Assembly: GCA_963716725.1 (NCBI GenBank)
Contig: CAVQUB010000005.1
Span: forward strand, 608,001 to 672,000
Source of the DNA: an uncultured delta proteobacterium
Lineage (GTDB): Bacteria > Myxococcota_A > Polyangia > Polyangiales > Polyangiaceae
Direction of reading: 5' to 3'
DNA: 64,000 bases
Below the pieces are notes generated by a model. It was not told where the DNA came from and did not search any database. It was given only the letters and a program-made list of their open reading frames with translations. Of the stretch, positions 1-64,000 are shown one piece after another. Numbering within the stretch: the stretch's first letter is position 1; each line of letters opens with the position of its first letter. The translations under genes and the position numbers were made by a program.

Positions 1-1
1 A

Positions 2-154
2 CGGGCCGCGACCGCCGAGTCCGTCCACGCGGACGCCAAAACGCACCGCGGGCTCGACTCGCTGACCCTGCGGGGACGGGGCAAGGCTCTCGCCAGCGTG
101 ACGCTCTTCGCGCTCACGTACGACATCCTGCGCGCCATCACGCTCGGCGTCTGA
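2..154 (+). mobile_element. C-terminal end of an IS1182-family-like DDE transposase, truncated by the window edge
   Basis: Frame 2 reads RAATAESVHADAKTHRGLDSLTLRGRGKALASVTLFALTYDILRAITLGV*. This resembles the R..TAE.V.A..K..RG....LRG..K......LFALTYN.LR C-terminus of IS1182 transposases. It is absent from the ORF track because it has no start codon. Confidence 0.7.
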
Positions 155-271
155 CCCCTCCACCGCTCTGCTTCCGCGCTCGGACCACCCGAATCGCGTC
201 GCGCCCCACGCGCTCCCGCCCTGCGCCTGGGACTCGCCCTCGCTCGATCCCCCGGCGGCGCATGCTCAACC

Positions 272-290
272 GATTTCTTCTCACCCGCTC
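272..290 (+). repeat. Putative right terminal inverted repeat of the IS1182-like element
   Basis: gatttcttctcacccgctc (revcomp GAGCGGGTGAGAAGAAATC) lies ~120 bp after the transposase stop and ends at the narK stop codon. The partner repeat is outside the window. Confidence 0.4.
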
Positions 291-1671
291 AGCAGGGGTG
301 TGGGCAGCCCTTGCGCGTGTAGTACCACCAGTTGATGGCCACCGCGACGACGTAGAAGATGGAAGCGCCGATGAAGAACGGCACCGCCGACTTGATGCCC
401 GTGGAGGCGTGGGTGGACGCGATGACCTCGCCGATCGCAATCGCGAAGAAGAACGGACCATAGGCAGCGACCGCGGACGTCCACCCCAGCACTTGCGCAC
501 CCTGGCGGGGGCTGTGGGCGAAGATCAGCGGGAACTGGCGGAAGGTCGAGGCGTTGCCGACGCCCGAGAAGAAGAAGATGGCCAGCATCAGACCGACGAA
601 GGTGCTGAAGCTGTCGAGCGAGGTGGGGGCGATGGCGCCGGTGAACCAGAGCGCGCCGCTGCAGACGATGAGTCCGATCCCAGCGAGCTGGGTGAGGATG
701 GCGCCGCCGACTTTGTCCGCTACGAATCCGAAGAGCACCCGCATCGCGGAGCCGATGAGCGGGCCGTAGAAGGCGTACTTGAGCGGATCTGGCGCGTTCG
801 GAAAGCCGCCGTAGAGGCTCTTGATCATCATCGGGAACGCGGCTGCGAAGCCAGCGAAGGACCCAAAGGTCATCACGTAGGTGATGGTGCAAAACCAGGT
901 GTGCTTGTTCTTGAAGATGTCGAGCTGTTCGCGGAACGAGGCCTTCACCGGCACGGAGCGCAGCCCGAACCAACAGGCGACGCCGGTGATCACGAGCAGC
1001 GGTACGTACCAATAGACGCCGTTCTGAAGCCACATGTCGCTGGTCTTCCCGGCCTTGGTGAAGGTCTGCGGCGATCCAGAGACCGCGCCGAGCGCCGCGA
1101 CTCCGACGATCCACGGGGTGACGAACTGGGTGAGGCTGACGCCGAAGTTTCCGATGCCGGCCTGAATGCCGAGCGCTGCACCCTGGAGGCGCTTGGGAAA
1201 GAAGAGGCTGGTGCTCGGCATGTGGGACGAGAAGTCTCCACCGCCGAACCCCGCCAGGAACGAGAAGACCATGAACACCCAGTACGGAGTGTCGAGGCTG
1301 ACCACCGCCATGCCGAGGCCAACGCAGGGGATGATCTTCAGGAAGGTCGCGACGCTGATCACCTTCCTAGTGCCCAGGATGGGGATCAGGAACGTGTGAA
1401 TGATGCGGAAGGAGCCGCCGGCGAGTCCCGGCATGGCAGCGAGCCAGAACAGCTCTCGCTCAGTGAACTTGAAGCCAATGGCGGGGATGCGTACGACGAG
1501 CGCGCTGACCACGAACCACGTGGCGAAGGAGAGCGTCAGCGCGATGGTGGTCAGGATCAGCGTACGCCACGCGATCTTGCTGCCTGTGCGCTCCCAGAAC
1601 CCCTGGTCTTCAGGCGTCCATTCCTTCAGCCAGTCGCCGTCGGTCTGGGGCTTGCTCGCTTCAGCGCTCAT
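289..1671 (-). CDS. narK: NarK-family nitrate/nitrite MFS transporter
   Basis: WTPEDQGFWE..G.KIAWRTL N-terminus, nitrate signatures AGFGGGDFSS and SGVGNASTF, ~12 TM segments. Start set at MSAEASK, which follows a GAGGAG RBS. Confidence 0.9.
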   Translation of the reverse strand: MSAEASKPQTDGDWLKEWTPEDQGFWERTGSKIAWRTLILTTIALTLSFATWFVVSALVVRIPAIGFKFTERELFWLAAMPGLAGGSFRIIHTFLIPILGTRKVISVATFLKIIPCVGLGMAVVSLDTPYWVFMVFSFLAGFGGGDFSSHMPSTSLFFPKRLQGAALGIQAGIGNFGVSLTQFVTPWIVGVAALGAVSGSPQTFTKAGKTSDMWLQNGVYWYVPLLVITGVACWFGLRSVPVKASFREQLDIFKNKHTWFCTITYVMTFGSFAGFAAAFPMMIKSLYGGFPNAPDPLKYAFYGPLIGSAMRVLFGFVADKVGGAILTQLAGIGLIVCSGALWFTGAIAPTSLDSFSTFVGLMLAIFFFSGVGNASTFRQFPLIFAHSPRQGAQVLGWTSAVAAYGPFFFAIAIGEVIASTHASTGIKSAVPFFIGASIFYVVAVAINWWYYTRKGCPHPC

Positions 1672-1779
1672 GGGATCATCTCCTCTCGGGCCGGCCCCTA
1701 CTTGCCCCAGCCCCCTTACGTGGGGCTTACAGCACAAAACGCGCAACTCTTGCGGTCCGGGCGGGCGTAGAGTCTCGGG

Positions 1780-3351
1780 ATGACCGCCCGGGATTTGGCA
1801 GCGTTTCTCGCCGATCTTTCTGGGTTCGTCGGTCAAGCGCACGTCTCAGCCGCCCCCGAGGAGCTCTCGCGCCTCGGCACCGCGACCTTCGCGACCGTCG
1901 CGCGCGTCCTCGGCCGGGTCGCGCCGGGCACCGGCGCCGAGGTGCGCGAGATCCTGCTTCGAGCCGCCCGAGCGAAGGTCCCGGTCTACCCGGTGAGCTG
2001 CGGGAAGAACTGGGGACTCGGCTCGCGCGTGCCACCGACCGACGCGGTCGTGCTCGATCTCGGACGCTTGAACCGCATCCTCGACTTCGACGAAGAGCTA
2101 GCGACGGTCACCCTAGAACCGGGAGTGAGCTTCCGGCAGCTCCATCGCTTCTTGTGCGAGCGGCAGTCTCGCCTGTTTGCGGCGACCACCGGCGGCAGCC
2201 CGGACGGAAGCGTGATCGCCAACGCCCTCGAGCGAGGCGACGGCTCGGGCCCGAATGGTGACCGCGCGCTGTACATCGCCGCGCTCGAGGTCGCGCTCAC
2301 CACCGGCGAGGTCCTGCATACGGGTTTCGATCGTTTCGACGGTGCCAGCGCGGCCCGCCTGCACCGCTTCGGCGTCGGACCCGCCCTCGATGGCCTATTC
2401 ACCCAATCGAACCTGGGCGTCGTCACCCGAGCCACCATCTGGCTCTCGCCGCTACCGCGCTTCCTGGCAGCGGTGCGGTTCTCAGTGCGCAGCGACGACC
2501 AGCTCGCCCCGCTGATCGACGCCGTCCGCCGCTTGCGCCTCGACGGGACCTTGCGTTCACCCGTCGGCATCTGGAACGACTACCGCGTGCTCTCGGTGGC
2601 GGAGCGCTACCCCTTCGAGCGCACGCAGGGTGTGACGCCGCTGCCTCGGGAGGTGCTCGCGGAAAAGAGCGCGGCCTTCGGCGGGAACCGTTGGCTGGGT
2701 TTGGCGTCGATCTACGCCGGCAGCCGCAAGCTCGGGGAGGCCGCGGTCGATCACGTCGAAGCCGAGCTCCGTCCCTGCGTGGACTCAATCGACATTGTGG
2801 CCAACAGCGGCGATCCGCGCGCAGGGCGGGAGCTCTTCCCCAGCACCGATCCCGCGTTTGCGTTCTTGCAGGGCGTGCCCCACGAGCAGAGCCTCCGCAG
2901 CCTGTATTGGCGCAAGCCCAGCGCTCCCGCCGGCGAGTTGGATCCGGACGCCGACCGGGTGGGGGCACTGTGGGTGTGCGCAGCCCTGCCGCTCCGCGGC
3001 GACGTCGTGCGTCGTGCGACGGAGCAGGCCGAAGCTTGCATGCTCGAGCACGGGTTCGAACCGTTGGTGGCGTTGCTCTGCCATACGGAGCGCACGCTGC
3101 AGCTCTTGCCGATGATCGTTTACGACCGCGACCAAACCGGCGCCGACGCCCGCGCGCTCGCGTGTCACGATGCGCTCTTGGCCGACCTCGCCGCCGCGGG
3201 CCATCACGCCCAGCGTCTCGCGCTGCCCGCGATGGGCGCCCTGCCCGCGCCGCGGGACGACTTTGACGTGGTGCTGGGGCGCCTGAAGCGCGCGTTCGAT
3301 CCCCAAGGCGTCCTGGCGCCGGGGCGTTACGATCGCGGATCGTCCGGATAG
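1780..3351 (+). CDS. FAD-binding oxidoreductase, VAO/p-cresol methylhydroxylase flavoprotein family
   Basis: PVSCGKNWGLGS, LEPGVSF, GSVIANALERGDG, GLFTQSNLGVVT and C-terminal LKRAFDPQGVLAPGRY motifs. Confidence 0.85.
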   Translation: MTARDLAAFLADLSGFVGQAHVSAAPEELSRLGTATFATVARVLGRVAPGTGAEVREILLRAARAKVPVYPVSCGKNWGLGSRVPPTDAVVLDLGRLNRILDFDEELATVTLEPGVSFRQLHRFLCERQSRLFAATTGGSPDGSVIANALERGDGSGPNGDRALYIAALEVALTTGEVLHTGFDRFDGASAARLHRFGVGPALDGLFTQSNLGVVTRATIWLSPLPRFLAAVRFSVRSDDQLAPLIDAVRRLRLDGTLRSPVGIWNDYRVLSVAERYPFERTQGVTPLPREVLAEKSAAFGGNRWLGLASIYAGSRKLGEAAVDHVEAELRPCVDSIDIVANSGDPRAGRELFPSTDPAFAFLQGVPHEQSLRSLYWRKPSAPAGELDPDADRVGALWVCAALPLRGDVVRRATEQAEACMLEHGFEPLVALLCHTERTLQLLPMIVYDRDQTGADARALACHDALLADLAAAGHHAQRLALPAMGALPAPRDDFDVVLGRLKRAFDPQGVLAPGRYDRGSSG

Positions 3352-3372
3352 TTCAGCGGTTTCTGCCGAAGC

Positions 3373-3405
3373 GACATCCGTCATGGGCCTGATGCCCGTC
3401 ATGGG
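3373..3405 (+). promoter_or_regulatory. Tandem imperfect boxes, possible CRP/FNR-family operator upstream of the hemerythrin gene
   Basis: gacatccgtcatggg and gatgcccgtcatggg repeat with 18-bp periodicity. The second contains TGAT-N4-GTCA. Confidence 0.3.
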
Positions 3406-3440
3406 TCGTCGGCGTGTGCGGCCGGCATCCTGGTCGAGTC

Positions 3441-3878
3441 ATGAAGATCACCGAGGGCCTCCTGGGCGAGCACGCGCTTTCGTACGCGATCTTCGACCAG
3501 GTCGAGGCCAATGCCGAGACCGCGTGCTCGCTCGTCGAGATCGCGGCCATCGGTCGGGTCGTGGCGGGCGCCGTCGCCAGCCACATGGCGCTCGAGGACG
3601 AGGTGCTGTTTCCGGCGCTGGTCGAGGGTGGCCAGAGCAGCGGCGCGCTCGACGTGCTCAGAGCCGAGCACATGGAGATCGGGCTCTTGACCGGGGCCGT
3701 CAGCGCTTCCACCACCCTGGAGGAAGGGCGCGGTGTGTTGCTGCGCCTGCTCTACACGCTCAGGGAGCACTTCGCGAAAGAAGAGCAAGTGCTCTTCCCG
3801 ATCTGCGAGCGCACGCTGGGCGAGCAAGCGCTGAGGGATCTCGGCGAGCACTGGGCTCGACGGCGCGGGCTGACCTGA
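3441..3878 (+). CDS. Hemerythrin HHE domain protein
   Basis: Repeated HHE pattern: EH ... HMALEDEVLFP ... EHMEI ... HFAKEEQVLFP. Confidence 0.85.
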   Translation: MKITEGLLGEHALSYAIFDQVEANAETACSLVEIAAIGRVVAGAVASHMALEDEVLFPALVEGGQSSGALDVLRAEHMEIGLLTGAVSASTTLEEGRGVLLRLLYTLREHFAKEEQVLFPICERTLGEQALRDLGEHWARRRGLT

Positions 3879-3908
3879 GGGTTGCCCGCGCTGCTCGCGA
3901 CCAGGCGA

Positions 3909-4760
3909 TCAGGGCGGGAGAGGGATGCAGGCGACGCTCATGGGCGCTCCGTGCAGCACGCTGCGTGAGACCGATCCCTGCCAGAGGCGTGCGATGCCGG
4001 CGCGCTGGTGAGTGCCAACGACGAGCAAGTCGACGTTGGACTCTTCTGCGAGCAACCTGAGATGGCTGTCCACGCGGCCCCACCCGGGCTTCACCATGAA
4101 CGCCGCCCGGCCCGACGCTTGTCCGATGCTTGCCCACTCTTCGAGGCGGGAGCGGAGCGATTGCTCCAGCTCGGGCCGCAGGTGATCGAGGGGGATCGGT
4201 GCGGCGAGTCCGGCGCGGTTGTGCTCATCGGCGGGCCAGACGATTTGCGCGACGAGCAGCTCAGATGGCCCGATGACCTCCAGCCCGCGTGCCCAGGCAA
4301 GTGCCGCCTGCGATTCGGTCGTGAGCTCGACGCCAACCATCACGCGCAGCGCGCCGTCTCCTCGGGCCCAGGCCTCGAGCTTCGATCCGTCGCGCACCAC
4401 CAGCACCGGAACGCTCGATGTCTGCGCGACACGTTCGGCAACGCTGCCGAGCGTCCAGCGGCTCTGCTTGCGCGCGCCGATCGGGCCGACGACGAGCAGG
4501 CGAGCCTGCAACTTGCCGGCGAGCCCCACGAGTGCCTCGTCCGGAGCGCCGGCCTCGGTCATCGGAGTCACTTCGATGCCGAATTCCTCGCGGAGCGCTC
4601 CGGCGACGGCGTCGAGCGACGTCGTCCCACCATCAGGTTCCTCGGCCGCTCTCACCCGCACGAGGCTCAGGCCACGACCCAAGCGCCTCGCGATCGCGGC
4701 GGCCACTCGGGCAGCCCGGGCGGCGCTGTCCGACAGATCCGTGCCGCAGACGACGGTCAC
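3909..4760 (-). CDS. Tandem-domain universal stress protein
   Basis: VVCGTDLSDSA ... LGSVAERV ... VPVLVV, then a second domain LLVVGTHQR...GSVSRSVL. Its GTG start overlaps the terC stop (GTGA). Confidence 0.85.
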   Translation of the reverse strand: MTVVCGTDLSDSAARAARVAAAIARRLGRGLSLVRVRAAEEPDGGTTSLDAVAGALREEFGIEVTPMTEAGAPDEALVGLAGKLQARLLVVGPIGARKQSRWTLGSVAERVAQTSSVPVLVVRDGSKLEAWARGDGALRVMVGVELTTESQAALAWARGLEVIGPSELLVAQIVWPADEHNRAGLAAPIPLDHLRPELEQSLRSRLEEWASIGQASGRAAFMVKPGWGRVDSHLRLLAEESNVDLLVVGTHQRAGIARLWQGSVSRSVLHGAPMSVACIPLPP

Positions 4761-5719
4761 GACTCCAGCCCTTTCGCCGGGGGCGGCGCCTGCTCGGCGG
4801 GAGCCCGTCGCAGCATCGAGGCCAAGATCGAGCCCCCGAGCAAGGCGACGATAGCGAGCAAAGAGGCCAAGATGGGGATCTTGTACACACCGGCCACGAG
4901 CATCTTCACTCCAACGAACACCAGCACCAACGACAGCCCGATCTTCAGGTAGTGGAACTTCCCCATCATGCCGGCGAGCGCAAAGTAGAGGGCACGCAGG
5001 CCGAGGATCGCGAAGATGTTCGAGGTGTAGACGATGAAGGGATCGGTCGTCACCGCGAAGATGGCGGGGATCGAGTCGACGGCGAACACGATGTCGGTCG
5101 CCTCGATGGCGACCAAGACCAGGAGCAACGGTGTCGCGTAGCGCTTGCCCTTCTCGACGACCGTGAACTTCCCGCCGCGGTAATCCGATACCGAGGGCAC
5201 GAAGCGCCGGAAGAGGCGGAAGAGCGGGTTCTTCTCGGGGCGCACCTCGTCGTCGCGCTGCAGCAGGAGCTTGACGCCCGTGAACACCAGGAACCCGCCG
5301 AAGACGTAGATGACCCAGTGGAATCTCTGGAGCAGCGCGGCGCCGAGCACGATGAAGATGGCGCGCATGACCAACGCGCCGAGGATCCCCCAGAACAGCA
5401 CGCGGTGCTGGAGGTTCGCGGGAACGGCGAAGACCGCGAAGACGACGATGAAGACGAATATGTTGTCGACCGAGAGCGCCTTCTCGATGACGTAGCCGGT
5501 CAGGAACTCGAGGGCGCGCTGCGAACCGAACCAGGCATAGACGCCTAGGTTGAAGACGAGCGCCAGGGAGACCCAGACGCCAGTCCAGATCAGCGCCTCG
5601 CGGACACTCACTTCGTGCGCCTTCTTGTGGAAGACGCCGAGGTCGAGGGCCAGCATCACGAGCACGAACAACGTGAACCCCAGCCACAGTGTCGGTGTGC
5701 CGATGCTGTTGACGCCCAT
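4757..5719 (-). CDS. terC: TerC/Alx-family membrane protein (Mn/pH homeostasis)
   Basis: GYVIEKALSVDNIFVF, QHRVLFWGILGALVMR, DIVFAVDSIPAIFAVT and TSNIFAILGLR motifs. Confidence 0.93.
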   Translation of the reverse strand: MGVNSIGTPTLWLGFTLFVLVMLALDLGVFHKKAHEVSVREALIWTGVWVSLALVFNLGVYAWFGSQRALEFLTGYVIEKALSVDNIFVFIVVFAVFAVPANLQHRVLFWGILGALVMRAIFIVLGAALLQRFHWVIYVFGGFLVFTGVKLLLQRDDEVRPEKNPLFRLFRRFVPSVSDYRGGKFTVVEKGKRYATPLLLVLVAIEATDIVFAVDSIPAIFAVTTDPFIVYTSNIFAILGLRALYFALAGMMGKFHYLKIGLSLVLVFVGVKMLVAGVYKIPILASLLAIVALLGGSILASMLRRAPAEQAPPPAKGLES

Positions 5720-5812
5720 GCGCAGCCTTTCGTGGTCGAGGCCCTCTGGCTCGCCCGCGGATGTTTAGGCTCGGAGTGACCATTCGGCCATTAGCAAATT
5801 ATGGATCCACCG

Positions 5813-5827
5813 TTCGGTTTAACCGAA
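5813..5827. promoter_or_regulatory. Palindromic LysR-type operator between the divergent terC and nhaR genes
   Basis: ttcggtt-t-aaccgaa is a perfect 7-bp inverted repeat fitting T-N11-A in an AT-rich spacer. A weaker ttcgg half-site lies at ~5783. Confidence 0.6.
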
Positions 5828-5842
5828 GTAGGATCCCGGGCC

Positions 5843-6742
5843 GTGGAATGGCTCAACTACCACCACCTGCTCTATTTCTGGGTCGTGGCCCGGGAGGGCA
5901 GCCTGTCCCGGGCGGCCGCGGAGCTGCGTCTGGCTCAGTCCACGGTGAGTGCGCAGGTTCGCTCCCTCGAAGAGTCGCTGGGCGAGAAGCTCTTCGTTCG
6001 CAGCGGCCGGCGGCTGGTGCTCACCGAGATGGGACGCATCGTCTTCCGCTACGCGGAAGAGATCTTCTCTCTCGGCCGGGAGCTGCGCGATGCCGTCAAG
6101 GGCAGACCGGTCGGAAGACCGCTGACCCTTTCGATCGGTGTCGCCGACGTCGTCCCGAAGCTAGTCGCGCGTCGGCTGATCGGGCCCGCGCTCGAGCTCC
6201 CCGAACCAGTTCGTCTGGTCTGTCGGGAAGGCAAGCCCGAGTCGTTGCTCGCGGACTTGGTGGTGCACAACCTCGATCTCGTCCTCCTGGACGCGCCCGT
6301 CGGACCCTCGATTCGCATCCGCGCCTTCAGCCATCTTCTGGGCGAATGCGGCGTGGTGTTGTTCGCGACGGCCGAGCTGGCCGCGGCTCACCGCCGGGGC
6401 TTTCCCAAATCGCTGGATGGCGCGCCAATGCTCCTGCCCACCGAGAACACCACGCTCCGGCGGTCCCTCGACCACTGGTTCGCATCACGCGGCATCCGGC
6501 CCAAGGTCGTGGGCGAATTCGAGGACAGCGCGCTGCTCAAGGTGTTCGGTCAGACTGGGCTCGGCATCTTCCCGGCGCCCGCGGTCATCGCGAAGGAGGT
6601 CGAGCGCCAGTATCAAGTTCGGCGGGTCGGCCGCCTCGATCAGGTGCGCGAGCGTTTCTTCGCCATATCCGTCGAGCGTAAGCTCAAGCACCCGGCGGTG
6701 GTGGCGATCAGCGAATCGGCGCGCCAGAAGCCCTTCGGGTGA
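5843..6742 (+). CDS. nhaR: LysR-family transcriptional activator, NhaR type
   Basis: WLNYHHLLYFW N-terminus, GVADVVPKL, GEFEDSALLKVFG and ISVERKLKHPAV motifs. GTG start chosen. Confidence 0.88.
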   Translation: MEWLNYHHLLYFWVVAREGSLSRAAAELRLAQSTVSAQVRSLEESLGEKLFVRSGRRLVLTEMGRIVFRYAEEIFSLGRELRDAVKGRPVGRPLTLSIGVADVVPKLVARRLIGPALELPEPVRLVCREGKPESLLADLVVHNLDLVLLDAPVGPSIRIRAFSHLLGECGVVLFATAELAAAHRRGFPKSLDGAPMLLPTENTTLRRSLDHWFASRGIRPKVVGEFEDSALLKVFGQTGLGIFPAPAVIAKEVERQYQVRRVGRLDQVRERFFAISVERKLKHPAVVAISESARQKPFG

Positions 6743-6761
6743 TGCCCTGGAAGCCTTCGCT

Positions 6762-8588
6762 TCAAACGCTGCGCTCCTCGTCGCGGCGCGGGCGCCGGTT
6801 GGTGTCGAGGACGCGCTTTCGCACCCGGACCGCGTCCGGCGTCACCTCGACCAACTCGTCCTTGTCGATGAACTCCATGGCCGTGTCGATGCTGAGCAAG
6901 TGAGGCGGCGAGAGGATCACGTTCTCGTCCCGGCCCGCGGCGCGGATGTTGGTCAGCTTCTTCTCGCGCGTGACGTTCACGTCGAGGTCGTTGGCGCGGT
7001 TGTGCTCGCCGACGATCATGCCCTCGTAGACCTCGGTGCCCGGGTCCATGAACAAGACCCCGCGCGGTTGCAGGTGGAAGAGCGCGTAGGGGGTCGAGCC
7101 GCCAGCCCGATCCGAGACGATGGCGCCGTTGGCGCGGCGGAGCATCGGTCCTCGGTAGGGCTCCCAGCCCTCGAACAGCGTGTTGAGCAGACCCATGCCC
7201 CGAGTCTCGGTGAGGAAGGACGAGCGGAAGCCGATCAAGCCGCGCGACGGCACGATGTACTCCATCCGGGCCCGGCCGAAGCCGAGGTTCGACATCTTCA
7301 CCATCTGGCCCTTGCGCTCGCCCAGCCGGGTGGTCACTGCGCCGACGAACTGCTCGGGCACGTCCACCACCACACGCTCCACGGGCTCCATCTTCTGCCC
7401 GTCGACATCGCGCACCACCACCTCGGGCATGCCGAGGGCAAACTCGTAGCCCTCGCGACGCATGGTCTCGGCCAAAATCGCCAACATCAGCTCGCCACGC
7501 CCGTAGACCAAGAAGGTGTCCGGCTCCGGGGTGTCCTCGAAGCGAAGCGCCAGGTTCCTCTTCGACTCTTTGATCAAGCGCTCGCGCACGTGGCGCGAGG
7601 TGACCCACTTGCCGGCGCGCCCGGCGAAGGGCGAGGAATTCACCAAGAAGCTCATCTTGATGGTCGGTTCTTCGACCTGGATGCGCGGCAGCGGGTTCGG
7701 GTGCTCGGGGTCCGCGACGGTGTCGCCGATCTGCACCTCCTCCATGCCGGCGATGGCCACGATGTCACCCGCGGAGACCTTGGTCGCTTTGACGCGTTTG
7801 GTCCCCTCGAAGGTGAACACGCTGGAGAGACGACAGCGCGTCTGGCCGGTCTCTTGCAGCAGCACGATGTCGTCGTTCACTTCGACGGCACCTTGCCAGA
7901 GGCGCCCGATGGCGAGCCGGCCGACGTACTCGTCGTGCTCGATGTTGTGAACCAAGAGTTGAAGGGGCAACTTCGGGTCGCCGCTGGGGCCCGGAACCTT
8001 GCCGATCAGCGTGTCGAAGAGCGGCTTCAAATCCGTGCCTTCGTCCTCGAGCTCGTGCTTGGCGATGCCGAGCTTGCCGATGGCGTAGAGGGTCGGGAAG
8101 TTGGTTTGGGCGTCGCTGGCCTCGAGCTCGCAGAACAGGTCGAAGACCTCGTTCAGCACGTCGTCCGGGCGGGCGTCTTTTCGATCGATCTTGTTGATGA
8201 TCACGATCACGACCAGCCCCAGCTCGAGGGCCTTCTTGAGCACGAAGCGAGTCTGGGGCAGCGGCCCCTCCGCGGCGTCCACCAGCAAGATGGCGCCGTC
8301 TGCCATCTTGAGCGTGCGCTCGACCTCGCCGCCGAAGTCCGCGTGGCCGGGCGTGTCGATGATGTTGATCAACACGTCCCCGCAACGAACGCTGGCGTGC
8401 TTGGCCAAGATGGTGATGCCGCGCTCCCGCTCGAGATCGTTCGAGTCCATGATCCGCTCGGCGACGATCTCGTTCTGGCGGAACACGCCGGTCTGTCGGA
8501 GCATGGCGTCCACCAGGGTGGTCTTGCCGTGATCGACGTGCGCGATGATGGCGACGTTGCGCACGTCGGGGCGGATGGGAGTGCTCAT
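6762..8588 (-). CDS. typA: Translational GTPase TypA/BipA
   Basis: RNVAIIAHVDHGKTTLVD, DTPGHADFGGEVER, GRGELML and KKLTNIRAAG motifs. Confidence 0.97.
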   Translation of the reverse strand: MSTPIRPDVRNVAIIAHVDHGKTTLVDAMLRQTGVFRQNEIVAERIMDSNDLERERGITILAKHASVRCGDVLINIIDTPGHADFGGEVERTLKMADGAILLVDAAEGPLPQTRFVLKKALELGLVVIVIINKIDRKDARPDDVLNEVFDLFCELEASDAQTNFPTLYAIGKLGIAKHELEDEGTDLKPLFDTLIGKVPGPSGDPKLPLQLLVHNIEHDEYVGRLAIGRLWQGAVEVNDDIVLLQETGQTRCRLSSVFTFEGTKRVKATKVSAGDIVAIAGMEEVQIGDTVADPEHPNPLPRIQVEEPTIKMSFLVNSSPFAGRAGKWVTSRHVRERLIKESKRNLALRFEDTPEPDTFLVYGRGELMLAILAETMRREGYEFALGMPEVVVRDVDGQKMEPVERVVVDVPEQFVGAVTTRLGERKGQMVKMSNLGFGRARMEYIVPSRGLIGFRSSFLTETRGMGLLNTLFEGWEPYRGPMLRRANGAIVSDRAGGSTPYALFHLQPRGVLFMDPGTEVYEGMIVGEHNRANDLDVNVTREKKLTNIRAAGRDENVILSPPHLLSIDTAMEFIDKDELVEVTPDAVRVRKRVLDTNRRPRRDEERSV

Positions 8589-8642
8589 GCTTGGCGCGCG
8601 GACCTAGCGCAAAGCACCCGGCGCGTCCAAGCCGATGAGCGA

Positions 8643-10181
8643 TTAAACCACTTCGAGCCGCGTCAGCACGGGCAAGCGCAGCTTTTCGAAGGCCTCCGCT
8701 TGGAGAGTCAGCTCGCGGCGATTGTCCTCTTCCGGCTCGATCCGCTTGCCTTCGAGGGTGAGGCGCTGTCCCTGCGACGACAGCATCTTCCAGGCGTGGT
8801 CGACCCACTCCGAGGGCCGAGTCTTGCCCTCGGCGTGCGCGGACAAGAAGAATTGGTCGACCCGAGACGCGACGACGCCGGCACCCGATACGGGGGACGC
8901 GAGGTGGTTTCGCTCGGAGTTGCTGCGGGAGATCTGCATGAAGTGGCGATTGAGGGCGCGGCTTCGCGGGCGTGCCTGCTCGATGTCGGCGTCGGACTGA
9001 ACCAAACACGCCGAACCCTTGCCGAGCAGCACCGTCACGGCCTGCACCAACTGGCCGAAGCTCAGTTTGGGCGTTGCGGCATCGAGCTCTGCCAAGCTCT
9101 TCGCTCGTGAGCCGTCGGAAGCGAGCGCCTCGATCAGCGGCGCGTAGACGGACTCTTGCAGTTTCGCCGTTCCGCGGGAGCCCGCCACCTCCAGGGTGAT
9201 GGTCGAGGGATCTTCGGCCAACACCACCCGGAACTGCCGCAGCGCTTCGCCCTGGGCCAAGCTCGGCATCTTGCGTGGACCACGCACGAAGTAGTCCCGT
9301 CGGAACTGAGTGTTCGCGAGGAAGTCACGCACCGTCTCGCGCAGCCACACGTCGGTGATGCTCGAGACCAGGGCCTGACCGTCGGCGGACAGATTCAGTC
9401 CGTCGATCTGCTCGAGCAGGGTGGCGTTGGCGCCGTGGGAGAGCTTCGCGTCCTCGAGCTCTTCGGCGATGGCCGAAAACGGCATCGGGTACCAATGCTC
9501 GTTCATCAGCTCGTGGACCGCGTATTTGCCGGGTTTGGCCTTGAACCGCTTGAGTCGGTTCAGGACCTGCGGATGGGCCTTGAAATAGAGCGCGCCGGAG
9601 TCCCCGAGCTTCTCGACGAAGGCGAGGGCGTCCTCGAGACGAGCGCTCACGCCCGCGCCCTCGCTGCCGGTCCGCGCCGCGTGAAGCTGCAGCATGTGTC
9701 GGACCGGGACCATCGGTGACCAGCCCGGGGTCACGTTGTACGAGATGTAGACCACCCCGCCCGGCGCCAGCTTTCGCCGAAGGATGTCCACGATCACGCC
9801 GCGGTTCTCCTCCGAAATCCACGACCAGATGCCGTGGAGCGCGATCATGTCGAACTCGGGCAGGTCGTCGCGCTTCGCGAGCTCGGCGAAGCTCGCGTCG
9901 AGGACGTGGGCGTTGGCGCCAGACGCAGCGATCATGTCCAAAGTGCTCGCGGCCTGTGCGGGGTTGAAGTCGTTGCCCCAGTACTCGCCCGCTCCGACCG
10001 CGGAATGGACCGCAAACGAGACACCCTGCCCGAAGCCCAGCTCCAGGTACTTCGGCCGCGTGAGATCGCGGGTCTTGATACCGCGACAGGTCAACGCCCA
10101 TCGCGTTTGGAGCGGCGACAGCTCCGAGAAATACCCCGCCGTGTAGTCAATCTCGGAGATGTAGCCGTCCGTCCAGCTCAT
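8643..10181 (-). CDS. Class I SAM methyltransferase with methyltransferase regulatory domain
   Basis: WTDGYISEIDYT.GYF.EL.P, YLELGFGQG, FDMIALHGIWSWI, YISYNVTPGW and QFRRDYFVRG motifs. Confidence 0.85.
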   Translation of the reverse strand: MSWTDGYISEIDYTAGYFSELSPLQTRWALTCRGIKTRDLTRPKYLELGFGQGVSFAVHSAVGAGEYWGNDFNPAQAASTLDMIAASGANAHVLDASFAELAKRDDLPEFDMIALHGIWSWISEENRGVIVDILRRKLAPGGVVYISYNVTPGWSPMVPVRHMLQLHAARTGSEGAGVSARLEDALAFVEKLGDSGALYFKAHPQVLNRLKRFKAKPGKYAVHELMNEHWYPMPFSAIAEELEDAKLSHGANATLLEQIDGLNLSADGQALVSSITDVWLRETVRDFLANTQFRRDYFVRGPRKMPSLAQGEALRQFRVVLAEDPSTITLEVAGSRGTAKLQESVYAPLIEALASDGSRAKSLAELDAATPKLSFGQLVQAVTVLLGKGSACLVQSDADIEQARPRSRALNRHFMQISRSNSERNHLASPVSGAGVVASRVDQFFLSAHAEGKTRPSEWVDHAWKMLSSQGQRLTLEGKRIEPEEDNRRELTLQAEAFEKLRLPVLTRLEVV

Positions 10182-10302
10182 GAAGCTCCGGGATACCACG
10201 GGAGGTCACGCGGCGGGTGTGAACAGGCCGCTCCAAGTCCGCTGAGCAAGCCCGGAAAATCCAGGATTTTGGCCTGGCCCGACTCCTGCTATTCGCCGGA
10301 CC

Positions 10303-11298
10303 ATGCGCTGGACGATGGTTTCGGTTGGGGTCTTGGTCTCGGTGGTCGCCTGCGGCGGGAGCACGGACGACGGGCTGAGCGGCAGCGGTGGGACGGGCAA
10401 CACCGGAGGGGGCTCTGGAACGGGGGCTGCCAGCGGAGCTGGCGGCTCGGCCGGAGCGGCAGGCGGTCCCAGCGGGGGCGCCGCGGGAGCCGGAGCGACC
10501 GGCGGCGTGGCGGGCGTCGGAGGGCTGGGCGGTTCGAGCTCCGGCGGGTCGGCCGGGTACACCCTCGAGAACGTCTGCCAGAAGACCCAGCCGCAGGGCT
10601 GCGAGTGGGCCAAAGACTGCTGCACCACGAGCGGCTTCGGCTATGACAAGAGCGGCTGCGAGAAGAGAGCGCTCGGAGACTGCGAGAAGAGCGTCGCCGA
10701 GGTCAAGGCGGGCAAGATGAGCTTTGACCCGACCAAGGTCGACGCCTGCCTCGCTGCGTACAAGAAGCTGCTCTCGCAGTGCACTGTTGGCGTCAATGAC
10801 CTCTACCTGGCGCTCGACGAGCTGAAGGCCTGCAACTACGCCTTCCAAGGCAAGGTCCCGACCGGTTCGAGCTGTGACCGTGACGCCGACTGCGCCCCCT
10901 CCGCCGATCCGAACGTCTTCGTCGGGTGCGACGACGCCGCCAAGAAGTGCACGTCCTCCAAGCGACTTCAGCTCGGGGCAAACTGCGCCATCGGTGACGG
11001 AGTCGCGGACTTTTGTGCCGCCGGGCTCTACTGCGATGCGACGTGGGCCGCGCCGCCTCCCTTCCCCGGCGTCTGCAAGACCGCGACCCCCGTCGGCAAG
11101 AAGTGCAACGGCTTCAAGCCCTACAACCTGGAGTGCGGCGCCGGCTTCTACTGCAACAAGAGCACCAGCGTCTGCACCCCAGCCAAGGCCGGGGGGGCCA
11201 GCTGCTCCGAGACCCTCGAGTGCCAGAGCTACGCCTGCGAGAGCGGCAAGTGCGACCCCGTCGAGCCCGTAGTGGATCAAGAGGCGTGCACTGGGTAG
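10303..11298 (+). CDS. Cys-rich lipoprotein with Gly linker (myxobacterial type)
   Basis: Lipobox VVAC, Gly/Ser/Ala linker, many Cys-rich repeats. Confidence 0.75.
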   Translation: MRWTMVSVGVLVSVVACGGSTDDGLSGSGGTGNTGGGSGTGAASGAGGSAGAAGGPSGGAAGAGATGGVAGVGGLGGSSSGGSAGYTLENVCQKTQPQGCEWAKDCCTTSGFGYDKSGCEKRALGDCEKSVAEVKAGKMSFDPTKVDACLAAYKKLLSQCTVGVNDLYLALDELKACNYAFQGKVPTGSSCDRDADCAPSADPNVFVGCDDAAKKCTSSKRLQLGANCAIGDGVADFCAAGLYCDATWAAPPPFPGVCKTATPVGKKCNGFKPYNLECGAGFYCNKSTSVCTPAKAGGASCSETLECQSYACESGKCDPVEPVVDQEACTG

Positions 11299-11307
11299 GC
11301 TCGGGGG

Positions 11308-12549
11308 GTGACCGGCCCCGACGACGAGGAGCCCGAAGAAGTCCGCTCGGTTCGCGTCGAGCTCGACAGCATTCCCGACTTCGCTGACGGGCTAGCGGAC
11401 TTCTCAGAGTCGTCTTCGTCCAAATCCAAGGAGCTTCCCTCGCTCGATCCCGAGCACGAACTCCACGTCGAAGTGGCGGTCCCGGACCCTCGCCCCTCCC
11501 GGGGGCCCGAGAACTGGCTCGACGACGACGCGCTTCCAGACGTCGAAGGATTGGACGACGAGCTGCCGGTGCTCGGAGCGGAGCACGAGGTGGCAGACCT
11601 TGCGCTGCCGGTGCTCGGAGCGGAGCACGAGGTGGCAGACCTTGCGCTGCCGGTGCTCGGAGCGGAGCACGAGGTCGCGGACGACGAGCCACCGGTGCTC
11701 GGAGCGGAGCACGAGGTCGCGGACGACGAGTTGCCGGTCGATCGACGCCCGGATCTGGCTGCGACGACCGACGAGCCGGACGCCGAGCCGGCGGCAGACC
11801 TCGACGACCCCGCCACTGCCGCTTCAGATGATCTGGCCGACTCGGAGGAGTCGCGCAACTACCGCCAGATCTACGAGACCGAGCTCCGCCCCCTGGAACG
11901 CGATGCGCGGATCGCGCTGGCGCACACGGCTGATGGATCGCTCTTGTGCGCCCTGTGTCTCGATGCCGAGCCCCAGGTCGTCCGGGCTGTGCTCGACAAC
12001 GCGCTCGCGGGCCTCGATCACGCCCGGCTGATCGCGCGCCACCACAAGAACCCTGTCGGGCTGGAGCACTTGGTTCAGCGCGCGGAGTTTGCCCGTGACA
12101 CGCAGGTGCAGCGCTTGCTGGTGCGCAACACGCAGCTCACCGAGAGCTTGCTGCGCCGCCTGATCGGACGCAAACCGCTGCGCGACCTGTACAAGGTGTG
12201 CGTCGATCGCGACGTCGCCGAGAAGAGCCGCATCGGCGCCCGCGGGCTACTACGTACGCGATGGAGCAGCTCTTCCAGCGAAGAGCGGGCGGACTTCGTG
12301 ATCGCGACCGAGGCGCGCTGCTTGTCGTTGCTGGTCGGGCAGACCTTCGACTCGAGGATGACGTCGATCCTCTGCGGGCGGCAGCTCACCTCGGTGCTGT
12401 TCGTCCAGAACCTGGCGCGCTTTCCCGCCTGCCCGCCGGCGTTGCTCGTGCACCTCTTGAAGCAGCCCTTCGTGCGCAGACACGCCGCGCTCAAGAAGGC
12501 GATCTTCCAGCACCCGAACCTGCCGTCGCAGGCCAAGCGAAATATGTAG
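11308..12549 (+). CDS. Hypothetical protein with an acidic repeat-bearing N-terminus and a Leu-rich helical-repeat C-terminus
   Basis: D/E-rich N-half carrying LPVLGAEHEVAD repeats. C-half has DAEPQVVRAVLDN...HPNLPS LRV/HEAT-like motifs. Confidence 0.65.
   Translation: MTGPDDEEPEEVRSVRVELDSIPDFADGLADFSESSSSKSKELPSLDPEHELHVEVAVPDPRPSRGPENWLDDDALPDVEGLDDELPVLGAEHEVADLALPVLGAEHEVADLALPVLGAEHEVADDEPPVLGAEHEVADDELPVDRRPDLAATTDEPDAEPAADLDDPATAASDDLADSEESRNYRQIYETELRPLERDARIALAHTADGSLLCALCLDAEPQVVRAVLDNALAGLDHARLIARHHKNPVGLEHLVQRAEFARDTQVQRLLVRNTQLTESLLRRLIGRKPLRDLYKVCVDRDVAEKSRIGARGLLRTRWSSSSSEERADFVIATEARCLSLLVGQTFDSRMTSILCGRQLTSVLFVQNLARFPACPPALLVHLLKQPFVRRHAALKKAIFQHPNLPSQAKRNM
11563..11738 (+). 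repeat. In-frame 42-bp tandem repeat, ~4 copies
   Basis: ctgccggtgctcggagcggagcacgaggtggcagaccttgcg units start at 11563, 11605, 11647 and 11689. Confidence 0.9.
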
Positions 12550-12553
12550 CGCT

Positions 12554-14380
12554 TCAGCTCTCGGGGCTGAGTTCCCAGGTCTCTGGGCTGCGCCAGAGCC
12601 GAGATCGCAAGAGCTCCCGTTCGTAGAGCAGCTCCTTCGGCAGGCGATCGTAGAAGCGGTCGAAGTGCTCCTCGTGCGCCACGGCCTCTTTTCGTCCGGC
12701 CTCGCGGCTCACGACCATCAGCTCGTGGAACAGCTTCGGATCGTAGTCGAGCCCTTCCCAGTGCAGGTCGTCGTGCCGCGGCATCCAGCCCAAGGGGCTC
12801 TCGACGGCGTAGGCGCGACCGCGGACGCGGTCGACGACCCACTTGAGCACGCGCATGTTCTCGCCGAAGCCGGGCCACATGAACTTGCCGTTGTCGTCTT
12901 TGCGGAACCAGTTCACGCGGAAGATGCGAGGCGGGTTCGGGATGCGCCGCCCCATGTTCAGCCAGTGCCCCCAGTAGTCGGCCATGTTGTAGCCACAGAA
13001 GGGCAGCATCGCCATCGGGTCGCGGCGCACGGCGGCCTGTCCCACGGCTGCCGCGGTGGCCTCCGAGCCCATGGTCGCGGCCAAGTACACCCCGTGGCTC
13101 CAGTTGAAGGCTTGGAATACCAGCGGCATGTCTTTCGAGGTGCGTCCGCCAAAGATGAACGCGCTGATGGGGACGCCGTCCGGCGAGTCCCACTTTTCGT
13201 CGGCTGTTGGGCACTGCGAGAGCGGCGCCGTGAAGCGCGAGTTGGGGTGCGCTGCCGGGGTCTTGCTCGTCGGCGTCCAGTCGCGGCCCTGCCAGTCGAT
13301 GCAGTGCTGCGGCGGATCGGACAGCCCCTCCCACCACACGTCGCCGTCGTCGGTGAGCGCGACGTTCGTGAAGATGCTGTTCTTGGTCAGCGAGGCGATG
13401 GCGTTCGGGTTGGTCTTGGCACCGGTGCCCGGCGCGACGCCAAAGAACCCCGCCTCGGGGTTGATGGCGTAGAGCTTGCCGTCCTTACCTGGCTTGATCC
13501 ACGCAATGTCGTCACCCACGGTCCAAATTTTCCAGCCCTCGAAGCCGCCCGGCGGGACCATCATGGCGAAGTTGGTCTTGCCACAGGCGCTGGGGAAGGC
13601 CGCCGCGACGTAGGTGCGCTCCCCGTCCGGGGCCTCGACCCCCACGATGAGCATGTGCTCGGCCAGCCAGCCCTCGTCGCGGGCCATCACGGTGGCGATG
13701 CGCAGCGCGAAGCACTTCTTGCCGAGCAGTGCGTTGCCGCCGTAGCCCGAGCCGAAGGACCAGATCTCGCGCGTCTCGGGGAAATGCGCGATGGTCGTGT
13801 TCGCCGGATTGCAGGGCCAGGGCACGTCCTTCTCGCCGGCGCCCAGCGGGCGTCCCACCGAGTGCACGCAGGGCACGAACTCGCCGCCGTCGCCGAGCAC
13901 GTCCAGGGCACGTTGGCCCATGCGCGTCATGATGCGCATGTTCGTCGCCACGTAGGCGCTGTCCGTCACCTGCACGCCGATGTGCGCCATGGGTGAGCCG
14001 AGCGGGCCCATGCTAAACGGCACGATGTACATGGTGCGGCCGCGCATGCAGCCGTCGAAGCTCTTGCGCAGCTTCTCCTTCATCTCTTTCGGCTCCATCC
14101 AATTGTTGGTCGGACCGGCGTCGACCTTCGAGGCCGAACAGATGAAGGTGCGATCTTCCACGCGGGCGACGTCCTTCGGATCGCTCCGCGCCAAGAAGCT
14201 GTTGGGTCGCTTTTCCGGGCTCAGCGCGATGAAGGTGCCGCTCTGCACCATGAGCTTGCACAGTCGGTCGTACTCTTCCTGGCTTCCATCGCACCAGTGG
14301 ACGTGATCGGGCTTGCACAGCGCAGTCATCTCGTCGACCCAGGCGAGGAGCCGGGCGTGCTTGGTATTTGCGTGACTCAT
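12554..14380 (-). CDS. pckG: Phosphoenolpyruvate carboxykinase (GTP)
   Basis: [40 protein letters not shown] and [13 protein letters not shown] motifs. Confidence 0.97.
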
Positions 14381-14494
14381 CGGCTCTGACCTTTCGAAAG
14401 CGGAGGGTGAAACTACCAGTTTTTGAATCGAATTGGGGAAGGTTCGAGGGGCCAGGCGCGCGAAGATTGCGTCGTTGCTAGGCTGGCATGGCAG

Positions 14495-14899
14495 ATGAGC
14501 ACGAGAGCACTCCGGCTGCTCGGTCGGCACCAGCTCGCGTCGCTCGTGGCGACGGCGGCGGATTTCAGCGCCATGATAGCGCTGGTCGAGCTTGCCAGGT
14601 GTTCACCGGTGCTTGCGGCGGCGCTCGGGGCGACCTTCGGCGCCGTCGTCAACTTCGTGCTCAACCGGCGCTGGGTCTTCGCTTCGGCCGCTGAGCCGCT
14701 CGGGGGTCAGGCGCTGCGCTACGCAGCGGTGTCGGCGGCCAGCGCCGCTTGGAACGCGCTGGGCGAGCACACGCTGTTCAAAGTGCTCGGCTTGCACTAC
14801 GTCTGGGCCCGCGTGATCGTCTCCGTTGCCATCAGCTTGGGCTGGAACTTCCCGATGCAGCGGTATTGGGTGTTTCGTCCGAGGAGAGCGAGCCGTTGA
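14495..14899 (+). CDS. GtrA-family small membrane protein
   Basis: Four TM segments, [11 protein letters not shown] and [11 protein letters not shown] motifs. Confidence 0.85.
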
Positions 14900-17397
14900 G
14901 CGATCTGGACAAGGTTCCCGAGCGAACGCGCCGCTTCGTCGCGTTCACGCTGCGGCACGCCAAGTGGATCTGGCTCGTGGCGCTGCTCGCGGCGGTGCCG
15001 GCGGTCTGGCGCACGGCGTCGCTCTACGCCAACCTTCGGAGCGAGCTCGAGCATTTGCTACCGCGCAGCGCGCCCAGCGTCGCCGCTATCGAGGAGCTGC
15101 GGGCGCGGTTGCCGGGTCTGCAGCACCTGGGAGTCGTCGTCGATGTTGGGAGCGCGGACCACCTGCCCGACGGCGAGCGCTTCCTCGACAATCTCGCGGC
15201 GAGGATCCGGGCCTACCCGCCGGAGCTCGTCCGCTCGGTGCGGCTCGGGAACGACGCCGAGCGGGCGTACCTGGAGAAATACGCGCCGATTTACCTCGAG
15301 CAGTCCGAGCTGGTCAGCGTGCGCGAGCGCATCGAGGCGCGCCGCGACTGGGAGGTGGCCAAGGCGGCGGATCAGCTCCTCGACGAGGACGAGAAGCCTC
15401 CGCCCCTGGACTTCAGTGACATCGAGAAGAAGTACGAAGCTGAGGTCGGCGGCGGCGAGCGCGTTCCGACCGGGCGGTTCTCGTCCAAGGTCATCGCTCA
15501 CACGCTCTTGGTCGTGGACGTTGCTCCCTTCTCGACGGGGCAGGGCAAGGGCGCCGAGCTCTTGCGCCGGGTCCAGGCAGATGTCGCTTCGCTGGGAGGT
15601 CCCGCCCGGTACGCGCCGGGCATGCGCCTGGGCTACGCCGGCGACATCGCCATTTCGGTAGAAGAGACCCAAGCGCTGAAGGACGACCTCTCGCTGTCGT
15701 CAGTGCTGGTCTTGTTCTTCGTCGGGGGCGCGCTGCTCGCCTATTTCCGATGGTACAAGAGCATCCTCGCGCTGATCCCGCCGCTGCTCCTGGCCACGGT
15801 CTACACCTTCGCGCTGGCCTCGTTGCCGCCGTTCCGGGTCACCGAGCTCAACTCGAACACGGCCTTTCTCGGTTCCATCATCGTCGGCAACGGAATCAAC
15901 TTCGGAGTGATCCTGCTCGCTCGCTACACCGAAGAGCGCCGCACCGGGGTGAAGCTACAGGACGCGATCACCATCGCGGTGTGGGGAGCGGGGCCGGGGA
16001 CCTTGTCGGCTTCGCTGGCTGCCAGCGCCGCCTACGGATCGCTCATCTTGACCGAGTTTCGCGGCTTCCGGCAGTTCGGCTACATCGGCCTGATCGGCAT
16101 GGTGCTGTCGTGGGCCGTGTCGTTCGTGCTCATCCCGCCGCTCACCGTCTGGCTCGATCGCGACGGCGGCTCGGCGCGGAGCTCGGCGGCGACCACCGGG
16201 GCGCTGATGGGCAAGGTGGCCGATGTCGTCACCCGATACCCGCGGCTGATCCTCGCTTTCGGCGCCGCCCTCACCCTCGCGTCGCTGCTGAAGCTGAGCA
16301 CCGTCGGCGAGCAGAACTTGGAACACGACTTCTCGAAGCTGCGCCGAGCCGACACTTGGATCGACGGCGAGGGCTACTGGGGACGCAAGATGGACGCCGT
16401 GCTCGGCAGCTACCTGACGCCGACGGTTCTGCTCGCGGACTCGCCCGAGCAGGCGCGGGCAGTCCGCGCGAAGCTCGAGGCTGCCCGCCATGAGCCCCCG
16501 CTCTCCGAGATGGTGACGCGCGTGTTCTCCATCGACGACGTCATTCCCACCGGCCAGGTCGAGAAGCTGGCCGAGGTCCAGAAGATCCGCGCCGCGCTGA
16601 CGCCGCGAGTGCGCGAACAAATCCCGAAAGACAAGCGCGACCAGGTGGAGCGCCTGCTCGCGAACGAGATCACCGCGCCCGTGGGCCCGGACGATCTGCC
16701 GCCGCGGCTCTTGGTCGGGCTTCGGGAGCGCGACGGCAGCGTGGGCAGGACGGTCGTGGTCTTTCCCCGGCCCGCGCGCGAACTCTGGCAAGGGCCGCCC
16801 TTGGCCGCCTTCGTGGCGGCGCTGCGCAGCGCCGCCGAAGAAGGCAAGCCCCACGCAGGTCCGGCGGCACGCGTGGCGGGCTCGCTGCCCCTCTCGGCCG
16901 ACATCCTGGCCTCCGTGCGGCGCGACGGCGTCTTCGCGAGCATCGCCGCCTTCGTGGGGGTGTTCTTGGTGGTCCTCAGTCTGTTTCGCTTCACCCGCAC
17001 CACGCTCTTGGTCATGGGAACCCTGGTCGTTGGCGTCGCGTGGCTCGGGGCCTTTGCGATCATGACCGGCGTGAAGGTGAATTTCGCCAACTTCATCGCC
17101 TTCCCGATCACCTTCGGGATCGGGGTCGACTACGCGGTGAACGTCATGAGCCGATTCCAGAGCGATGGCTCCCGCGACGTCCGCCCGGCCATCCGCGCGA
17201 CGGGCGGCGCCGTCGCGCTCTGCTCCGTGACCACCGTCGTCGGCTACTCGTCCCTGCTCTTGGCGGAGAACCAGGCGCTGTTCTTGTTCGGCCTGCTGGC
17301 GGTCCTCGGCGAGGTCGTCTGCCTGGTCGCGGGCGTGCTGCTCTTGCCCGCGGTGCTCACATTGACATCCAAAGCGCGTACGGCTCAGGCCGGCTGA
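14896..17397 (+). CDS. MMPL/RND-family lipid transporter
   Basis: Two TM bundles with GNGINFGVILLARY and GIGVDYAVNV...TGGAV.LCS.TT..GY motifs. TTG start overlaps the GtrA stop. Confidence 0.85.
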   Translation: MSDLDKVPERTRRFVAFTLRHAKWIWLVALLAAVPAVWRTASLYANLRSELEHLLPRSAPSVAAIEELRARLPGLQHLGVVVDVGSADHLPDGERFLDNLAARIRAYPPELVRSVRLGNDAERAYLEKYAPIYLEQSELVSVRERIEARRDWEVAKAADQLLDEDEKPPPLDFSDIEKKYEAEVGGGERVPTGRFSSKVIAHTLLVVDVAPFSTGQGKGAELLRRVQADVASLGGPARYAPGMRLGYAGDIAISVEETQALKDDLSLSSVLVLFFVGGALLAYFRWYKSILALIPPLLLATVYTFALASLPPFRVTELNSNTAFLGSIIVGNGINFGVILLARYTEERRTGVKLQDAITIAVWGAGPGTLSASLAASAAYGSLILTEFRGFRQFGYIGLIGMVLSWAVSFVLIPPLTVWLDRDGGSARSSAATTGALMGKVADVVTRYPRLILAFGAALTLASLLKLSTVGEQNLEHDFSKLRRADTWIDGEGYWGRKMDAVLGSYLTPTVLLADSPEQARAVRAKLEAARHEPPLSEMVTRVFSIDDVIPTGQVEKLAEVQKIRAALTPRVREQIPKDKRDQVERLLANEITAPVGPDDLPPRLLVGLRERDGSVGRTVVVFPRPARELWQGPPLAAFVAALRSAAEEGKPHAGPAARVAGSLPLSADILASVRRDGVFASIAAFVGVFLVVLSLFRFTRTTLLVMGTLVVGVAWLGAFAIMTGVKVNFANFIAFPITFGIGVDYAVNVMSRFQSDGSRDVRPAIRATGGAVALCSVTTVVGYSSLLLAENQALFLFGLLAVLGEVVCLVAGVLLLPAVLTLTSKARTAQAG

Positions 17398-18305
17398 GGG
17401 TCGCCTCGGGCCGCGCGAGTCACCAGCCGCTTCGCCAGGATCGTGGCCACGATCGCGACCGCCCAGCCGGCGATGGCGTCCAGGATCCAGTGGTGGTCCA
17501 GGTACACGGCCGCCAGGAACATCACGATCGAGTAGAGAATGTGGATCGGACGGGTCTTCCAGGTCGTGGCCTTCCACGCGGTGAGCAGCCCGAGGACTGG
17601 GTAAGCGCAGTGCATGCTCGGCATGGCGCCGAACACGCTCGACGCGCGCGAGTAGAAATCGTGAAAATAGGTGATGCCCAGCAGGGCATCGACGCGCGTG
17701 AGCGCAGCGGGGCTCGGCAGCGCGGCCATGTCGATGACGCAGCCGTGAGCGCGCAGGTACCAGGGAGGGGCGGCGGGCACCAGCAGCCACATCAGGAACG
17801 AGATGTAGTTGGCGATGGCGAAGGCCCACAGGTAGTGGCGCATGCGTGGGCGATCGACGAAATAGAGGTAGGCCGCGTAGAACAGCGCGAGATACGCGAA
17901 GATCGCGTAGGGAACCGCGAAAATCAGGTCCAGCACCGGGTGAGCGTGGCGCTGCGCGAAGTCCTGGAAGGTCTGATCCGGCCCCGTCGAAAACAGCGCC
18001 AGCTCGGCGCTGCGCAGCCCGCAACCCATCACGCGATCCGGCGTCACCAACAGCTGACGCGGGTAGCGAACCGCGTCGTAGCCGATGGCCACGGCGAGAT
18101 AAGGCCACACGTCCCCGAAGAAGCGCTTCGACCGCGGCCCCGCGTAGGCGAAGCCACAGGCGACGGTGGTGAGCAGCACGTGCTCGAACCGCGTGTCGCC
18201 CATGGCGACCACGAAGGCCAAGTAGGCCAGGGGGAGGCCACCCGGCAAGAACCACCACTTGCCCCAGAGCGCGCGCACATGTCGCAGCGGCGACGTCACG
18301 GCCAC
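17385..18305 (-). CDS. Aur1/inositol-phosphorylceramide synthase-like PAP2 membrane enzyme
   Basis: PAAPPWY, FGAMPSMHCAYP and AVYLDHHWILDAIAG catalytic motifs. Confidence 0.85.
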   Translation of the reverse strand: MAVTSPLRHVRALWGKWWFLPGGLPLAYLAFVVAMGDTRFEHVLLTTVACGFAYAGPRSKRFFGDVWPYLAVAIGYDAVRYPRQLLVTPDRVMGCGLRSAELALFSTGPDQTFQDFAQRHAHPVLDLIFAVPYAIFAYLALFYAAYLYFVDRPRMRHYLWAFAIANYISFLMWLLVPAAPPWYLRAHGCVIDMAALPSPAALTRVDALLGITYFHDFYSRASSVFGAMPSMHCAYPVLGLLTAWKATTWKTRPIHILYSIVMFLAAVYLDHHWILDAIAGWAVAIVATILAKRLVTRAARGDPQPA

Positions 18306-18321
18306 CTCGTCGCCGCCGAAC

Positions 18322-19131
18322 TCAATCCGATTCTGCTCGCGACCCGGGGCCGGGTGAGCTCAGCGCGCGCTTGGCCGAACGCAGGGCCGCGACGATGCCG
18401 ACCAAGCTGGATGCGGCGAGCACCGCTACGCCCAACAGCGTGAGCGGACCGTCGAGACGCCCTTCGTCGCAGGGCACGATACCAACGAAGAACGAGAGCG
18501 TGAGCAGGACCACCCGCTCGGCGCGGCGCATGAACAAGGGCGGCAGCACCGTGCCCAACGCCTCTGCCCGGGCCCGGACGTAGCTGAGCGTGAAGGAACC
18601 CAGGATGGCCATGCCGGGGATGGCGGCGAGCCAGCCGTGCTCCGCGTAGAACACCGTCAGCCCGAGCAGGGGAAGGCCGTCCGAGAGGCGATCGACAGTC
18701 GAGTCGAGGAGGGCACCCCAGCGCGAGGTCGTGCCGGTCGCTCGGGCGACGACGCCGTCGAACACGTCGAGCGCTCCGCTGGCGATCACCAGCAGCCCGG
18801 CCGTGACCAGCGAGCCCGTCGCCGCCGCTACGCCGGCGAGGGCTGCCAGTACCAGCGAGACGTAGGTGAGCGTATTGGCGGAGACCCCGGTGCGACCCAG
18901 CGATGCGCCGACCACCAAGGTGCCGTGATACGCGGTCGCGGCCAGGGGCACGCGTTCCCACACGCTCCCGCTCAGGCGCTGGGCCACGTACTGCGCGGAC
19001 GTCGGCCCCGGTTGCGGTTCGACGATGGCGTTGGGGTTGAGGGCTCGATCGGTCACGGCTGCTTGGTGAGAGCCTAAGGTCTGCGAAAGGAGTCGCAACC
19101 ACGCCCGCTGCAGTTCGGCCGGCTGGCTCAC
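18322..19131 (-). CDS. CDP-alcohol phosphatidyltransferase, PIP/PI-synthase-like
   Basis: DVFDGVVARATG..SRWGALLDSTVDR signature, then SYVRARAE and MRRAER. Start uncertain. Confidence 0.88.
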   Translation of the reverse strand: MSQPAELQRAWLRLLSQTLGSHQAAVTDRALNPNAIVEPQPGPTSAQYVAQRLSGSVWERVPLAATAYHGTLVVGASLGRTGVSANTLTYVSLVLAALAGVAAATGSLVTAGLLVIASGALDVFDGVVARATGTTSRWGALLDSTVDRLSDGLPLLGLTVFYAEHGWLAAIPGMAILGSFTLSYVRARAEALGTVLPPLFMRRAERVVLLTLSFFVGIVPCDEGRLDGPLTLLGVAVLAASSLVGIVAALRSAKRALSSPGPGSRAESD

Positions 19132-19243
19132 GCTCGTTGTCGCTCATCGTCCGACGAAGCCTACCGATCGTCCGCACGACTGATAAATAACCTGGTTCCC
19201 GCATATTTTGCAGCAGGGAGATTCACGTGAGATGACCCGAGCC

Positions 19244-19789
19244 ATGCGAAGCGTTCCGACCCTGACCCTGATGCTCGTGCTCTCGACCACGGCCTGCGAA
19301 GACAAGCAGAAGCCCGCGCTACCGCTCGTCGAGCCGCCGCCGTCAGCGGTGACGACGACGACTTCAGAGACGCCCGCCATCGCAGCGTATCCGCCCGGCA
19401 TGGCTCCCCCCGAAGACGCCGGCAGCGACGCGGCGCCGCCCGAGCCGAAGACCGGAGTGTGCGCGTTCAATGAGTCGGGCTACGACGGACAGGACACCAA
19501 GAGCAACGAGAAGCTGATCGTCAAGATCAAGGCCGACAAGATCGTCGCCGCCGAGTACAGCTATCGCGGCTCCTACGCGCTCGACGGCAAGAGCGACAAG
19601 CTCGACATCCCCGTGGTGCAGAACAAGTGGCTCTCCTTCGAGCTGCCGATGACGAGCGGCACCAAGACCTTCGAAGTGAAGATCAAGGACGACGTCATCG
19701 ACCTGAAGGGCGTGGCGGCCCAAGACGCCGATGGCGATTGTCAGTGGGAGAAACCCGAGCCCGACAAGGTCAAGAAAAAGAAGCAGTAG
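19244..19789 (+). CDS. Hypothetical lipoprotein
   Basis: Lipobox STTAC, Pro-rich linker, beta-rich domain, coding-like codon bias. Confidence 0.7.
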   Translation: MRSVPTLTLMLVLSTTACEDKQKPALPLVEPPPSAVTTTTSETPAIAAYPPGMAPPEDAGSDAAPPEPKTGVCAFNESGYDGQDTKSNEKLIVKIKADKIVAAEYSYRGSYALDGKSDKLDIPVVQNKWLSFELPMTSGTKTFEVKIKDDVIDLKGVAAQDADGDCQWEKPEPDKVKKKKQ

Positions 19790-19818
19790 CAGGCCTGGCC
19801 TTCGGCTATGTCTGGAGC

Positions 19819-20646
19819 ATGCTCCCGCGCAGAACCTTGCTGGCAGTCTCGGCGCTCTCGGTGCTGTCTGCGGCCTGCGAGGCCATCGGCCTCAAGGCCA
19901 CCATCGTCACCACCAAGACCCAGAACGGTCAGACCACGACCCGAGTTCGCGAAGCGAAGAACTGGGAAGAGTTCGAGCAAGCCATGGGCGAGGTTGCGAC
20001 CGACTTCAGCGATTTCGCCAAGCAGGTCGGCGCCACCACCCTCGAGCTCGCGAAGAAGCTGGTGGACGTGCCTCCGCAGGGCCAGGTGCAGCTCGGACAA
20101 CTGGCGGCCTCGCTGAAGCCTTACGAAGGGGACGTCCGCTACGACTACCTGAAGGTCGCGCGCATGAACCCCAACGCGAAGTACGACTTCAAGTACGTGC
20201 AGATCGGCATGCCCGAGTACGACAACTTCTTCCGCGCCTCGGCCGAGATGTACGCGACGGCCTACCAGCTGATGGAGACCGGGCGGCACGTGCACCTGGC
20301 CAGAGCCAAGGTGAAGGGCGAAGACCCGCCGTCGGACGTCGAGAAGGGGCAGCGCAAGATCAAGAAAAGCGAGATCTCGTCGGCGATATCGGAGCTCGAA
20401 GAGCGCGCCGGGGAGAGCTCGGCGAAGCTGACGACGCTCTGGCTCACGATGGCAGAGCTCGGCACGAAGCTCGGGGGAAAAGCCATCGAAACGGCCTCGG
20501 CAGGCGCGGCGCTGGTGGCCAGTGCTCCCGCTCAGATCTTGAACCCGAAGCTCGTGCTTCACCTGAAGCTGATCGTCAAAGGGCTCGATCAGAGCGTGAG
20601 CATGGTGAAAGACACCGGCAAGATCCTGGGCGAGATCGTGGGCTGA
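19819..20646 (+). CDS. Hypothetical lipoprotein, helical
   Basis: MLPRRTLLAVSALSVLSAAC signal/lipobox and strong codon bias. Confidence 0.7.
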   Translation: MLPRRTLLAVSALSVLSAACEAIGLKATIVTTKTQNGQTTTRVREAKNWEEFEQAMGEVATDFSDFAKQVGATTLELAKKLVDVPPQGQVQLGQLAASLKPYEGDVRYDYLKVARMNPNAKYDFKYVQIGMPEYDNFFRASAEMYATAYQLMETGRHVHLARAKVKGEDPPSDVEKGQRKIKKSEISSAISELEERAGESSAKLTTLWLTMAELGTKLGGKAIETASAGAALVASAPAQILNPKLVLHLKLIVKGLDQSVSMVKDTGKILGEIVG

Positions 20647-20648
20647 GC

Positions 20649-21317
20649 TCAGTCACGCGCGACGCGCTTCATGCAGTGCACGCAGCGGGTCGCCTCGGGG
20701 TGGATGAGGCCTCCGCAATGCGGACATGGGGTGCGGGGCGGATCCTGCGGCTCAGATGTGACCGGCGTGGCTTGGACCGGGGCAGGGGCCTCGGGCTTCG
20801 ACGACTCGGGCCCGCGCTCGGTGGGGATCGGTGCGGGAGCCGTTGGTGCGGGAGCCGTTGGTGCGGGAGCCGTTGGTGCGGGCGTCGGCGCGGCGACGGC
20901 CGCGACCTCGCCTTCGACCACTGGCGCTGCGGGCACCGCGGGGGCTGGCCGCGCCGCTGCTGCTGCTGCCCGCGCCTCGAGGGCCTCGAGCCGTTCGTCG
21001 ATGCGAGTCAAGAGCGGCACGCTGCGCGCGATGGTGCCGTGGAACACGCCCGTTGCCCACACCACGACGGCGATCAACAAGACGCCCAGCGCGATCAGCG
21101 AGAACCCGAGCCGGTCACTCGAGCGGTTCTGTCCGAGCGCTGCGAGCAAGCCGAGCACCGAGCCAAGCACACCGACGATGCCCAGGCCGCGGGTCAAGGT
21201 GCTGATCGCCGAGAGGTAACGCGCCATGCGACGCGCTTCGTGACGATCCTGGAAAGTCCCCGGAGGGGGATACCCGGAGGGGTGCAGTCCCTGTTGCGAG
21301 GTCGGGTCGAGCTGCAT
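20649..21317 (-). CDS. Two-TM membrane protein with Pro/Ala linker and C-terminal zinc ribbon
   Basis: Two hydrophobic segments, PAPTA repeats and a CPHCGGLIHPEATRCVHC ribbon. Confidence 0.7.
   Translation of the reverse strand: MQLDPTSQQGLHPSGYPPPGTFQDRHEARRMARYLSAISTLTRGLGIVGVLGSVLGLLAALGQNRSSDRLGFSLIALGVLLIAVVVWATGVFHGTIARSVPLLTRIDERLEALEARAAAAAARPAPAVPAAPVVEGEVAAVAAPTPAPTAPAPTAPAPTAPAPIPTERGPESSKPEAPAPVQATPVTSEPQDPPRTPCPHCGGLIHPEATRCVHCMKRVARD
20830..20882 (-). repeat. In-frame 15-bp tandem repeat, ~3.5 copies (TAPAP)
   Basis: ggtgcgggagccgtt at 20830, 20845 and 20860. Confidence 0.85.
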
Positions 21318-21388
21318 CGCGAGGGCAACTTACGCCGGCTGGCGTTCGGGGGATACGCGCGGGCCGCTTCCCCCGAGATCTGGGCCGA

Positions 21389-24376
21389 TCAGGGCGTAAG
21401 ATCCACCAACTCGACGCCGTAGGGGCCCTGGGGCATCACCAGCGTGTCGCCGATCACCGTCGAGGGGTAGCTCGAGTACCAATACGACTGGCTCTGCGTC
21501 GACACCGTGCTGATCGACGGCGCGGCCGGGTTCTTGGCGTCGATCACCATCACCCGAGTTGGCGCGCTGATCGCGATGGCGCGCGTGCCGTCCGAGATGA
21601 GCTCGTTGACGTAGCTGGACTCGTTGTCGGGGGGAACTTCGACGCTGCCCACCTGGATCTTGCCGGCGCCGAAGCCGCTCACGACCAGGACCTGCCTCGA
21701 GTTCGAGGGGATGGTGGTGGCGCTCATGAACAAGCGATCGGTCCCAGGCTCGATTTGAGACAGATAGAGCGTGTCGCCCAGCGGGTGGGTGTCGAGCACG
21801 CTGGCGGTCGCGCCGCCGAGCTGCACCAACGAGAGCGCGCGGTGGTAGCCGATGCACGTGCCGCCTTCGTCCCAGTATTCGCCGTACGACTGGTTCACGG
21901 GCACGAACTCGGCGGAATAGCCCCACTTCTCGTGGCAGGCCGAGTAGTCGAGCTTCTGCACCACCTTCTGGTAGGTGACGGTCAGCGCGCGCTTGCCGGT
22001 GACGTCGACGACGAGCAGCGAGCCCGGGACGTTGGTCGATGAGAGCTTGGGCGCGGCCGGGTTGGTCAGGCTCACGCGATCGACATAGAAGCGGACCTTC
22101 GAGGGATTCGTGGGCGAGGGTGCCCAGTGGCTGAACAGGGCGTCGCCTCCCGCCGCGACGAGCCCAGTGGCGCCGAGCGCGTTGGAGAACGGTAGCTTGG
22201 TGTGCTTCGGGCTCTTGGGATTCGAGAGATTGACGACGTCCAGGGAATACGAAAGGTTGTACTTCTGGTCAGCGGGCTTCCACTCGACCATGCGCCGCAG
22301 CGCGACCAGCGTGCTCCCGATCTGAACCGTGGGCTCGCCCGCGTCCAGGATGGTGGCCCCGCCGTAGTAGCCGGAATACCCGTAACCGTAGGGGGAGTTC
22401 GAGCCCAAGGCCGGGAGTGTCAGTTTGCCTTCGAGCACGGGCGCCCCGCTCGACACGTCGAACACCGCGATGCGCCGCTCGTCATGCCCAGCAACCACGT
22501 ACACCCGGCTGCCGTGCGCGAAGAGGTTGACGTTGTTGTAGCTCCAGTAGCCGTACCAGCACTTGGACTCCTCCGCCGAGCCCAGCACGGCCTCGATATT
22601 CACGGCGTTCGACCCTGGAGCGTCGATGGCCGAGAGCGGGACGACGTCCAACACCGTGCGAGACGTGTACCAGTCGGAGCCGATGCGAGCGACCTTGTCC
22701 CCGACCGCCACGACCTTGGTGACCACGGTGGCGAGCGCGAGGTTCGCCTTGGCCTTCGGCGCGTCTTGATTGGAGATGTCGAAGGTCTCGACCGCGACGT
22801 CGGAGATGGAGAAGAGCCGTGAGTCGTGCAGCAAGGCGCGCCGAGCGGTGCCTCGCGACGGAGCGGTGCCTCGCTTCGTCAGGTCGTCCTTGGTGAAGTT
22901 CACGATCTGGATGCCGCTGGTCCAGGTCCCGCAGCCGTAGCTCTGGGCCGAGTCGTAGCTCCAGCCGCTGAACGGCACGAAAATCAGGCCGAGCGAGTCG
23001 AGGATGGTAAAGGCCTTGTGGATTCGGTCTTGGTCCTCGGCGAAGTTGCCCCAGTCGCCGCCAAAGTCCACGCGATCGAGGAGCTTGGGCTGGGTGGCGT
23101 CGGCGACGTCGAAGAGCGAGACGTTGAGCGCGCCGCCCTTCTTGTCCGGGTCGAAACCCAAGCCGAGCAGCCGATCGCCGCGAGGTTCCAGGTGGTAGAC
23201 CCAACCGGGCATCACCAGCTCGCCGACCTGCTTCGGGGCTTTCGGGTCGGCCAGGTCGATGACAAACAGCGGATCAGTCTGGCGGAAGGTGATGGCGTAG
23301 CCGCGGTCTCCGTCGAAGCGCACGGAGCGCAGGCGCTCCGGCTCCGGCAGAACCATGGGCAGGCTGGCCAGCGGCTGGAGCTCTTGCGACGATACGACCT
23401 TGAAGGTCTGCACCACCGGCGAATCGGCCGTCGACCACCAGCCCGGCTGGCTGATCACTCGCAGCACACCGTCCTTCTCGTCCATCTGCCAGCGGCTCTC
23501 GATGCTGCCGGTGACCGGGACGCTGGCGCCCTTGAGCATCTTGCCCGACGGATCGGAGATGTCGACGATCTGAATCGTCGAGCCCTGCGCGCCGGACCCA
23601 TCGCGCCCGGCGACGTACAGGCGATCTTGAGTCGCCAGCACGCTACGCCGACCCCAACCGTAGTCAGCACCGCTGCTGTCGAACGCGAGCTCTCCGACCT
23701 TGGCGACCTTGGCCGGCACCTTCACGTCGAGCGAAAGCACGTTGGTGCGCTCGTTGGTGGCGCAGTTCCAGCACGAGCCGTTCTCGTAGGATACGACATA
23801 CAGAATGTTGCCGACGATGCGCGAGTCGCTGATCTGTCCCGGCAGGAGGAACTCGCCGAGCTTGGAGATCTTTGCCGGGTCCTTGACGTCGAGCGCAACG
23901 ACTGCGCTCGAGTGTACCCACTGCCACGAGTTGCCCGAGCCCACGTAGTGCCCGAACGACGAGTACATCGCGAAGGCGACGCCGTCCTTGACGTACATCT
24001 CGAAGGGCTCTCCCGAGAGCTCGAAGCGCCCCAGGAGCTTCAGTTGGTCCTTTACCGAGACATCGACCACGCTCAGCCCGCCGTACTTGGACAGGGCATA
24101 GAGGCGATTGCCTTGGAGCTGGATGATGTCGGCTTCTTCGATGGCTTTCTCGGCACCGCCGCTGCCCCCGCCACCGCCCGAACCGCCGGTAGCGGACCCG
24201 CCCGAGCCCCCGGCGGAGAGCCCGCCGCCGGTACCGTTGCCGTCGTAGCCCGCGCTCCCGAAACCGGGGGCGTCGGAGTCGAAGTAGCCCGAGGCGCCGA
24301 ACTCCTCGCCGTCGCTGCAGCCGAAGAACACGCCCGCAATCAATGCGCCCAATAGAAACAGCCATCGGGGGGTCAT
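21389..24376 (-). CDS. Secreted beta-propeller domain lipoprotein
   Basis: Lipobox FFGC, IEEADII, RWQMDE.DG.LRV and SVRFDGDRGYAITFRQTDPLFVIDLADP..PKQVGELVMPG motifs. Confidence 0.85.
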   Translation of the reverse strand: MTPRWLFLLGALIAGVFFGCSDGEEFGASGYFDSDAPGFGSAGYDGNGTGGGLSAGGSGGSATGGSGGGGGSGGAEKAIEEADIIQLQGNRLYALSKYGGLSVVDVSVKDQLKLLGRFELSGEPFEMYVKDGVAFAMYSSFGHYVGSGNSWQWVHSSAVVALDVKDPAKISKLGEFLLPGQISDSRIVGNILYVVSYENGSCWNCATNERTNVLSLDVKVPAKVAKVGELAFDSSGADYGWGRRSVLATQDRLYVAGRDGSGAQGSTIQIVDISDPSGKMLKGASVPVTGSIESRWQMDEKDGVLRVISQPGWWSTADSPVVQTFKVVSSQELQPLASLPMVLPEPERLRSVRFDGDRGYAITFRQTDPLFVIDLADPKAPKQVGELVMPGWVYHLEPRGDRLLGLGFDPDKKGGALNVSLFDVADATQPKLLDRVDFGGDWGNFAEDQDRIHKAFTILDSLGLIFVPFSGWSYDSAQSYGCGTWTSGIQIVNFTKDDLTKRGTAPSRGTARRALLHDSRLFSISDVAVETFDISNQDAPKAKANLALATVVTKVVAVGDKVARIGSDWYTSRTVLDVVPLSAIDAPGSNAVNIEAVLGSAEESKCWYGYWSYNNVNLFAHGSRVYVVAGHDERRIAVFDVSSGAPVLEGKLTLPALGSNSPYGYGYSGYYGGATILDAGEPTVQIGSTLVALRRMVEWKPADQKYNLSYSLDVVNLSNPKSPKHTKLPFSNALGATGLVAAGGDALFSHWAPSPTNPSKVRFYVDRVSLTNPAAPKLSSTNVPGSLLVVDVTGKRALTVTYQKVVQKLDYSACHEKWGYSAEFVPVNQSYGEYWDEGGTCIGYHRALSLVQLGGATASVLDTHPLGDTLYLSQIEPGTDRLFMSATTIPSNSRQVLVVSGFGAGKIQVGSVEVPPDNESSYVNELISDGTRAIAISAPTRVMVIDAKNPAAPSISTVSTQSQSYWYSSYPSTVIGDTLVMPQGPYGVELVDLTP

Positions 24377-24447
24377 GACGGGTGGCACTAGCAACCTGCG
24401 TGCCCGGCTCGCGTGCCAGGGTGTGCCAGCCCGGGCCCGCGTCGGCG

Positions 24448-25938
24448 TCACAGAACGAAGCGTGAAGCTCGCCCGGCGTCCAGGTTGGTGATGGTCACCG
24501 CGATCACGCCGGCGGCGTCGACTTCGTAACGCTCTTCGACCAGGGGTCCCTCGGAGGTGAGTCGGTTCACCGGCGCCACGGGCAGCGCGTCGGCGTCGAG
24601 CTGGCTGGCAAAGGGGAAGAACACGTCGGCGTGTGGGGTGAGATCGCCCGTGGGGTCACCGCGGTCGTCGACGTGCGCCGACTCGACGAAGCGAAAGTGC
24701 CCGATATCGTGGGCGGCGCGGTAGCGGCGCAGGGCCACGATCGGGTCGGCTCCCTGGGTCGGCATCGGAGTGCCTTTGGTGAACACGGGATCGAAGACCG
24801 ACCGCTGCCCGCGTTCCGCTTCGCGAAAGACTCCGAAGTGTCTGGAGAGGCGCTCACTCAGGCCGAGCGGCTCGGCGCGCTGGTCGTTTGCGGCCAAGAT
24901 CGCGCAGCCGATGGCCGTTGCGGCGGCGGGATGCGGCGAGCGGTGCACGCGGCGACCGAAACGCTCGCGCACCACCCGGTGCACGATGGGCAGCCCGCTG
25001 GCGCCGCCCACCATGTAAATGCCGGCGAGGTCACCGCCGACCTCGTCTCGTGTCAGGGCGTCGACGATGGGGTCGAGGGCCGCGAGCGTCGTCTCGACCA
25101 ACGGGCGGACGCGTTCGTAGTACTCCGCGACGGGGATCACGACCGGATCGGCGGCGCCGAGGTCGACCACGATCTTCTTGGTGTTGGCGTGGATCGACTC
25201 CTTGACGTTGCGACATTCCGCGAGCAAAGCGGGCAGTGCCGGCGAGGCCTTGCCCGAACGCTCGAGGGCGAGGGCGAGCAGTGCGTGATCGAAGTCGTCG
25301 CCTCCCAGCGCTGAGATGCCCGCGGTGAGCGCGACGTCATGATGGCCGCCGGCAATGCGGACCAGCGCTGCGTCGAAGGTACCCCCGCCGAGGTCGTACA
25401 CGATCACGTGTTCGCGGCGCGACGAGAGCGTGTTTGCGTGCCGATGGGCGTATTCGATGCCCGCCGCCGAAGGCTCGTTGATCACCGCGCGCACCGTGAA
25501 TCCGGAGCGCCGAAACGCGTCCAGCGTCACGAAACGCTGGGTCGAATGCGCGTTGGCCGGCACGCTGACCACGACCTCGAGGGGCTCGTGGAGCAGCGAC
25601 GCGATGTTCGACTGCGTGAACAACTCATGGCGAAGTGCCGACAGGAATCCCGTCACGAGCTCTGCGGGGCAGACACTGACCGATCCGATCTGGATCGCGG
25701 CGTCTTGGCGCGTGTTCGCCAGGAGCCGCTTCCACGAGCGCAGGCTGGGGGCGCCGTCGCGCTCGGCACTCTCGGCCTCGAGCCCGTGCACCAGCCGTCC
25801 GCCAACCTCGGCGCTGATGGTCGGAAAATGCTCCACCAGATCGCCGTCCGGAGTCGTGAAGGCGACGTTGGGGTAGTTGCCACGGTCGTGAAAGGCCACG
25901 AGGGTCCGAGTCGTGCCGAGATCGATGCCCAAGCGCAT
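24448..25938 (-). CDS. Short atypical Hsp70/DnaK-like protein
   Basis: GIDLGTT, VSVPANAH, INEPSAAG, VYDLGGGTFD and MVGGAS motifs. About 496 aa, with no lid region. Confidence 0.88.
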   Translation of the reverse strand: MRLGIDLGTTRTLVAFHDRGNYPNVAFTTPDGDLVEHFPTISAEVGGRLVHGLEAESAERDGAPSLRSWKRLLANTRQDAAIQIGSVSVCPAELVTGFLSALRHELFTQSNIASLLHEPLEVVVSVPANAHSTQRFVTLDAFRRSGFTVRAVINEPSAAGIEYAHRHANTLSSRREHVIVYDLGGGTFDAALVRIAGGHHDVALTAGISALGGDDFDHALLALALERSGKASPALPALLAECRNVKESIHANTKKIVVDLGAADPVVIPVAEYYERVRPLVETTLAALDPIVDALTRDEVGGDLAGIYMVGGASGLPIVHRVVRERFGRRVHRSPHPAAATAIGCAILAANDQRAEPLGLSERLSRHFGVFREAERGQRSVFDPVFTKGTPMPTQGADPIVALRRYRAAHDIGHFRFVESAHVDDRGDPTGDLTPHADVFFPFASQLDADALPVAPVNRLTSEGPLVEERYEVDAAGVIAVTITNLDAGRASRFVL

Positions 25939-25990
25939 GCGGGCGGAAGATACCTCGACTCGGCGCCTCGGGAAGGTAGGCTCGCGCCCA

Positions 25991-26734
25991 ATGGTCCGTT
26001 TCAGGGGTAAGGTCGCGCTGGTCACGGGCGCCTCCACGGGCATCGGCCGGGCTATCGCGACGATGCTCGCCGAAAGCGGCATGCGCCTGGCGGTGTGCGC
26101 GCGGCGCCTCGACCGCCTGGAGCAGGTCGCGGCGGAGGTGCCCGGCGCCGAGTGGCTGTGCCGGGCGACGGAGCTCCGCGACGAGGCCAGCATCCTCCAG
26201 CTCTTCGGCGCCGTGCGTGAACGTTGGGGGGGAGTGGACGTGCTGGTCAACAACGCCGGGCTCGGCCACGACTCGCCGCTGATGAGCGGGAGCACCGATC
26301 ACTGGCGCGAGACCCTAGAGGTCAACGTGCTCGCGCTCTCGGTGTGCACCCGCGAAGCCGTCGCCGACATGCGCCGCCGCGGCGACGACGGTCACGTGGT
26401 GCACGTCTCGAGCATGGCTGCGCACCGAGTCCCGCCTGGCAGCGGCATGTACTCCGCGTCGAAGTACGCCGTGCGTGCCTTGACCGAGGCGCTCCGGCAA
26501 GAGCTCCGGGCAGCCGGGAGTCAGATCCGAGTCGGCGCAGTGAGCCCGGGTTTCGTGGAGACCGAGTTCGCCGCGCGCTACTCGAAGAGCGACGAAGCGG
26601 CCCGGGAGACCTACGGGCAATTCAAGGTCCTCGAGCCCGGCGACGTTGCCGAGGCCGTGAAGTACCTCTTGTCCACCCCCCAGCATGTACAAGTCCACGA
26701 CATCCTGATGCGGCCGCGCGATCAGCCGACCTGA
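25991..26734 (+). CDS. Short-chain dehydrogenase/reductase, DHRS11/YdfG-like
   Basis: TGASTGIG, NNAG and YSASK motifs. Confidence 0.92.
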   Translation: MVRFRGKVALVTGASTGIGRAIATMLAESGMRLAVCARRLDRLEQVAAEVPGAEWLCRATELRDEASILQLFGAVRERWGGVDVLVNNAGLGHDSPLMSGSTDHWRETLEVNVLALSVCTREAVADMRRRGDDGHVVHVSSMAAHRVPPGSGMYSASKYAVRALTEALRQELRAAGSQIRVGAVSPGFVETEFAARYSKSDEAARETYGQFKVLEPGDVAEAVKYLLSTPQHVQVHDILMRPRDQPT

Positions 26735-26776
26735 CCGCCCGGCGCCGTGATATTCCCGGAGCAGGAGGGTTCCCCC

Positions 26777-27145
26777 ATGAAGGTCTCGCGTCTCGTTCTC
26801 GCTCCGCTCCCGGTAGTCGTCGTCGCGCTGGCGCTATTGGCCTGCAAGAAAGCAGGTGGCAGTACGGCTGAGGTCAAGGGCAGTTGTGACATGCGAAGCG
26901 CCGCGAGCGGCAGCAGCTCGATCTGCATCGACTTTCATACCGAGCCCAACGAGAAGGTGAAGTCCATCTGCTCGCCCGCGAGCGGCTACGTGCTCTCGAC
27001 GGCGCGCTGCGACACGTCGACGGCGCTCGGTGGGTGCCAGAAGGGCAAGCTCACCAACTGGTACTACAGCTCCAGCAAGCACACGTCGGCGGACGATGTG
27101 AAGAGCGAGTGCTCCGACAGCTTCGTGGCGCCCGGCGCGAAGTAG
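26777..27145 (+). CDS. Small Cys-rich lipoprotein
   Basis: Lipobox LLAC, six further Cys, GGAGG RBS. Confidence 0.7.
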   Translation: MKVSRLVLAPLPVVVVALALLACKKAGGSTAEVKGSCDMRSAASGSSSICIDFHTEPNEKVKSICSPASGYVLSTARCDTSTALGGCQKGKLTNWYYSSSKHTSADDVKSECSDSFVAPGAK

Positions 27146-27241
27146 TCGCAGCGCACCCACGGCCGTTGCCGGCCGATTTCCTTCAGATTTGCTGATAGTC
27201 CGCGGGCGTCGTGCTAGAGGACGCGGGTGGCTGCACGACGA

Positions 27242-27622
27242 ATGAACCGGCCGCTCAGCGAAGCGGCGCAACGGGCTGCGGAGCGGCGGCAGCGGGAAGA
27301 CGAATCCCCTCGCATTCACGAGGTCTTGCCCCGGCTCGCGAGCTTGCGGCTCGAGATCGACGAGAGAACCGCGGGTGGAGGCCAGGCCGGCGCGTCTCAC
27401 ATCCGGCGCATCGTAGTCGAGCACGCCCCGGCGTTGTTCTTGGTGGCTTGCGGTGACTCGGCCTGTCGCGACGGCGGCCACGACATCACCACCTCGGTGA
27501 TGGGGGCCCTGCGACGCGGCGAGACCCGATTCGAGGGGGACGATGCCTGTCACGGGGCCCTCGGACCCGGCCACTGCTCGCGGACGCTGCACTGGACTGG
27601 CGTGGCCACCTTCAACGCGTGA
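27242..27622 (+). CDS. Small hypothetical protein with possible Cys/His metal site
   Basis: CGDSAC..GGHD...C.G......C pattern. Confidence 0.6.
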   Translation: MNRPLSEAAQRAAERRQREDESPRIHEVLPRLASLRLEIDERTAGGGQAGASHIRRIVVEHAPALFLVACGDSACRDGGHDITTSVMGALRRGETRFEGDDACHGALGPGHCSRTLHWTGVATFNA

Positions 27623-28424
27623 TTTCGAGCTCGCTCTCGAGCTTCTTCACCATCAGCCGCTCGTAGAGCCGCGGAGCCACCCGCGACAGCACGAACGCGA
27701 GCTTGCCCACTGGGGTGTGGACCAGCAGGCGTCGGCGTCGGCGTGCTGCGTCGAAGATGGCGCCCGCGACGTCATCGGGAGAGGCCTCCACGCCCACCCG
27801 CGAGCGCCCGCGGGTCACGCGGCCGCCGATGCCATCGAAGGCGCGCTGCTCGAAGGCCGAGCGCGTGAACGACGGGCAGACCATCAGCACGTCGACGCCC
27901 TCGCCTCCGAGCTCGGAGCGCAGCGACTCGAACAAGCCGTGCAGGGCGTGCTTGCTCGCCGAGTAGCCGCTGCGGCCGTAGAGCGGCGCGACACCGGCCA
28001 CACTGGACACGACGATCACCAGCCCCTGGCTGGCGACGAGCGGCTCGATCAGCGCCTTGGTAACCTGAAGCGAGCCGAAATAGTTCACCTCCATCACACG
28101 TCGAAATACCTCGACCGAGGTGTCTCGGAACGCGGAGCGATGCACGACGCCGGCGTTGTTGACCAATACATCGACTCGACCGAAGCGTTCCAGTGCCGAG
28201 CGAGCGGCCAGTTCGCAGTCGTCCAGGCTGGTGATGTCGCAGCGCTGGGTGAGCACTGCGGCGGGAGAAAGCAAGCCGGCCGTCTGCTCGAGACCGGCCG
28301 CGTCGACGTCGAGCGCGACGATGCACGCTCCCGCTTTGGAGAAGCGCTGGGCGATGGCGCGGCCGATGCCGCCGGCGGCACCGGTGATCACGACCACGCT
28401 TCCGTTGAAGTTGCGGGGGAGCAT
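27612..28424 (-). CDS. Short-chain dehydrogenase/reductase, DHRS7-like
   Basis: TGAAGGIG, NNAG and YSASKHAL motifs. Confidence 0.92.
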   Translation of the reverse strand: MLPRNFNGSVVVITGAAGGIGRAIAQRFSKAGACIVALDVDAAGLEQTAGLLSPAAVLTQRCDITSLDDCELAARSALERFGRVDVLVNNAGVVHRSAFRDTSVEVFRRVMEVNYFGSLQVTKALIEPLVASQGLVIVVSSVAGVAPLYGRSGYSASKHALHGLFESLRSELGGEGVDVLMVCPSFTRSAFEQRAFDGIGGRVTRGRSRVGVEASPDDVAGAIFDAARRRRRLLVHTPVGKLAFVLSRVAPRLYERLMVKKLESELEITR

Positions 28425-28483
28425 GGTTCGCATCGGGCGCTGCACGATAGCCTCGGTCCCCGGCCTTCCGCTAGGCTCGCGCG

Positions 28484-30478
28484 GTGCGAAGCTATCTGTT
28501 GCTAGCCGTGGCGCTGGCGGGGTGTCGCGACAAATCCCCGCCAACACCGGCTCCGGCGGCGTCTGCGGCGGCGCCCGCAGTGTCCGCTCTCGCCCCCGAC
28601 ACGGTCTCGGCCGCCACCGAAGTCGCCTACGACGCCGGCCCGAGCGGGCTGGGCGGCGAGCAGGTCGACGGAGCGGCCCTCCGCAAGCGCCACGTCGAGC
28701 GACTGAAGCAAGACAAGAGCGCTGTGACGGTGCTCAGGGGCAAGACCCCGCGCGAGTTGGGTGAGGCGATCTGCGAGCGCGTGATGCCGCGCCGGCCCAA
28801 GGCCACGCCCATCTTGCTCAAGCCCAACCTGTGCGGCTTCGACGGAATCGTGGACCCCGCGAAGCGCAAAGGTGACGACGGCATGGTCGGTCGCACCACC
28901 GACGTCGATTTCACGCGTGGCGTGGTGCGCTGCTTGAAGAAGCGCGGGCACACCGCCATCACCATCGCGGAAGGCTGTGGCATCTCCCACGAACATTGGA
29001 AGCGCGTCGCTGCGTTGACCGGCTACGAGAGCATGGCCAAGGAAGAAGGCGTCAAGCTCGTAGCGATGGACGACGATGGCGTCTACGACGTCCAGGGCGA
29101 TCGCCCCGGGCTGCCGCTTCGGATCAAAGGCATCGCGAACTCGCGGGTGCCGACCCTGCTGATGCCCAAGATCCTGGCCGAACACCTGGACCACGGCCTC
29201 TTCGTGTCGCTGCCGAAGGTCAAGGCTCATCGCTTCTCGGTCACGTCGATGGCCATCAAGGGCATGCAGGGCACGGTCATGCTCAGCGACGCGCTGCCCG
29301 CCTACAGGCAGAAGTTCCGTACCCACCGCGAGCTCAACGAGCAGATCAAGGCCAAGAAGGCAGCGAAGGCTGCCGACGCAGCGCCGCCGGACCCCGCCGA
29401 GGCGCGGCGGGCGCACGTCGCCGCGCTCTTGGCGTTTGCAGAGCGCATGGCCGACGTGCTGGAGATCTCCACTCCCGACGTGGTGCTGGCCGAAGCGGCG
29501 CCGGCCATGGGCGGCGACGGGTTCTGGCAGCTCTACCCAAGCGAAGAGCTGGTCGCCATCGGAGGAACGAACCCCGTCAGCGTCGATGGCGTGGGCGCCG
29601 AATTGTTGGGGCTTTGGGACAACGCGCGGCTCGCCAATGAGCTGGGTGGCCACCGGACCTCGCCGCTGATCACCGTCGCTGCCAAGCGCTACGGGCTCGA
29701 TCTGAAGACCGTGCCCATCGAGGGCGACGCCGCGGGCCTCTTGGAAGCGCCGCGACCGTTCCACTTCCGATCCATGGCCGGGTTCGAGCTGCACTCGTCG
29801 CCCGAGGCGCCGTGGTCACCCGTAGCGCGGAGCGCGCCGCCGCCGGTTGTCGTCGCGGCCCGCGAGCTGCACGCCGCCTCGGTTGAAAGCGATTCCGTGG
29901 TCATCGACGGCAAGGCCGATGACGCGGTCTGGGCCCGCGCGCGAGCCGTCAATTGGGATACGGATTGGTCCGGGGCCCCGACTGGAATCACGACGCGCGC
30001 GCGCTTCGCGTGGTCGAAGGCCGGGCTCTACGCGCTCTTCGAGCTGGAAGGCGCGGGGCTCCACGTGGACCGCGCGCGGCCGGTGGACCAGGAACGCGAC
30101 AAGCTCTATCAAGAGGACTGCGTCGAGATATTCTTGGGCCACGACGCGGCCAACCCGAAGCACTACGCCGAGATCGAGATCGGGCCCTTCGGGCACTGGT
30201 TCGACCTGGATGTTCGTCCCGGCGCGAGTGACGTTGGCTGGTCGAGCGGGCTCGTGATCGGCACCACGCGCGACGCGAGCGCGCGACGCGTCACCATCGA
30301 GGCCAAGATCACCGCCAAGGAGATGGTTGCGTTGCTGCGCCCGGGCGCGCGCATTCCGCTGGGCCTCTACCGCATGGAGGGCGCCGCCCCACGCAAGTAC
30401 CTGGCGTGGAGCCCCACCCTGACGCGAAAGCCCAACTTCCACGTGCCGGATCGCTTCGGCGTCCTGGTGGTGGACTGA
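28484..30478 (+). CDS. Lipoprotein with DUF362 domain fused to a CBM9/DOMON-like domain
   Basis: Lipobox LAGC; ILLKPNL, SLPKVKAH....S.AIK and GTNPVSVD (DUF362); IDGKADDAVW...LYQEDCVEIF...YAEIEIGPFG...PNFHVPDRFG (CBM9-like). Confidence 0.75.
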   Translation: MRSYLLLAVALAGCRDKSPPTPAPAASAAAPAVSALAPDTVSAATEVAYDAGPSGLGGEQVDGAALRKRHVERLKQDKSAVTVLRGKTPRELGEAICERVMPRRPKATPILLKPNLCGFDGIVDPAKRKGDDGMVGRTTDVDFTRGVVRCLKKRGHTAITIAEGCGISHEHWKRVAALTGYESMAKEEGVKLVAMDDDGVYDVQGDRPGLPLRIKGIANSRVPTLLMPKILAEHLDHGLFVSLPKVKAHRFSVTSMAIKGMQGTVMLSDALPAYRQKFRTHRELNEQIKAKKAAKAADAAPPDPAEARRAHVAALLAFAERMADVLEISTPDVVLAEAAPAMGGDGFWQLYPSEELVAIGGTNPVSVDGVGAELLGLWDNARLANELGGHRTSPLITVAAKRYGLDLKTVPIEGDAAGLLEAPRPFHFRSMAGFELHSSPEAPWSPVARSAPPPVVVAARELHAASVESDSVVIDGKADDAVWARARAVNWDTDWSGAPTGITTRARFAWSKAGLYALFELEGAGLHVDRARPVDQERDKLYQEDCVEIFLGHDAANPKHYAEIEIGPFGHWFDLDVRPGASDVGWSSGLVIGTTRDASARRVTIEAKITAKEMVALLRPGARIPLGLYRMEGAAPRKYLAWSPTLTRKPNFHVPDRFGVLVVD

Positions 30479-30487
30479 GCGTGGCCC

Positions 30488-32455
30488 CTAGTCGAAGGTA
30501 GTGCTCTGCGGCAGCGAGTCTTCGCGCTCTTGCTCTTCCACCGCGCGGTGACGCCAGAGCGCGAGGGCGACTGAGGGCGGTGTCAGCACGCCGATCACCG
30601 AGAAGACCACCGGTGAGAGGCCGGGTGAGGCGAGACAGTAGGCGGCGCCCCCGAGCATGAGCAGCGCCAGCGGAGCCAGCCAGGGCAGCAGTAACACCGA
30701 GCTCACGCCCGCAATGGCAGAGAACACCAGTAAGTCTTGGGTGAAAATTAGCGGAGCGGGCATGCGCATCCACACCCCGAAGGAGCGGCTCGCGAGCAAG
30801 AGCAGGGACGAGAGCACCATCAGCGCCGTCATGCGCCGGCTGAACTGGTTCGCGAACAGGCGCTTGCGCCAGAGCGCGGTGACCAGCAGCGTGGCGGTCA
30901 AGACCACGACGGCGAAGGCCAAGAGGCCTTCGGGCTTGATCTTGGCGGGGTTGGGCTGCGAGAGCGCAAAGGCCGAAAGCGCAACCGCAGCTCCCGTCAT
31001 GGCCGCCAGCCCCTTGGTCCGCTCACGCACGGCCACGCTGCTGTCCTGCTCGCGAGCGAGGGCACGCAGTCGCTGGTCCTCGGCGAGCGAGCGAGCCAGA
31101 TCTTTCCGAGCCAGGCGCAGGAACTCTTTCATCTCGGGTGGAGCGTCGCCGAGTTCGGCCAAGAGCGCTTCGGCGACCTGAACGTGCCCCTGCCGAAGCT
31201 CGAGATCGATGGCTCGCAGCACCGTCCGCGAGAGCCCGGACCGCGCCTGCGCGTTCTCGTTCCACTCCTTCAGCGCTTGCGCAAACCCGAAGCGGCACTC
31301 GCTCACCAATTGGTAGGCGCGCCGCAGATCCTCGGGCGGGGTGTCTGCTGCGCATTCGTCCAAGAGCGACTCCAAGCGGGCGAGCCGCTCGCTGGCCTCG
31401 TCCGCCAGGGTGATGGAACTCTTGTGTCGCAGGAAATCCGCGAGCGCATTGCGAAAATCGAGGGCGGTGGTGAGGCGCGCGGCGGGTGCGCGGGCGGTGG
31501 CGCGGTTGCACAGGGCCGCCAGCTCCTCCGGGACCTCGGCGCCGTAGCTCACGGGCTCCGAAAGGAACGCGGACATCAAGGCGTCCTGGAGCTTGTCGCC
31601 TTCGTGGCGGAAGCTGCCCGTCACCACGTGGTGCAAGGTGGCGCCCAGCAAGTACACGTCGGTCCAGGCGCCGATGCGACCGCCCGACACCAGCTCCGGA
31701 GGCATGTACGCGGGAGTGCCCACCAAGCCCGATCGCTCCACCATGCTCGGATCGTCGCTGCGCACGGCGATGCCCCAGTCCACCAGGTAGACCTCGCCGT
31801 AGGTGCCGAGCATCACGTTCTCGAGCTTGATGTCGCAATGAATCACGCCGTGGTCGTGGGCGAAGTGCACGGCTTGACAGACCTGCATCAGGATCTCGAG
31901 GTGGGACTCGAGCCGGTCTCCGGGTCGGGACTGCCAGGCAGCATGCCGAGGGTCGGCCAACAGCGCTCGCCACTCGACGCCTTCGACGCGCTTCATGACC
32001 AGCACGGGGGCACCGTTCTCGTCGAGGCCGAGAGCGTGGACGGGGACGATGTTCGGGTGCTCGAGGCGGCCGGTGATGATGGCCTCGCGCAACAGCGCAC
32101 CGGTCGGGCCGTCTCCCGCGCTCCGCGACTTCAGGGTCTTGAGGGCGACCTCGCGATCGAGGGACCGCTGCCGCGCGGCGTGCACGACGCCCATGCCGCC
32201 TTCGCCAATCACGCCGCGGACTTCGAGATCCGCGCGGGTGCGCGCGTCCGGATGCGAAGGCGGGACCGAGGCGAGGGCGAAGGACAGCGAGATGCGAGGC
32301 AGATCGCCTGGGTCTGGGCGGGTCCAGGCGCGCGTCGACGGCTCGCCTCCCGGACGTTGGGTGGCGTCCAGCGCCACGGCGACGGCGGTGTCGGCGATCC
32401 CGAGCTGGCTCACTCGTTCGCCGAAAGTCCGCAGCAACTCCGCTCGATCGTTCAC
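30488..32455 (-). CDS. Hanks-type Ser/Thr protein kinase with C-terminal multi-TM domain
   Basis: GEGGMGVV, VALK, HCDIKLENVM, DWG and GTPAYMPPE motifs, followed by ~5-6 TM helices. Confidence 0.9.
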   Translation of the reverse strand: MNDRAELLRTFGERVSQLGIADTAVAVALDATQRPGGEPSTRAWTRPDPGDLPRISLSFALASVPPSHPDARTRADLEVRGVIGEGGMGVVHAARQRSLDREVALKTLKSRSAGDGPTGALLREAIITGRLEHPNIVPVHALGLDENGAPVLVMKRVEGVEWRALLADPRHAAWQSRPGDRLESHLEILMQVCQAVHFAHDHGVIHCDIKLENVMLGTYGEVYLVDWGIAVRSDDPSMVERSGLVGTPAYMPPELVSGGRIGAWTDVYLLGATLHHVVTGSFRHEGDKLQDALMSAFLSEPVSYGAEVPEELAALCNRATARAPAARLTTALDFRNALADFLRHKSSITLADEASERLARLESLLDECAADTPPEDLRRAYQLVSECRFGFAQALKEWNENAQARSGLSRTVLRAIDLELRQGHVQVAEALLAELGDAPPEMKEFLRLARKDLARSLAEDQRLRALAREQDSSVAVRERTKGLAAMTGAAVALSAFALSQPNPAKIKPEGLLAFAVVVLTATLLVTALWRKRLFANQFSRRMTALMVLSSLLLLASRSFGVWMRMPAPLIFTQDLLVFSAIAGVSSVLLLPWLAPLALLMLGGAAYCLASPGLSPVVFSVIGVLTPPSVALALWRHRAVEEQEREDSLPQSTTFD

Positions 32456-32574
32456 GCGCCCGGCATCTTCGCATGCCAACCCCCGCGCGACCCTGCCAAC
32501 CACAGGTTGGCGATAGCCGGCCCTAACCCAGCGAAAATACGCGGACCGGCCCTGGTGCGGGACTTGCGAAGGCA

Positions 32575-34680
32575 ATGGGCGTGAACCTCCGCCTGGCCTC
32601 GGTCCTGCTGGTCTTCGCGCTCCTGCTCGGGGGCTGCGGTCCCTCGGCCGACCCGGCGCCCCGGGCGGCCCGCGCCGAGCTGACCGGTGACTCGCCCCTG
32701 ATCGCTCACTTCCGGGACGCCGAGCGCGCGCGCGGAGTGCCCGCCGAGTTGCTCGCGACCATCGCCTACGCCCAGACCCGCCTCAGCATGAACCTGAGCG
32801 CTGGCGAGGAGCACGCGTCGGACCACGATCACAACCCACGCGAGTGGGGCCTGATGGCCATTGGCACCGGTGGCCTGACTTCGCCCGATGCTGCCGCGCT
32901 TCTCGTGGGCACCGGCGTAGAGCGCGTGAAGACCGAGGCCCGCGTCAACATCCTGGCCGCGGCTGCCCTGCTCCGGACCTCGGGTCATGCCCGCGGAGTC
33001 GGCGCCGAAGACGACCTCGTGAGCTGGACGAGCGTCGTCGAGTCTTACGGTGGATTGGCGCTCGTGGAGCAGGTGCGTGCGCTCCTGGCGACCGGGTGGA
33101 AGGGACACGACGACAGCGGCTACGCAGTGGCGGTCAGTGGTATCGCGCTCGACGCCGACGAGCTGGGCAGCGTGCAACAAGCACTGGGCTTCCCCGGTGC
33201 GATTTGGAGCCCTGCCTACTCGGGCAACTACACCAACGCGTCACGCGGCGCCGCGCAGATCAACTACGTCATCATTCACACTACGCAGGGCAGCTACGCG
33301 GGCGCCATCTCGTGGTTCAAGAACTCGACGTCCAACGTGTCGGCGCACTACGTCATTCGCTCCAGCGACGGACAGGTCACCCAGATGGTCGACGACGCCG
33401 ACGTCGCGTGGCACGACGGTTGTTTCAACACCAACACCATCGGCATCGAGCACGAGGGTTACGTCGCCGATCCCGGCAAGTGGTACACCGAGGCCATGTA
33501 CAAGGCGTCGGCCAAGCTCACGGGCTGGCTCTGCGATCAGTACGGGATCCCCAAGGATCGCAAGCACATCATGGGTCACGGTGAGGCGCCGGACTGCTCG
33601 GACCACACCGATCCGGGCAGCGGTTGGAACTGGAATCACTACATGGATCTGGTCGTCAACGGCGCGTGCACGCCCAAGACCGAGGTCTGCAACGGCAAGG
33701 ACGACGACTGCGACGGCAAAGTGGATGAAGGCGACGCCTGCAACCAAGCGCCGACGGGGCACGTCGATGAAGTGAGCTGCGACGCCATTCGTGGCTGGGC
33801 CCAAGACCCTGACGCGAAGACCAAGGCCATCGACGTTCACCTCTACTTCGGCGGGCCGCCGGGCTCGGCCGCCCCGGGCGTCCCACTGACGGCCAACGTC
33901 AAACGTGACGACCTGTGCACGGCCCTCGGATCGTGCAATCACGCCTTCGACATCCTCCCGCCGCTCTCCCTCTTCGACGGCAAGGCGCACGCGGTTCACG
34001 CTTACGGCATCGACACCGCGGGCGGCACCAACGCGGCCCTGACCGGCAGCCCAAAGAACATCAATTGCACCGCGACCGTGCCCAAGGGTGTGCGGCGCCA
34101 TGTGGTGGATCCGACCAGCCTCGATGCCTGGAAGCTCGACCTGTTCTGGGACGCGCTGCCGCTGACCGACCAGCAGATCGCGACGCTCGACCCGGCGGAT
34201 GCCTGGCCCGAAGCGCCCCAGCTGGTGCAAGCCGACGACGGTTCCCCTGAGGTGTGGATCGTCGACGGCGAGTGGCGTCGTCACGTCCCGAGCCCCGAAG
34301 TGATGGGAACCTGGGCGCTCTCCTTCGACGCTGTGAAGAAGGTCCCCGCTGCCGAGGTGAAGGCGCTGCTTGAAGGACCCAAGCTCAGGTCGCGCCCCGT
34401 CCTGGTCAAAGACAGCACGGGCAAGGTCGAGATGATCGACGCCCCGATGCCCGCACCGGGAGCTGCTGTGTCCTTGCCCACGCCAGACGAGCAGGGCTGG
34501 GGTGGTGGCGGCGGTGTGGGCGGGAAACCCGGCGCGAAGCCTGGACCGAAGGCCGCGCACGACTCGGACGCCGACGACCTCGGGACCTCGTGCGCCGTCG
34601 GGCCGCGGCCGCGGTCGGGCGGCGCTTGGGCGCTCTTCGCCCTGCTGGGCGTCCCGCTGCTCCGTCGTCGTCGCGGCTGA
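32575..34680 (+). CDS. Multidomain N-acetylmuramoyl-L-alanine amidase (Amidase_2) with MYXO-CTERM-like tail
   Basis: IIHTTQGS, SAHYVI, AWH, IGIEHEG and HTDPG motifs; N-terminal lysozyme-like segment; CNGKDDDCDG repeat; C-terminal SCAVG...hydrophobic-RRRR. Confidence 0.88.
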   Translation: MGVNLRLASVLLVFALLLGGCGPSADPAPRAARAELTGDSPLIAHFRDAERARGVPAELLATIAYAQTRLSMNLSAGEEHASDHDHNPREWGLMAIGTGGLTSPDAAALLVGTGVERVKTEARVNILAAAALLRTSGHARGVGAEDDLVSWTSVVESYGGLALVEQVRALLATGWKGHDDSGYAVAVSGIALDADELGSVQQALGFPGAIWSPAYSGNYTNASRGAAQINYVIIHTTQGSYAGAISWFKNSTSNVSAHYVIRSSDGQVTQMVDDADVAWHDGCFNTNTIGIEHEGYVADPGKWYTEAMYKASAKLTGWLCDQYGIPKDRKHIMGHGEAPDCSDHTDPGSGWNWNHYMDLVVNGACTPKTEVCNGKDDDCDGKVDEGDACNQAPTGHVDEVSCDAIRGWAQDPDAKTKAIDVHLYFGGPPGSAAPGVPLTANVKRDDLCTALGSCNHAFDILPPLSLFDGKAHAVHAYGIDTAGGTNAALTGSPKNINCTATVPKGVRRHVVDPTSLDAWKLDLFWDALPLTDQQIATLDPADAWPEAPQLVQADDGSPEVWIVDGEWRRHVPSPEVMGTWALSFDAVKKVPAAEVKALLEGPKLRSRPVLVKDSTGKVEMIDAPMPAPGAAVSLPTPDEQGWGGGGGVGGKPGAKPGPKAAHDSDADDLGTSCAVGPRPRSGGAWALFALLGVPLLRRRRG

Positions 34681-34798
34681 ATTGACGCCCGCCGGCGAGT
34701 TCACTCTGGGCGCGTAGCGCCGCGTTCACGCTCGTCGCGCGCACCGGCACCATTTCTTGGACTTCCCGCACTGGTACGAAAGCTGCTCAGCTGGCGGA

Positions 34799-35596
34799 AT
34801 GATTCTCACGCGTGCTGGATGGGTCGTCGCCGTTCTCGTCGTCACCGGGCACGCGCAGGCACAGCCCGAGGCCGCGCCCCAGCCCGACGCGACCCCGCCG
34901 CCCCCGCCGGCACAACCGGGCTTCCATCCCTCGGCGCCGGCGACCGCGCCGCCCCCGCTCCCGCCGGAGGCGCCGCCGCCCGAATCGAGCCGCGCCACCC
35001 GCGAACCCGTCGAGCTGCACCTGCTGCTCGGCTTTGGCAGCGCGGTCTGCGACAACAAGAAGCCCGACAGCGACTGCCCCGTCGACGGAGGCGCAGCCTT
35101 TGCTCTCGGGGGCGGATGGCGCTTCCACGATCACTGGTCGGTGGGGCTCGAGCTCGCCGCCTGGAGCTTCAAGGTACGCGACTCGTGGAAGGGTCAGCTG
35201 CAAGACGACGCGACCGACGTGAAGTTCGGCTCGACCTACTTCGCCGCGTTCGCGCGTTGGTACTGGTTCGACCCCGGCACCATCAATCCGTACCTGCAAG
35301 CCGGGATCGGATTTGGCACGGTGACCGCCGAGGCATCGAACAAGAACGCGACCTACACCTACAGCGCGCCCGGCATCGTCTATCCGCTGGCCATCGGCGC
35401 CGAGTTTCAGGTCTCGAAGCTGTTCCGCATCGGCCCGCAGTTCGGCGCTTACCTGCACGTCGCCAACAAGGTCTGTCAGGACCCCGGCGGCAACGAGACC
35501 TGCACCAGCCCGGGCAAGAACGAAGACGGCGAGCGCGAGGGGCTGGCGCTTCCGTGGCGGCTCGTCGCGGTCGGCACCTTCACCTTCGGGAGCTGA
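34799..35596 (+). CDS. Outer-membrane beta-barrel protein
   Basis: Signal peptide, Pro-rich linker, alternating beta-strands (PYLQAGIGFG) and terminal TFTF. Confidence 0.7.
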   Translation: MILTRAGWVVAVLVVTGHAQAQPEAAPQPDATPPPPPAQPGFHPSAPATAPPPLPPEAPPPESSRATREPVELHLLLGFGSAVCDNKKPDSDCPVDGGAAFALGGGWRFHDHWSVGLELAAWSFKVRDSWKGQLQDDATDVKFGSTYFAAFARWYWFDPGTINPYLQAGIGFGTVTAEASNKNATYTYSAPGIVYPLAIGAEFQVSKLFRIGPQFGAYLHVANKVCQDPGGNETCTSPGKNEDGEREGLALPWRLVAVGTFTFGS

Positions 35597-35642
35597 GCCG
35601 GGGTAGCGCTTGCCGTCGCTCTTGGGGTAAGCGAAGAGCGGC

Positions 35643-36455
35643 ATGCGTCTAGCTCACCTCGGACCGGCGGGAACCTTCGGCGAGAGCGCCGCGTTTGCGT
35701 GGGCGCCCGACGCCGAGTACCTGCCGGTGTCGAGTCACGCTGGCGTCGTGGCGGCGGTGACCGAGGGCGCGGCGCACGCCGGGGTCCTGGCCATGGAGAA
35801 CAGCATCGAGGGCTCCGTGAGCGAGACGCTCGACCTCTTGATCCACGACACCGACCTCGCCATCACCGGCGAGGTCATCGTGCCCGTCGGGCATTGCCTG
35901 ATCACGCGGGCGGGCACACCTCGGGACGCGATCCAAGTGGTCTACTCGCACCCCCAGGCCCTCGCCCAATGCCGCAAGTACCTCGAGCGTGAGCTGCCCG
36001 CGGCGCGGGTCGAAGCCACGCTCTCCACCGTGGCTGGCGTTGAACGCGCGCTTGAGACGGACGCTGCCGCTGCCATTGGATCGTCGCGCGCGGCCCAGCG
36101 TTTTTCGGCAGAGGTCCTTGCGAGCGGCGTGCAGGATCGAGCAGGCAACGTCACGCGCTTCGTGATCGTCGCTGGGACCGACGCGGCGCCCAGCGGGTGC
36201 GACAAGACCAGCCTGGCCTTCAAGACCGCTCACGACCGGCCCGGCACGCTGGTCGACGTTTTGAGCGATTTGGCTTCGAGAGGGATCAACCTCAGCAAGA
36301 TCGAGTCGCGCCCCGCTCGCGATGCGCTGGGCATCTACGTGTTTCTGCTCGACTTCGAAGGGCACCGCGGCGACGCGGTCGTGGCCGAAGCCCTGGCGCA
36401 GGTGCGGCAGAAGACCAGCTGGCTCAAGGTCTTCGGCTCGTATCCTCGGGCCTGA
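35643..36455 (+). CDS. pheA: Prephenate dehydratase
   Basis: LGPAGTF, ENSIEGSV, SHPQALAQC, NVTRF and ACT-domain INLSKIESRP motifs. Confidence 0.95.
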   Translation: MRLAHLGPAGTFGESAAFAWAPDAEYLPVSSHAGVVAAVTEGAAHAGVLAMENSIEGSVSETLDLLIHDTDLAITGEVIVPVGHCLITRAGTPRDAIQVVYSHPQALAQCRKYLERELPAARVEATLSTVAGVERALETDAAAAIGSSRAAQRFSAEVLASGVQDRAGNVTRFVIVAGTDAAPSGCDKTSLAFKTAHDRPGTLVDVLSDLASRGINLSKIESRPARDALGIYVFLLDFEGHRGDAVVAEALAQVRQKTSWLKVFGSYPRA

Positions 36456-36471
36456 GTTCCCGCGACGCTTG

Positions 36472-37329
36472 TCAGCCGATCCGCAAGATCACCAGCGCGG
36501 TCGCCACGTAGGCCATGGCTTCGATGGCGCCCATGCCCACGTTCTTGTCGCGAGCGATCTCGGTGTCGAGGGTTCCCCCGCGGAGCGAAAACGATCCGAG
36601 CAGGATGGTCTGGACGATGAGTTGGCGAACCACGTAGAGGCCCGCGCCCCAGGAGAGCGCCTTGCCATACGCCAGCATCGAGTCACCCCAACCGGTGAAG
36701 GTGCCTTCGACGGCCTGGCCGACGATGACGGCGACGGCCACCGTGAGGCCAGCGTAGCTGAGCGCCGCCGCGACGTTGCCGTTCTGTATTTCAGCCGAGT
36801 CGTCGTACTTGGTGAGCATCCGGAACAAGAGCACCAAGATGTGGAGCGTGACCTGGGCGATCGCGAAGAACACCAGCGACAAGCCCAAGGTCTTGAGGTC
36901 GCTGCCGGCGACCGCCCGAGCCACGATGATGCCGGTGGCCAGGGAGTGCGCTCCGCCGGCGATGCCCGCGGCGATGTTGCCCGCCTCGATCTCAGCGTTC
37001 ATGCGCGACTTGAGCAGCAGGCGCACGCCCAAGCGCGAGGTCACGAGGTAGAGCACGAGGGCCGCGACGCCGAAGGCCGTCACCCAGAGGAGGTCGGCCT
37101 TCCAACTCTTCTCTTCCATGCTGCCCGTGGCGATGTTCGCCGCGATCAAGAAGATGCCGAACACGTCGCCGCCGTGCAGCATCGCGCGGGCCGCGTTGCC
37201 CTGTTCGAGATCCGCCTTGACTGTCTGTTTCGGGGACAGAATGCGGAGGCCGAGCTGGAACAGCAGCAGGAGCACGAGCGTCGCGCCGAGCGCGAACGCG
37301 AGGCGGTAGAGCGGGCTATCGGGTTGCAT
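36472..37329 (-). CDS. Membrane protein with tandem DUF350 domains
   Basis: Repeated (D/E)EI..GN.AA motifs (EIEAGNIAAG, EIQNGNVAAA, EIARDKNVGMG) between TM hairpins. Confidence 0.85.
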   Translation of the reverse strand: MQPDSPLYRLAFALGATLVLLLLFQLGLRILSPKQTVKADLEQGNAARAMLHGGDVFGIFLIAANIATGSMEEKSWKADLLWVTAFGVAALVLYLVTSRLGVRLLLKSRMNAEIEAGNIAAGIAGGAHSLATGIIVARAVAGSDLKTLGLSLVFFAIAQVTLHILVLLFRMLTKYDDSAEIQNGNVAAALSYAGLTVAVAVIVGQAVEGTFTGWGDSMLAYGKALSWGAGLYVVRQLIVQTILLGSFSLRGGTLDTEIARDKNVGMGAIEAMAYVATALVILRIG

Positions 37330-37359
37330 GGCGGGTCCGAGCCTATCACGGCCCCGGTG

Positions 37360-37434
37360 GCGCCCTTGACCCCGTTCGGCACGCGGACGATGCTGGCCGC
37401 GAGCCGTGCTGCCGTTTTCGGCTTCCGAGCTGCG
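37360..37434 (+). repeat. Direct repeat copy 1: promoter-like sequence plus the first codons of the Rieske gene
   Basis: gcgcccttgaccccgttcggcacgcggacgatgctgg...ccgtt.cggcttccgagctgcg matches 39398-39478 apart from 2 substitutions and a 6-nt indel. Confidence 0.9.
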
Positions 37435-37468
37435 AGCTGGTCGCCGCCATCACGGGCGGCTTGCTGGC

Positions 37469-39333
37469 CTACCGCGCACTCACCCGCGCCGGTCCCGTCT
37501 CCGCACGTGCTTCGGGCTCGTAGTACGCATAAGCGACCGACGGCGGCGCCAGTGCGCTGACCCGCATCACTGCGCGCAGACGGAAGGCGAAGCGCTTGCT
37601 CGTGGCCGCGGGAAGGCGATCCAAGTAGACGACGACCCCGCTCGACGTGGGTTGATAGCGCCGCAGCGTGCCGTCGCTGACCAGTTTTTCGAGATCGCTC
37701 GTCTGTAGCTCGAAGCCCGGCGGAATGCCGATCTCGAGGGTCGGCATGTTCATGGCGTTGTTGCGCTTCCAGCCCAGTTCCACCCGGCACTCCAGGGTCT
37801 GGCCGACTGATACGCTGGCAGGGGAGTAGCCGACCCGAAGCGAGACAGCGTCGCTCTCGCCCGCTCGTCCTGCTCCGGTCCACGGCAGATGATGAACGAA
37901 AGCGAGCTGGTACGAGTGGTCGGCGCTGGCGGCGCCTTCGAACTCCACGACGTTTTCGCCGGACCGGACGTGCTCGGTCAACCCGAGCAACTGGTGAACG
38001 TCACGATTGCCCGCGTTCAAGCTGAGCTCCGCGGAGGGAACTCCGTTCACGCGCACCTTGACGAGCTGGTCCCCCGATTCGACATGCTTCGCCCCATCGA
38101 GCAGAGCGCGCAACGCCGCGACGCTGGCTGAAGCGCTGGCCCAAGCGCCGGATGCGTCGCGGCGCGAGAGCAGCCAAGCGTGCGCCTCGACGCGAAGTTC
38201 AGGCTCTAGATCGAGCTTCGACAAGAGATGGGCGACGAGGGCCGTGACCTCGACCTGGAGGGATTCACCGTAGCTGAACATCACGCCCTCTCGCCCGGAC
38301 TTCCAATGGGCCTTTCCGTCTTTTCGCTCCACGAGGGTCGCCAGCCGCGCCGCGATCTTCGACGCGGCGTCGCGATGACCGCCGCTCGACAGGGCGTTGC
38401 CAAAGAGCGCGAGTTCGTACGCATCCGTGGTGGAGTCGTCGCTTTCCAGCTTGGCTAGCGCACGCACGAGACGCTCGTCCTTGATTCCCGACTCGGCGAG
38501 CGCCCAGGCCACGTACGCCGTGGTGGCGAGCAGGCTCGAGCGGGACGCGGACACGGCCGAAGACCCACCCTGGCTGGAGGTGGCCCAGCTGCCGTCGTCG
38601 CGTTGGCCTGCCAACAAGAAGCGGCGAGTTCGCTCGATGAGCTGCTCGTCCACGGGCCTGACCTTGGCCATGTCGGAGAATTCGAGCAGCCCATAGGCGC
38701 TGAGGACGACGTCGCCCGTTGCTCTCCCAAACCAGCTGAACCCGCCGCCTTCGACCTCGAAGGTGAGCAGGCGTTGATACCCCTCGTCGATGTAGGCGCG
38801 GGCCTTCTTCTCGACCTCGGGACTCTGCAGGTTGGAGCGCCGGAGGAAGTCGAGCACGAGCACGTTCGGATAGGTCGTCGACGAGGTCTGCTCGAAGCAG
38901 CCGTACGGTCGCCGAAGCACGCCGTCGAGCGACTCCGCGAGCTGACTGAGCACCCCCCCATACAGCTTCAGCGTCAGCAGGTTGCCACCGGCGATCGCGT
39001 CCCTGGGCACCGTCACCACGAGTCGAGTGGCCTTGCCCAGAGTGCCGCTCTCGACGTGCTCCACCGGCAGCCCGTCGGGCTTGACGCTGATCTTCCGCTC
39101 GACCGCGTCCGCCAGGGACGGCGCGCATGGATCCGGAAGCGCACGGTCCCGCCCGGAAACCCCGTCGCTGCGCCGTCTATCGCGAGTGCGGGCACGACAC
39201 CGGGATTGCCCCTGAGCGGGCCGCGCAACGCCGAGAAGAACCAGGCGCCGAGGGCGACGAAGACAACGGCAACCAGGACCCAAAATCGATGATCCAACCA
39301 CGGAATGTCCCGCTCGACCGGAGTCGGCCCCAT
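37469..39333 (-). pseudogene. Alpha-2-macroglobulin-family gene with large internal deletion and frameshift
   Basis: The N-terminal TM segment (ORF 39013-39333) joins out of frame near 39120 to SLADAVERKISVKPDG. The rest has the thioester motif PYGCFEQT, GYQRLLTFE..GGFSWFG and C-terminal YAYYEPE. Confidence 0.75.
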
Positions 39334-39397
39334 AGAGCGGCATCATGAACGTGTCGTGTCCGGGCGCGCAACGGTTGTGTCGAAACCCCGTTTGGTC

Positions 39398-39478
39398 GCG
39401 CCCTTGACCCCGTTCGGCACGCGGACGATGCTGGCTGCGAGCCGTGCCCCCTCTGCCGTTTACGGCTTCCGAGCTGCG
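39398..39478 (+). repeat. Direct repeat copy 2, containing a putative sigma70-like promoter (TTGACC-N17-GATGCT) and the Rieske start
   Basis: Near-identical to 37360-37434 and overlaps the GTG at 39444. Confidence 0.88.
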
Positions 39479-40589
39479 TTCGGTGCTCGCGCCCGTCGCG
39501 AGGGCCGAGCCCCTGCCCAAGGCGGCCTACGCCGATCCGTCGGTGTTCGCCCTCGAACGCGTGCAGCTCTTCGATCGCGCGTGGCTCGCTGTGTGCCACG
39601 GTTCGGAAGTCGAGGCGCCGGGGTCCTTCGTGAAGGCGCCCGTCACTCCCGAAGGCATCCTGGTCGCGCGCGGCGCCGACCTCCGACTCCACGCGCACTA
39701 CAACGTGTGTCGGCATCGCGGGGCGCTGGTCTGTCACGAGCGCGCGGGCCGCACCGACGCGTTTGTTTGTCCGTACCACGCTTGGCGATACGAGCTCACG
39801 GGCCGGCTCTCCTCCGCGCCGGGAACCCGCGGCCTCGAAGATTTTCGGCTCGCCGATCGAGGCCTCTCGCCGGTCCGGGTCGAGGAGTGGCAGGGCTTGG
39901 TGTTCGTCAATCTAGCCGCCGACGCGCCGCCCTTGGCCGCCGCGCTCGCTCCGGCTCCCGAGCACCTCGGGCGGCTGCACCTGGCTCAGCTCCGCCTCGG
40001 GCGGCGCGTCGAGCACGAGGTCGCTGCCAACTGGAAGCTCCTGATCGAGAACTTCCAGGAGTCACATCACTTCCGCAGCGTGCATCCGATGCTCGAGCGT
40101 TGGACGCCCTTCGAGCGATCGTCGAGCTTCATCTCCGACGGAGCGTGGCTCGGCGGCACGATGGAGCTGGTCGACGAGGCCGAGACCGTCTCGCTCGACG
40201 GTCAGCGACACGGTCGTCCCTTGCTCGGTGGGAGCAGTGACCTCGATCGGCGTCGGGTCTACGACTACTTCTGCTTTCCGAACCTGCTCTTGAGCGTGCA
40301 GCCGGACTACCTGCTGACCTACCGCATCTGGCCCCTCGCCCCCGACCGCAGCCGGGTGACCGCCGACATCCTGTTTCACCCGGGCGCCTTCAGCGACGGC
40401 TTCGACCCCAGCGACGTCTACGAGTTCTGGGACGTCACCAACCGCGAAGACCGGGAGATCTGCGAGAGTCAACAGATCGGAATCGCCTCCCGGGGCTTTG
40501 ACCGCGGCCGCTTTGCCACGAGCGAAGACGGAACGCACGCCTTCGACGGGCGCATCGCCCGCTTCTACTTGGAGCACATCGACGTATGA
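39444..40589 (+). CDS. Rieske non-heme iron oxygenase alpha subunit (choline monooxygenase/GbcA-like)
   Basis: NVCRHRG...CPYHAW Rieske motif, NWKLLIENFQESHH..VH and EDREICESQQ motifs. Confidence 0.92.
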   Translation: MPPLPFTASELRSVLAPVARAEPLPKAAYADPSVFALERVQLFDRAWLAVCHGSEVEAPGSFVKAPVTPEGILVARGADLRLHAHYNVCRHRGALVCHERAGRTDAFVCPYHAWRYELTGRLSSAPGTRGLEDFRLADRGLSPVRVEEWQGLVFVNLAADAPPLAAALAPAPEHLGRLHLAQLRLGRRVEHEVAANWKLLIENFQESHHFRSVHPMLERWTPFERSSSFISDGAWLGGTMELVDEAETVSLDGQRHGRPLLGGSSDLDRRRVYDYFCFPNLLLSVQPDYLLTYRIWPLAPDRSRVTADILFHPGAFSDGFDPSDVYEFWDVTNREDREICESQQIGIASRGFDRGRFATSEDGTHAFDGRIARFYLEHIDV

Positions 40590-41407
40590 GCCAACTCTGG
40601 GGTGTCTTCGGTCAGCCATTCCTCGATCTCGAGCCCCACGTGGACCTCGGGTTGCTCTCGGAGCTCGACGACGAGATCTGCGCGGGCCTGGCCGAGGTCG
40701 AGGTCGGCTACACCGGCGGCAGCCTGAAGTGGATGGAGGTGGCCGCGCCCTGGGTGCTCGACGACCCCTACGAAGATCTGGGCTGGGTCATCGAGCGCAT
40801 GACCCGCGAAGAGCGCGAAAAGCTGGTCTCACTCGCCGACGATCCGAGCCTCTTCGAGGCTGACAAGCTGATGCAGTACCAGTTCGGGGATGAAACCGAG
40901 CACCCGCTCTCTCGGAAGCAAGCGCGCTGGCTCGAGTACCGGTTCGGCGTCTACTTTCCGTGGAAGGTGGTCTTCCACCTGCTCGAGAACTTCAGCTGGG
41001 ACGACAACCAGAACGGGCGGGGCAAGGAGTGGAACCCCGAGGCGCTGCGCCACTTTCCCAAGACCGTGGCTTTCGTGAAGTCGCTGCCCTTCACCGAGAT
41101 CGGTCGTTGCGTGCTCTTCGGCCTCTCGCCCAACGATCACGCCACCGTGCACCGCGACAGCGAGCCGGGCAGCAGCGTCTCCGTCGCGCAGTGCATCAAC
41201 GTCTGTCCGCGGGGCGACAAACGCTTCTTCTTGGTCGATCCAGAGGGCGAGCAGCAGACCTTCGTGACCCCGCGCGTGTACTGGTTCAACGACATGGACT
41301 ACCACGGCGTCGAGGCCGATCCGTGGTTTCGCTACTCGATCCGCGTGGATGGCAAGCTCGACCCCGCGTTCGTGAACAAGCTGAGCCGCGAGGCGCGGGC
41401 GAGGTGA
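40586..41407 (+). CDS. Uncharacterised putative Fe(II)/2OG-type oxygenase, paralog A
   Basis: HRD ... YHGVEADPWFRYS fits HxD...H plus RxS. Its start overlaps the Rieske stop (ATGA). Confidence 0.6.
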   Translation: MSQLWGVFGQPFLDLEPHVDLGLLSELDDEICAGLAEVEVGYTGGSLKWMEVAAPWVLDDPYEDLGWVIERMTREEREKLVSLADDPSLFEADKLMQYQFGDETEHPLSRKQARWLEYRFGVYFPWKVVFHLLENFSWDDNQNGRGKEWNPEALRHFPKTVAFVKSLPFTEIGRCVLFGLSPNDHATVHRDSEPGSSVSVAQCINVCPRGDKRFFLVDPEGEQQTFVTPRVYWFNDMDYHGVEADPWFRYSIRVDGKLDPAFVNKLSREARAR

Positions 41408-41413
41408 GCGAAG

Positions 41414-42664
41414 CTACGCGTCGCGCCGGACCAAGGTCGCGACGCTCATGGCTTCGTCCGTCGTCGCGCCCTTGTGCGTGCGCGAGTAGATGCCCGCGGC
41501 GCAGCCGGCCACCAGATAGACCCCGTAGTTGACCACGTCTCCGTTCTCGTTGGCGCGGGCTTCGAAGTATCGTTGAGCGACCCAGTGGCCGGGGCGAGCA
41601 TGCAGCAAGCACTTGTTCCAATCGTCGGCCGTGGACAGCTTGCCGATGATCACCTCTTCGCCTTCGGCGCCGTAGTCGCTCTTCAGCACCCACTCGTCCT
41701 TCTCGGCGACCAGGGCTGCTTCCGCCATCGTCTCCAGGCGGAAGGTCGCCGGAATGAACTGGCGAATGACGTTCTGCGCCGCGGGTCCAAAGCGGTGGAT
41801 GTGCTCCCACATCAAGGCCATGGCTCGCTTGTTCTGGGGCAGCACGGCGCCGAAGGGGTTCACGACGCAGAGCTTGCCGGCCAGGGAGGCGGCAATGGCG
41901 ATCCCCAGGGGTTCGCGCAGAGGCTCCGTGTCCGGGAGGTTCTCGTCGTCCCAGGCGGTTAGCCGCTCGCCCCACCAGTCCGTCTTGTAGTGGCGGAGCA
42001 TGACGCTGAAGGGCACGTCGAACAGGCACGCGCGTCCTTCGCTGTCGAGCGTCAGGTTGTAGGGCGACCCGAGCACCACCTCCCAGCCGCGATCCTCGAA
42101 CCAGCGTTTGAAGAGTCGGATCACGCCGAGGTCCTCGGTGAACTCCGTGGGGTACACGATGCCGGCGACGCGGGCGTGCTCCGCGCCCAGCGTGTAGCGC
42201 GCCAGGCCCTCGACCATCTCGCAATAGGTCGCCTCGAGGGTGGCGTTTGGATCATCGGTCTCGGGGTGGCTCGGGTGCACGACCCGGTTCAGGATGATCG
42301 CCTCGGCTTCGCCGGTTGGCGTGTCGCTGTTCAGCTCGGCGAAGGCGAAGCCCTCGTCGGTCGAGAATACGTCGGCGCGGGCGATGCCGTGCCACGTCGG
42401 TCGCGAGGACTCCCACATCGCCTTCTGGAATTCCGTGAGCTGAAAGAAGGTGTCGAGCAGAGCCGGGTCGTCCGCGCACATGCAGCAGACGTCGTTGTAG
42501 ACGCCGGCGACCTGCTCCGAGGCGCGGTACAGCGCGTCCCGCTCCCGCGGCGAGAGGATCAGCGGTCGCTCGGCGAGCCGCGGTTTGCCTCGGATCCACG
42601 GGTCAGTGACGATGCCTGACTCGACCACTTGGGCGGCAAAGTCGTCGTAGCTCGGTTCGCTCAT
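41414..42664 (-). CDS. Glutathionylspermidine synthase-like ATP-grasp ligase, without amidase domain
   Basis: ARADVF, ELNSDTPTGEAE, QNKRAMALMWE, WVLKSDYGAEGEEV and VAQRYF motifs. Confidence 0.85.
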   Translation of the reverse strand: MSEPSYDDFAAQVVESGIVTDPWIRGKPRLAERPLILSPRERDALYRASEQVAGVYNDVCCMCADDPALLDTFFQLTEFQKAMWESSRPTWHGIARADVFSTDEGFAFAELNSDTPTGEAEAIILNRVVHPSHPETDDPNATLEATYCEMVEGLARYTLGAEHARVAGIVYPTEFTEDLGVIRLFKRWFEDRGWEVVLGSPYNLTLDSEGRACLFDVPFSVMLRHYKTDWWGERLTAWDDENLPDTEPLREPLGIAIAASLAGKLCVVNPFGAVLPQNKRAMALMWEHIHRFGPAAQNVIRQFIPATFRLETMAEAALVAEKDEWVLKSDYGAEGEEVIIGKLSTADDWNKCLLHARPGHWVAQRYFEARANENGDVVNYGVYLVAGCAAGIYSRTHKGATTDEAMSVATLVRRDA

Positions 42665-42737
42665 GCGGGAGGGCGCGAGCCTAGCGCAGTCGAAAGACTT
42701 TGAGCACGCTACGCTCTCGGGATAGCGTGGCCGCGCG

Positions 42738-43562
42738 GTGATACACGGCATCTGGGGCCACCCCTTCATCGATCTCGAGCCGCACTTGGATTTGTCCGAG
42801 CTCGAAGCCATCCACGCAGAGGTCTGCCTCGGGCTCGCGCAGGTGCCCGCTGCGTACACGGGCGGCAGCCACCGTTCGATGGGCATCATGCCGGCTTCGC
42901 GCGCCGAGGAAGGTCTCGGGGATTACGGCAGCGTGCTCAGCGAGCTCTCCGCCACCGAGCGCGCCGTCTTCGCGTCGCTCGCGGACGATCCGATCGGCGC
43001 CCGCGAAGAAGACACCCTCGACTTCGGCGAAGAGCGCCCTTGCACGCTCTCGCGTCGGCAACAGCTCTGGCTCGAGTACCGCCACGGCGTCTACTTTCCG
43101 TGGAAGGTCTATTACGAGATGATCCCGAATCACTATTGGGACGAGAAGAGCAGCGCGGCGGGCAAGGCCTTCACGCGTGAGGCGCGCACCTTCTTCCCCA
43201 AGACCGTCGCCTTCGTGAAGAGCCTGCCTTTCATCCAGATCGGGCGCTGCAACATCATGGGCCTCTGCGCCCACGACCATGGCACCGTTCACCTGGACGG
43301 CGATCCGCTGCAAAAGGCCGAGGTGGACCACTTCGTCAGCTTCTGCCCCGGAGGCAACAAGCGCTTGTTTCTCTGGGACGAGGAGCGCACACAGAAGGTC
43401 CAGGTCGAGCGGCGCGCGTTTTGGTTCAACGACAGCGACTACCACGGGGTAGAAGCCGCGCCGTTTTTCAGATATTCGATCCGAGTGGACGGGGTGTTTC
43501 AGCCGGAGTTCTTTGATCGACTCCGAGAGAGCCACCCCGCGCCGACCCGAGGAGCCTCGTGA
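42738..43562 (+). CDS. Uncharacterised putative Fe(II)/2OG-type oxygenase, paralog B
   Basis: Shares blocks with paralog A (YTGGS, WLEYR.GVYFPWKV, FPKTVAFVKSLPF, WFND.DYHGVEA..FRYSIRVDG). HLD...H motif. Confidence 0.6.
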   Translation: MIHGIWGHPFIDLEPHLDLSELEAIHAEVCLGLAQVPAAYTGGSHRSMGIMPASRAEEGLGDYGSVLSELSATERAVFASLADDPIGAREEDTLDFGEERPCTLSRRQQLWLEYRHGVYFPWKVYYEMIPNHYWDEKSSAAGKAFTREARTFFPKTVAFVKSLPFIQIGRCNIMGLCAHDHGTVHLDGDPLQKAEVDHFVSFCPGGNKRLFLWDEERTQKVQVERRAFWFNDSDYHGVEAAPFFRYSIRVDGVFQPEFFDRLRESHPAPTRGAS

Positions 43563-45007
43563 ATCCGAACGACCCGTCATTCAAAGAAGCGTATCGCGTC
43601 GAGAAACCGGGCATCGTCGGTGCCAAGTGGTGGCAAGAGGGCTTGGTTGAGCAGGCGGCGGTGGCCATGCCGCGCCGATCCGCCCTCGCTGGCATGATCG
43701 GGCTCGCGACCGCCGTTGGTGCCATCGCCCTGATTGGCAGCGCACTGGCCATCTGCGGCGCCGCCAGCGACGACGAGGTCGAATTCAAGACCATCGATCA
43801 AGCGTCGCTCCAGGCACAGCGCAACTACGGCTGGAACTTCGGCGCCGTCACCGAGAACCTGGTCTTCGATGGAGCGCAGAAGACGCCCTTCGATCGCGGC
43901 GCCCTCGCACGCTTGCGCAACGAGCTGATGCCGGTGAAGGGCGATCTGCGACCCTACTACTGGCCCACGCTCTTCGAAGCGCCAACCGCGATGCCGAAGA
44001 CGCCCATCGAGGGGGAGTCGCCCACCACGCCGCTCGCGAACGTGCTGACGCCGGTGTTCACCGCGGCGATGGACGTCGCCTACAAACGCGGTCGAGCTCT
44101 GGCCGCGCTCTTCGAGAAGGCCACGCCCGACACCGCGGTGCTGGTCGACTTGCCGGGGCCCGAGTCCGTGGCCATGGCCGCCGGCATGGCCGAGCGATTC
44201 GAGCCGGTGGCGACCTTCGACAACTGGCCGCATCCGCGCGGCGTCGTGCCCGCGCACCTGACCCTGGCCGCGGCGGCCTACTACCAGCCATTGTTCGCCA
44301 AAGCGCAGAAACGGCGCACGCTGACCGCGCTCCCACTGATGGTGCTCGATCGCAAACGCCTCAGCCCCTACGCCGACGAGACGCGCCAGTTCGACAACCG
44401 CTACGTCGCCAAACTGCCGCCGCCCGCGGGGTTCAAGCAGCTGGGTGTGAAGCGCCTGCTTTACGTGGTGCCCGGCGGCGCCGACGCGGCGGAGCTCGAC
44501 GATTTGAACCAGGACTTCGTGGAGTACGAGAAGGCCGGCATCGACGTGAAGATGGTCGCCGCATCGGACTTCAGCGCCGGCAACCCCAGCCTCCCGCCCG
44601 CCGACAAACAGGCGCTCGAGCAGGCCGGGGACTGGCCGCCCTACTACTATGGCGGCGACACCGGATCGTCGGACGGCTTCTGGTCGGATTACGGCTGGGA
44701 CGCTGGCACGACCGCGCGAAGCCCGAAGCTCGGGACCAGCCGCCGTTCGTCGTCGCACCGGAGTTGGTCGCCCGCAGCGAGGGCCACGGCCTTCGGATCG
44801 AGCACCTCGGGCACGAGCGCGAGCGCCGACGGCACGGGGTCGATGAGCAAGACCGCCAAGGTCGCCGTCGGAACCGTCGGCGTGGCAGTCGCAGCGGGCA
44901 CGGGGATCGTGCTCGGCACGCGCTACGGCACCGGCCGCAGCAGCGGTGTGCGCACGGGCGGACGCAGCGGCTCCTTTGGTCGCTCGAGCGGATCGGGGTG
45001 GGGCTGA
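43559..45007 (+). CDS. Membrane-anchored hypothetical protein with a Gly/Ser/Arg-rich tail resembling YgiB/DUF1190
   Basis: RRSAL plus a TM segment near the N-terminus, a globular core, and a tail ending GGRSGSFGRSSGSGWG. Confidence 0.65.
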   Translation: MNPNDPSFKEAYRVEKPGIVGAKWWQEGLVEQAAVAMPRRSALAGMIGLATAVGAIALIGSALAICGAASDDEVEFKTIDQASLQAQRNYGWNFGAVTENLVFDGAQKTPFDRGALARLRNELMPVKGDLRPYYWPTLFEAPTAMPKTPIEGESPTTPLANVLTPVFTAAMDVAYKRGRALAALFEKATPDTAVLVDLPGPESVAMAAGMAERFEPVATFDNWPHPRGVVPAHLTLAAAAYYQPLFAKAQKRRTLTALPLMVLDRKRLSPYADETRQFDNRYVAKLPPPAGFKQLGVKRLLYVVPGGADAAELDDLNQDFVEYEKAGIDVKMVAASDFSAGNPSLPPADKQALEQAGDWPPYYYGGDTGSSDGFWSDYGWDAGTTARSPKLGTSRRSSSHRSWSPAARATAFGSSTSGTSASADGTGSMSKTAKVAVGTVGVAVAAGTGIVLGTRYGTGRSSGVRTGGRSGSFGRSSGSGWG

Positions 45008-45564
45008 TGAGCAACTCGCTCTTCGCGGTGGAGATTGCCGCGCACACTCACCCGAACGATCCTTTTCGTCAGGCGCTGCACCACCTGATCCGCTCGCAGC
45101 CCTCGATGCAGTCGCCGATCCAGAAGCGGCAGCTCTACTACCAAGCGGTGCAGCACATCGGCGCGAACTTTGCTGCCGTCGAGCGAGGCTGTTGGGACTA
45201 CTGGCCCGACCACGACAAGGCCGTTGCCGACTTCGAAATGTGGACGCAAGGCATGGTCACCGAAGAGGGAGCGCGCCCTGGACCCGCCTACGACGGTCCG
45301 CCGCGATACCTGACCTTCACCATGGCGTTCTTGATGGTGCACGGCTCGCCGACCGATCAGGCGATTGCCCAGCGCTGCAACATCCAGCAAGAGAGCCTCT
45401 GGCGTCGCGACGTGTTCGGCTACATCGTGCAGGCGGCGGCCTCCATCGACTTTGGGGACGTGCAAGGCGACGTCGTCTATCTGATCCCCGGCGACGACGG
45501 CTTCGCGCTCACTCCGCAGGACTTGGCCCAGCCCAAATTCGAATATCTGAGGCCCATCGCCTGA
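45007..45564 (+). CDS. Hypothetical protein translationally coupled to the upstream gene
   Basis: TGATG overlap and coding-like codon usage; contains GCWDYW and YEG/YDG-PRY-type segments. Confidence 0.7.
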   Translation: MSNSLFAVEIAAHTHPNDPFRQALHHLIRSQPSMQSPIQKRQLYYQAVQHIGANFAAVERGCWDYWPDHDKAVADFEMWTQGMVTEEGARPGPAYDGPPRYLTFTMAFLMVHGSPTDQAIAQRCNIQQESLWRRDVFGYIVQAAASIDFGDVQGDVVYLIPGDDGFALTPQDLAQPKFEYLRPIA

Positions 45565-45572
45565 GCCGCGGC

Positions 45573-46328
45573 TCAGAACCAGACCTCCCACAGCCCCGGC
45601 TCGACCTCGGCGGCGTGGGCCGTGACGCTGATGCGATCGCGTCGGCCGCCGAAGGGCTGGATCTGGTGCAGCCGGTAGCTGTCGAATACACACAGCTCTC
45701 CCACGCGGTACTCGACCACCTCGCAGGGGTGGTCCAGCTCCTCGTCGGTGGCCTCGTCGGCGCCGGAGTAGTGCACGTCCCAGAGCGCGATGCCCCCGCC
45801 ACGCTGGGGAGCCTGCAACATCAACAACAGCGACAGCGCCGGCCTCCGCTCCCGCGCCTGCTCCTCGCTCAGCCCTTCGGTGTCGAAGTGCACGATCCCG
45901 CCGCGGTGCGCGACCACGTCGCCGCTCGGAAAGACGTGCACGCCGGGCCCGCACCAATCGGCTCGCTGCACGGCGCGACCCCCGCCCAGGGCCTGGACCG
46001 CGCCGATCATGCGCTGCTGCACGCCGGGCAGCGTCGCCTCGACCAGCGCGTTCGAAGCCGCGGCTTCGGCGAAGTACTCGTCTGAGCGGTCTTCCTCGAG
46101 GTGCGTGTACCAGGCGCGCCCGAGCGAGTGTTGCTCGCCCTCGAAGGCCGCGGTCCAGCGCTCGCGGGCCGCGTACACCGCGCGCGTCCACCCGTGGCAC
46201 TCGTGCCACGACGCGAAGCCCGGGACTCGGATCGCTGAGTGACGCGACACGTCCGCGATCAACCGATCGCGATCCCCGGGCTCGGCCGGCGGCCAGCTGA
46301 GCACCCGTGGCTCGTCGCTCGAGGTCAT
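45573..46328 (-). CDS. 2OG-Fe(II) oxygenase superfamily protein (P4H-like)
   Basis: VHFDTEG, LMLQAPQRGGG, GELCVFDSYRLHQI and RISVT motifs. Confidence 0.75.
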   Translation of the reverse strand: MTSSDEPRVLSWPPAEPGDRDRLIADVSRHSAIRVPGFASWHECHGWTRAVYAARERWTAAFEGEQHSLGRAWYTHLEEDRSDEYFAEAAASNALVEATLPGVQQRMIGAVQALGGGRAVQRADWCGPGVHVFPSGDVVAHRGGIVHFDTEGLSEEQARERRPALSLLLMLQAPQRGGGIALWDVHYSGADEATDEELDHPCEVVEYRVGELCVFDSYRLHQIQPFGGRRDRISVTAHAAEVEPGLWEVWF

Positions 46329-46372
46329 GTCCGCGCGACGGTGTCCAGCCGGCGGCGCGACGTCAAGGTGGG

Positions 46373-46873
46373 TCACGGAATCAGCATCGGGCACACCGGG
46401 CTGCAGTTGGTCTGAAGGCACGTCGACACGCCTAAAAAGATCTGCGTGGAGGCCAGGCAGGCCGGGCACTGGCCCGGCACGCAGCCGAAAGCGCTCTGCC
46501 CGAGGCAACTCTCGAGGTAGCAGCGCAGCTGCTGCGCGCAGCTCTGGTCCGCGAGGCAGGTGTTCGTCTGAGAGCAGCAGTTGTCTCGTCCGCACTGATC
46601 GCAGGTCGCGTTGCCGGTGGTGATGAGCGGGCTCTGACAGGTCTGCTGGAAGAGCTCGCTCGTGCATTTGTTCGCGGGCGCGTCTGGACCGGAGTCCACG
46701 CTGCCGCCGGTGCCGGCCTCCGCGTCCGAGCCGCCGGAGCCGCCGCTGCCGGAGGAGTCTGCTCCCGCGTCGCTGCCTCCGGTCTCGCCGTCGGCGGAGA
46801 ACTCGCTGCCGCCGCAGCCGACCACGAGCGCGATCACGCACCCGAGCCCGAGCATTCGAGACAAACCGCCCAT
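46373..46873 (-). CDS. Cys-rich lipoprotein
   Basis: Lipobox VVGC, Gly/Ser linker and a CDQC...CC...C repeat. Confidence 0.7.
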   Translation of the reverse strand: MGGLSRMLGLGCVIALVVGCGGSEFSADGETGGSDAGADSSGSGGSGGSDAEAGTGGSVDSGPDAPANKCTSELFQQTCQSPLITTGNATCDQCGRDNCCSQTNTCLADQSCAQQLRCYLESCLGQSAFGCVPGQCPACLASTQIFLGVSTCLQTNCSPVCPMLIP

Positions 46874-47021
46874 CACCGGTGATTGTTCTCCGAAGCGCCT
46901 CCCGCGGCAAGACAAGAGTCGGCGAAGCTTCAGCAGTCGGCGCAACGGCTCGTGACTGAGCGTTCGTGGGCACCCCTGAGACGCGCTTGTCGCCCTAGCG
47001 GCCTCGTGGCATGTGCGACGC

Positions 47022-48458
47022 ATGAAGCGTGCGGTCGTCTTGGCGCTTGGTGGATGGCTGCTCTTGGGCAGCGGCTGTGGTTCCGACGACGGGGACGGCA
47101 AGCCCGCTGGCGCATCGACCATCGGCGCACCCGGTGTTTGGTTCGACGGCTTGGCGCTGTATCAGGGACCGAAGCGAACGCTGATGGTGGGCGGCACGCC
47201 AGGGCAGGGAGTGCCCATCGTCGCCGGACGCGACGCGTTGTTCCGGGTCTTTCACGCCATGGGGCCGGAGTACGACGGGCAGCCGGTCACGGCGAAGCTG
47301 GATCTGCTCGACGGGCAGCCAGCCCTCGAGGTCGTTGCGCCGCTCGCACCGAACTACAGCGAAGGCGATCTGCAAAGCACCCTCAACTTCCAAATCCCGG
47401 GCGGCCGCATCGGCGACGAGTTTGGCTACGAGCTGACGCTCTCGCAGCCTGCCGGCGGGCGCGCTGACAATCCGAACGCACGCTTCGGGCAGAAGGTCGC
47501 GGTGGCGGGGAAGCAGAACACGCTGCGCGTCATGCTCGTGCCCTTTGCGTACCAAGCGGACGGCTCCGGCCGCTTGCCAGACACCTCGCCGGAGGAGGTG
47601 GAGCGTTATCGCAAGCGCTTGCTCGCGCTCTATCCGGTGTCGAACGTCGAGGTCTCGGTGCACGATCCGGTGCCTTGGACCACCGCCATCGGCTCAAAGG
47701 GCGAAGGTTGGCAATCGGTCGGGATCAAGCTCTACGGCCTCCGGAACGCCGAGGGCATCCCGCCGGACGTCTACCTGTACGCGGTGTTCATGCCGACCGC
47801 GACCCTGGGTCAGTTCTGCAATCCAAGCTGCCAGCTCGGCGTGACGCTGCTCAACAATGACCCGCCGGACGTTGGCAACGTGTCGTTGCGCTTGGCGCTC
47901 GGCGTGGGCTATCCGGAGGTGGCTCAGGACACGGCCGCTCACGAGCTGGGCCACGCCCACGGGCGCGGCCACGCAAACTGTGGCTTCGGCCTCGATCCGT
48001 CGAGCATCGATCAGAGCTTCCCGCACCCGAAGGGGTCCATCGGCGACTGGGCCTACGACATCACCAGTGGTCAGATGCACGACCCCGCGGTGGCGACCGA
48101 CATCATGAGCTACTGCAAGAACCAGTTCATCTCGGGCTACAACTACGAGAAGCTGTCGGCGCGCGGACAGAACGTGAACCTGGCCAGCGTCATCGCGACG
48201 CCCCAGCCCTACTGGCTGATCGCCGAGGACGGCCTCGGCGAGGCCGAGTGGCAGCAGATTGAGCTCTCCGGCTTGCCGAGCGGTCGGCAGGTGGAGGTGA
48301 CGGCTCGGACTGGCGAACGCGGGTCCTTCAGCACCCAGGGCTGGTACACGCCCTACGATCATTTGAACGGAGGCTGGCTGCTCGTTCCCGCCAGCGTCGG
48401 TGACCTGAAGAGCGTCGAGCACCGCGCTCGGGGCGCGCTCGCGGTCATCGACCGCTAG
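47022..48458 (+). CDS. Zinc metallopeptidase lipoprotein, M66-like
   Basis: Lipobox GSGC, AHELGHAHGRGH zinc motif and DIMSYC Met-turn. Confidence 0.8.
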   Translation: MKRAVVLALGGWLLLGSGCGSDDGDGKPAGASTIGAPGVWFDGLALYQGPKRTLMVGGTPGQGVPIVAGRDALFRVFHAMGPEYDGQPVTAKLDLLDGQPALEVVAPLAPNYSEGDLQSTLNFQIPGGRIGDEFGYELTLSQPAGGRADNPNARFGQKVAVAGKQNTLRVMLVPFAYQADGSGRLPDTSPEEVERYRKRLLALYPVSNVEVSVHDPVPWTTAIGSKGEGWQSVGIKLYGLRNAEGIPPDVYLYAVFMPTATLGQFCNPSCQLGVTLLNNDPPDVGNVSLRLALGVGYPEVAQDTAAHELGHAHGRGHANCGFGLDPSSIDQSFPHPKGSIGDWAYDITSGQMHDPAVATDIMSYCKNQFISGYNYEKLSARGQNVNLASVIATPQPYWLIAEDGLGEAEWQQIELSGLPSGRQVEVTARTGERGSFSTQGWYTPYDHLNGGWLLVPASVGDLKSVEHRARGALAVIDR

Positions 48459-48482
48459 GCCGAGAGCCCCCGCGCTGGGGCA

Positions 48483-49784
48483 TCAATCGCGAGGCTGCGG
48501 CTCGATCCGCGTCTCGAGCTGGCGGGCGAGTCGATGAAAGTCGCTGCTGGCCCGCAGGTAGCGCACCCCAGCGATCAGGGACTCGGGATCGACCAGCTCT
48601 CGGAACGGGACGAACTGAAGGTCGAGCTGACCGCTCACGCTGACCATGTGCCCGTCGAGCCCTTCGTCCACCAAACCGCGGTAGGCGCCCAGGCCCAGCT
48701 GACTGCCCAGCATCACGTCGAAGGCGTGGGGCGCCGCGCAGCGAGAGGCGTAACCGAGCTGAACTCCCGTGAGCCGCTTGTCGCGGCCGGTGCGTTCGCG
48801 GAAGCGCTTGGCCGCGAGCTCGGCCACGAGCTTGCCGATGTCCACCTTGCCCAGCGAGACGTGCCCGTGCTCGTCCCGCGGCACGCCCCTCAGAAAAGAC
48901 TGAGGCAGGATCTCGGCCAGGCCCTCGGCCAAGACGATGGTCCCGTAGTGTTTGCCGCGCTTCGCACGGGTCAAGATCAGGTCCACAATGCGGTCGCAGA
49001 GCGCATCGAGGGAGAGCCGCGTCTCTCTTCGTGTGGTGCCCGAGGCATCGGTCACTTCTTCTTCGACCCCGAGCGGTCCCTCGACGTCTTCCACGCCCAC
49101 GACCATGTGGGCCTCGCCGGCGATGGCGACCCCGTAGGCGAGCCAACCCGTCTTGCGGCCCATGGTCTCGATCACGAAGTAGCTCTTGGTCGCCATGGCA
49201 TCGGCGCGGAGGTTGAGCAGCTCTTTGCCCATGAAGTCCACCGCGGTGAAGAAACCGAAGGTAAAATCGATCCCGCGGTAATCGTTGTCGATGGTCTTGG
49301 GCACGTGCACGATGTGAACGCGCTTTTCGCCTTCCGGCAGCTGGTGCTGGTACTCGAAGAGCAGGTTCGCGGTCTTGAGCGTGTCGTCGCCGCCAATGGA
49401 CACCAAGGCATCGACGCCCAGGGACCTGAGCCCGCGGTGCACGCGCGACAGCGGCGCGGTCTTGACCGGATCGGCGAGATCCGCTCGCGAACGCACTGCC
49501 TTGCCGGGGTTCGCGCGGGAAGTGCCGACCAGGATGCCGCGGGCGTTTCTGAGCCCGCGCAGGTGGTGGTCCTGGAATACGAAGTAGTCCGTGCCCTCCA
49601 CCAGCGGGCGCTGCTCGGCGTCGTAGTCCTGCAGTCCCGAGTAGCCGTTCATGAAGCCCACGACTTCGCGGCCGTTGCGGCGAAAGGCCATGGTGGCCGC
49701 GGCGATGACGGAGTTGGCCCCGGGCGCCGGTCCCCCCGCAAATACGATGCCGACCCGTCGAATTGAAGACTCTGCGAGCGTCAT
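48483..49784 (-). CDS. pfp: 6-phosphofructokinase, probably PPi-dependent
   Basis: GGPAPGAN, GGDDT and PKTIDND (the Asp/Lys pair typical of PPi use), and ETMGR. Confidence 0.85.
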   Translation of the reverse strand: MTLAESSIRRVGIVFAGGPAPGANSVIAAATMAFRRNGREVVGFMNGYSGLQDYDAEQRPLVEGTDYFVFQDHHLRGLRNARGILVGTSRANPGKAVRSRADLADPVKTAPLSRVHRGLRSLGVDALVSIGGDDTLKTANLLFEYQHQLPEGEKRVHIVHVPKTIDNDYRGIDFTFGFFTAVDFMGKELLNLRADAMATKSYFVIETMGRKTGWLAYGVAIAGEAHMVVGVEDVEGPLGVEEEVTDASGTTRRETRLSLDALCDRIVDLILTRAKRGKHYGTIVLAEGLAEILPQSFLRGVPRDEHGHVSLGKVDIGKLVAELAAKRFRERTGRDKRLTGVQLGYASRCAAPHAFDVMLGSQLGLGAYRGLVDEGLDGHMVSVSGQLDLQFVPFRELVDPESLIAGVRYLRASSDFHRLARQLETRIEPQPRD

Positions 49785-49809
49785 CGAAGATGCTCCGTCG
49801 GGTACTCAG

Positions 49810-50706
49810 TCACTTGCTCGTGCTGCCGGAGCAGATTTGGGACGAGACCATGCCGGAGGACCCGCACTTGGCCGCTTCGCATTTACCGGACGCGCACTCC
49901 TCCCACTCCTCGCAAGCGGCTCCGTCGAGCTTCGTGGTGGCGCACTTGCCCGCGGTGCAATAGGCGCCCTCGGCGCATTCATTGCTGATCTCGCAGGCGC
50001 CGCCGACTGCGACTCGGCTCACGCACTTCTCACTTGGATACTGGCAGTAGGCCGTTGCCACGCAGCCGCCCTCCGTGCACGCCTCGCCAATCGGGGCGAG
50101 AGGGGCACACTTGCCCTCGGAGCCGCAGACGAAGCCATCGTTGGTGTAGCACAGCGCGTTGCCGCCGCTCGCGCCTCCGCTGCCACCGCTGCACGAGGTC
50201 GAGCTGCCCGCCTCCGTGCACGTCCCGGAGCAGCCATCGCCCAGTTTGCCTCGCGGAGTTTGCACGCAGACGCCGTCGTTGCAGTACGCGTCGCCCCCCG
50301 GTGGCCCAATGCACTCGGCGCTCGCAGCACACTTGCCGCCATCGGGGACCGTGCCGGTGGCCACGCTCTCGCAGGGGCCCGGGGCGGGATCGTCGTCACA
50401 GTTCTTCATGGCGCCTGCGGCGTAGGCGATGCAATTGCCGCCCTTCTGTGCGTCGTACAGCACGTTGCCGGCGACCATGTTCTGGTACAAGCCTTCCAGC
50501 GACGCAGTGCACTTGACGGCGTCGTGCGTGTACCCCGCCTGCTGGCAGCACGGTCCGATGTTCGTGCAGACAGCCTTTGCCAGCTCGCCGGCGAATTTCT
50601 CCTTGGCGACGGGCGCCGCGTTCGTGCCTCCGCCCTCCGTGGACGATCCGCCACAGCCCGCAAACGCCGTGAACCCAAGCAATGCCAGCCCGATGAAGCG
50701 CTTCAT
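49810..50706 (-). CDS. Cys-rich lipoprotein, same type as 10303-11298
   Basis: Lipobox FAGC and a shared CC...G..YD...C architecture. Confidence 0.75.
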   Translation of the reverse strand: MKRFIGLALLGFTAFAGCGGSSTEGGGTNAAPVAKEKFAGELAKAVCTNIGPCCQQAGYTHDAVKCTASLEGLYQNMVAGNVLYDAQKGGNCIAYAAGAMKNCDDDPAPGPCESVATGTVPDGGKCAASAECIGPPGGDAYCNDGVCVQTPRGKLGDGCSGTCTEAGSSTSCSGGSGGASGGNALCYTNDGFVCGSEGKCAPLAPIGEACTEGGCVATAYCQYPSEKCVSRVAVGGACEISNECAEGAYCTAGKCATTKLDGAACEEWEECASGKCEAAKCGSSGMVSSQICSGSTSK

Positions 50707-50770
50707 GGGGCCTGCCTACCATGGGCATCCTCGACCTTCCAGGCGGGGTCCGAGTAGACTCGCTTTCAGC

Positions 50771-51370
50771 ATGAAGCGAGCTTGGCTGTTGGTTGCGGTC
50801 GTCGGGTGTACCGCGTGCGGCGGCGAGTCGTCGGACGACGGGTCCGGGGGAACGGGTGGCAGCGGCGCGACGGGTGGCAGCGGCGCGACGGGTGGCAGCG
50901 GCGCGACGGGTGGCAGCGGCGCGACGGGTGGCGGCGGCGCGACGGGCGGCACTGGCGCGACGGGCGGCACTGGCGCGACGGGCGGCACTGGCGCGACCGG
51001 CGGTGCTGGCGCGACGGGAGGCACTGGCGGAGCAGCTGCTGTCGACTGTGATCCGAGCACGGTGACCTGCAAGTCCATGATCCCCAATTGCGCGAAGGGC
51101 GAGGTGCCCTCGGTCAAAGACGCTTGCTGGGGGCCCTGCGTGCCGATCCTGAGCTGCGCCACGGTCAGCGACTGCTCCAAGTGCACGAAGGGCTTCTGCG
51201 CCGAGTACTCATCCTGGACTGCGCAGTATCGGTGTGTGATGCCTTCCCTCCAGTGCTCGGCGCTGGCCTGCTCGTGCCTCGCCGACTACTTCTGCGTCGC
51301 GCCCTTCGACTCGTGCTCGATCCCCGCGTCGGGTTCGGCGGCGGTTTCTTGCTCGTGTCCGTCCTGCTGA
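50771..51370 (+). CDS. Cys-rich lipoprotein with GGSGAT/GGTGAT linker
   Basis: Lipobox CTAC, repeat linker and Cys-rich C-terminus. Confidence 0.75.
   Translation: MKRAWLLVAVVGCTACGGESSDDGSGGTGGSGATGGSGATGGSGATGGSGATGGGGATGGTGATGGTGATGGTGATGGAGATGGTGGAAAVDCDPSTVTCKSMIPNCAKGEVPSVKDACWGPCVPILSCATVSDCSKCTKGFCAEYSSWTAQYRCVMPSLQCSALACSCLADYFCVAPFDSCSIPASGSAAVSCSCPSC
50852..51031 (+). repeat. In-frame 18-bp tandem repeat, ~10 copies
   Basis: acgggtggcagcggcgcg x4, then drifting to acgggcggcactggcgcg variants. Confidence 0.9.
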
Positions 51371-51431
51371 TCGCCGTCATCGCGCAATTCTTTCACGCGC
51401 ATTCCGGCCTCCGGCGAGGGAGGATGACGCC

Positions 51432-52802
51432 GTGATCGGAGTGCGGCGCTCGGCGGGAGGCTACCTGCTAGCCACGTGCGTTGCTGCGTCATCGGTGGCG
51501 CTCGCAGAGCCCGGTGACGACAGCTCCCAGGCGCCCGAGATCTCGGCGCGCACCGAGACGCACTTCCGCCTGTACCAACGCGCGCTCTTGCCGGGACCCT
51601 ACGGCGCAGTGGTCACCGAAGAGACGGCGGCGCCCATCGTCGAGTACGTGTCTGTCACTGCGCGCGACCTCGACGCACCCTGGCAGAAGCGAAGCTTGGA
51701 CGTCGAGCTCGACGCCTGGGGGAGCGCGACCTTTGGTGAGGCCGGCGCGGGCCGCCGCTTCGACGGTGAGGTGCAGCACGCCAGCGTGCGCCAGCGCATT
51801 GGACCTGCATGGTTCCGTCTCGGGCGGCAACACGTGGCGGGCGGCGCTGCGCGCTATGCACGCTTCGACGGTGTCGCCGTCGGCGGTCAGCTGCCCATTG
51901 GTTTCGGGATGGAAGGCTACGGCGGGTTCACCGTATTGCCGCGCTGGGCCGCGCGCCCCGGGTATCACCAGCTGGGTTCCGCTGCGGAATCCCTGTGGCG
52001 TGATCCCGCAGCGCTGCCCGAGCCCGATCGTGCGGAGCACTGGGTCGTCGGTGGCCGCGCCTTCTACGACTCGCGCAGCTTCGACTTCGGAGCATCGATC
52101 CACGAAGCGCGGGAGAGCGGCGGGCTCGCGCATCGGAGCCTGGCCACCGACTCACGCTTCCAGGCGTCGCAGAAGCTCTCGTTGGGCGGGGCCGCAGTGA
52201 TGGAACTCGACGCCAGGCGGGTCGCTGACGCGCGACTCTGGGGGAACTTCGCACCGCTGTCCGCCCTCGAGCTCGAACTCGAGGTACTTCACGCCGAGCC
52301 GGCGCTGTTTCTCTCGCGGCAGAGCGTGCTCAGCGCATTCTCGACGGAGGCCTATGGAGAGGTCGGCGGGAGCGCTCGCTGGAAGGTCTGGCGCGAGCTC
52401 ACGCTCACCGGCTCTGGCTTCGTCCAGATCCACGACAGTGAAGATGTGGGCCAGCGCAGCGAGATCGGAGCGCGCATTGCCCCCGGACGCGGCGACGGCA
52501 CGCTGGTCATGCTCTCGATGTCTCGGGTGAGCGCTCTGGACAACGGCTACGTGTCGATGCGCAACGCTTGGCGACAGCGCATCGATTCGAGGTTCCGCAC
52601 CACCATCGAGGCCTATCACTACCGCTACGACGAGCCCATCGCCGGCTACGAGACCTCGAGCGTCTACGCTGGGACGATCGAGTGGGTATTCACCCGTCGC
52701 GTGTCGGCGCTCTGGGGAGCGTCATTTGCGCATACTCCCTACGCAGCCGCCGACGCCCAGACTCAGCTCCGCCTACGCTACGCATCAGGAGGGCTCGAAT
52801 GA
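51432..52802 (+). CDS. Putative outer-membrane beta-barrel (porin of a porin-cytochrome module)
   Basis: Signal peptide, amphipathic strands (FRLGRQ...RFDG, QLRLRY), and coupling (ATGA) to a multiheme cytochrome gene. Confidence 0.65.
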   Translation: MIGVRRSAGGYLLATCVAASSVALAEPGDDSSQAPEISARTETHFRLYQRALLPGPYGAVVTEETAAPIVEYVSVTARDLDAPWQKRSLDVELDAWGSATFGEAGAGRRFDGEVQHASVRQRIGPAWFRLGRQHVAGGAARYARFDGVAVGGQLPIGFGMEGYGGFTVLPRWAARPGYHQLGSAAESLWRDPAALPEPDRAEHWVVGGRAFYDSRSFDFGASIHEARESGGLAHRSLATDSRFQASQKLSLGGAAVMELDARRVADARLWGNFAPLSALELELEVLHAEPALFLSRQSVLSAFSTEAYGEVGGSARWKVWRELTLTGSGFVQIHDSEDVGQRSEIGARIAPGRGDGTLVMLSMSRVSALDNGYVSMRNAWRQRIDSRFRTTIEAYHYRYDEPIAGYETSSVYAGTIEWVFTRRVSALWGASFAHTPYAAADAQTQLRLRYASGGLE

Positions 52803-53818
52803 GGGCCTCGCTGCTGCTCATTGCCTGCGCTACCGCCCTCGTGGCGGCCTGCGCCGAACCGGGGCCGGTCCGCTTTCCCCACGCGCAGCACGTCTCGGAG
52901 ATCAGCTGCGGTGGCCCCGGTCTCCCGGAGTGCCTGAGCTGCAACAGCTGCCACCGCCTCGCGACGACGCCAAAGCGGCCCTTCCCCGAGAAGCAGCTCT
53001 GCTCGCGCTGCCACCAGTCGACCGAGAAACTGTCCGTGACCCCGCCGACCGAGGTCCCGCAGCCGCTGGCCTACACCATCCGCTTCAACCACGAAAAGCA
53101 CCTGGCCATGCGCGAGGTCAAGGGACAGTGCGTGCCCTGTCACGCCGGAGCCACCGAGGCCCGATCGCCGCTATTTCCCGTGATGGAAAGCTGCTTCGAC
53201 TGTCACGAGCATCGCCAGCAGTGGGACCGGGCCGAGTGCGCGCCGTGCCACCTGCGCAAGGACGTCGAGCGGCTCCTCCCTCAGACCTTCGCGAAGCACG
53301 ATGCGGGCTTCCAACGCAATCACGGTCAAGCGGCGCGCCAGCAGCAGAAGCTCTGTCAGCAGTGCCACACGCAGCAACAGTGCGACGACTGCCACGACGT
53401 GACCCAGGACCTCTCCGTCGAGAAACGCCGCCCCGAGGCCATCGAGCGCAACTTCGTTCACCGCGGCAACTTCTTGTCTCGTCACTCCATAGAAGCGAAG
53501 TCGCAGCCCGCCACCTGCGCCCGCTGCCACACGCCCGCGAGCTGTGATGGTTGCCACTTGGAGCGTGGCGTGAGCGGCGGGGGGATCAACTCTCGCAACC
53601 CCCATCCGGGCGGCTGGATCACCGGCAGCCCCAGCGCGCACGGTCGTGACGCCCGCCGCGACATCTTGAGCTGCGCGGGCTGTCACGACCAAGGGCCGGC
53701 GACCAACTGCATCCGCTGCCACAAGGTCGGCGCCTACGGCGGCAATCCGCATCCCAAGGGATGGAAGAGCGCCCGCTCCGAGTCCTCCACCATGTGCAGG
53801 TACTGCCATGCGAATTGA
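52799..53818 (+). CDS. Multiheme cytochrome c lipoprotein, 12 CxxCH
   Basis: Lipobox VAAC, 12 CxxCH counted, and c3/c7-like FPHAQH and FNHEKH distal-His motifs. Confidence 0.9.
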   Translation: MRASLLLIACATALVAACAEPGPVRFPHAQHVSEISCGGPGLPECLSCNSCHRLATTPKRPFPEKQLCSRCHQSTEKLSVTPPTEVPQPLAYTIRFNHEKHLAMREVKGQCVPCHAGATEARSPLFPVMESCFDCHEHRQQWDRAECAPCHLRKDVERLLPQTFAKHDAGFQRNHGQAARQQQKLCQQCHTQQQCDDCHDVTQDLSVEKRRPEAIERNFVHRGNFLSRHSIEAKSQPATCARCHTPASCDGCHLERGVSGGGINSRNPHPGGWITGSPSAHGRDARRDILSCAGCHDQGPATNCIRCHKVGAYGGNPHPKGWKSARSESSTMCRYCHAN

Positions 53819-55457
53819 CGCGAAGTGGTCGCTGCTCTTCGGGGGTGTCGGCTTGCTGGGTGCCGCGCTCTTTCCGGGCTGCCAAAGCGAGCGCGGGGCG
53901 GCGGACGGTGCTCGCGGATTGGCCTGCACCTCCTGTCACGGAGACGCCTCGCGCCCCGGCAGCGTGCTCGAGCGCGCCGCGCCGCCGCGGGACCTGTCGG
54001 GCAGCTCCGATCCGCAGCGTGCGGGCGTTGGCGCGCACGAAATTCACCTGCGCGCTGGCGCGACCCACGGCCCTGTCGCCTGCGCCGAGTGTCACGTCGT
54101 GCCAAAGTTCACCGGCGACCAAGGGCACGCCGACGACGCGCTCCCCGCTGAGTTGGTATTCGGAGCGCTGGCCAAACAGGGCGGCAGGGCGCCGACTTAC
54201 GACGCGGTCAGCGGCGGTTGCAGCGATTCGTACTGTCACCGCGCCGCGGATATCAAATGGACCGCGCCGCGCCCCTCCGACGCGGCTTGCGGCAGCTGCC
54301 ACGGGCTTCCGCCCCCGGCGCCGCATCCCCAGAGCGCGAGCTGTCACAGCTGCCACGGCGACGTGATCGGTGAAGACGGCTTCGTCGACGCCGCACTGCA
54401 CGTCAACGGCAAGGTCGATCTCGGCGAGTTCGGCTGCGACGCTTGTCATGGCAGCAGCGGCGATCCCGCTCCGCCCCGAGATCTCGCTGGCAACACCAGC
54501 GTGACGTCACTCGGAGTTGGGGCCCACCGGGTTCACCTCTCGGGCGGAGCCGCAAGCCGCCCGGTGGCATGCGCGGAGTGCCATCAGGTCCCCGCCAAGC
54601 TCGACGCATCTGGTCACACTGACTCCGACCTGCCGGCGGAGCTGAGCTTCTCCGGTGTTTCCCAGGCTCAGCAACGAAAGCCCAGCTGGGATCGGCAGAC
54701 GCGCCGCTGTAGCGACTCGTGGTGTCACTCGCCATCGGCGCCCGGGCCATCGGCAGAATGGACCAGCGACGCAGGTCGCTTGCCCTGCACCGGGTGTCAC
54801 GGCAGCCCGCCGCCAGCGCCCCATGTTCAGATGGCGGCCTGCGCGCGCTGTCACGGGGACGTCGTCGGCGACGATCACGTGAGCATCAAGGACCGCAACA
54901 AGCACATCGACGGCATCGTCGATGCGGTCGTGCCGGTCACCTGCAACGGGTGCCACGGTGGCATCAACGATGCCCCGCCCAGCGACCTGGCCGGAAACTC
55001 ATCGACCACGTCACCCGGCGTCGGCGCGCACCAGGCCCACGTGGCCGGCACCGGTCGGGCTCGCGCGGTGCCTTGTGCGGAGTGTCATGTCGTGCCCGCC
55101 GCAGTGGCCGATCCAGGTCATCTCGACAGCCAGGGCTCCGCGGAGGTCCTCTTCGGGGGAGTCGCGAAGACGGCCGGCGCCGAGCCCGGCTACGTCTTCG
55201 GAAGCTGCCAGAAGAGCTATTGCCACGGAGCTAGCTTTCCCGGCGGCGCTCCCTCGGGGGGCAAACACACCTCGCCCAAGTGGACGGTCGTCGATGGTTC
55301 CCAGACCGGATGCGATGGCTGCCACGCGCTGCCGCCGCCGGCGCCGCACACCTCGTCGACCGCGTGTTGGTTCTGTCACAAGAACGTGGACTCGACCCTG
55401 AAGTTCCTGTTCCCGAACACCCACGTCGACGGCGTCGTGACCACTGTCGTGCCCTGA
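53808..55457 (+). CDS. CxxxxCH/CxxCH-type multiheme cytochrome c lipoprotein, 15 motifs
   Basis: Lipobox FPGC; 12 CxxCH plus 3 CX4CH (CSDSYCH, CSDSWCH, CQKSYCH) arranged as three five-heme repeats. Confidence 0.9.
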   Translation: MRIDAKWSLLFGGVGLLGAALFPGCQSERGAADGARGLACTSCHGDASRPGSVLERAAPPRDLSGSSDPQRAGVGAHEIHLRAGATHGPVACAECHVVPKFTGDQGHADDALPAELVFGALAKQGGRAPTYDAVSGGCSDSYCHRAADIKWTAPRPSDAACGSCHGLPPPAPHPQSASCHSCHGDVIGEDGFVDAALHVNGKVDLGEFGCDACHGSSGDPAPPRDLAGNTSVTSLGVGAHRVHLSGGAASRPVACAECHQVPAKLDASGHTDSDLPAELSFSGVSQAQQRKPSWDRQTRRCSDSWCHSPSAPGPSAEWTSDAGRLPCTGCHGSPPPAPHVQMAACARCHGDVVGDDHVSIKDRNKHIDGIVDAVVPVTCNGCHGGINDAPPSDLAGNSSTTSPGVGAHQAHVAGTGRARAVPCAECHVVPAAVADPGHLDSQGSAEVLFGGVAKTAGAEPGYVFGSCQKSYCHGASFPGGAPSGGKHTSPKWTVVDGSQTGCDGCHALPPPAPHTSSTACWFCHKNVDSTLKFLFPNTHVDGVVTTVVP

Positions 55458-55467
55458 CCGAGGCGGG

Positions 55468-56301
55468 CTATTTCACGACCACTGCGTCTTCGAGCAGAGC
55501 GTCGTAGCGGTATCCGGCGCCGAGATCTTTGTCGAGCACCAGGGTCCCTTCGAAGGTGACCGTCTGGTCGCGCGCGACCTCCTCTGCGGTGGTCACCGTC
55601 AAGTCGTGGTCCTTCGTCTGCTCGCTGCCCGTGCCGTCCTGCAGGTGCAGGAAGTTCTTGCCCAAGATACCGCTGGTCACCTTGACCACTCGGCCGCGCA
55701 CGCGGATCTTCTTGGCGGAGAGGGCCTGCTTTTCAGCGAAGACCTCGGCGATGGTGCGCGCGTTCGGTCCCGTCGCCTTGCCGACCGGGCCGACGGCGCT
55801 CGGCCCGGCGCTCGCGGCAGACGGAGGGTGCCCGGGGGGCAATGCGCCGGCGGTTGGCGCGTGTCCGGGGGGCAATGCGCCGGCGGTTGGCGCGTGTCCG
55901 GGGGGCAATGCGCCGGCGCTCTCGCCGGTTGCCAACGAGCCAAAGTGGATGCTGTCGAAGCTTCGCTTCAGCGTCTTGCTCTCGAAGTTGTTCATGACGG
56001 TCTCGGAGCGCACGCTCACCCGCTCGCCCACCTTCACGCCGGCCGTCGCGACCGCGGTCCACGTCCCTTCCGAACCCGCTTCACCGACCCGGATGTAGGT
56101 GTATCCCGGGACGTCGTGGACCTCGAGGGCGGCCCCTTCGACCAGTCCGGCTGCCGGCGACTCCGCCGTGGGGGACGGCAGGGGAGGCGCGCTCGATGCC
56201 ATTGGCTCGGCCCGCGGACGCTCGCGGCTGAAGCTGCCGCCAAACATGGCCACGACGCCGGCCGCAACGATGACCCCACCGAGCAAGTAACCCATCTTCA
56301 T
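55468..56301 (-). CDS. NrfJ-like double OB-fold exported protein with His-repeat linker
   Basis: GYTYIRV...W.A...VGE.V...MNNFESKTLKRSFDSIHF, then a second domain VRGRVVKV..GILGKNFLHLQDG...KDLGAGY.Y. NrfJ similarity is from recall. Confidence 0.6.
   Translation of the reverse strand: MKMGYLLGGVIVAAGVVAMFGGSFSRERPRAEPMASSAPPLPSPTAESPAAGLVEGAALEVHDVPGYTYIRVGEAGSEGTWTAVATAGVKVGERVSVRSETVMNNFESKTLKRSFDSIHFGSLATGESAGALPPGHAPTAGALPPGHAPTAGALPPGHPPSAASAGPSAVGPVGKATGPNARTIAEVFAEKQALSAKKIRVRGRVVKVTSGILGKNFLHLQDGTGSEQTKDHDLTVTTAEEVARDQTVTFEGTLVLDKDLGAGYRYDALLEDAVVVK
55828..55918 (-). repeat. In-frame 33-bp tandem repeat, ~3 copies (AGALPPGHAPT)
   Basis: gtgtccggggggcaatgcgccggcggttggcgc-type units at 55828, 55861 and 55894. 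Confidence 0.9.
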
Positions 56302-56317
56302 TTGGAACGGACCTTTC

Positions 56318-58072
56318 TCAGTCTCCGGCTTTGAACAGGTGGCAGCCGCTGCAGCGATTCGCTTCGGGATGATGCTTCTGTAGGTTGGTGTGACACGCAG
56401 CGCACGCGGCGCGTTCGGGTCGATCGTCCCCGTGGCCGGTATGGCACTTGATGCATTCCCGGTGGTTGGGATCGAGGTGCAGCCCGGCGAGCGTATTGGT
56501 CTGGTGGCAAGCGGTGCAACTTGGAGGCTTGGCGACCCCGCCGGGGCCGTGGGCGCGGTGGCACTTGGCGCAGCCGCCATCGACCCGGGCGTGAGGAGTC
56601 TTTTCTGCGGCCTGGTGGCAGCGAGCGCAACCCCCCGGAGTCGTCTGGCCCGTGTGTGGTTCATGGCACGTCGAGCACTGCTTGTGTCCGCCGGGGGCGC
56701 TCTGGTGTTCCTTGGCGTGGCAGCTGTCGCAGCGCTTCTGTACGCCCGCGCTGTGGGGATCGTGGCAGCGTTGACAGCCGGCGTGCCCCCGATTGACCTG
56801 AGCCGCTTGCCGCTCGTGGCAGGTCTTGCAGGTCTGCACTGCGAAGGGTTTGTGCGGAAGGCCAGCGTGGCACTCGCCACACTTGCGGTGGCCTTTGCTC
56901 TGGGCCGCCAGGGTCACCTCTTGTCCGTGGCAGCGCGCGCAAGTGGCCGTGTTGTCCTTGGCCAACCCAAACTGGTGAGGTGTGTGGCAGCCCACGCAGG
57001 GCACTGTCTTGGCGTGGAATCCCTTGTCGCCAGCCGCGTCCGTGTGGCAGCTCGAGCAGGGTCGCGGTCGGGCAGCGGCGGCGTTGCCGGGGTGCGGATC
57101 GTGGCACGAGGTGCAGGCCGACGCCTTGCCCTTTGCTCGAGGGTGGTCCGTCTTGCCCGCGCCGTGACAAGCGACACACGCGCCGCTGGGATCGGCCTTC
57201 ACGTCATGCGGGCGATGACACGAGTTGCATTGAGCATGGGCCGCGATGCGCCCGCCGCCCAAGACCGGTCGGTCTTCGTGACACGAACGGCAGCTCACCA
57301 CGTTTTCGGGACGGAAGTCGTGGGGCCGATGACACCCGGTGCATTTCTCGTGTCCTTCGACGAAGAGCGCGGTCGCCGGCACGATGGGTTTCTGCTCGGC
57401 GTGGCAACCGGCGCAGCTGAGGTTGGCGGCCTTGCCCGGCGCGTGCTGCGAGGCGTGGCAGGTGGTGCATACCTGCTCCGGCGACTTGCCTTCGGTGGCG
57501 TGGGTGGCGTTCACACCGCTGTGGCAGGTCGGGCAGCTCGTCTGTTCGACGGGCGGCTTTGCGTGGGGCTGATGACAGGTCTGGCACGCCTGAGAGCGGT
57601 GCACGACCACCGCCGGAACGTCGCCTTCGGGGTGCTCGCTGTGGCAGCGCTGACAATCCCAGGCCCCCGGGGCCGCCTTCGGGTCGAGCTCGGGCTTCTG
57701 ACTGAAGGCGTGGCAGTCCAGGCAGCTCGCGCCCGCGGTCGGGCCATGGAGCTTGCGGGCGTTCTCGGCGCCGTGCACGATCTCGGCTTCGCCTTGGTGG
57801 CACTCCGTGCATCGCTCCTGAGGGACCGGGCCGAGCACACCCTGATCGAGCTCGTGGCACTTGCTGCACTCGATCTTGCGCTTGCCGACGTGGGTCTCGT
57901 GGCTGCGCACCTTCCGAGCGTCGGCCCATTCGACCGGGATCCTCACGCCCGCGTTGGTGGCTGGGCCTTCATCGCCGCAGGCTGCGAGCAGCAGACCGAC
58001 GATCGTCGCCAAGACGGCGACGAGCCCGCGACGTGCAAGGTCTGCGCGTGCCTTGGGGCGATTCGAGGTCAT
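56318..58072 (-). CDS. High-molecular-weight multiheme cytochrome c lipoprotein, 27 CxxCH
   Basis: Lipobox LAAC, 27 CxxCH counted, recurring CxxCHxPH units. Confidence 0.9.
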   Translation of the reverse strand: MTSNRPKARADLARRGLVAVLATIVGLLLAACGDEGPATNAGVRIPVEWADARKVRSHETHVGKRKIECSKCHELDQGVLGPVPQERCTECHQGEAEIVHGAENARKLHGPTAGASCLDCHAFSQKPELDPKAAPGAWDCQRCHSEHPEGDVPAVVVHRSQACQTCHQPHAKPPVEQTSCPTCHSGVNATHATEGKSPEQVCTTCHASQHAPGKAANLSCAGCHAEQKPIVPATALFVEGHEKCTGCHRPHDFRPENVVSCRSCHEDRPVLGGGRIAAHAQCNSCHRPHDVKADPSGACVACHGAGKTDHPRAKGKASACTSCHDPHPGNAAAARPRPCSSCHTDAAGDKGFHAKTVPCVGCHTPHQFGLAKDNTATCARCHGQEVTLAAQSKGHRKCGECHAGLPHKPFAVQTCKTCHERQAAQVNRGHAGCQRCHDPHSAGVQKRCDSCHAKEHQSAPGGHKQCSTCHEPHTGQTTPGGCARCHQAAEKTPHARVDGGCAKCHRAHGPGGVAKPPSCTACHQTNTLAGLHLDPNHRECIKCHTGHGDDRPERAACAACHTNLQKHHPEANRCSGCHLFKAGD

Positions 58073-58128
58073 GACGCGCACGATAGATTGCCTCACGCGA
58101 GCCGAGATGACAAAGAGGACGTGGCACC

Positions 58129-58854
58129 GTGCTGTCACACGTCACCCCCGCCGGTTGGTTCTGTTTGGTGGCCGCAGCTGCGTCCGCCGCCATCGTCATC
58201 TGGTACTTGGTCAAAGAGCCACCGCTCTTTCTCAGGACCAAGCTCACGCTCTTGTTCGGAGTCGGCGCGCTGCCGGCGGCGGTGGCGGTGAGCTCCACCA
58301 CCATCGGGATGCAAGAGACGACCGAGCGCAGGTTTTGCGGCTCGTGCCACGTGATGCAGAGACACACCTGGAACTCGGAGCAGCCGGAGAGCATGTCGCT
58401 GGCCGCGCGGCATGCGCGAAATCCGTTTTTCGGTGATCGCAACTGCTACGTCTGCCACGCCGACTACGGGATGCTCGGTTATCCGTTGACCAAGATGAAC
58501 GGCATGAAGCACGTCTGGCACTACTACTTCGGCGGATACAAGGACAAGTCGCTCGAAGCAGCCGTTGACGAGATCGACCTCTACAAACCCTACGACAATT
58601 TGAACTGCCGGCAGTGCCACTCCGGCACGCTCGTACACTTCAAGAGCATCGCCGATCATCAATCGCTCGAGACCGAGCTCGCGAACAACCGAGTGAGCTG
58701 CACCAGCGGTGGCTGTCACGGCTTCGCCCATCCCTTCAGCAAGTTCGGCAAGAAGGCGCCCAAGCCGAACGACGTGAAGGCAGCCCACTCGGCCGCGAAC
58801 AGCGCGGCGCCGGTCGGCTCCGCGGCGCCGGCTGCGTCCGGAGGCGCTCCGTGA
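58129..58854 (+). CDS. NapC/NirT-family membrane-anchored quinol dehydrogenase cytochrome c
   Basis: Two N-terminal TMs, TTERRFCGSCHVM, CYVCHADYG...K..G..H, CRQCH and atypical CTSGGCH. Confidence 0.85.
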   Translation: MLSHVTPAGWFCLVAAAASAAIVIWYLVKEPPLFLRTKLTLLFGVGALPAAVAVSSTTIGMQETTERRFCGSCHVMQRHTWNSEQPESMSLAARHARNPFFGDRNCYVCHADYGMLGYPLTKMNGMKHVWHYYFGGYKDKSLEAAVDEIDLYKPYDNLNCRQCHSGTLVHFKSIADHQSLETELANNRVSCTSGGCHGFAHPFSKFGKKAPKPNDVKAAHSAANSAAPVGSAAPAASGGAP

Positions 58855-59130
58855 GCATCCGGTCCACGGTTGCCCGGCTGCCGCAGCGCTTGCTGCTCCG
58901 CACAGCCTGTTACCTCGTGCTCGCAGCGCTGTTGGTGATGTGCGCTTCGATTCTTGGTTCCCAAGCCAGTCGCGGTCATCGCGGCCATGAGCGTCGGGCA
59001 CGTCTTGGGCGCCCTCGGCGTCGCGTGTTTTGGACTCGGGGTATTGGTCGAGATGGCAACCCGGCCCGGGGCGCCGACCTCCGTCCGGCCGCCGACCGTG
59101 ACCGCGGACCCGGACGAAGACCACGACTGA
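58851..59130 (+). pseudogene. Small two-TM protein coupled to the NapC-like gene, with one extra base near 58955
   Basis: VSIRS...LVLAALLVMCASIL continues after a +1 shift as VPKPVAVIAAMSVGHVLGALGVACFGLGVLVE...DHD*. May be a sequencing error. Confidence 0.55.
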
Positions 59131-59181
59131 GAGCCGGCTGCCGCCCCTCGCCGAAGCGACGCCGGTCCCCATCGCCACCCG

Positions 59182-61263
59182 CTACTGGGGCATCGGGTGG
59201 CAGAGCGCGCAGGCATCGGTGTAGGGGATCGGCATCATGTCGGACGCCTTGGTGGCGATGGCGGCCTTCTTAGGCACGTCGAAGACGTGGGACGAAATGT
59301 CGCCGTGGTAGTAGGTGGTGCCGCCGGCGGTGAGCCCAACCCTGCCGGCGCCGGACTTCGCGGTCTTCGGCATGTGGCACTGGACGCAGGTCGTATTCGG
59401 CTTCGCCACGTCGGGCACGCCGTAGAGTTTGTAGTGAGCGCGCATGCGGTCGGTGAAGGTCGCCCCCGCGGGGAAGGTCGCGCCGTGGCAGCTCATGCAG
59501 AAACCCTCGCCGGTGGCGGTGTTGTCTTCCGCGCCGCGCAGTTGGTGCTTCTGTTGAGTCTTGCCGTGGGAGTCGTGACACGACGAGCAGGTGATCAGGT
59601 GCGTGTCGTTTCGGTACTTGCCCGAGCGCAGGAAGTCAGTGACCTGTTGGTGGTGCTTCTTGGAGTGTTTGCCGTCACCCTTGACGGTGTCCCACATGCC
59701 GTCGTCGAACTTCGACACATGATTCGCCAAGAAGTCGGCGCGTGAGATGCCCGCCACCGGCATTCGGCCGCTGGCGTTCATGGGAGTCTCGGTGGCTCCG
59801 CCGCCAACACCGAGAGGCCGGCTGTGGCACTGCGTGCAGATTGCGACCTCGCGCTCGGGCGTGAGCAGGTAGGGGCTCACGATGGCGCGGCCTTGGCCGG
59901 CCCACTCCCAGTGCTCCGAGCCCGGGCCGTGGCAGGTCTCACAGCCCATGTTCAGCTGCTCGAGCTTGCCGTCCCCGTCGAAGTCCATCTCGCCCTTGTC
60001 GTCGGGCACGCCGTGGGCAGTCCAGCCGCTCGTGGCGTCGCCGGTCAGCTTGAAGCCCGTCATGTGACAGCCGGCGCAGTTGTTGTCGAAGGACTTGGTC
60101 TTGGTCGGCTCTTTGAGGGCCTTGCCCGCCTCGTCGTACCAGTTCTGCGCGTTGTAGTGCTGCCAGACCCAGCGCGACGAAGGCGAAGTCGCCTCGGCCG
60201 TGAGTCCCTCGAAGTTGTACTGGAGCGGGATGATGTACCAGCTCGCGCCGATCTTGGTCATGTAGCGCTGCTTGTAGAGCCCGCCGCCGTAGCTGATTCG
60301 CGCTTCGTAGGTCTTGGTCGCCGCGGTCCCCGCCACGTTGGTCAGGTCGACGTAGTACTTGCCTGCGCTGGAGTAGAGCTTCATCGTGAAGCTCACGCCA
60401 GTGCCCGGGTTCGTCTCCGATACCTTCCAGTCCGGGGAGGTCGCGTTGCCGTTGTAAGCGTAGACGAAGAGCATCGTCCCAGAGGCGCTGAACTTGGTGT
60501 CGATGGGCTTGGTCCACTCGGGGAAGCGGCTGTAGTCCTGCAGACCGCCCGTCTGTCCCATCACCTTCAGTCCCAGCGCGTGCAAGGTCTGCTTCTGGTG
60601 GTTCATGCCGTGACAGCTCAGGCACACGCTGGTGCCCACGTACTCGGCCTTGGCGCTGGGCTTGGTCGAGAGGTCGATGTTCCACTGCTTGCCGACGAGC
60701 GCGGTCGATGCCGACGCAGTGCGGCACATGCTGCCGCCGGGCAAGTGCGCGTCGTCCGTCTTGGCGGGCACGACCGTGACGAAGTAGCTGCCGGGCGGGA
60801 CGGTGGCGACGCGGTAGACGCCGTCGGGATCAGTGACGGCCTGCGGGTACGACGCGCCCTTGGCCGCGATGGGATCCTCGAGGGGTTCGTCGATGGCGCT
60901 CGTCTTCTCGACGGCGATGTCTTTCGGTTCGAGCAGCGCCGTGGGGATGTCGGCGCTCGGCACGAGGTACACCGTCGCGCCGACCACGGGCTTGTCGGCG
61001 GTGTCTTTCACGACGCCAACGATTCCGGTGGGCTCGAGCGCCAAGTACCCTTGCCGGGGCGGGCCCGGGGGCCCCGCCTCGCCCGCGGGTCCGGGCTCAC
61101 CGACGGAGCCGTCGGCGCCGGGCTCACCAGGCAATCCCGTCGCGCCGTCGGCGCCGTTCTTGCCCGGCTTGCCATCGGCTCCGTCGTCCCCGCCGCAACC
61201 TGAAGCAAGCGCGAACGCGCTCACTACTACCCAACCGAGATACGAAGTGCGGCGAATGGACAT
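59182..61263 (-). CDS. Octaheme cytochrome c lipoprotein with collagen-like and beta-sandwich N-terminal domains
   Basis: Lipobox ASGC, G-X-Y repeats, GVVKD...VVGATV.L carboxypeptidase-regulatory-like domain, 8 CxxCH including GCETCHGPGSEH. Confidence 0.88.
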   Translation of the reverse strand: MSIRRTSYLGWVVVSAFALASGCGGDDGADGKPGKNGADGATGLPGEPGADGSVGEPGPAGEAGPPGPPRQGYLALEPTGIVGVVKDTADKPVVGATVYLVPSADIPTALLEPKDIAVEKTSAIDEPLEDPIAAKGASYPQAVTDPDGVYRVATVPPGSYFVTVVPAKTDDAHLPGGSMCRTASASTALVGKQWNIDLSTKPSAKAEYVGTSVCLSCHGMNHQKQTLHALGLKVMGQTGGLQDYSRFPEWTKPIDTKFSASGTMLFVYAYNGNATSPDWKVSETNPGTGVSFTMKLYSSAGKYYVDLTNVAGTAATKTYEARISYGGGLYKQRYMTKIGASWYIIPLQYNFEGLTAEATSPSSRWVWQHYNAQNWYDEAGKALKEPTKTKSFDNNCAGCHMTGFKLTGDATSGWTAHGVPDDKGEMDFDGDGKLEQLNMGCETCHGPGSEHWEWAGQGRAIVSPYLLTPEREVAICTQCHSRPLGVGGGATETPMNASGRMPVAGISRADFLANHVSKFDDGMWDTVKGDGKHSKKHHQQVTDFLRSGKYRNDTHLITCSSCHDSHGKTQQKHQLRGAEDNTATGEGFCMSCHGATFPAGATFTDRMRAHYKLYGVPDVAKPNTTCVQCHMPKTAKSGAGRVGLTAGGTTYYHGDISSHVFDVPKKAAIATKASDMMPIPYTDACALCHPMPQ

Positions 61264-61430
61264 GCGACCTCCTGAGCTCGAGCGCGTTCGAATCCGCACA
61301 GCGGACCACAAAGCGCGCACCGCGGCCCAATAGCGCGATTGTTCAGTGCTCCGTCGCGCGAAAATTGCAGCCGGCCGGGCGTCGCGCTGGCTTTGCGGCC
61401 GGCGTGGTACGCTCGGCGGCGAGGGAAATC

Positions 61431-62738
61431 ATGCAATCTCGGCTTCTTGGAGCGGCGCTGGCGTTTTCGTCCCTGGCTTGGGGCCTCGCGGGAGGGTGCT
61501 CGGCATCGAGCGGCGGCGGCGGCGGCGGCGGTGCTGGCGCCGGCGGGTCTGGCGGCACTACCGGCGGAACTGGCGGCGGAGGCATCGGCAATACCGGCGG
61601 GTTCATCGACAGCGGGCCCAGCGATGGCCCGGCCGGAGACGCCTGCGCCGAGCTACAAGTCGAGGCCAAGCAGGCCCCGCTGGCGATGCTCGTGGTGCTC
61701 GACAAGAGCACCAGCATGGCGCAGGCGGGCAAGTGGACCGCCGCGCAGCTCGCGATCGTCCAGGCCATCGACACCGCGGGCTTCGACAACCTCGCGCTGG
61801 GCATGCTGCTCTATCCCGCGGGCGACGTGCCCGGACCGGCGTGCGTCTTCGGCCTCTCGGTTTCGTGCGGGGTGTCGGCGCTGGCGCAGGTTCCCATCGC
61901 AGACACCGGCTCTGCCAAGAGCAACGCACCGGGAGTCCGCCAACAGATCTACAACTGGCTCGCGAGCAACCAACCCAATGGAACCGCGACGCCGGGCTAC
62001 GACGCGCTCAAAGCCGCGATCGCGGGCGTTGGCGCGTATTCGATGCCGGCCGGTGCGCTCCGCGTCGTGCTCTTGATCTCCGACGGCGGCTTCACCTGTA
62101 CGTCGCTTTCCAACCCGAAGCGTCCTGCCTATTTGGACTCGATCGGTTGCGAAGACTGGGAGCACCCGGACAACGTGGTGAGCATGCTCGACGCCGCCTA
62201 CAAGGATCCGACCAAGCCCACGCGCACGCTGGTGATCGGCGTGCCGGGGTCCGACACCAAGCCCACCGATTCCGAGGCCCCGCCCTATTACATGCGGCGA
62301 GCGCTCTCGGCCTTCGCCAAGGCGGGCGCACCGGACCTGGTCCCCGCCGGCTGCGATGGCACCTATCAGCAGAGCCAGGGCGATCCCGCCCTCGAATGCC
62401 ACTACGATCTCACCAAGGGGACCTTCAACGCCCAGGCCCTCGCCGACTCCATCGTCAAGATCCGTGGAGCGGTGCTCGGCTGCGTCTACCAACTTCCCGA
62501 TCCGGGCGCCGGCAAGACTCTCGACAAGAAGAAGGTCAACGTAGTGGTCACCCTCGATGGCAAGACCACGACGGTGCCGCAACGGAGCGATCCCAACGAC
62601 CACTGCCTGGGGTCGCCCTGCTGGGATTACGACGCGACCGGCCAGGTCGTGCTGATCGGTGCCGTGTGCTCGGACGTGCAGAAGTCCTCCAACGCCAAGG
62701 TGGAGATCCAGGTCGGCTGCGCGACCATCGTAAAGTGA
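61431..62738 (+). CDS. VWA-domain lipoprotein
   Basis: Lipobox AGGC, Gly linker, MIDAS DKSTSM...T...LISDG. Confidence 0.85.
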   Translation: MQSRLLGAALAFSSLAWGLAGGCSASSGGGGGGGAGAGGSGGTTGGTGGGGIGNTGGFIDSGPSDGPAGDACAELQVEAKQAPLAMLVVLDKSTSMAQAGKWTAAQLAIVQAIDTAGFDNLALGMLLYPAGDVPGPACVFGLSVSCGVSALAQVPIADTGSAKSNAPGVRQQIYNWLASNQPNGTATPGYDALKAAIAGVGAYSMPAGALRVVLLISDGGFTCTSLSNPKRPAYLDSIGCEDWEHPDNVVSMLDAAYKDPTKPTRTLVIGVPGSDTKPTDSEAPPYYMRRALSAFAKAGAPDLVPAGCDGTYQQSQGDPALECHYDLTKGTFNAQALADSIVKIRGAVLGCVYQLPDPGAGKTLDKKKVNVVVTLDGKTTTVPQRSDPNDHCLGSPCWDYDATGQVVLIGAVCSDVQKSSNAKVEIQVGCATIVK

Positions 62739-62851
62739 GAGCGCCTAACCCCGGGCGCTCACGGAATATTTCCCGCGCGTCGACGAATCGCGTCCGTGGG
62801 CCCTGATCCCTGGCGCAGGGGGGGCGTCTGCCTTATCTTGCCCGCGAAACC

Positions 62852-63556
62852 ATGAATCAACAATACGCAGCCACGTTCGCCAGAGGGCGGGCCGCGGCGA
62901 ACCCCGTTGAAGCGCGCGCCAAGTTCATCGTCCGCACCTACAACCATCTCTTCGCCGCCATCCTGCTCTTCGCGGCCATCGAGGTCGGTCTGTTCATGTC
63001 GGGCCTCGCCGGCGTGATCGCGCAGGCCATGATGGGCACCAGCTGGCTCCTGGTGCTGGGCGGCTTCATGGTGGTCAGCTGGGGCGCGAGCCACGTCGCC
63101 CACCGTTCGCTGTCCAAGCCCGCGCAGTACGCGGCGCTGCTGGCGATGGTCGGCGTCCAGGCCATCATCTTCGTGCCGCTGTTGGTCATCGCCGACGCCG
63201 TGGCGCCCGGAGCCATCCAGAGCGCGGCGCTCGTGACCATGCTCGGCTTCGCAGGTCTCACCGCCGTCGCCTTCGTCACCCGCAAAGACTTCTCGTTCCT
63301 GCGCGGCCTGCTGCTCTGGGGCGGAATAGTGGCCGTGGTCGCCATCGTCGCCGGCGTGGTGTTCAGCTTCCAGCTCGGGACCTTCTTCAGCGTGTTGATG
63401 GTCGGCTTCGCCGGCGTCGCCATCCTTTACGACACCTCCAACGTCATCCACCACTTCCCCGAAGACCGCTACGTCGCCGCGGCGCTCGAACTCTTTGCGT
63501 CGGTGGCGCTGATGTTCTGGTACGTGCTCAGGATCTTCATCGCCACGCGAGACTGA
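62852..63556 (+). CDS. Bax inhibitor-1/YccA-family membrane protein
   Basis: FIVRTYNHL, RKDFSFL and ILYDTS...YVAAALELF motifs, ~7 TM. Confidence 0.9.
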   Translation: MNQQYAATFARGRAAANPVEARAKFIVRTYNHLFAAILLFAAIEVGLFMSGLAGVIAQAMMGTSWLLVLGGFMVVSWGASHVAHRSLSKPAQYAALLAMVGVQAIIFVPLLVIADAVAPGAIQSAALVTMLGFAGLTAVAFVTRKDFSFLRGLLLWGGIVAVVAIVAGVVFSFQLGTFFSVLMVGFAGVAILYDTSNVIHHFPEDRYVAAALELFASVALMFWYVLRIFIATRD

Positions 63557-63639
63557 GCGCTCGGGCTCTGAATCTGGACCGGGGCAAGGTCGTCGAAGCA
63601 CTGGCATCGGCTGGCCGCTTGATCGTGAAAGGGAACTTC

Positions 63640-64000
63640 ATGCGCGCTCTCGAGCTTTCGTTCATCACCGCCTTCGTTGCTCTGCTCGGCACGGCCTGCT
63701 CCGTCACCTGCATCGAGGACGCCAGCGGCACGCGCTGTTCGGCCAAGAGCCTCGTGCGCTACGATGGACCGCCCAGCGCTCCGCAGGCCTTCGATCGGGC
63801 CCCGGGCTCACCGTTGGTGGTCGATGTCCTGTACGGCAACGTCGAGCTCCAACGCAGCACCAGCGGCAAGCTCGAGGTGCAGTTCTTCCCCTTCGCCTAC
63901 GCAGGTCACGACGAGAAGGTCCTGGCCGATCAGCAGCTCGCCCAGAACCTGAGAACCTCGGCCACCGGCAACGCGGTCACGGTCGGGCGCGAGGGCGGGA
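63640..64000 (+). CDS. Hypothetical lipoprotein, partial (runs off the window)
   Basis: MRALELSFITAFVALLGTAC lipobox, with the frame open to the end of the window. Confidence 0.6.
   Translation, partial: MRALELSFITAFVALLGTACSVTCIEDASGTRCSAKSLVRYDGPPSAPQAFDRAPGSPLVVDVLYGNVELQRSTSGKLEVQFFPFAYAGHDEKVLADQQLAQNLRTSATGNAVTVGREGG

What the first reader, a model, noticed from the sequence alone, without database searches (positions are those of the whole stretch)
51432..61263. Complete-looking trans-envelope electron conduit (66 heme motifs) in a Polyangiales-like myxobacterium
Seen: a beta-barrel coupled to 12- and 15-heme lipoproteins, a 27-heme lipoprotein, a divergent NapC/NirT tetraheme, an 8-heme lipoprotein and an OB-fold accessory protein. 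Established: quinol dehydrogenase, periplasmic multiheme carriers and porin-cytochrome complexes make up extracellular electron transfer chains in Geobacter, Shewanella and Anaeromyxobacter. Inference: this organism, whose other genes resemble those of usually aerobic predatory myxobacteria, may respire or exchange electrons with metals, humics or cells through a non-Mtr architecture. narK, hemerythrin and PPi-PFK fit a low-oxygen lifestyle.
Basis: partly seen in the sequence, partly recalled or inferred. Interest (0 to 1): 0.75.

Follow-up and report, generated by a model that had tools for sequence, protein, structure and literature searches.

The report
Porin-cytochrome electron conduit in uncultured Polyangiaceae
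A soil-type myxobacterium from a family usually thought of as oxygen-breathing predators carries a conserved gene set that looks built to wire electrons from its inner membrane through a pore to the cell surface, a known kind of machine in an unexpected host and in an unusual, fully tethered form.

Summary
Window 51432-61263 encodes five c-type cytochromes with 66 heme-binding motifs: 62 CxxCH and 4 CxxxxCH. No other reading frame in the 64 kb window has more than one such motif.

- **A:** folds as a 22-24-strand outer-membrane beta-barrel.
- **B (12 hemes) and C (15 hemes):** lipoproteins translationally coupled to A.
- **E:** a 27-heme lipoprotein.
- **F:** a NapC/NirT-family tetraheme, closest solved relative NrfH.
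- **D:** a membrane-anchored tandem OB-fold protein.
- **G:** an 8-heme lipoprotein on a collagen-like stalk.

Across 80 related loci, all from uncultured MAGs and most labelled Polyangiaceae, B follows A in 73 of 73 informative loci and C follows B in 60 of 61. E lies within 10 kb in 35 of 38 long loci. Ten loci place a bona fide OmcA/MtrC-family decaheme close to the A-B-C genes.

A is a distant homologue of an Anaeromyxobacter barrel (26% identity, E 7e-32). A, B and C match published porin-cytochrome (Pcc) criteria, not Mtr.

Verdict: a new variant of the Pcc kind, most likely for extracellular electron transfer.

The parts
51432..52802 (+). A: outer-membrane beta-barrel, 456 aa, signal peptide ending ALA/EPG, about 22-24 strands. 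It is the proposed sheath of the conduit.
   Evidence: Model pLDDT 78.9, all-beta. Foldseek hits are outer-membrane barrels. No Pfam or NCBIfam family. 631 representatives at E<=1e-3. 26% identical, E 7e-32, to Anaeromyxobacter diazotrophicus AMYX_06140.
52799..53818 (+). B: 12-heme lipoprotein, 339 aa. Its ATG overlaps A's stop (ATGA). It is the proposed insert of the barrel.
   Evidence: 12 CxxCH, 24 His, lipobox LVAAC. ATGA overlap. Directly downstream of A in 73 of 73 loci with 600 nt or more after A. The Cys and His of 11 of the 12 motifs, plus the two Cys of the twelfth (C132, C135), are listed as invariant across 41 sequences. Best solved relative by profile is 3ov0_A at E 3.5e-9; MtrA is absent at E<=1.
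53808..55457 (+). C: 15-heme lipoprotein, 549 aa, made of three repeats of 4 CxxCH + 1 CxxxxCH. It overlaps B's end by 11 nt. It is the proposed outer-face cytochrome.
   Evidence: Motifs and lipobox LFPGC. Three stretches match TIGR01904 at 95.4 bits, cutoff 27. It follows B in 60 of 61 loci. Repeat number varies from 2 to 7 among homologues.
55468..56301 (-). D: membrane-anchored tandem OB-fold protein, about 277 aa, with LPPGHP motifs in the linker. It lies 16 nt downstream of E.
   Evidence: Model with two five-stranded beta domains at pLDDT about 95. OB-fold matches. The minus strand is better conserved than the rival plus-strand ORF: 66% against 50% identity in L001. Hits covering 50% or more in 34 of 80 loci. 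Directly upstream of A in 18 of 37 loci with a D hit.
56318..58072 (-). E: 27-heme lipoprotein, about 584 aa from the ATG at 58072. It is the proposed periplasm-spanning heme wire.
   Evidence: 27 CxxCH, 59 His, 1 Met, lipobox LLAAC. Pfam c3/c7/paired-CXXCH families. 27 motifs in 31 of 53 homologues and 32-34 in 16. The 33-34-heme forms shown carry an N-terminal TM helix instead of a lipobox.
58129..58854 (+). F: NapC/NirT-family tetraheme, 241 aa, with two N-terminal hydrophobic helices. It is the proposed quinol dehydrogenase and is divergent from E.
   Evidence: PF03264 at 55.7 bits, cutoff 24.1. NrfH 2j7a_C at E 2.6e-6. 3 CxxCH + 1 CxxxxCH in 32 of 34 homologues. Divergent and adjacent to E in 32 of 35 loci.
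58851..59130 (+). c7-like small two-helix membrane protein gene. It starts 4 nt before F's stop and is frameshifted near 58950-58957 in this window.
   Evidence: tblastn hit at 58960-59070. Frames read. Intact in L001 and L002. The family is present in 16 loci, as a rule just after F.
59182..61263 (-). G: 8-heme lipoprotein, 693 aa, with a collagen-like stretch and a CarboxypepD_reg-like domain. It is a candidate surface cytochrome and a peripheral member of the cluster.
   Evidence: 8 CxxCH, lipobox LASGC. Pfam Collagen and CarboxypepD_reg matches below cutoff; Paired_CXXCH and Cytochrome_C7 above cutoff. Hits covering 50% or more in only 3 of 80 loci. It shares only its N-terminal lipoprotein and collagen-like part with families c6, c9 and c20.

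Best explanation
This is a porin-cytochrome (Pcc-type) trans-envelope electron conduit, most likely used to pass respiratory electrons to acceptors outside the cell such as Fe(III)/Mn(IV) minerals or humic substances.

Proposed path:
1. F, a NapC/NirT-family tetraheme anchored in the inner membrane, perhaps with the small two-helix protein encoded after it, oxidises quinol.
2. E, a membrane-tethered array of 27 closely spaced bis-His hemes, carries electrons across the periplasm without a diffusible shuttle.
3. B, a 12-heme rod, sits in the lumen of the 22-24-strand barrel A and crosses the outer membrane.
4. C, three pentaheme modules, receives the electrons on the outer face. Lipid-anchored, stalked cytochromes may act as terminal reductases: G here, and OmcA/MtrC-family proteins in relatives.
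5. D, a membrane-anchored tandem OB-fold protein, is a conserved accessory of unknown role, possibly a scaffold or assembly factor.

Shown here: the gene content, the heme motifs, the lipoboxes, the barrel and OB folds, the family assignments and the conservation of gene order.

Inferred: every protein location, every contact, the order of the path and the direction of electron flow.
For: Heme motifs are confined to these genes.

A is a beta-barrel.

A, B and C overlap start to stop, by ATGA and by 11 nt. Their order is kept: B after A in 73 of 73 loci, and C after B in 60 of 61. The script counted 57; L001, L002 and L033 were missed only because the hits overlap by 7 nt.

E is within 10 kb in 35 of 38 loci of 20 kb or more. 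F is divergent and adjacent to E in 32 of 35 loci.

Related loci add known extracellular-electron-transfer parts (for the gene maps):
- Family c9 passes the curated cutoff of TIGR03507, OmcA/MtrC family, at 451.5 bits against 209.3. It occurs in 10 loci, directly upstream of D or A in 8 of them, downstream of C in 2.
- Family c8 fuses a multiheme domain (9-11 CxxCH) to a cytochrome b561 / formate dehydrogenase gamma domain.
- Family c10 is a 6-7-heme NapC/NirT-family protein.

The cluster fits the published Pcc ranges: porin of 18-22 strands, periplasmic cytochrome of 5-14 typical hemes, and atypical CX3-15CH motifs only in the outer-membrane cytochromes. The Anaeromyxobacter periplasmic partner has 12 hemes in 338-344 aa (PMC4245776, passages read). 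B has 12 typical motifs in 339 aa; C has 3 CX4CH.

A is homologous to a barrel of cultured Anaeromyxobacter diazotrophicus.

B's profile matches the 318-aa multiheme chain 3ov0_A at E 3.5e-9. F matches the quinol dehydrogenase NrfH.

Acetate kinase and phosphotransacetylase genes lie next to the cluster in 4 loci: L010, L012, L013 and L016.
Against: No contact between any two of these proteins was tested.

B carries a conserved lipobox, unlike the soluble MtrA and OmaB. How a lipid-anchored rod would enter a barrel is not explained.

A has no sequence match to MtrB/PioB, and MtrB is not among the Foldseek ranks listed, up to rank 50. TM-scores to any solved barrel are only 0.24-0.50.

I could not align A, B or C with Geobacter OmbB, OmaB or OmcB, nor with the Anaeromyxobacter Pcc proteins named in PMC4245776.

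No cytochrome c maturation genes are in the window.

The small gene after F is frameshifted here.

The idea that the 33-34-heme E forms are F-E fusions, which would have tied F to E, was rejected.

All 80 loci come from metagenome-assembled genomes, so no physiology exists. Cultured Polyangiaceae are known as aerobes (recalled).
Confidence: 0.65

Rival explanations
1. The hardware is the same but runs inward. The conduit takes electrons from outside (Fe(II), reduced minerals, reduced humics or a partner cell) and feeds them to the quinone pool, or to oxygen or nitrate reduction, as the MtoAB/PioAB-type systems do.
For: NapC/NirT-family proteins and multiheme wires are in principle reversible (established knowledge of CymA and Mto systems, recalled). 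The host family is known as aerobic (recalled). A NarK-like transporter is in the window, at 276 bits and below its cutoff. PMC4245776 notes that two-gene Mtr-type clusters without an outer cytochrome serve Fe(II) oxidation (passage).
Against: This cluster does have outer-face-type cytochromes (C and G), and relatives have OmcA/MtrC-family proteins, which are known as terminal reductases. CbcL-like and long NapC/NirT-family genes in relatives resemble the Geobacter reductive route. ack and pta neighbours in 4 loci suggest a fermentative, reductant-disposing metabolism. None of this is decisive.
Confidence: 0.15
2. It is not a trans-membrane wire. A is an ordinary substrate porin, and the cytochromes form a periplasmic, membrane-tethered reductase chain for a soluble compound that enters through A, for example a sulfur, selenium or tellurium oxyanion or a chelated metal.
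For: A's fold matches include substrate channels such as AlgE, chitoporin and Occ porins. UniRef names the Anaeromyxobacter homologue 'Alginate export domain'. All four large cytochromes are lipoproteins whose membrane is unknown. A cytochrome b in related loci has as its best NCBIfam hit the selenite/tellurite-operon ExtP, at 125.8 bits and below the cutoff of 290. G and c20 hit a UshA-like (seleno)protein model weakly.
Against: No catalytic, non-heme reductase is encoded in the conserved core. The strict A-B coupling with overlapping codons in 73 of 73 loci is what porin-cytochrome pairs show (PMC4245776). The best structural matches by TM-score are the 24-strand ushers, which pass folded protein. 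An OmcA/MtrC-family protein lies close to the A-B-C genes in 10 loci.
Confidence: 0.12
3. The cluster is decaying or not expressed in this organism and has no present function.
For: The small gene after F is frameshifted in this window but intact in L001 and L002. GC3 of A, B, C and E (0.76-0.79) is lower than that of most genes in the window (0.83-0.92).
Against: All seven large reading frames are open. All heme motifs and lipoboxes are intact, and the sequences are conserved against relatives at 66-83% identity. A single-base indel in a metagenome-type assembly is as likely to be an error.
Confidence: 0.05

Closest known systems
Geobacter Pcc complexes (OmaB/OmbB/OmcB and paralogues), as surveyed in PMC4245776
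   Same: Both have the triad of a porin-like barrel, a multiheme cytochrome with only typical motifs, and a lipoprotein cytochrome with typical plus atypical (CX4CH) motifs, encoded side by side. The barrel is smaller than MtrB. C contains the TIGR01904 CxxxxCH/CxxCH domain, whose model name refers to Geobacter sulfurreducens.
   Different: The gene order is barrel-B-C. B has 12 hemes, not 8, and a conserved lipobox. C is built of 2-7 pentaheme repeats. A has about 22-24 strands against 18-22. Direct sequence comparison with OmbB, OmaB and OmcB could not be made.
Anaeromyxobacter two-gene pcc cluster (Group IV of PMC4245776; periplasmic partner Adeh_3392)
   Same: Both are in the phylum Myxococcota. 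The partner cytochrome has 12 hemes in 338-344 aa, against B's 12 in 339 aa. A is homologous to a barrel family of Anaeromyxobacteraceae, including cultured A. diazotrophicus (26% identity over 398 columns, E 7e-32).
   Different: According to the paper, Anaeromyxobacter lacks the outer-membrane cytochrome gene. Here C is almost always present (60 of 61 loci), together with E, F and D. It is not shown that AMYX_06140 is the orthologue of the published Pcc porin. Identity is low: 25-29% between the two branches.
Shewanella MtrCAB with CymA
   Same: The logic is the same: an inner-membrane NapC/NirT-family quinol dehydrogenase, a heme rod inside a barrel, and a lipoprotein cytochrome outside. 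Relatives of this cluster even carry an OmcA/MtrC-family decaheme.
   Different: A, B and C are not members of the MtrB/PioB, DmsE/MtrA or OmcA/MtrC families. There are no soluble periplasmic shuttles; a tethered 27-heme protein takes their place. F has two N-terminal helices and an atypical fourth heme motif.
Geobacter poly-c7 'nanowire' cytochromes (GSU1996, 12 hemes, PDB 3ov0; GSU2210, 27 hemes). The identities and heme numbers are recalled, not taken from a call.
   Same: B's family profile matches 3ov0_A at E 3.5e-9. E has the same recalled heme count, 27, and c3/c7-type Pfam domains.
   Different: E has one Met in total, so His-Met ligation is unlikely. It did not reach E 0.01 against TIGR04257 nanowire_3heme. 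E is a lipoprotein paired with a quinol dehydrogenase gene.
Geobacter ExtABCD-type clusters (recalled)
   Same: One barrel comes with two lipoprotein cytochromes plus a separate periplasmic multiheme protein.
   Different: Not compared by sequence here, and the heme numbers differ.

Membership tests
Pcc porin-cytochrome clusters (criteria of PMC4245776) | [quoted passage not shown] | tested here: met
   The model of A is a beta-barrel with 24 DSSP strand elements, read as 22-24 strands. This is at or just above the published range.
Pcc porin-cytochrome clusters (criteria of PMC4245776) | An adjacent gene for a multiheme c-type cytochrome with 5-14 typical CxxCH motifs and no atypical ones | tested here: met
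   B has 12 CxxCH and no CX3-4CH. It is adjacent to A in 73 of 73 loci. It differs in having a lipobox.
Pcc porin-cytochrome clusters (criteria of PMC4245776) | [quoted passage not shown] | tested here: met
   C has a lipobox, 12 CxxCH and 3 CxxxxCH. It is present in 60 of 61 loci.
Pcc porin-cytochrome clusters (criteria of PMC4245776) | BLAST similarity (E<0.01) to OmbB/OmaB/OmcB or to accepted members | not testable with these tools
   The reference sequences could not be fetched. Indirect evidence only: A against an Anaeromyxobacter diazotrophicus barrel gives E 7e-32.
Pcc porin-cytochrome clusters (criteria of PMC4245776) | The three proteins form a complex that moves electrons across a membrane | not testable with these tools
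A wet-lab test is needed.
MtrCAB / MtoAB / PioAB | A barrel of the MtrB/PioB family | tested here: not met
   No Pfam or NCBIfam family matched A at E<=0.01, and none matched two close homologues at E<=1. MtrB is not among the Foldseek ranks listed, up to rank 50.
MtrCAB / MtoAB / PioAB | A decaheme of the DmsE/MtrA family as the insert | tested here: not met
   B has 12 motifs and no NCBIfam hit at E<=0.001. MtrA is not among the PDB sequence hits of the B profile at E<=1.
MtrCAB / MtoAB / PioAB | An OmcA/MtrC-family decaheme on the surface | tested here: not met
   Neither C nor G reaches TIGR03507. The family is present next to the cluster in 10 related loci at 451.5 bits against a cutoff of 209.3, but not in this window.
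NapC/NirT (CymA, NrfH) quinol dehydrogenases | The NapC/NirT cytochrome domain with four heme sites and an N-terminal membrane anchor | tested here: met
   PF03264 at 55.7 bits, cutoff 24.1. 3 CxxCH + 1 CxxxxCH. NrfH at E 2.6e-6. It differs in having two hydrophobic helices. All NCBIfam equivalog and subfamily cutoffs are missed by a wide margin, so it is a divergent member.
OB-fold proteins | A five-stranded closed beta-barrel domain | tested here: met
   D has two such domains at pLDDT about 95. Foldseek gives probability 1.00 to OB domains of AsnRS, LysRS and AspRS, to CST, and to 3f1z. There is no sequence family.

The most novel reading that the evidence does not exclude
Uncultured Polyangiaceae carry a fully hard-wired envelope circuit in which every large cytochrome is tethered. 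A lipid- or helix-anchored protein of 27 to 34 hemes bridges the whole periplasm in place of diffusible carriers. A lipid-anchored 12-heme rod threads a barrel of a family with no Pfam or NCBIfam model. An outer cytochrome is lengthened or shortened in pentaheme modules, from 2 to 7. Terminal cytochromes stand on collagen-like stalks. A tandem OB-fold protein with conserved LPPGHP motifs serves as a dedicated assembly or heme-handling factor. If so, a large clade of 'aerobic predators' would be facultative mineral- or partner-respiring electroactive bacteria in soils, groundwater and sludge.
Probability: 0.25. Interest if true: 0.8.

Novelty: new variant of a known kind. Interest (0 to 1): 0.6.

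Why it matters
Extracellular electron transfer is documented in Myxococcota for Anaeromyxobacter. Polyangiaceae are treated as aerobic predators and polymer degraders (recalled).

Here the barrel family has 631 representatives at 50% clustering. At least 108 stretches of GTDB species-representative genomes encode it, and all 80 loci kept are from MAGs. If the cluster works as proposed, a widespread uncultured soil and groundwater clade could respire minerals or humics, or exchange electrons with other cells. That would change how its ecology, and iron and carbon budgets, are read from metagenomes.

My searches found no paper describing this. 'porin-cytochrome' with 'Polyangiaceae' gave 0 papers. 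'Polyangiaceae' with 'extracellular electron transfer' gave 3 papers, none on this by title or abstract. PMC13055281 mentions FeGenie MtrA/MtrB calls in one Polyangiaceae MAG in passing (passages). PMC11475568 has no word starting 'Myxococc' in its main text; its supplements were not read and may list such clusters.

Mechanistically, the tethered 27-heme protein, the modular outer cytochrome and the lipid-anchored insert offer a natural test of whether periplasmic shuttles can be dispensed with.

Tried and rejected
- **Complex prediction of A with B.** The association of the barrel with the cytochromes stays unchecked.
- **Names for the second-tier barrels.** The look-up could not be made. I used two homology searches instead.
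- **Are the 33-34-heme E forms fusions of F and E?** Rejected. None of 5 tested E forms has a PF03264 match. An HMM built from 34 F homologues matched only the F family, plus 5 chance-level hits.
- **The plus-strand ORF 55529-56098 as a rival to D.** It has higher GC3 (0.87). Rejected, because the minus-strand product is better conserved (66% against 50% in L001; 37 against 28 loci) and folds confidently.
- **PDB sequence searches with the A profile, C, E and G.** No hits.
- **Atlas look-ups of D and of G's heme domain.** Only generic or unnamed clusters came back.
- **G as a core part.** Rejected. Hits covering 50% or more occur in only 3 of 80 loci. Its likeness to families c6, c9 and c20 is limited to the signal and collagen-like N-terminus.
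- **H (61365-62738) and the Gly/Cys-rich gene at 50429-51370 as members.** Rejected. They are syntenic only in L001 and L002.

Full report
**What is there.** The window is about 67% G+C, so I called genes by third-position G+C and by conservation. Between 51432 and 61263 lie seven large genes and one small one.

On the plus strand:
- A, 51432-52802.
- B, 52799-53818. Its ATG overlaps A's stop as ATGA.
- C, 53808-55457. It overlaps B's end by 11 nt.

Convergent with C, on the minus strand:
- E, 58072-56318.
- D, 56301-55468, which starts 16 nt after E ends.

Divergent from E, on the plus strand:
- F, 58129-58854.
- A small gene starting at GTG 58851.

Then G, 61263-59182, on the minus strand.

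The heme-binding motifs are B 12, C 12+3, E 27, F 3+1 and G 8. That is 62 CxxCH and 4 CxxxxCH, 66 in all. Apart from one motif in the frame 60837-62738, no other frame of 80 or more codons in the 64 kb window has any. B, C, E and G each have a signal peptide ending in a lipobox cysteine. A has an ordinary signal peptide.

**The barrel.** A has no Pfam or NCBIfam family, and its family profile has no sequence match in the PDB. A model built from 35 homologues has mean pLDDT 78.9 and pTM 0.69. It is all-beta, with 24 strand elements, which I read as 22-24 strands. The listed Foldseek matches to the PDB are outer-membrane or S-layer beta-barrel proteins. The highest TM-scores (0.40-0.50) are to the 24-strand FimD/PapC ushers, which pass folded proteins; AlgE and porins follow. 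MtrB is not among the ranks listed, up to rank 50.

**The other parts.**
- **C** has three stretches matching TIGR01904, the CxxxxCH/CxxCH domain, at 95.4 bits against a cutoff of 27.
- **F** is a NapC/NirT-family protein: PF03264 at 55.7 bits against a cutoff of 24.1. Its closest solved relative is the quinol dehydrogenase NrfH at E 2.6e-6. It misses every NCBIfam subfamily cutoff. It has two conserved N-terminal hydrophobic helices and a conserved CxxxxCH fourth site, in 32 of 34 homologues. 'Divergent' is a fair description.
- **E** has 27 motifs at 15-29-residue spacing, 59 His and one Met. It matches only generic c3, c7 and paired-CXXCH families.
- **B**'s family profile finds the 318-aa multiheme chain 3ov0_A at E 3.5e-9 and does not find MtrA at E<=1. 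That 3ov0 is the extended dodecaheme GSU1996 is my recollection.
- **D** has no family, and the atlas gave only unnamed or automatically named Myxococcota clusters. Its model has a membrane helix, then two five-stranded beta domains at pLDDT about 95, joined by a disordered linker. Foldseek matches OB folds. The linker carries conserved LPPGHP motifs.
- **G** has a collagen-like stretch, a CarboxypepD_reg-like segment (both below the Pfam cutoff), and an 8-heme domain.

**Conservation.** A has 380 homologues at E<=0.001 in the word-indexed search. Every source name shown is 'hypothetical protein', and the organism labels are Polyangiaceae, Myxococcales, Sorangiineae and one Pseudomonadota MAG. 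The exhaustive profile search gave 631 representatives at E<=0.001 and 216 at E<=1e-30.

A scan of species-representative genomes found 108 stretches encoding a relative. I kept the best 80. All are MAG records, most labelled Polyangiaceae, and none is an isolate. The 28 stretches not kept were not seen.

Counts over these loci:

| Relation | Count | Denominator |
|---|---|---|
| B follows A on the same strand | 73 | 73 loci with 600 nt or more after A |
| C follows B | 60 | 61 loci with 900 nt or more after B |
| E hit covering 50% or more | 35 | 38 loci of 20 kb or more |
| F hit covering 50% or more | 22 | 38 loci of 20 kb or more |
| D hit covering 50% or more | 22 | 38 loci of 20 kb or more |
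| F divergent and adjacent to E | 32 | 35 loci with F |
| D directly upstream of A | 18 | 37 loci with a D hit |

For C, the script's strict rule gave 57. L001, L002 and L033 have C overlapping B by 7 nt, and only L029 lacks C.

The 12 motifs of B are conserved: the Cys and His of 11 motifs, and the two Cys of the twelfth, are listed as invariant across 41 sequences.

C is modular. Its homologues carry these (CxxCH, CxxxxCH) counts: (8,2) in 7, (12,3) in 40, (16,4) in 2, and single cases of (20,5), (22,5), (24,6) and (30,7). The remaining 8 of 61 are partial or odd.

E has 27 motifs in 31 of 53 homologues and 32-34 in 16. Among the N-termini printed, the 27-heme forms have a lipobox. Most of the 33-34-heme forms instead have an N-terminal transmembrane helix, followed at once by the first heme motif. 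An alpha-helical anchor means the inner membrane, so I infer that E starts at the inner membrane in both forms.

**Neighbours in relatives.** Two layouts recur:
- **The window's type:** A-B-C, then E and F divergent, then a small two-helix protein (family c7), then a 4-5-heme collagen-like lipoprotein (family c6).
- **The second type:** D-A-B-C with a 33-34-heme E and several added genes.

The added genes in the second type are:
- a protein that passes the curated cutoff of the OmcA/MtrC decaheme family, TIGR03507, at 451.5 bits against 209.3, with a collagen-like N-terminus;
- a multiheme domain (9-11 CxxCH) fused to a b561 / formate dehydrogenase gamma-type cytochrome b, the architecture I recall for Geobacter CbcL;
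- a 6-7-heme, 559-aa NapC/NirT-family protein, the architecture I recall for ImcH;
- a cytochrome b;
- an NrfC/NrfD-like pair.

Acetate kinase and phosphotransacetylase sit beside the cluster in L010, L012, L013 and L016. None of these extra genes is in the window, apart from the c7-like gene.

**Relation to known systems.** In the passages of PMC4245776 that I read, Pcc clusters are defined as follows:
- a porin-like protein of 18-22 strands;
- a periplasmic cytochrome of 5-14 typical hemes;
- usually an outer-membrane cytochrome, which often has atypical CX3-15CH motifs never seen in the periplasmic partner.

The same paper reports that Anaeromyxobacter has a two-gene form whose cytochrome has 12 hemes in 338-344 aa. 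A, B (12 typical motifs, 339 aa) and C (3 CX4CH) fit this description.

The exhaustive search also showed a second tier of barrels of 410-450 aa, 25-29% identical to A over nearly their full length. Homology searches from two of them found Anaeromyxobacteraceae MAG proteins and AMYX_06140 of cultured Anaeromyxobacter diazotrophicus. That protein aligns with A at 26% identity over 398 columns, E 7e-32.

So A belongs to a myxobacterial barrel superfamily shared with a genus known for metal reduction. I could not show that AMYX_06140 is the published Pcc porin, because the published sequences were out of reach.

The Mtr family tests were not met.

**How it most likely works.** The proposed path is:
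1. Quinol is oxidised by F in the inner membrane.
2. Electrons run along E across the periplasm.
3. They enter B, which occupies the lumen of A.
4. They leave through C, and perhaps through stalked cytochromes such as G.

The gene content, folds, motifs and linkage are shown. The locations, contacts, order and direction are inferred.

The reductive direction is favoured by the OmcA/MtrC-family, CbcL-like and ImcH-like neighbours and by ack/pta. Inward flow cannot be excluded. A purely periplasmic chain behind an ordinary porin is the main structural rival.

**What stayed unchecked.**
- Cytochrome c maturation genes: none lie in the window, and the rest of the genome was not available.
- Supplements of PMC11475568 and PMC4245776 were not read.
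- There is no physiology for any carrier.

**Verdict.** This is a new variant of the porin-cytochrome kind, conserved across many uncultured Polyangiaceae, with unusual tethering and modularity.

Noticed in passing
window 58851-59130 (+): A small two-helix membrane protein gene lies directly after F; its GTG overlaps F's stop by 4 nt. It is split by a frameshift near 58950-58957, with the first helix in one frame and the second in another. It is intact in L001 and L002, and the family follows F in 16 related loci. The frameshift is either an assembly error or a recent lesion.
   Followed up: yes
window 59182-61263 (-); L042:15249-17582, L045:7948-9360, L070:932-3727: Several lipoprotein cytochromes of these clusters begin with a collagen-like Gly-X-Y stretch right after the lipobox. 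They are G, the 4-5-heme family c6, the OmcA/MtrC-family c9, and the 9-heme c20. This suggests heme domains held away from the membrane on a stalk.
   Followed up: partly
window 55468-56301 (-), linker residues about 123-179 of D: The disordered linker between the two OB domains of D carries two or three 'LPPGHP'-type motifs that are conserved across most of the 25 homologues aligned. Their role is unknown; metal or heme contact is a guess.
   Followed up: partly
window 61365-62738 (+): A 457-aa lipoprotein-like gene (LAGGC) has a Gly-rich linker and a 'VVLDKSTSM' stretch that recalls a von Willebrand A metal site (recalled motif). It has no Pfam or NCBIfam family and is syntenic only in L001 and L002.
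   Followed up: partly
window 50429-51370 (+): This gene has GGSGAT/GGTGAT repeats, a Cys-rich C-terminal part and an internal lipobox-like VVGC. It has no family and is found upstream of A only in L001 and L002, with a weak hit in L023.
   Followed up: no
L010, L012, L013, L016 (about 1-6 kb upstream of A): Acetate kinase and phosphotransacetylase genes lie between D and A in four related loci. This hints at a link between the conduit and acetate-forming, reductant-disposing metabolism.
   Followed up: partly
L075:5123-6166 and family c17: A cytochrome b found in five related loci beside the CbcL-like gene and the 32-34-heme E has as its best NCBIfam hit the 'selenite/tellurite reduction operon b-type cytochrome ExtP', at 125.8 bits and below the cutoff of 290.
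   Followed up: no
An MFS protein scores best as NarK family (276 bits, cutoff 311.7). There is a hemerythrin-domain protein. A phosphofructokinase scores best as PPi-type (234 bits, cutoff 550). All are best hits only, so the low-oxygen reading is plausible but weak.
   Followed up: partly
window 51432-58138 against the rest of the window: A, B, C and E have lower third-position G+C (0.76-0.79) than most other genes of the window (0.83-0.92). F and G are typical, at 0.83 and 0.87. This could reflect amino-acid composition or a different history.
   Followed up: no
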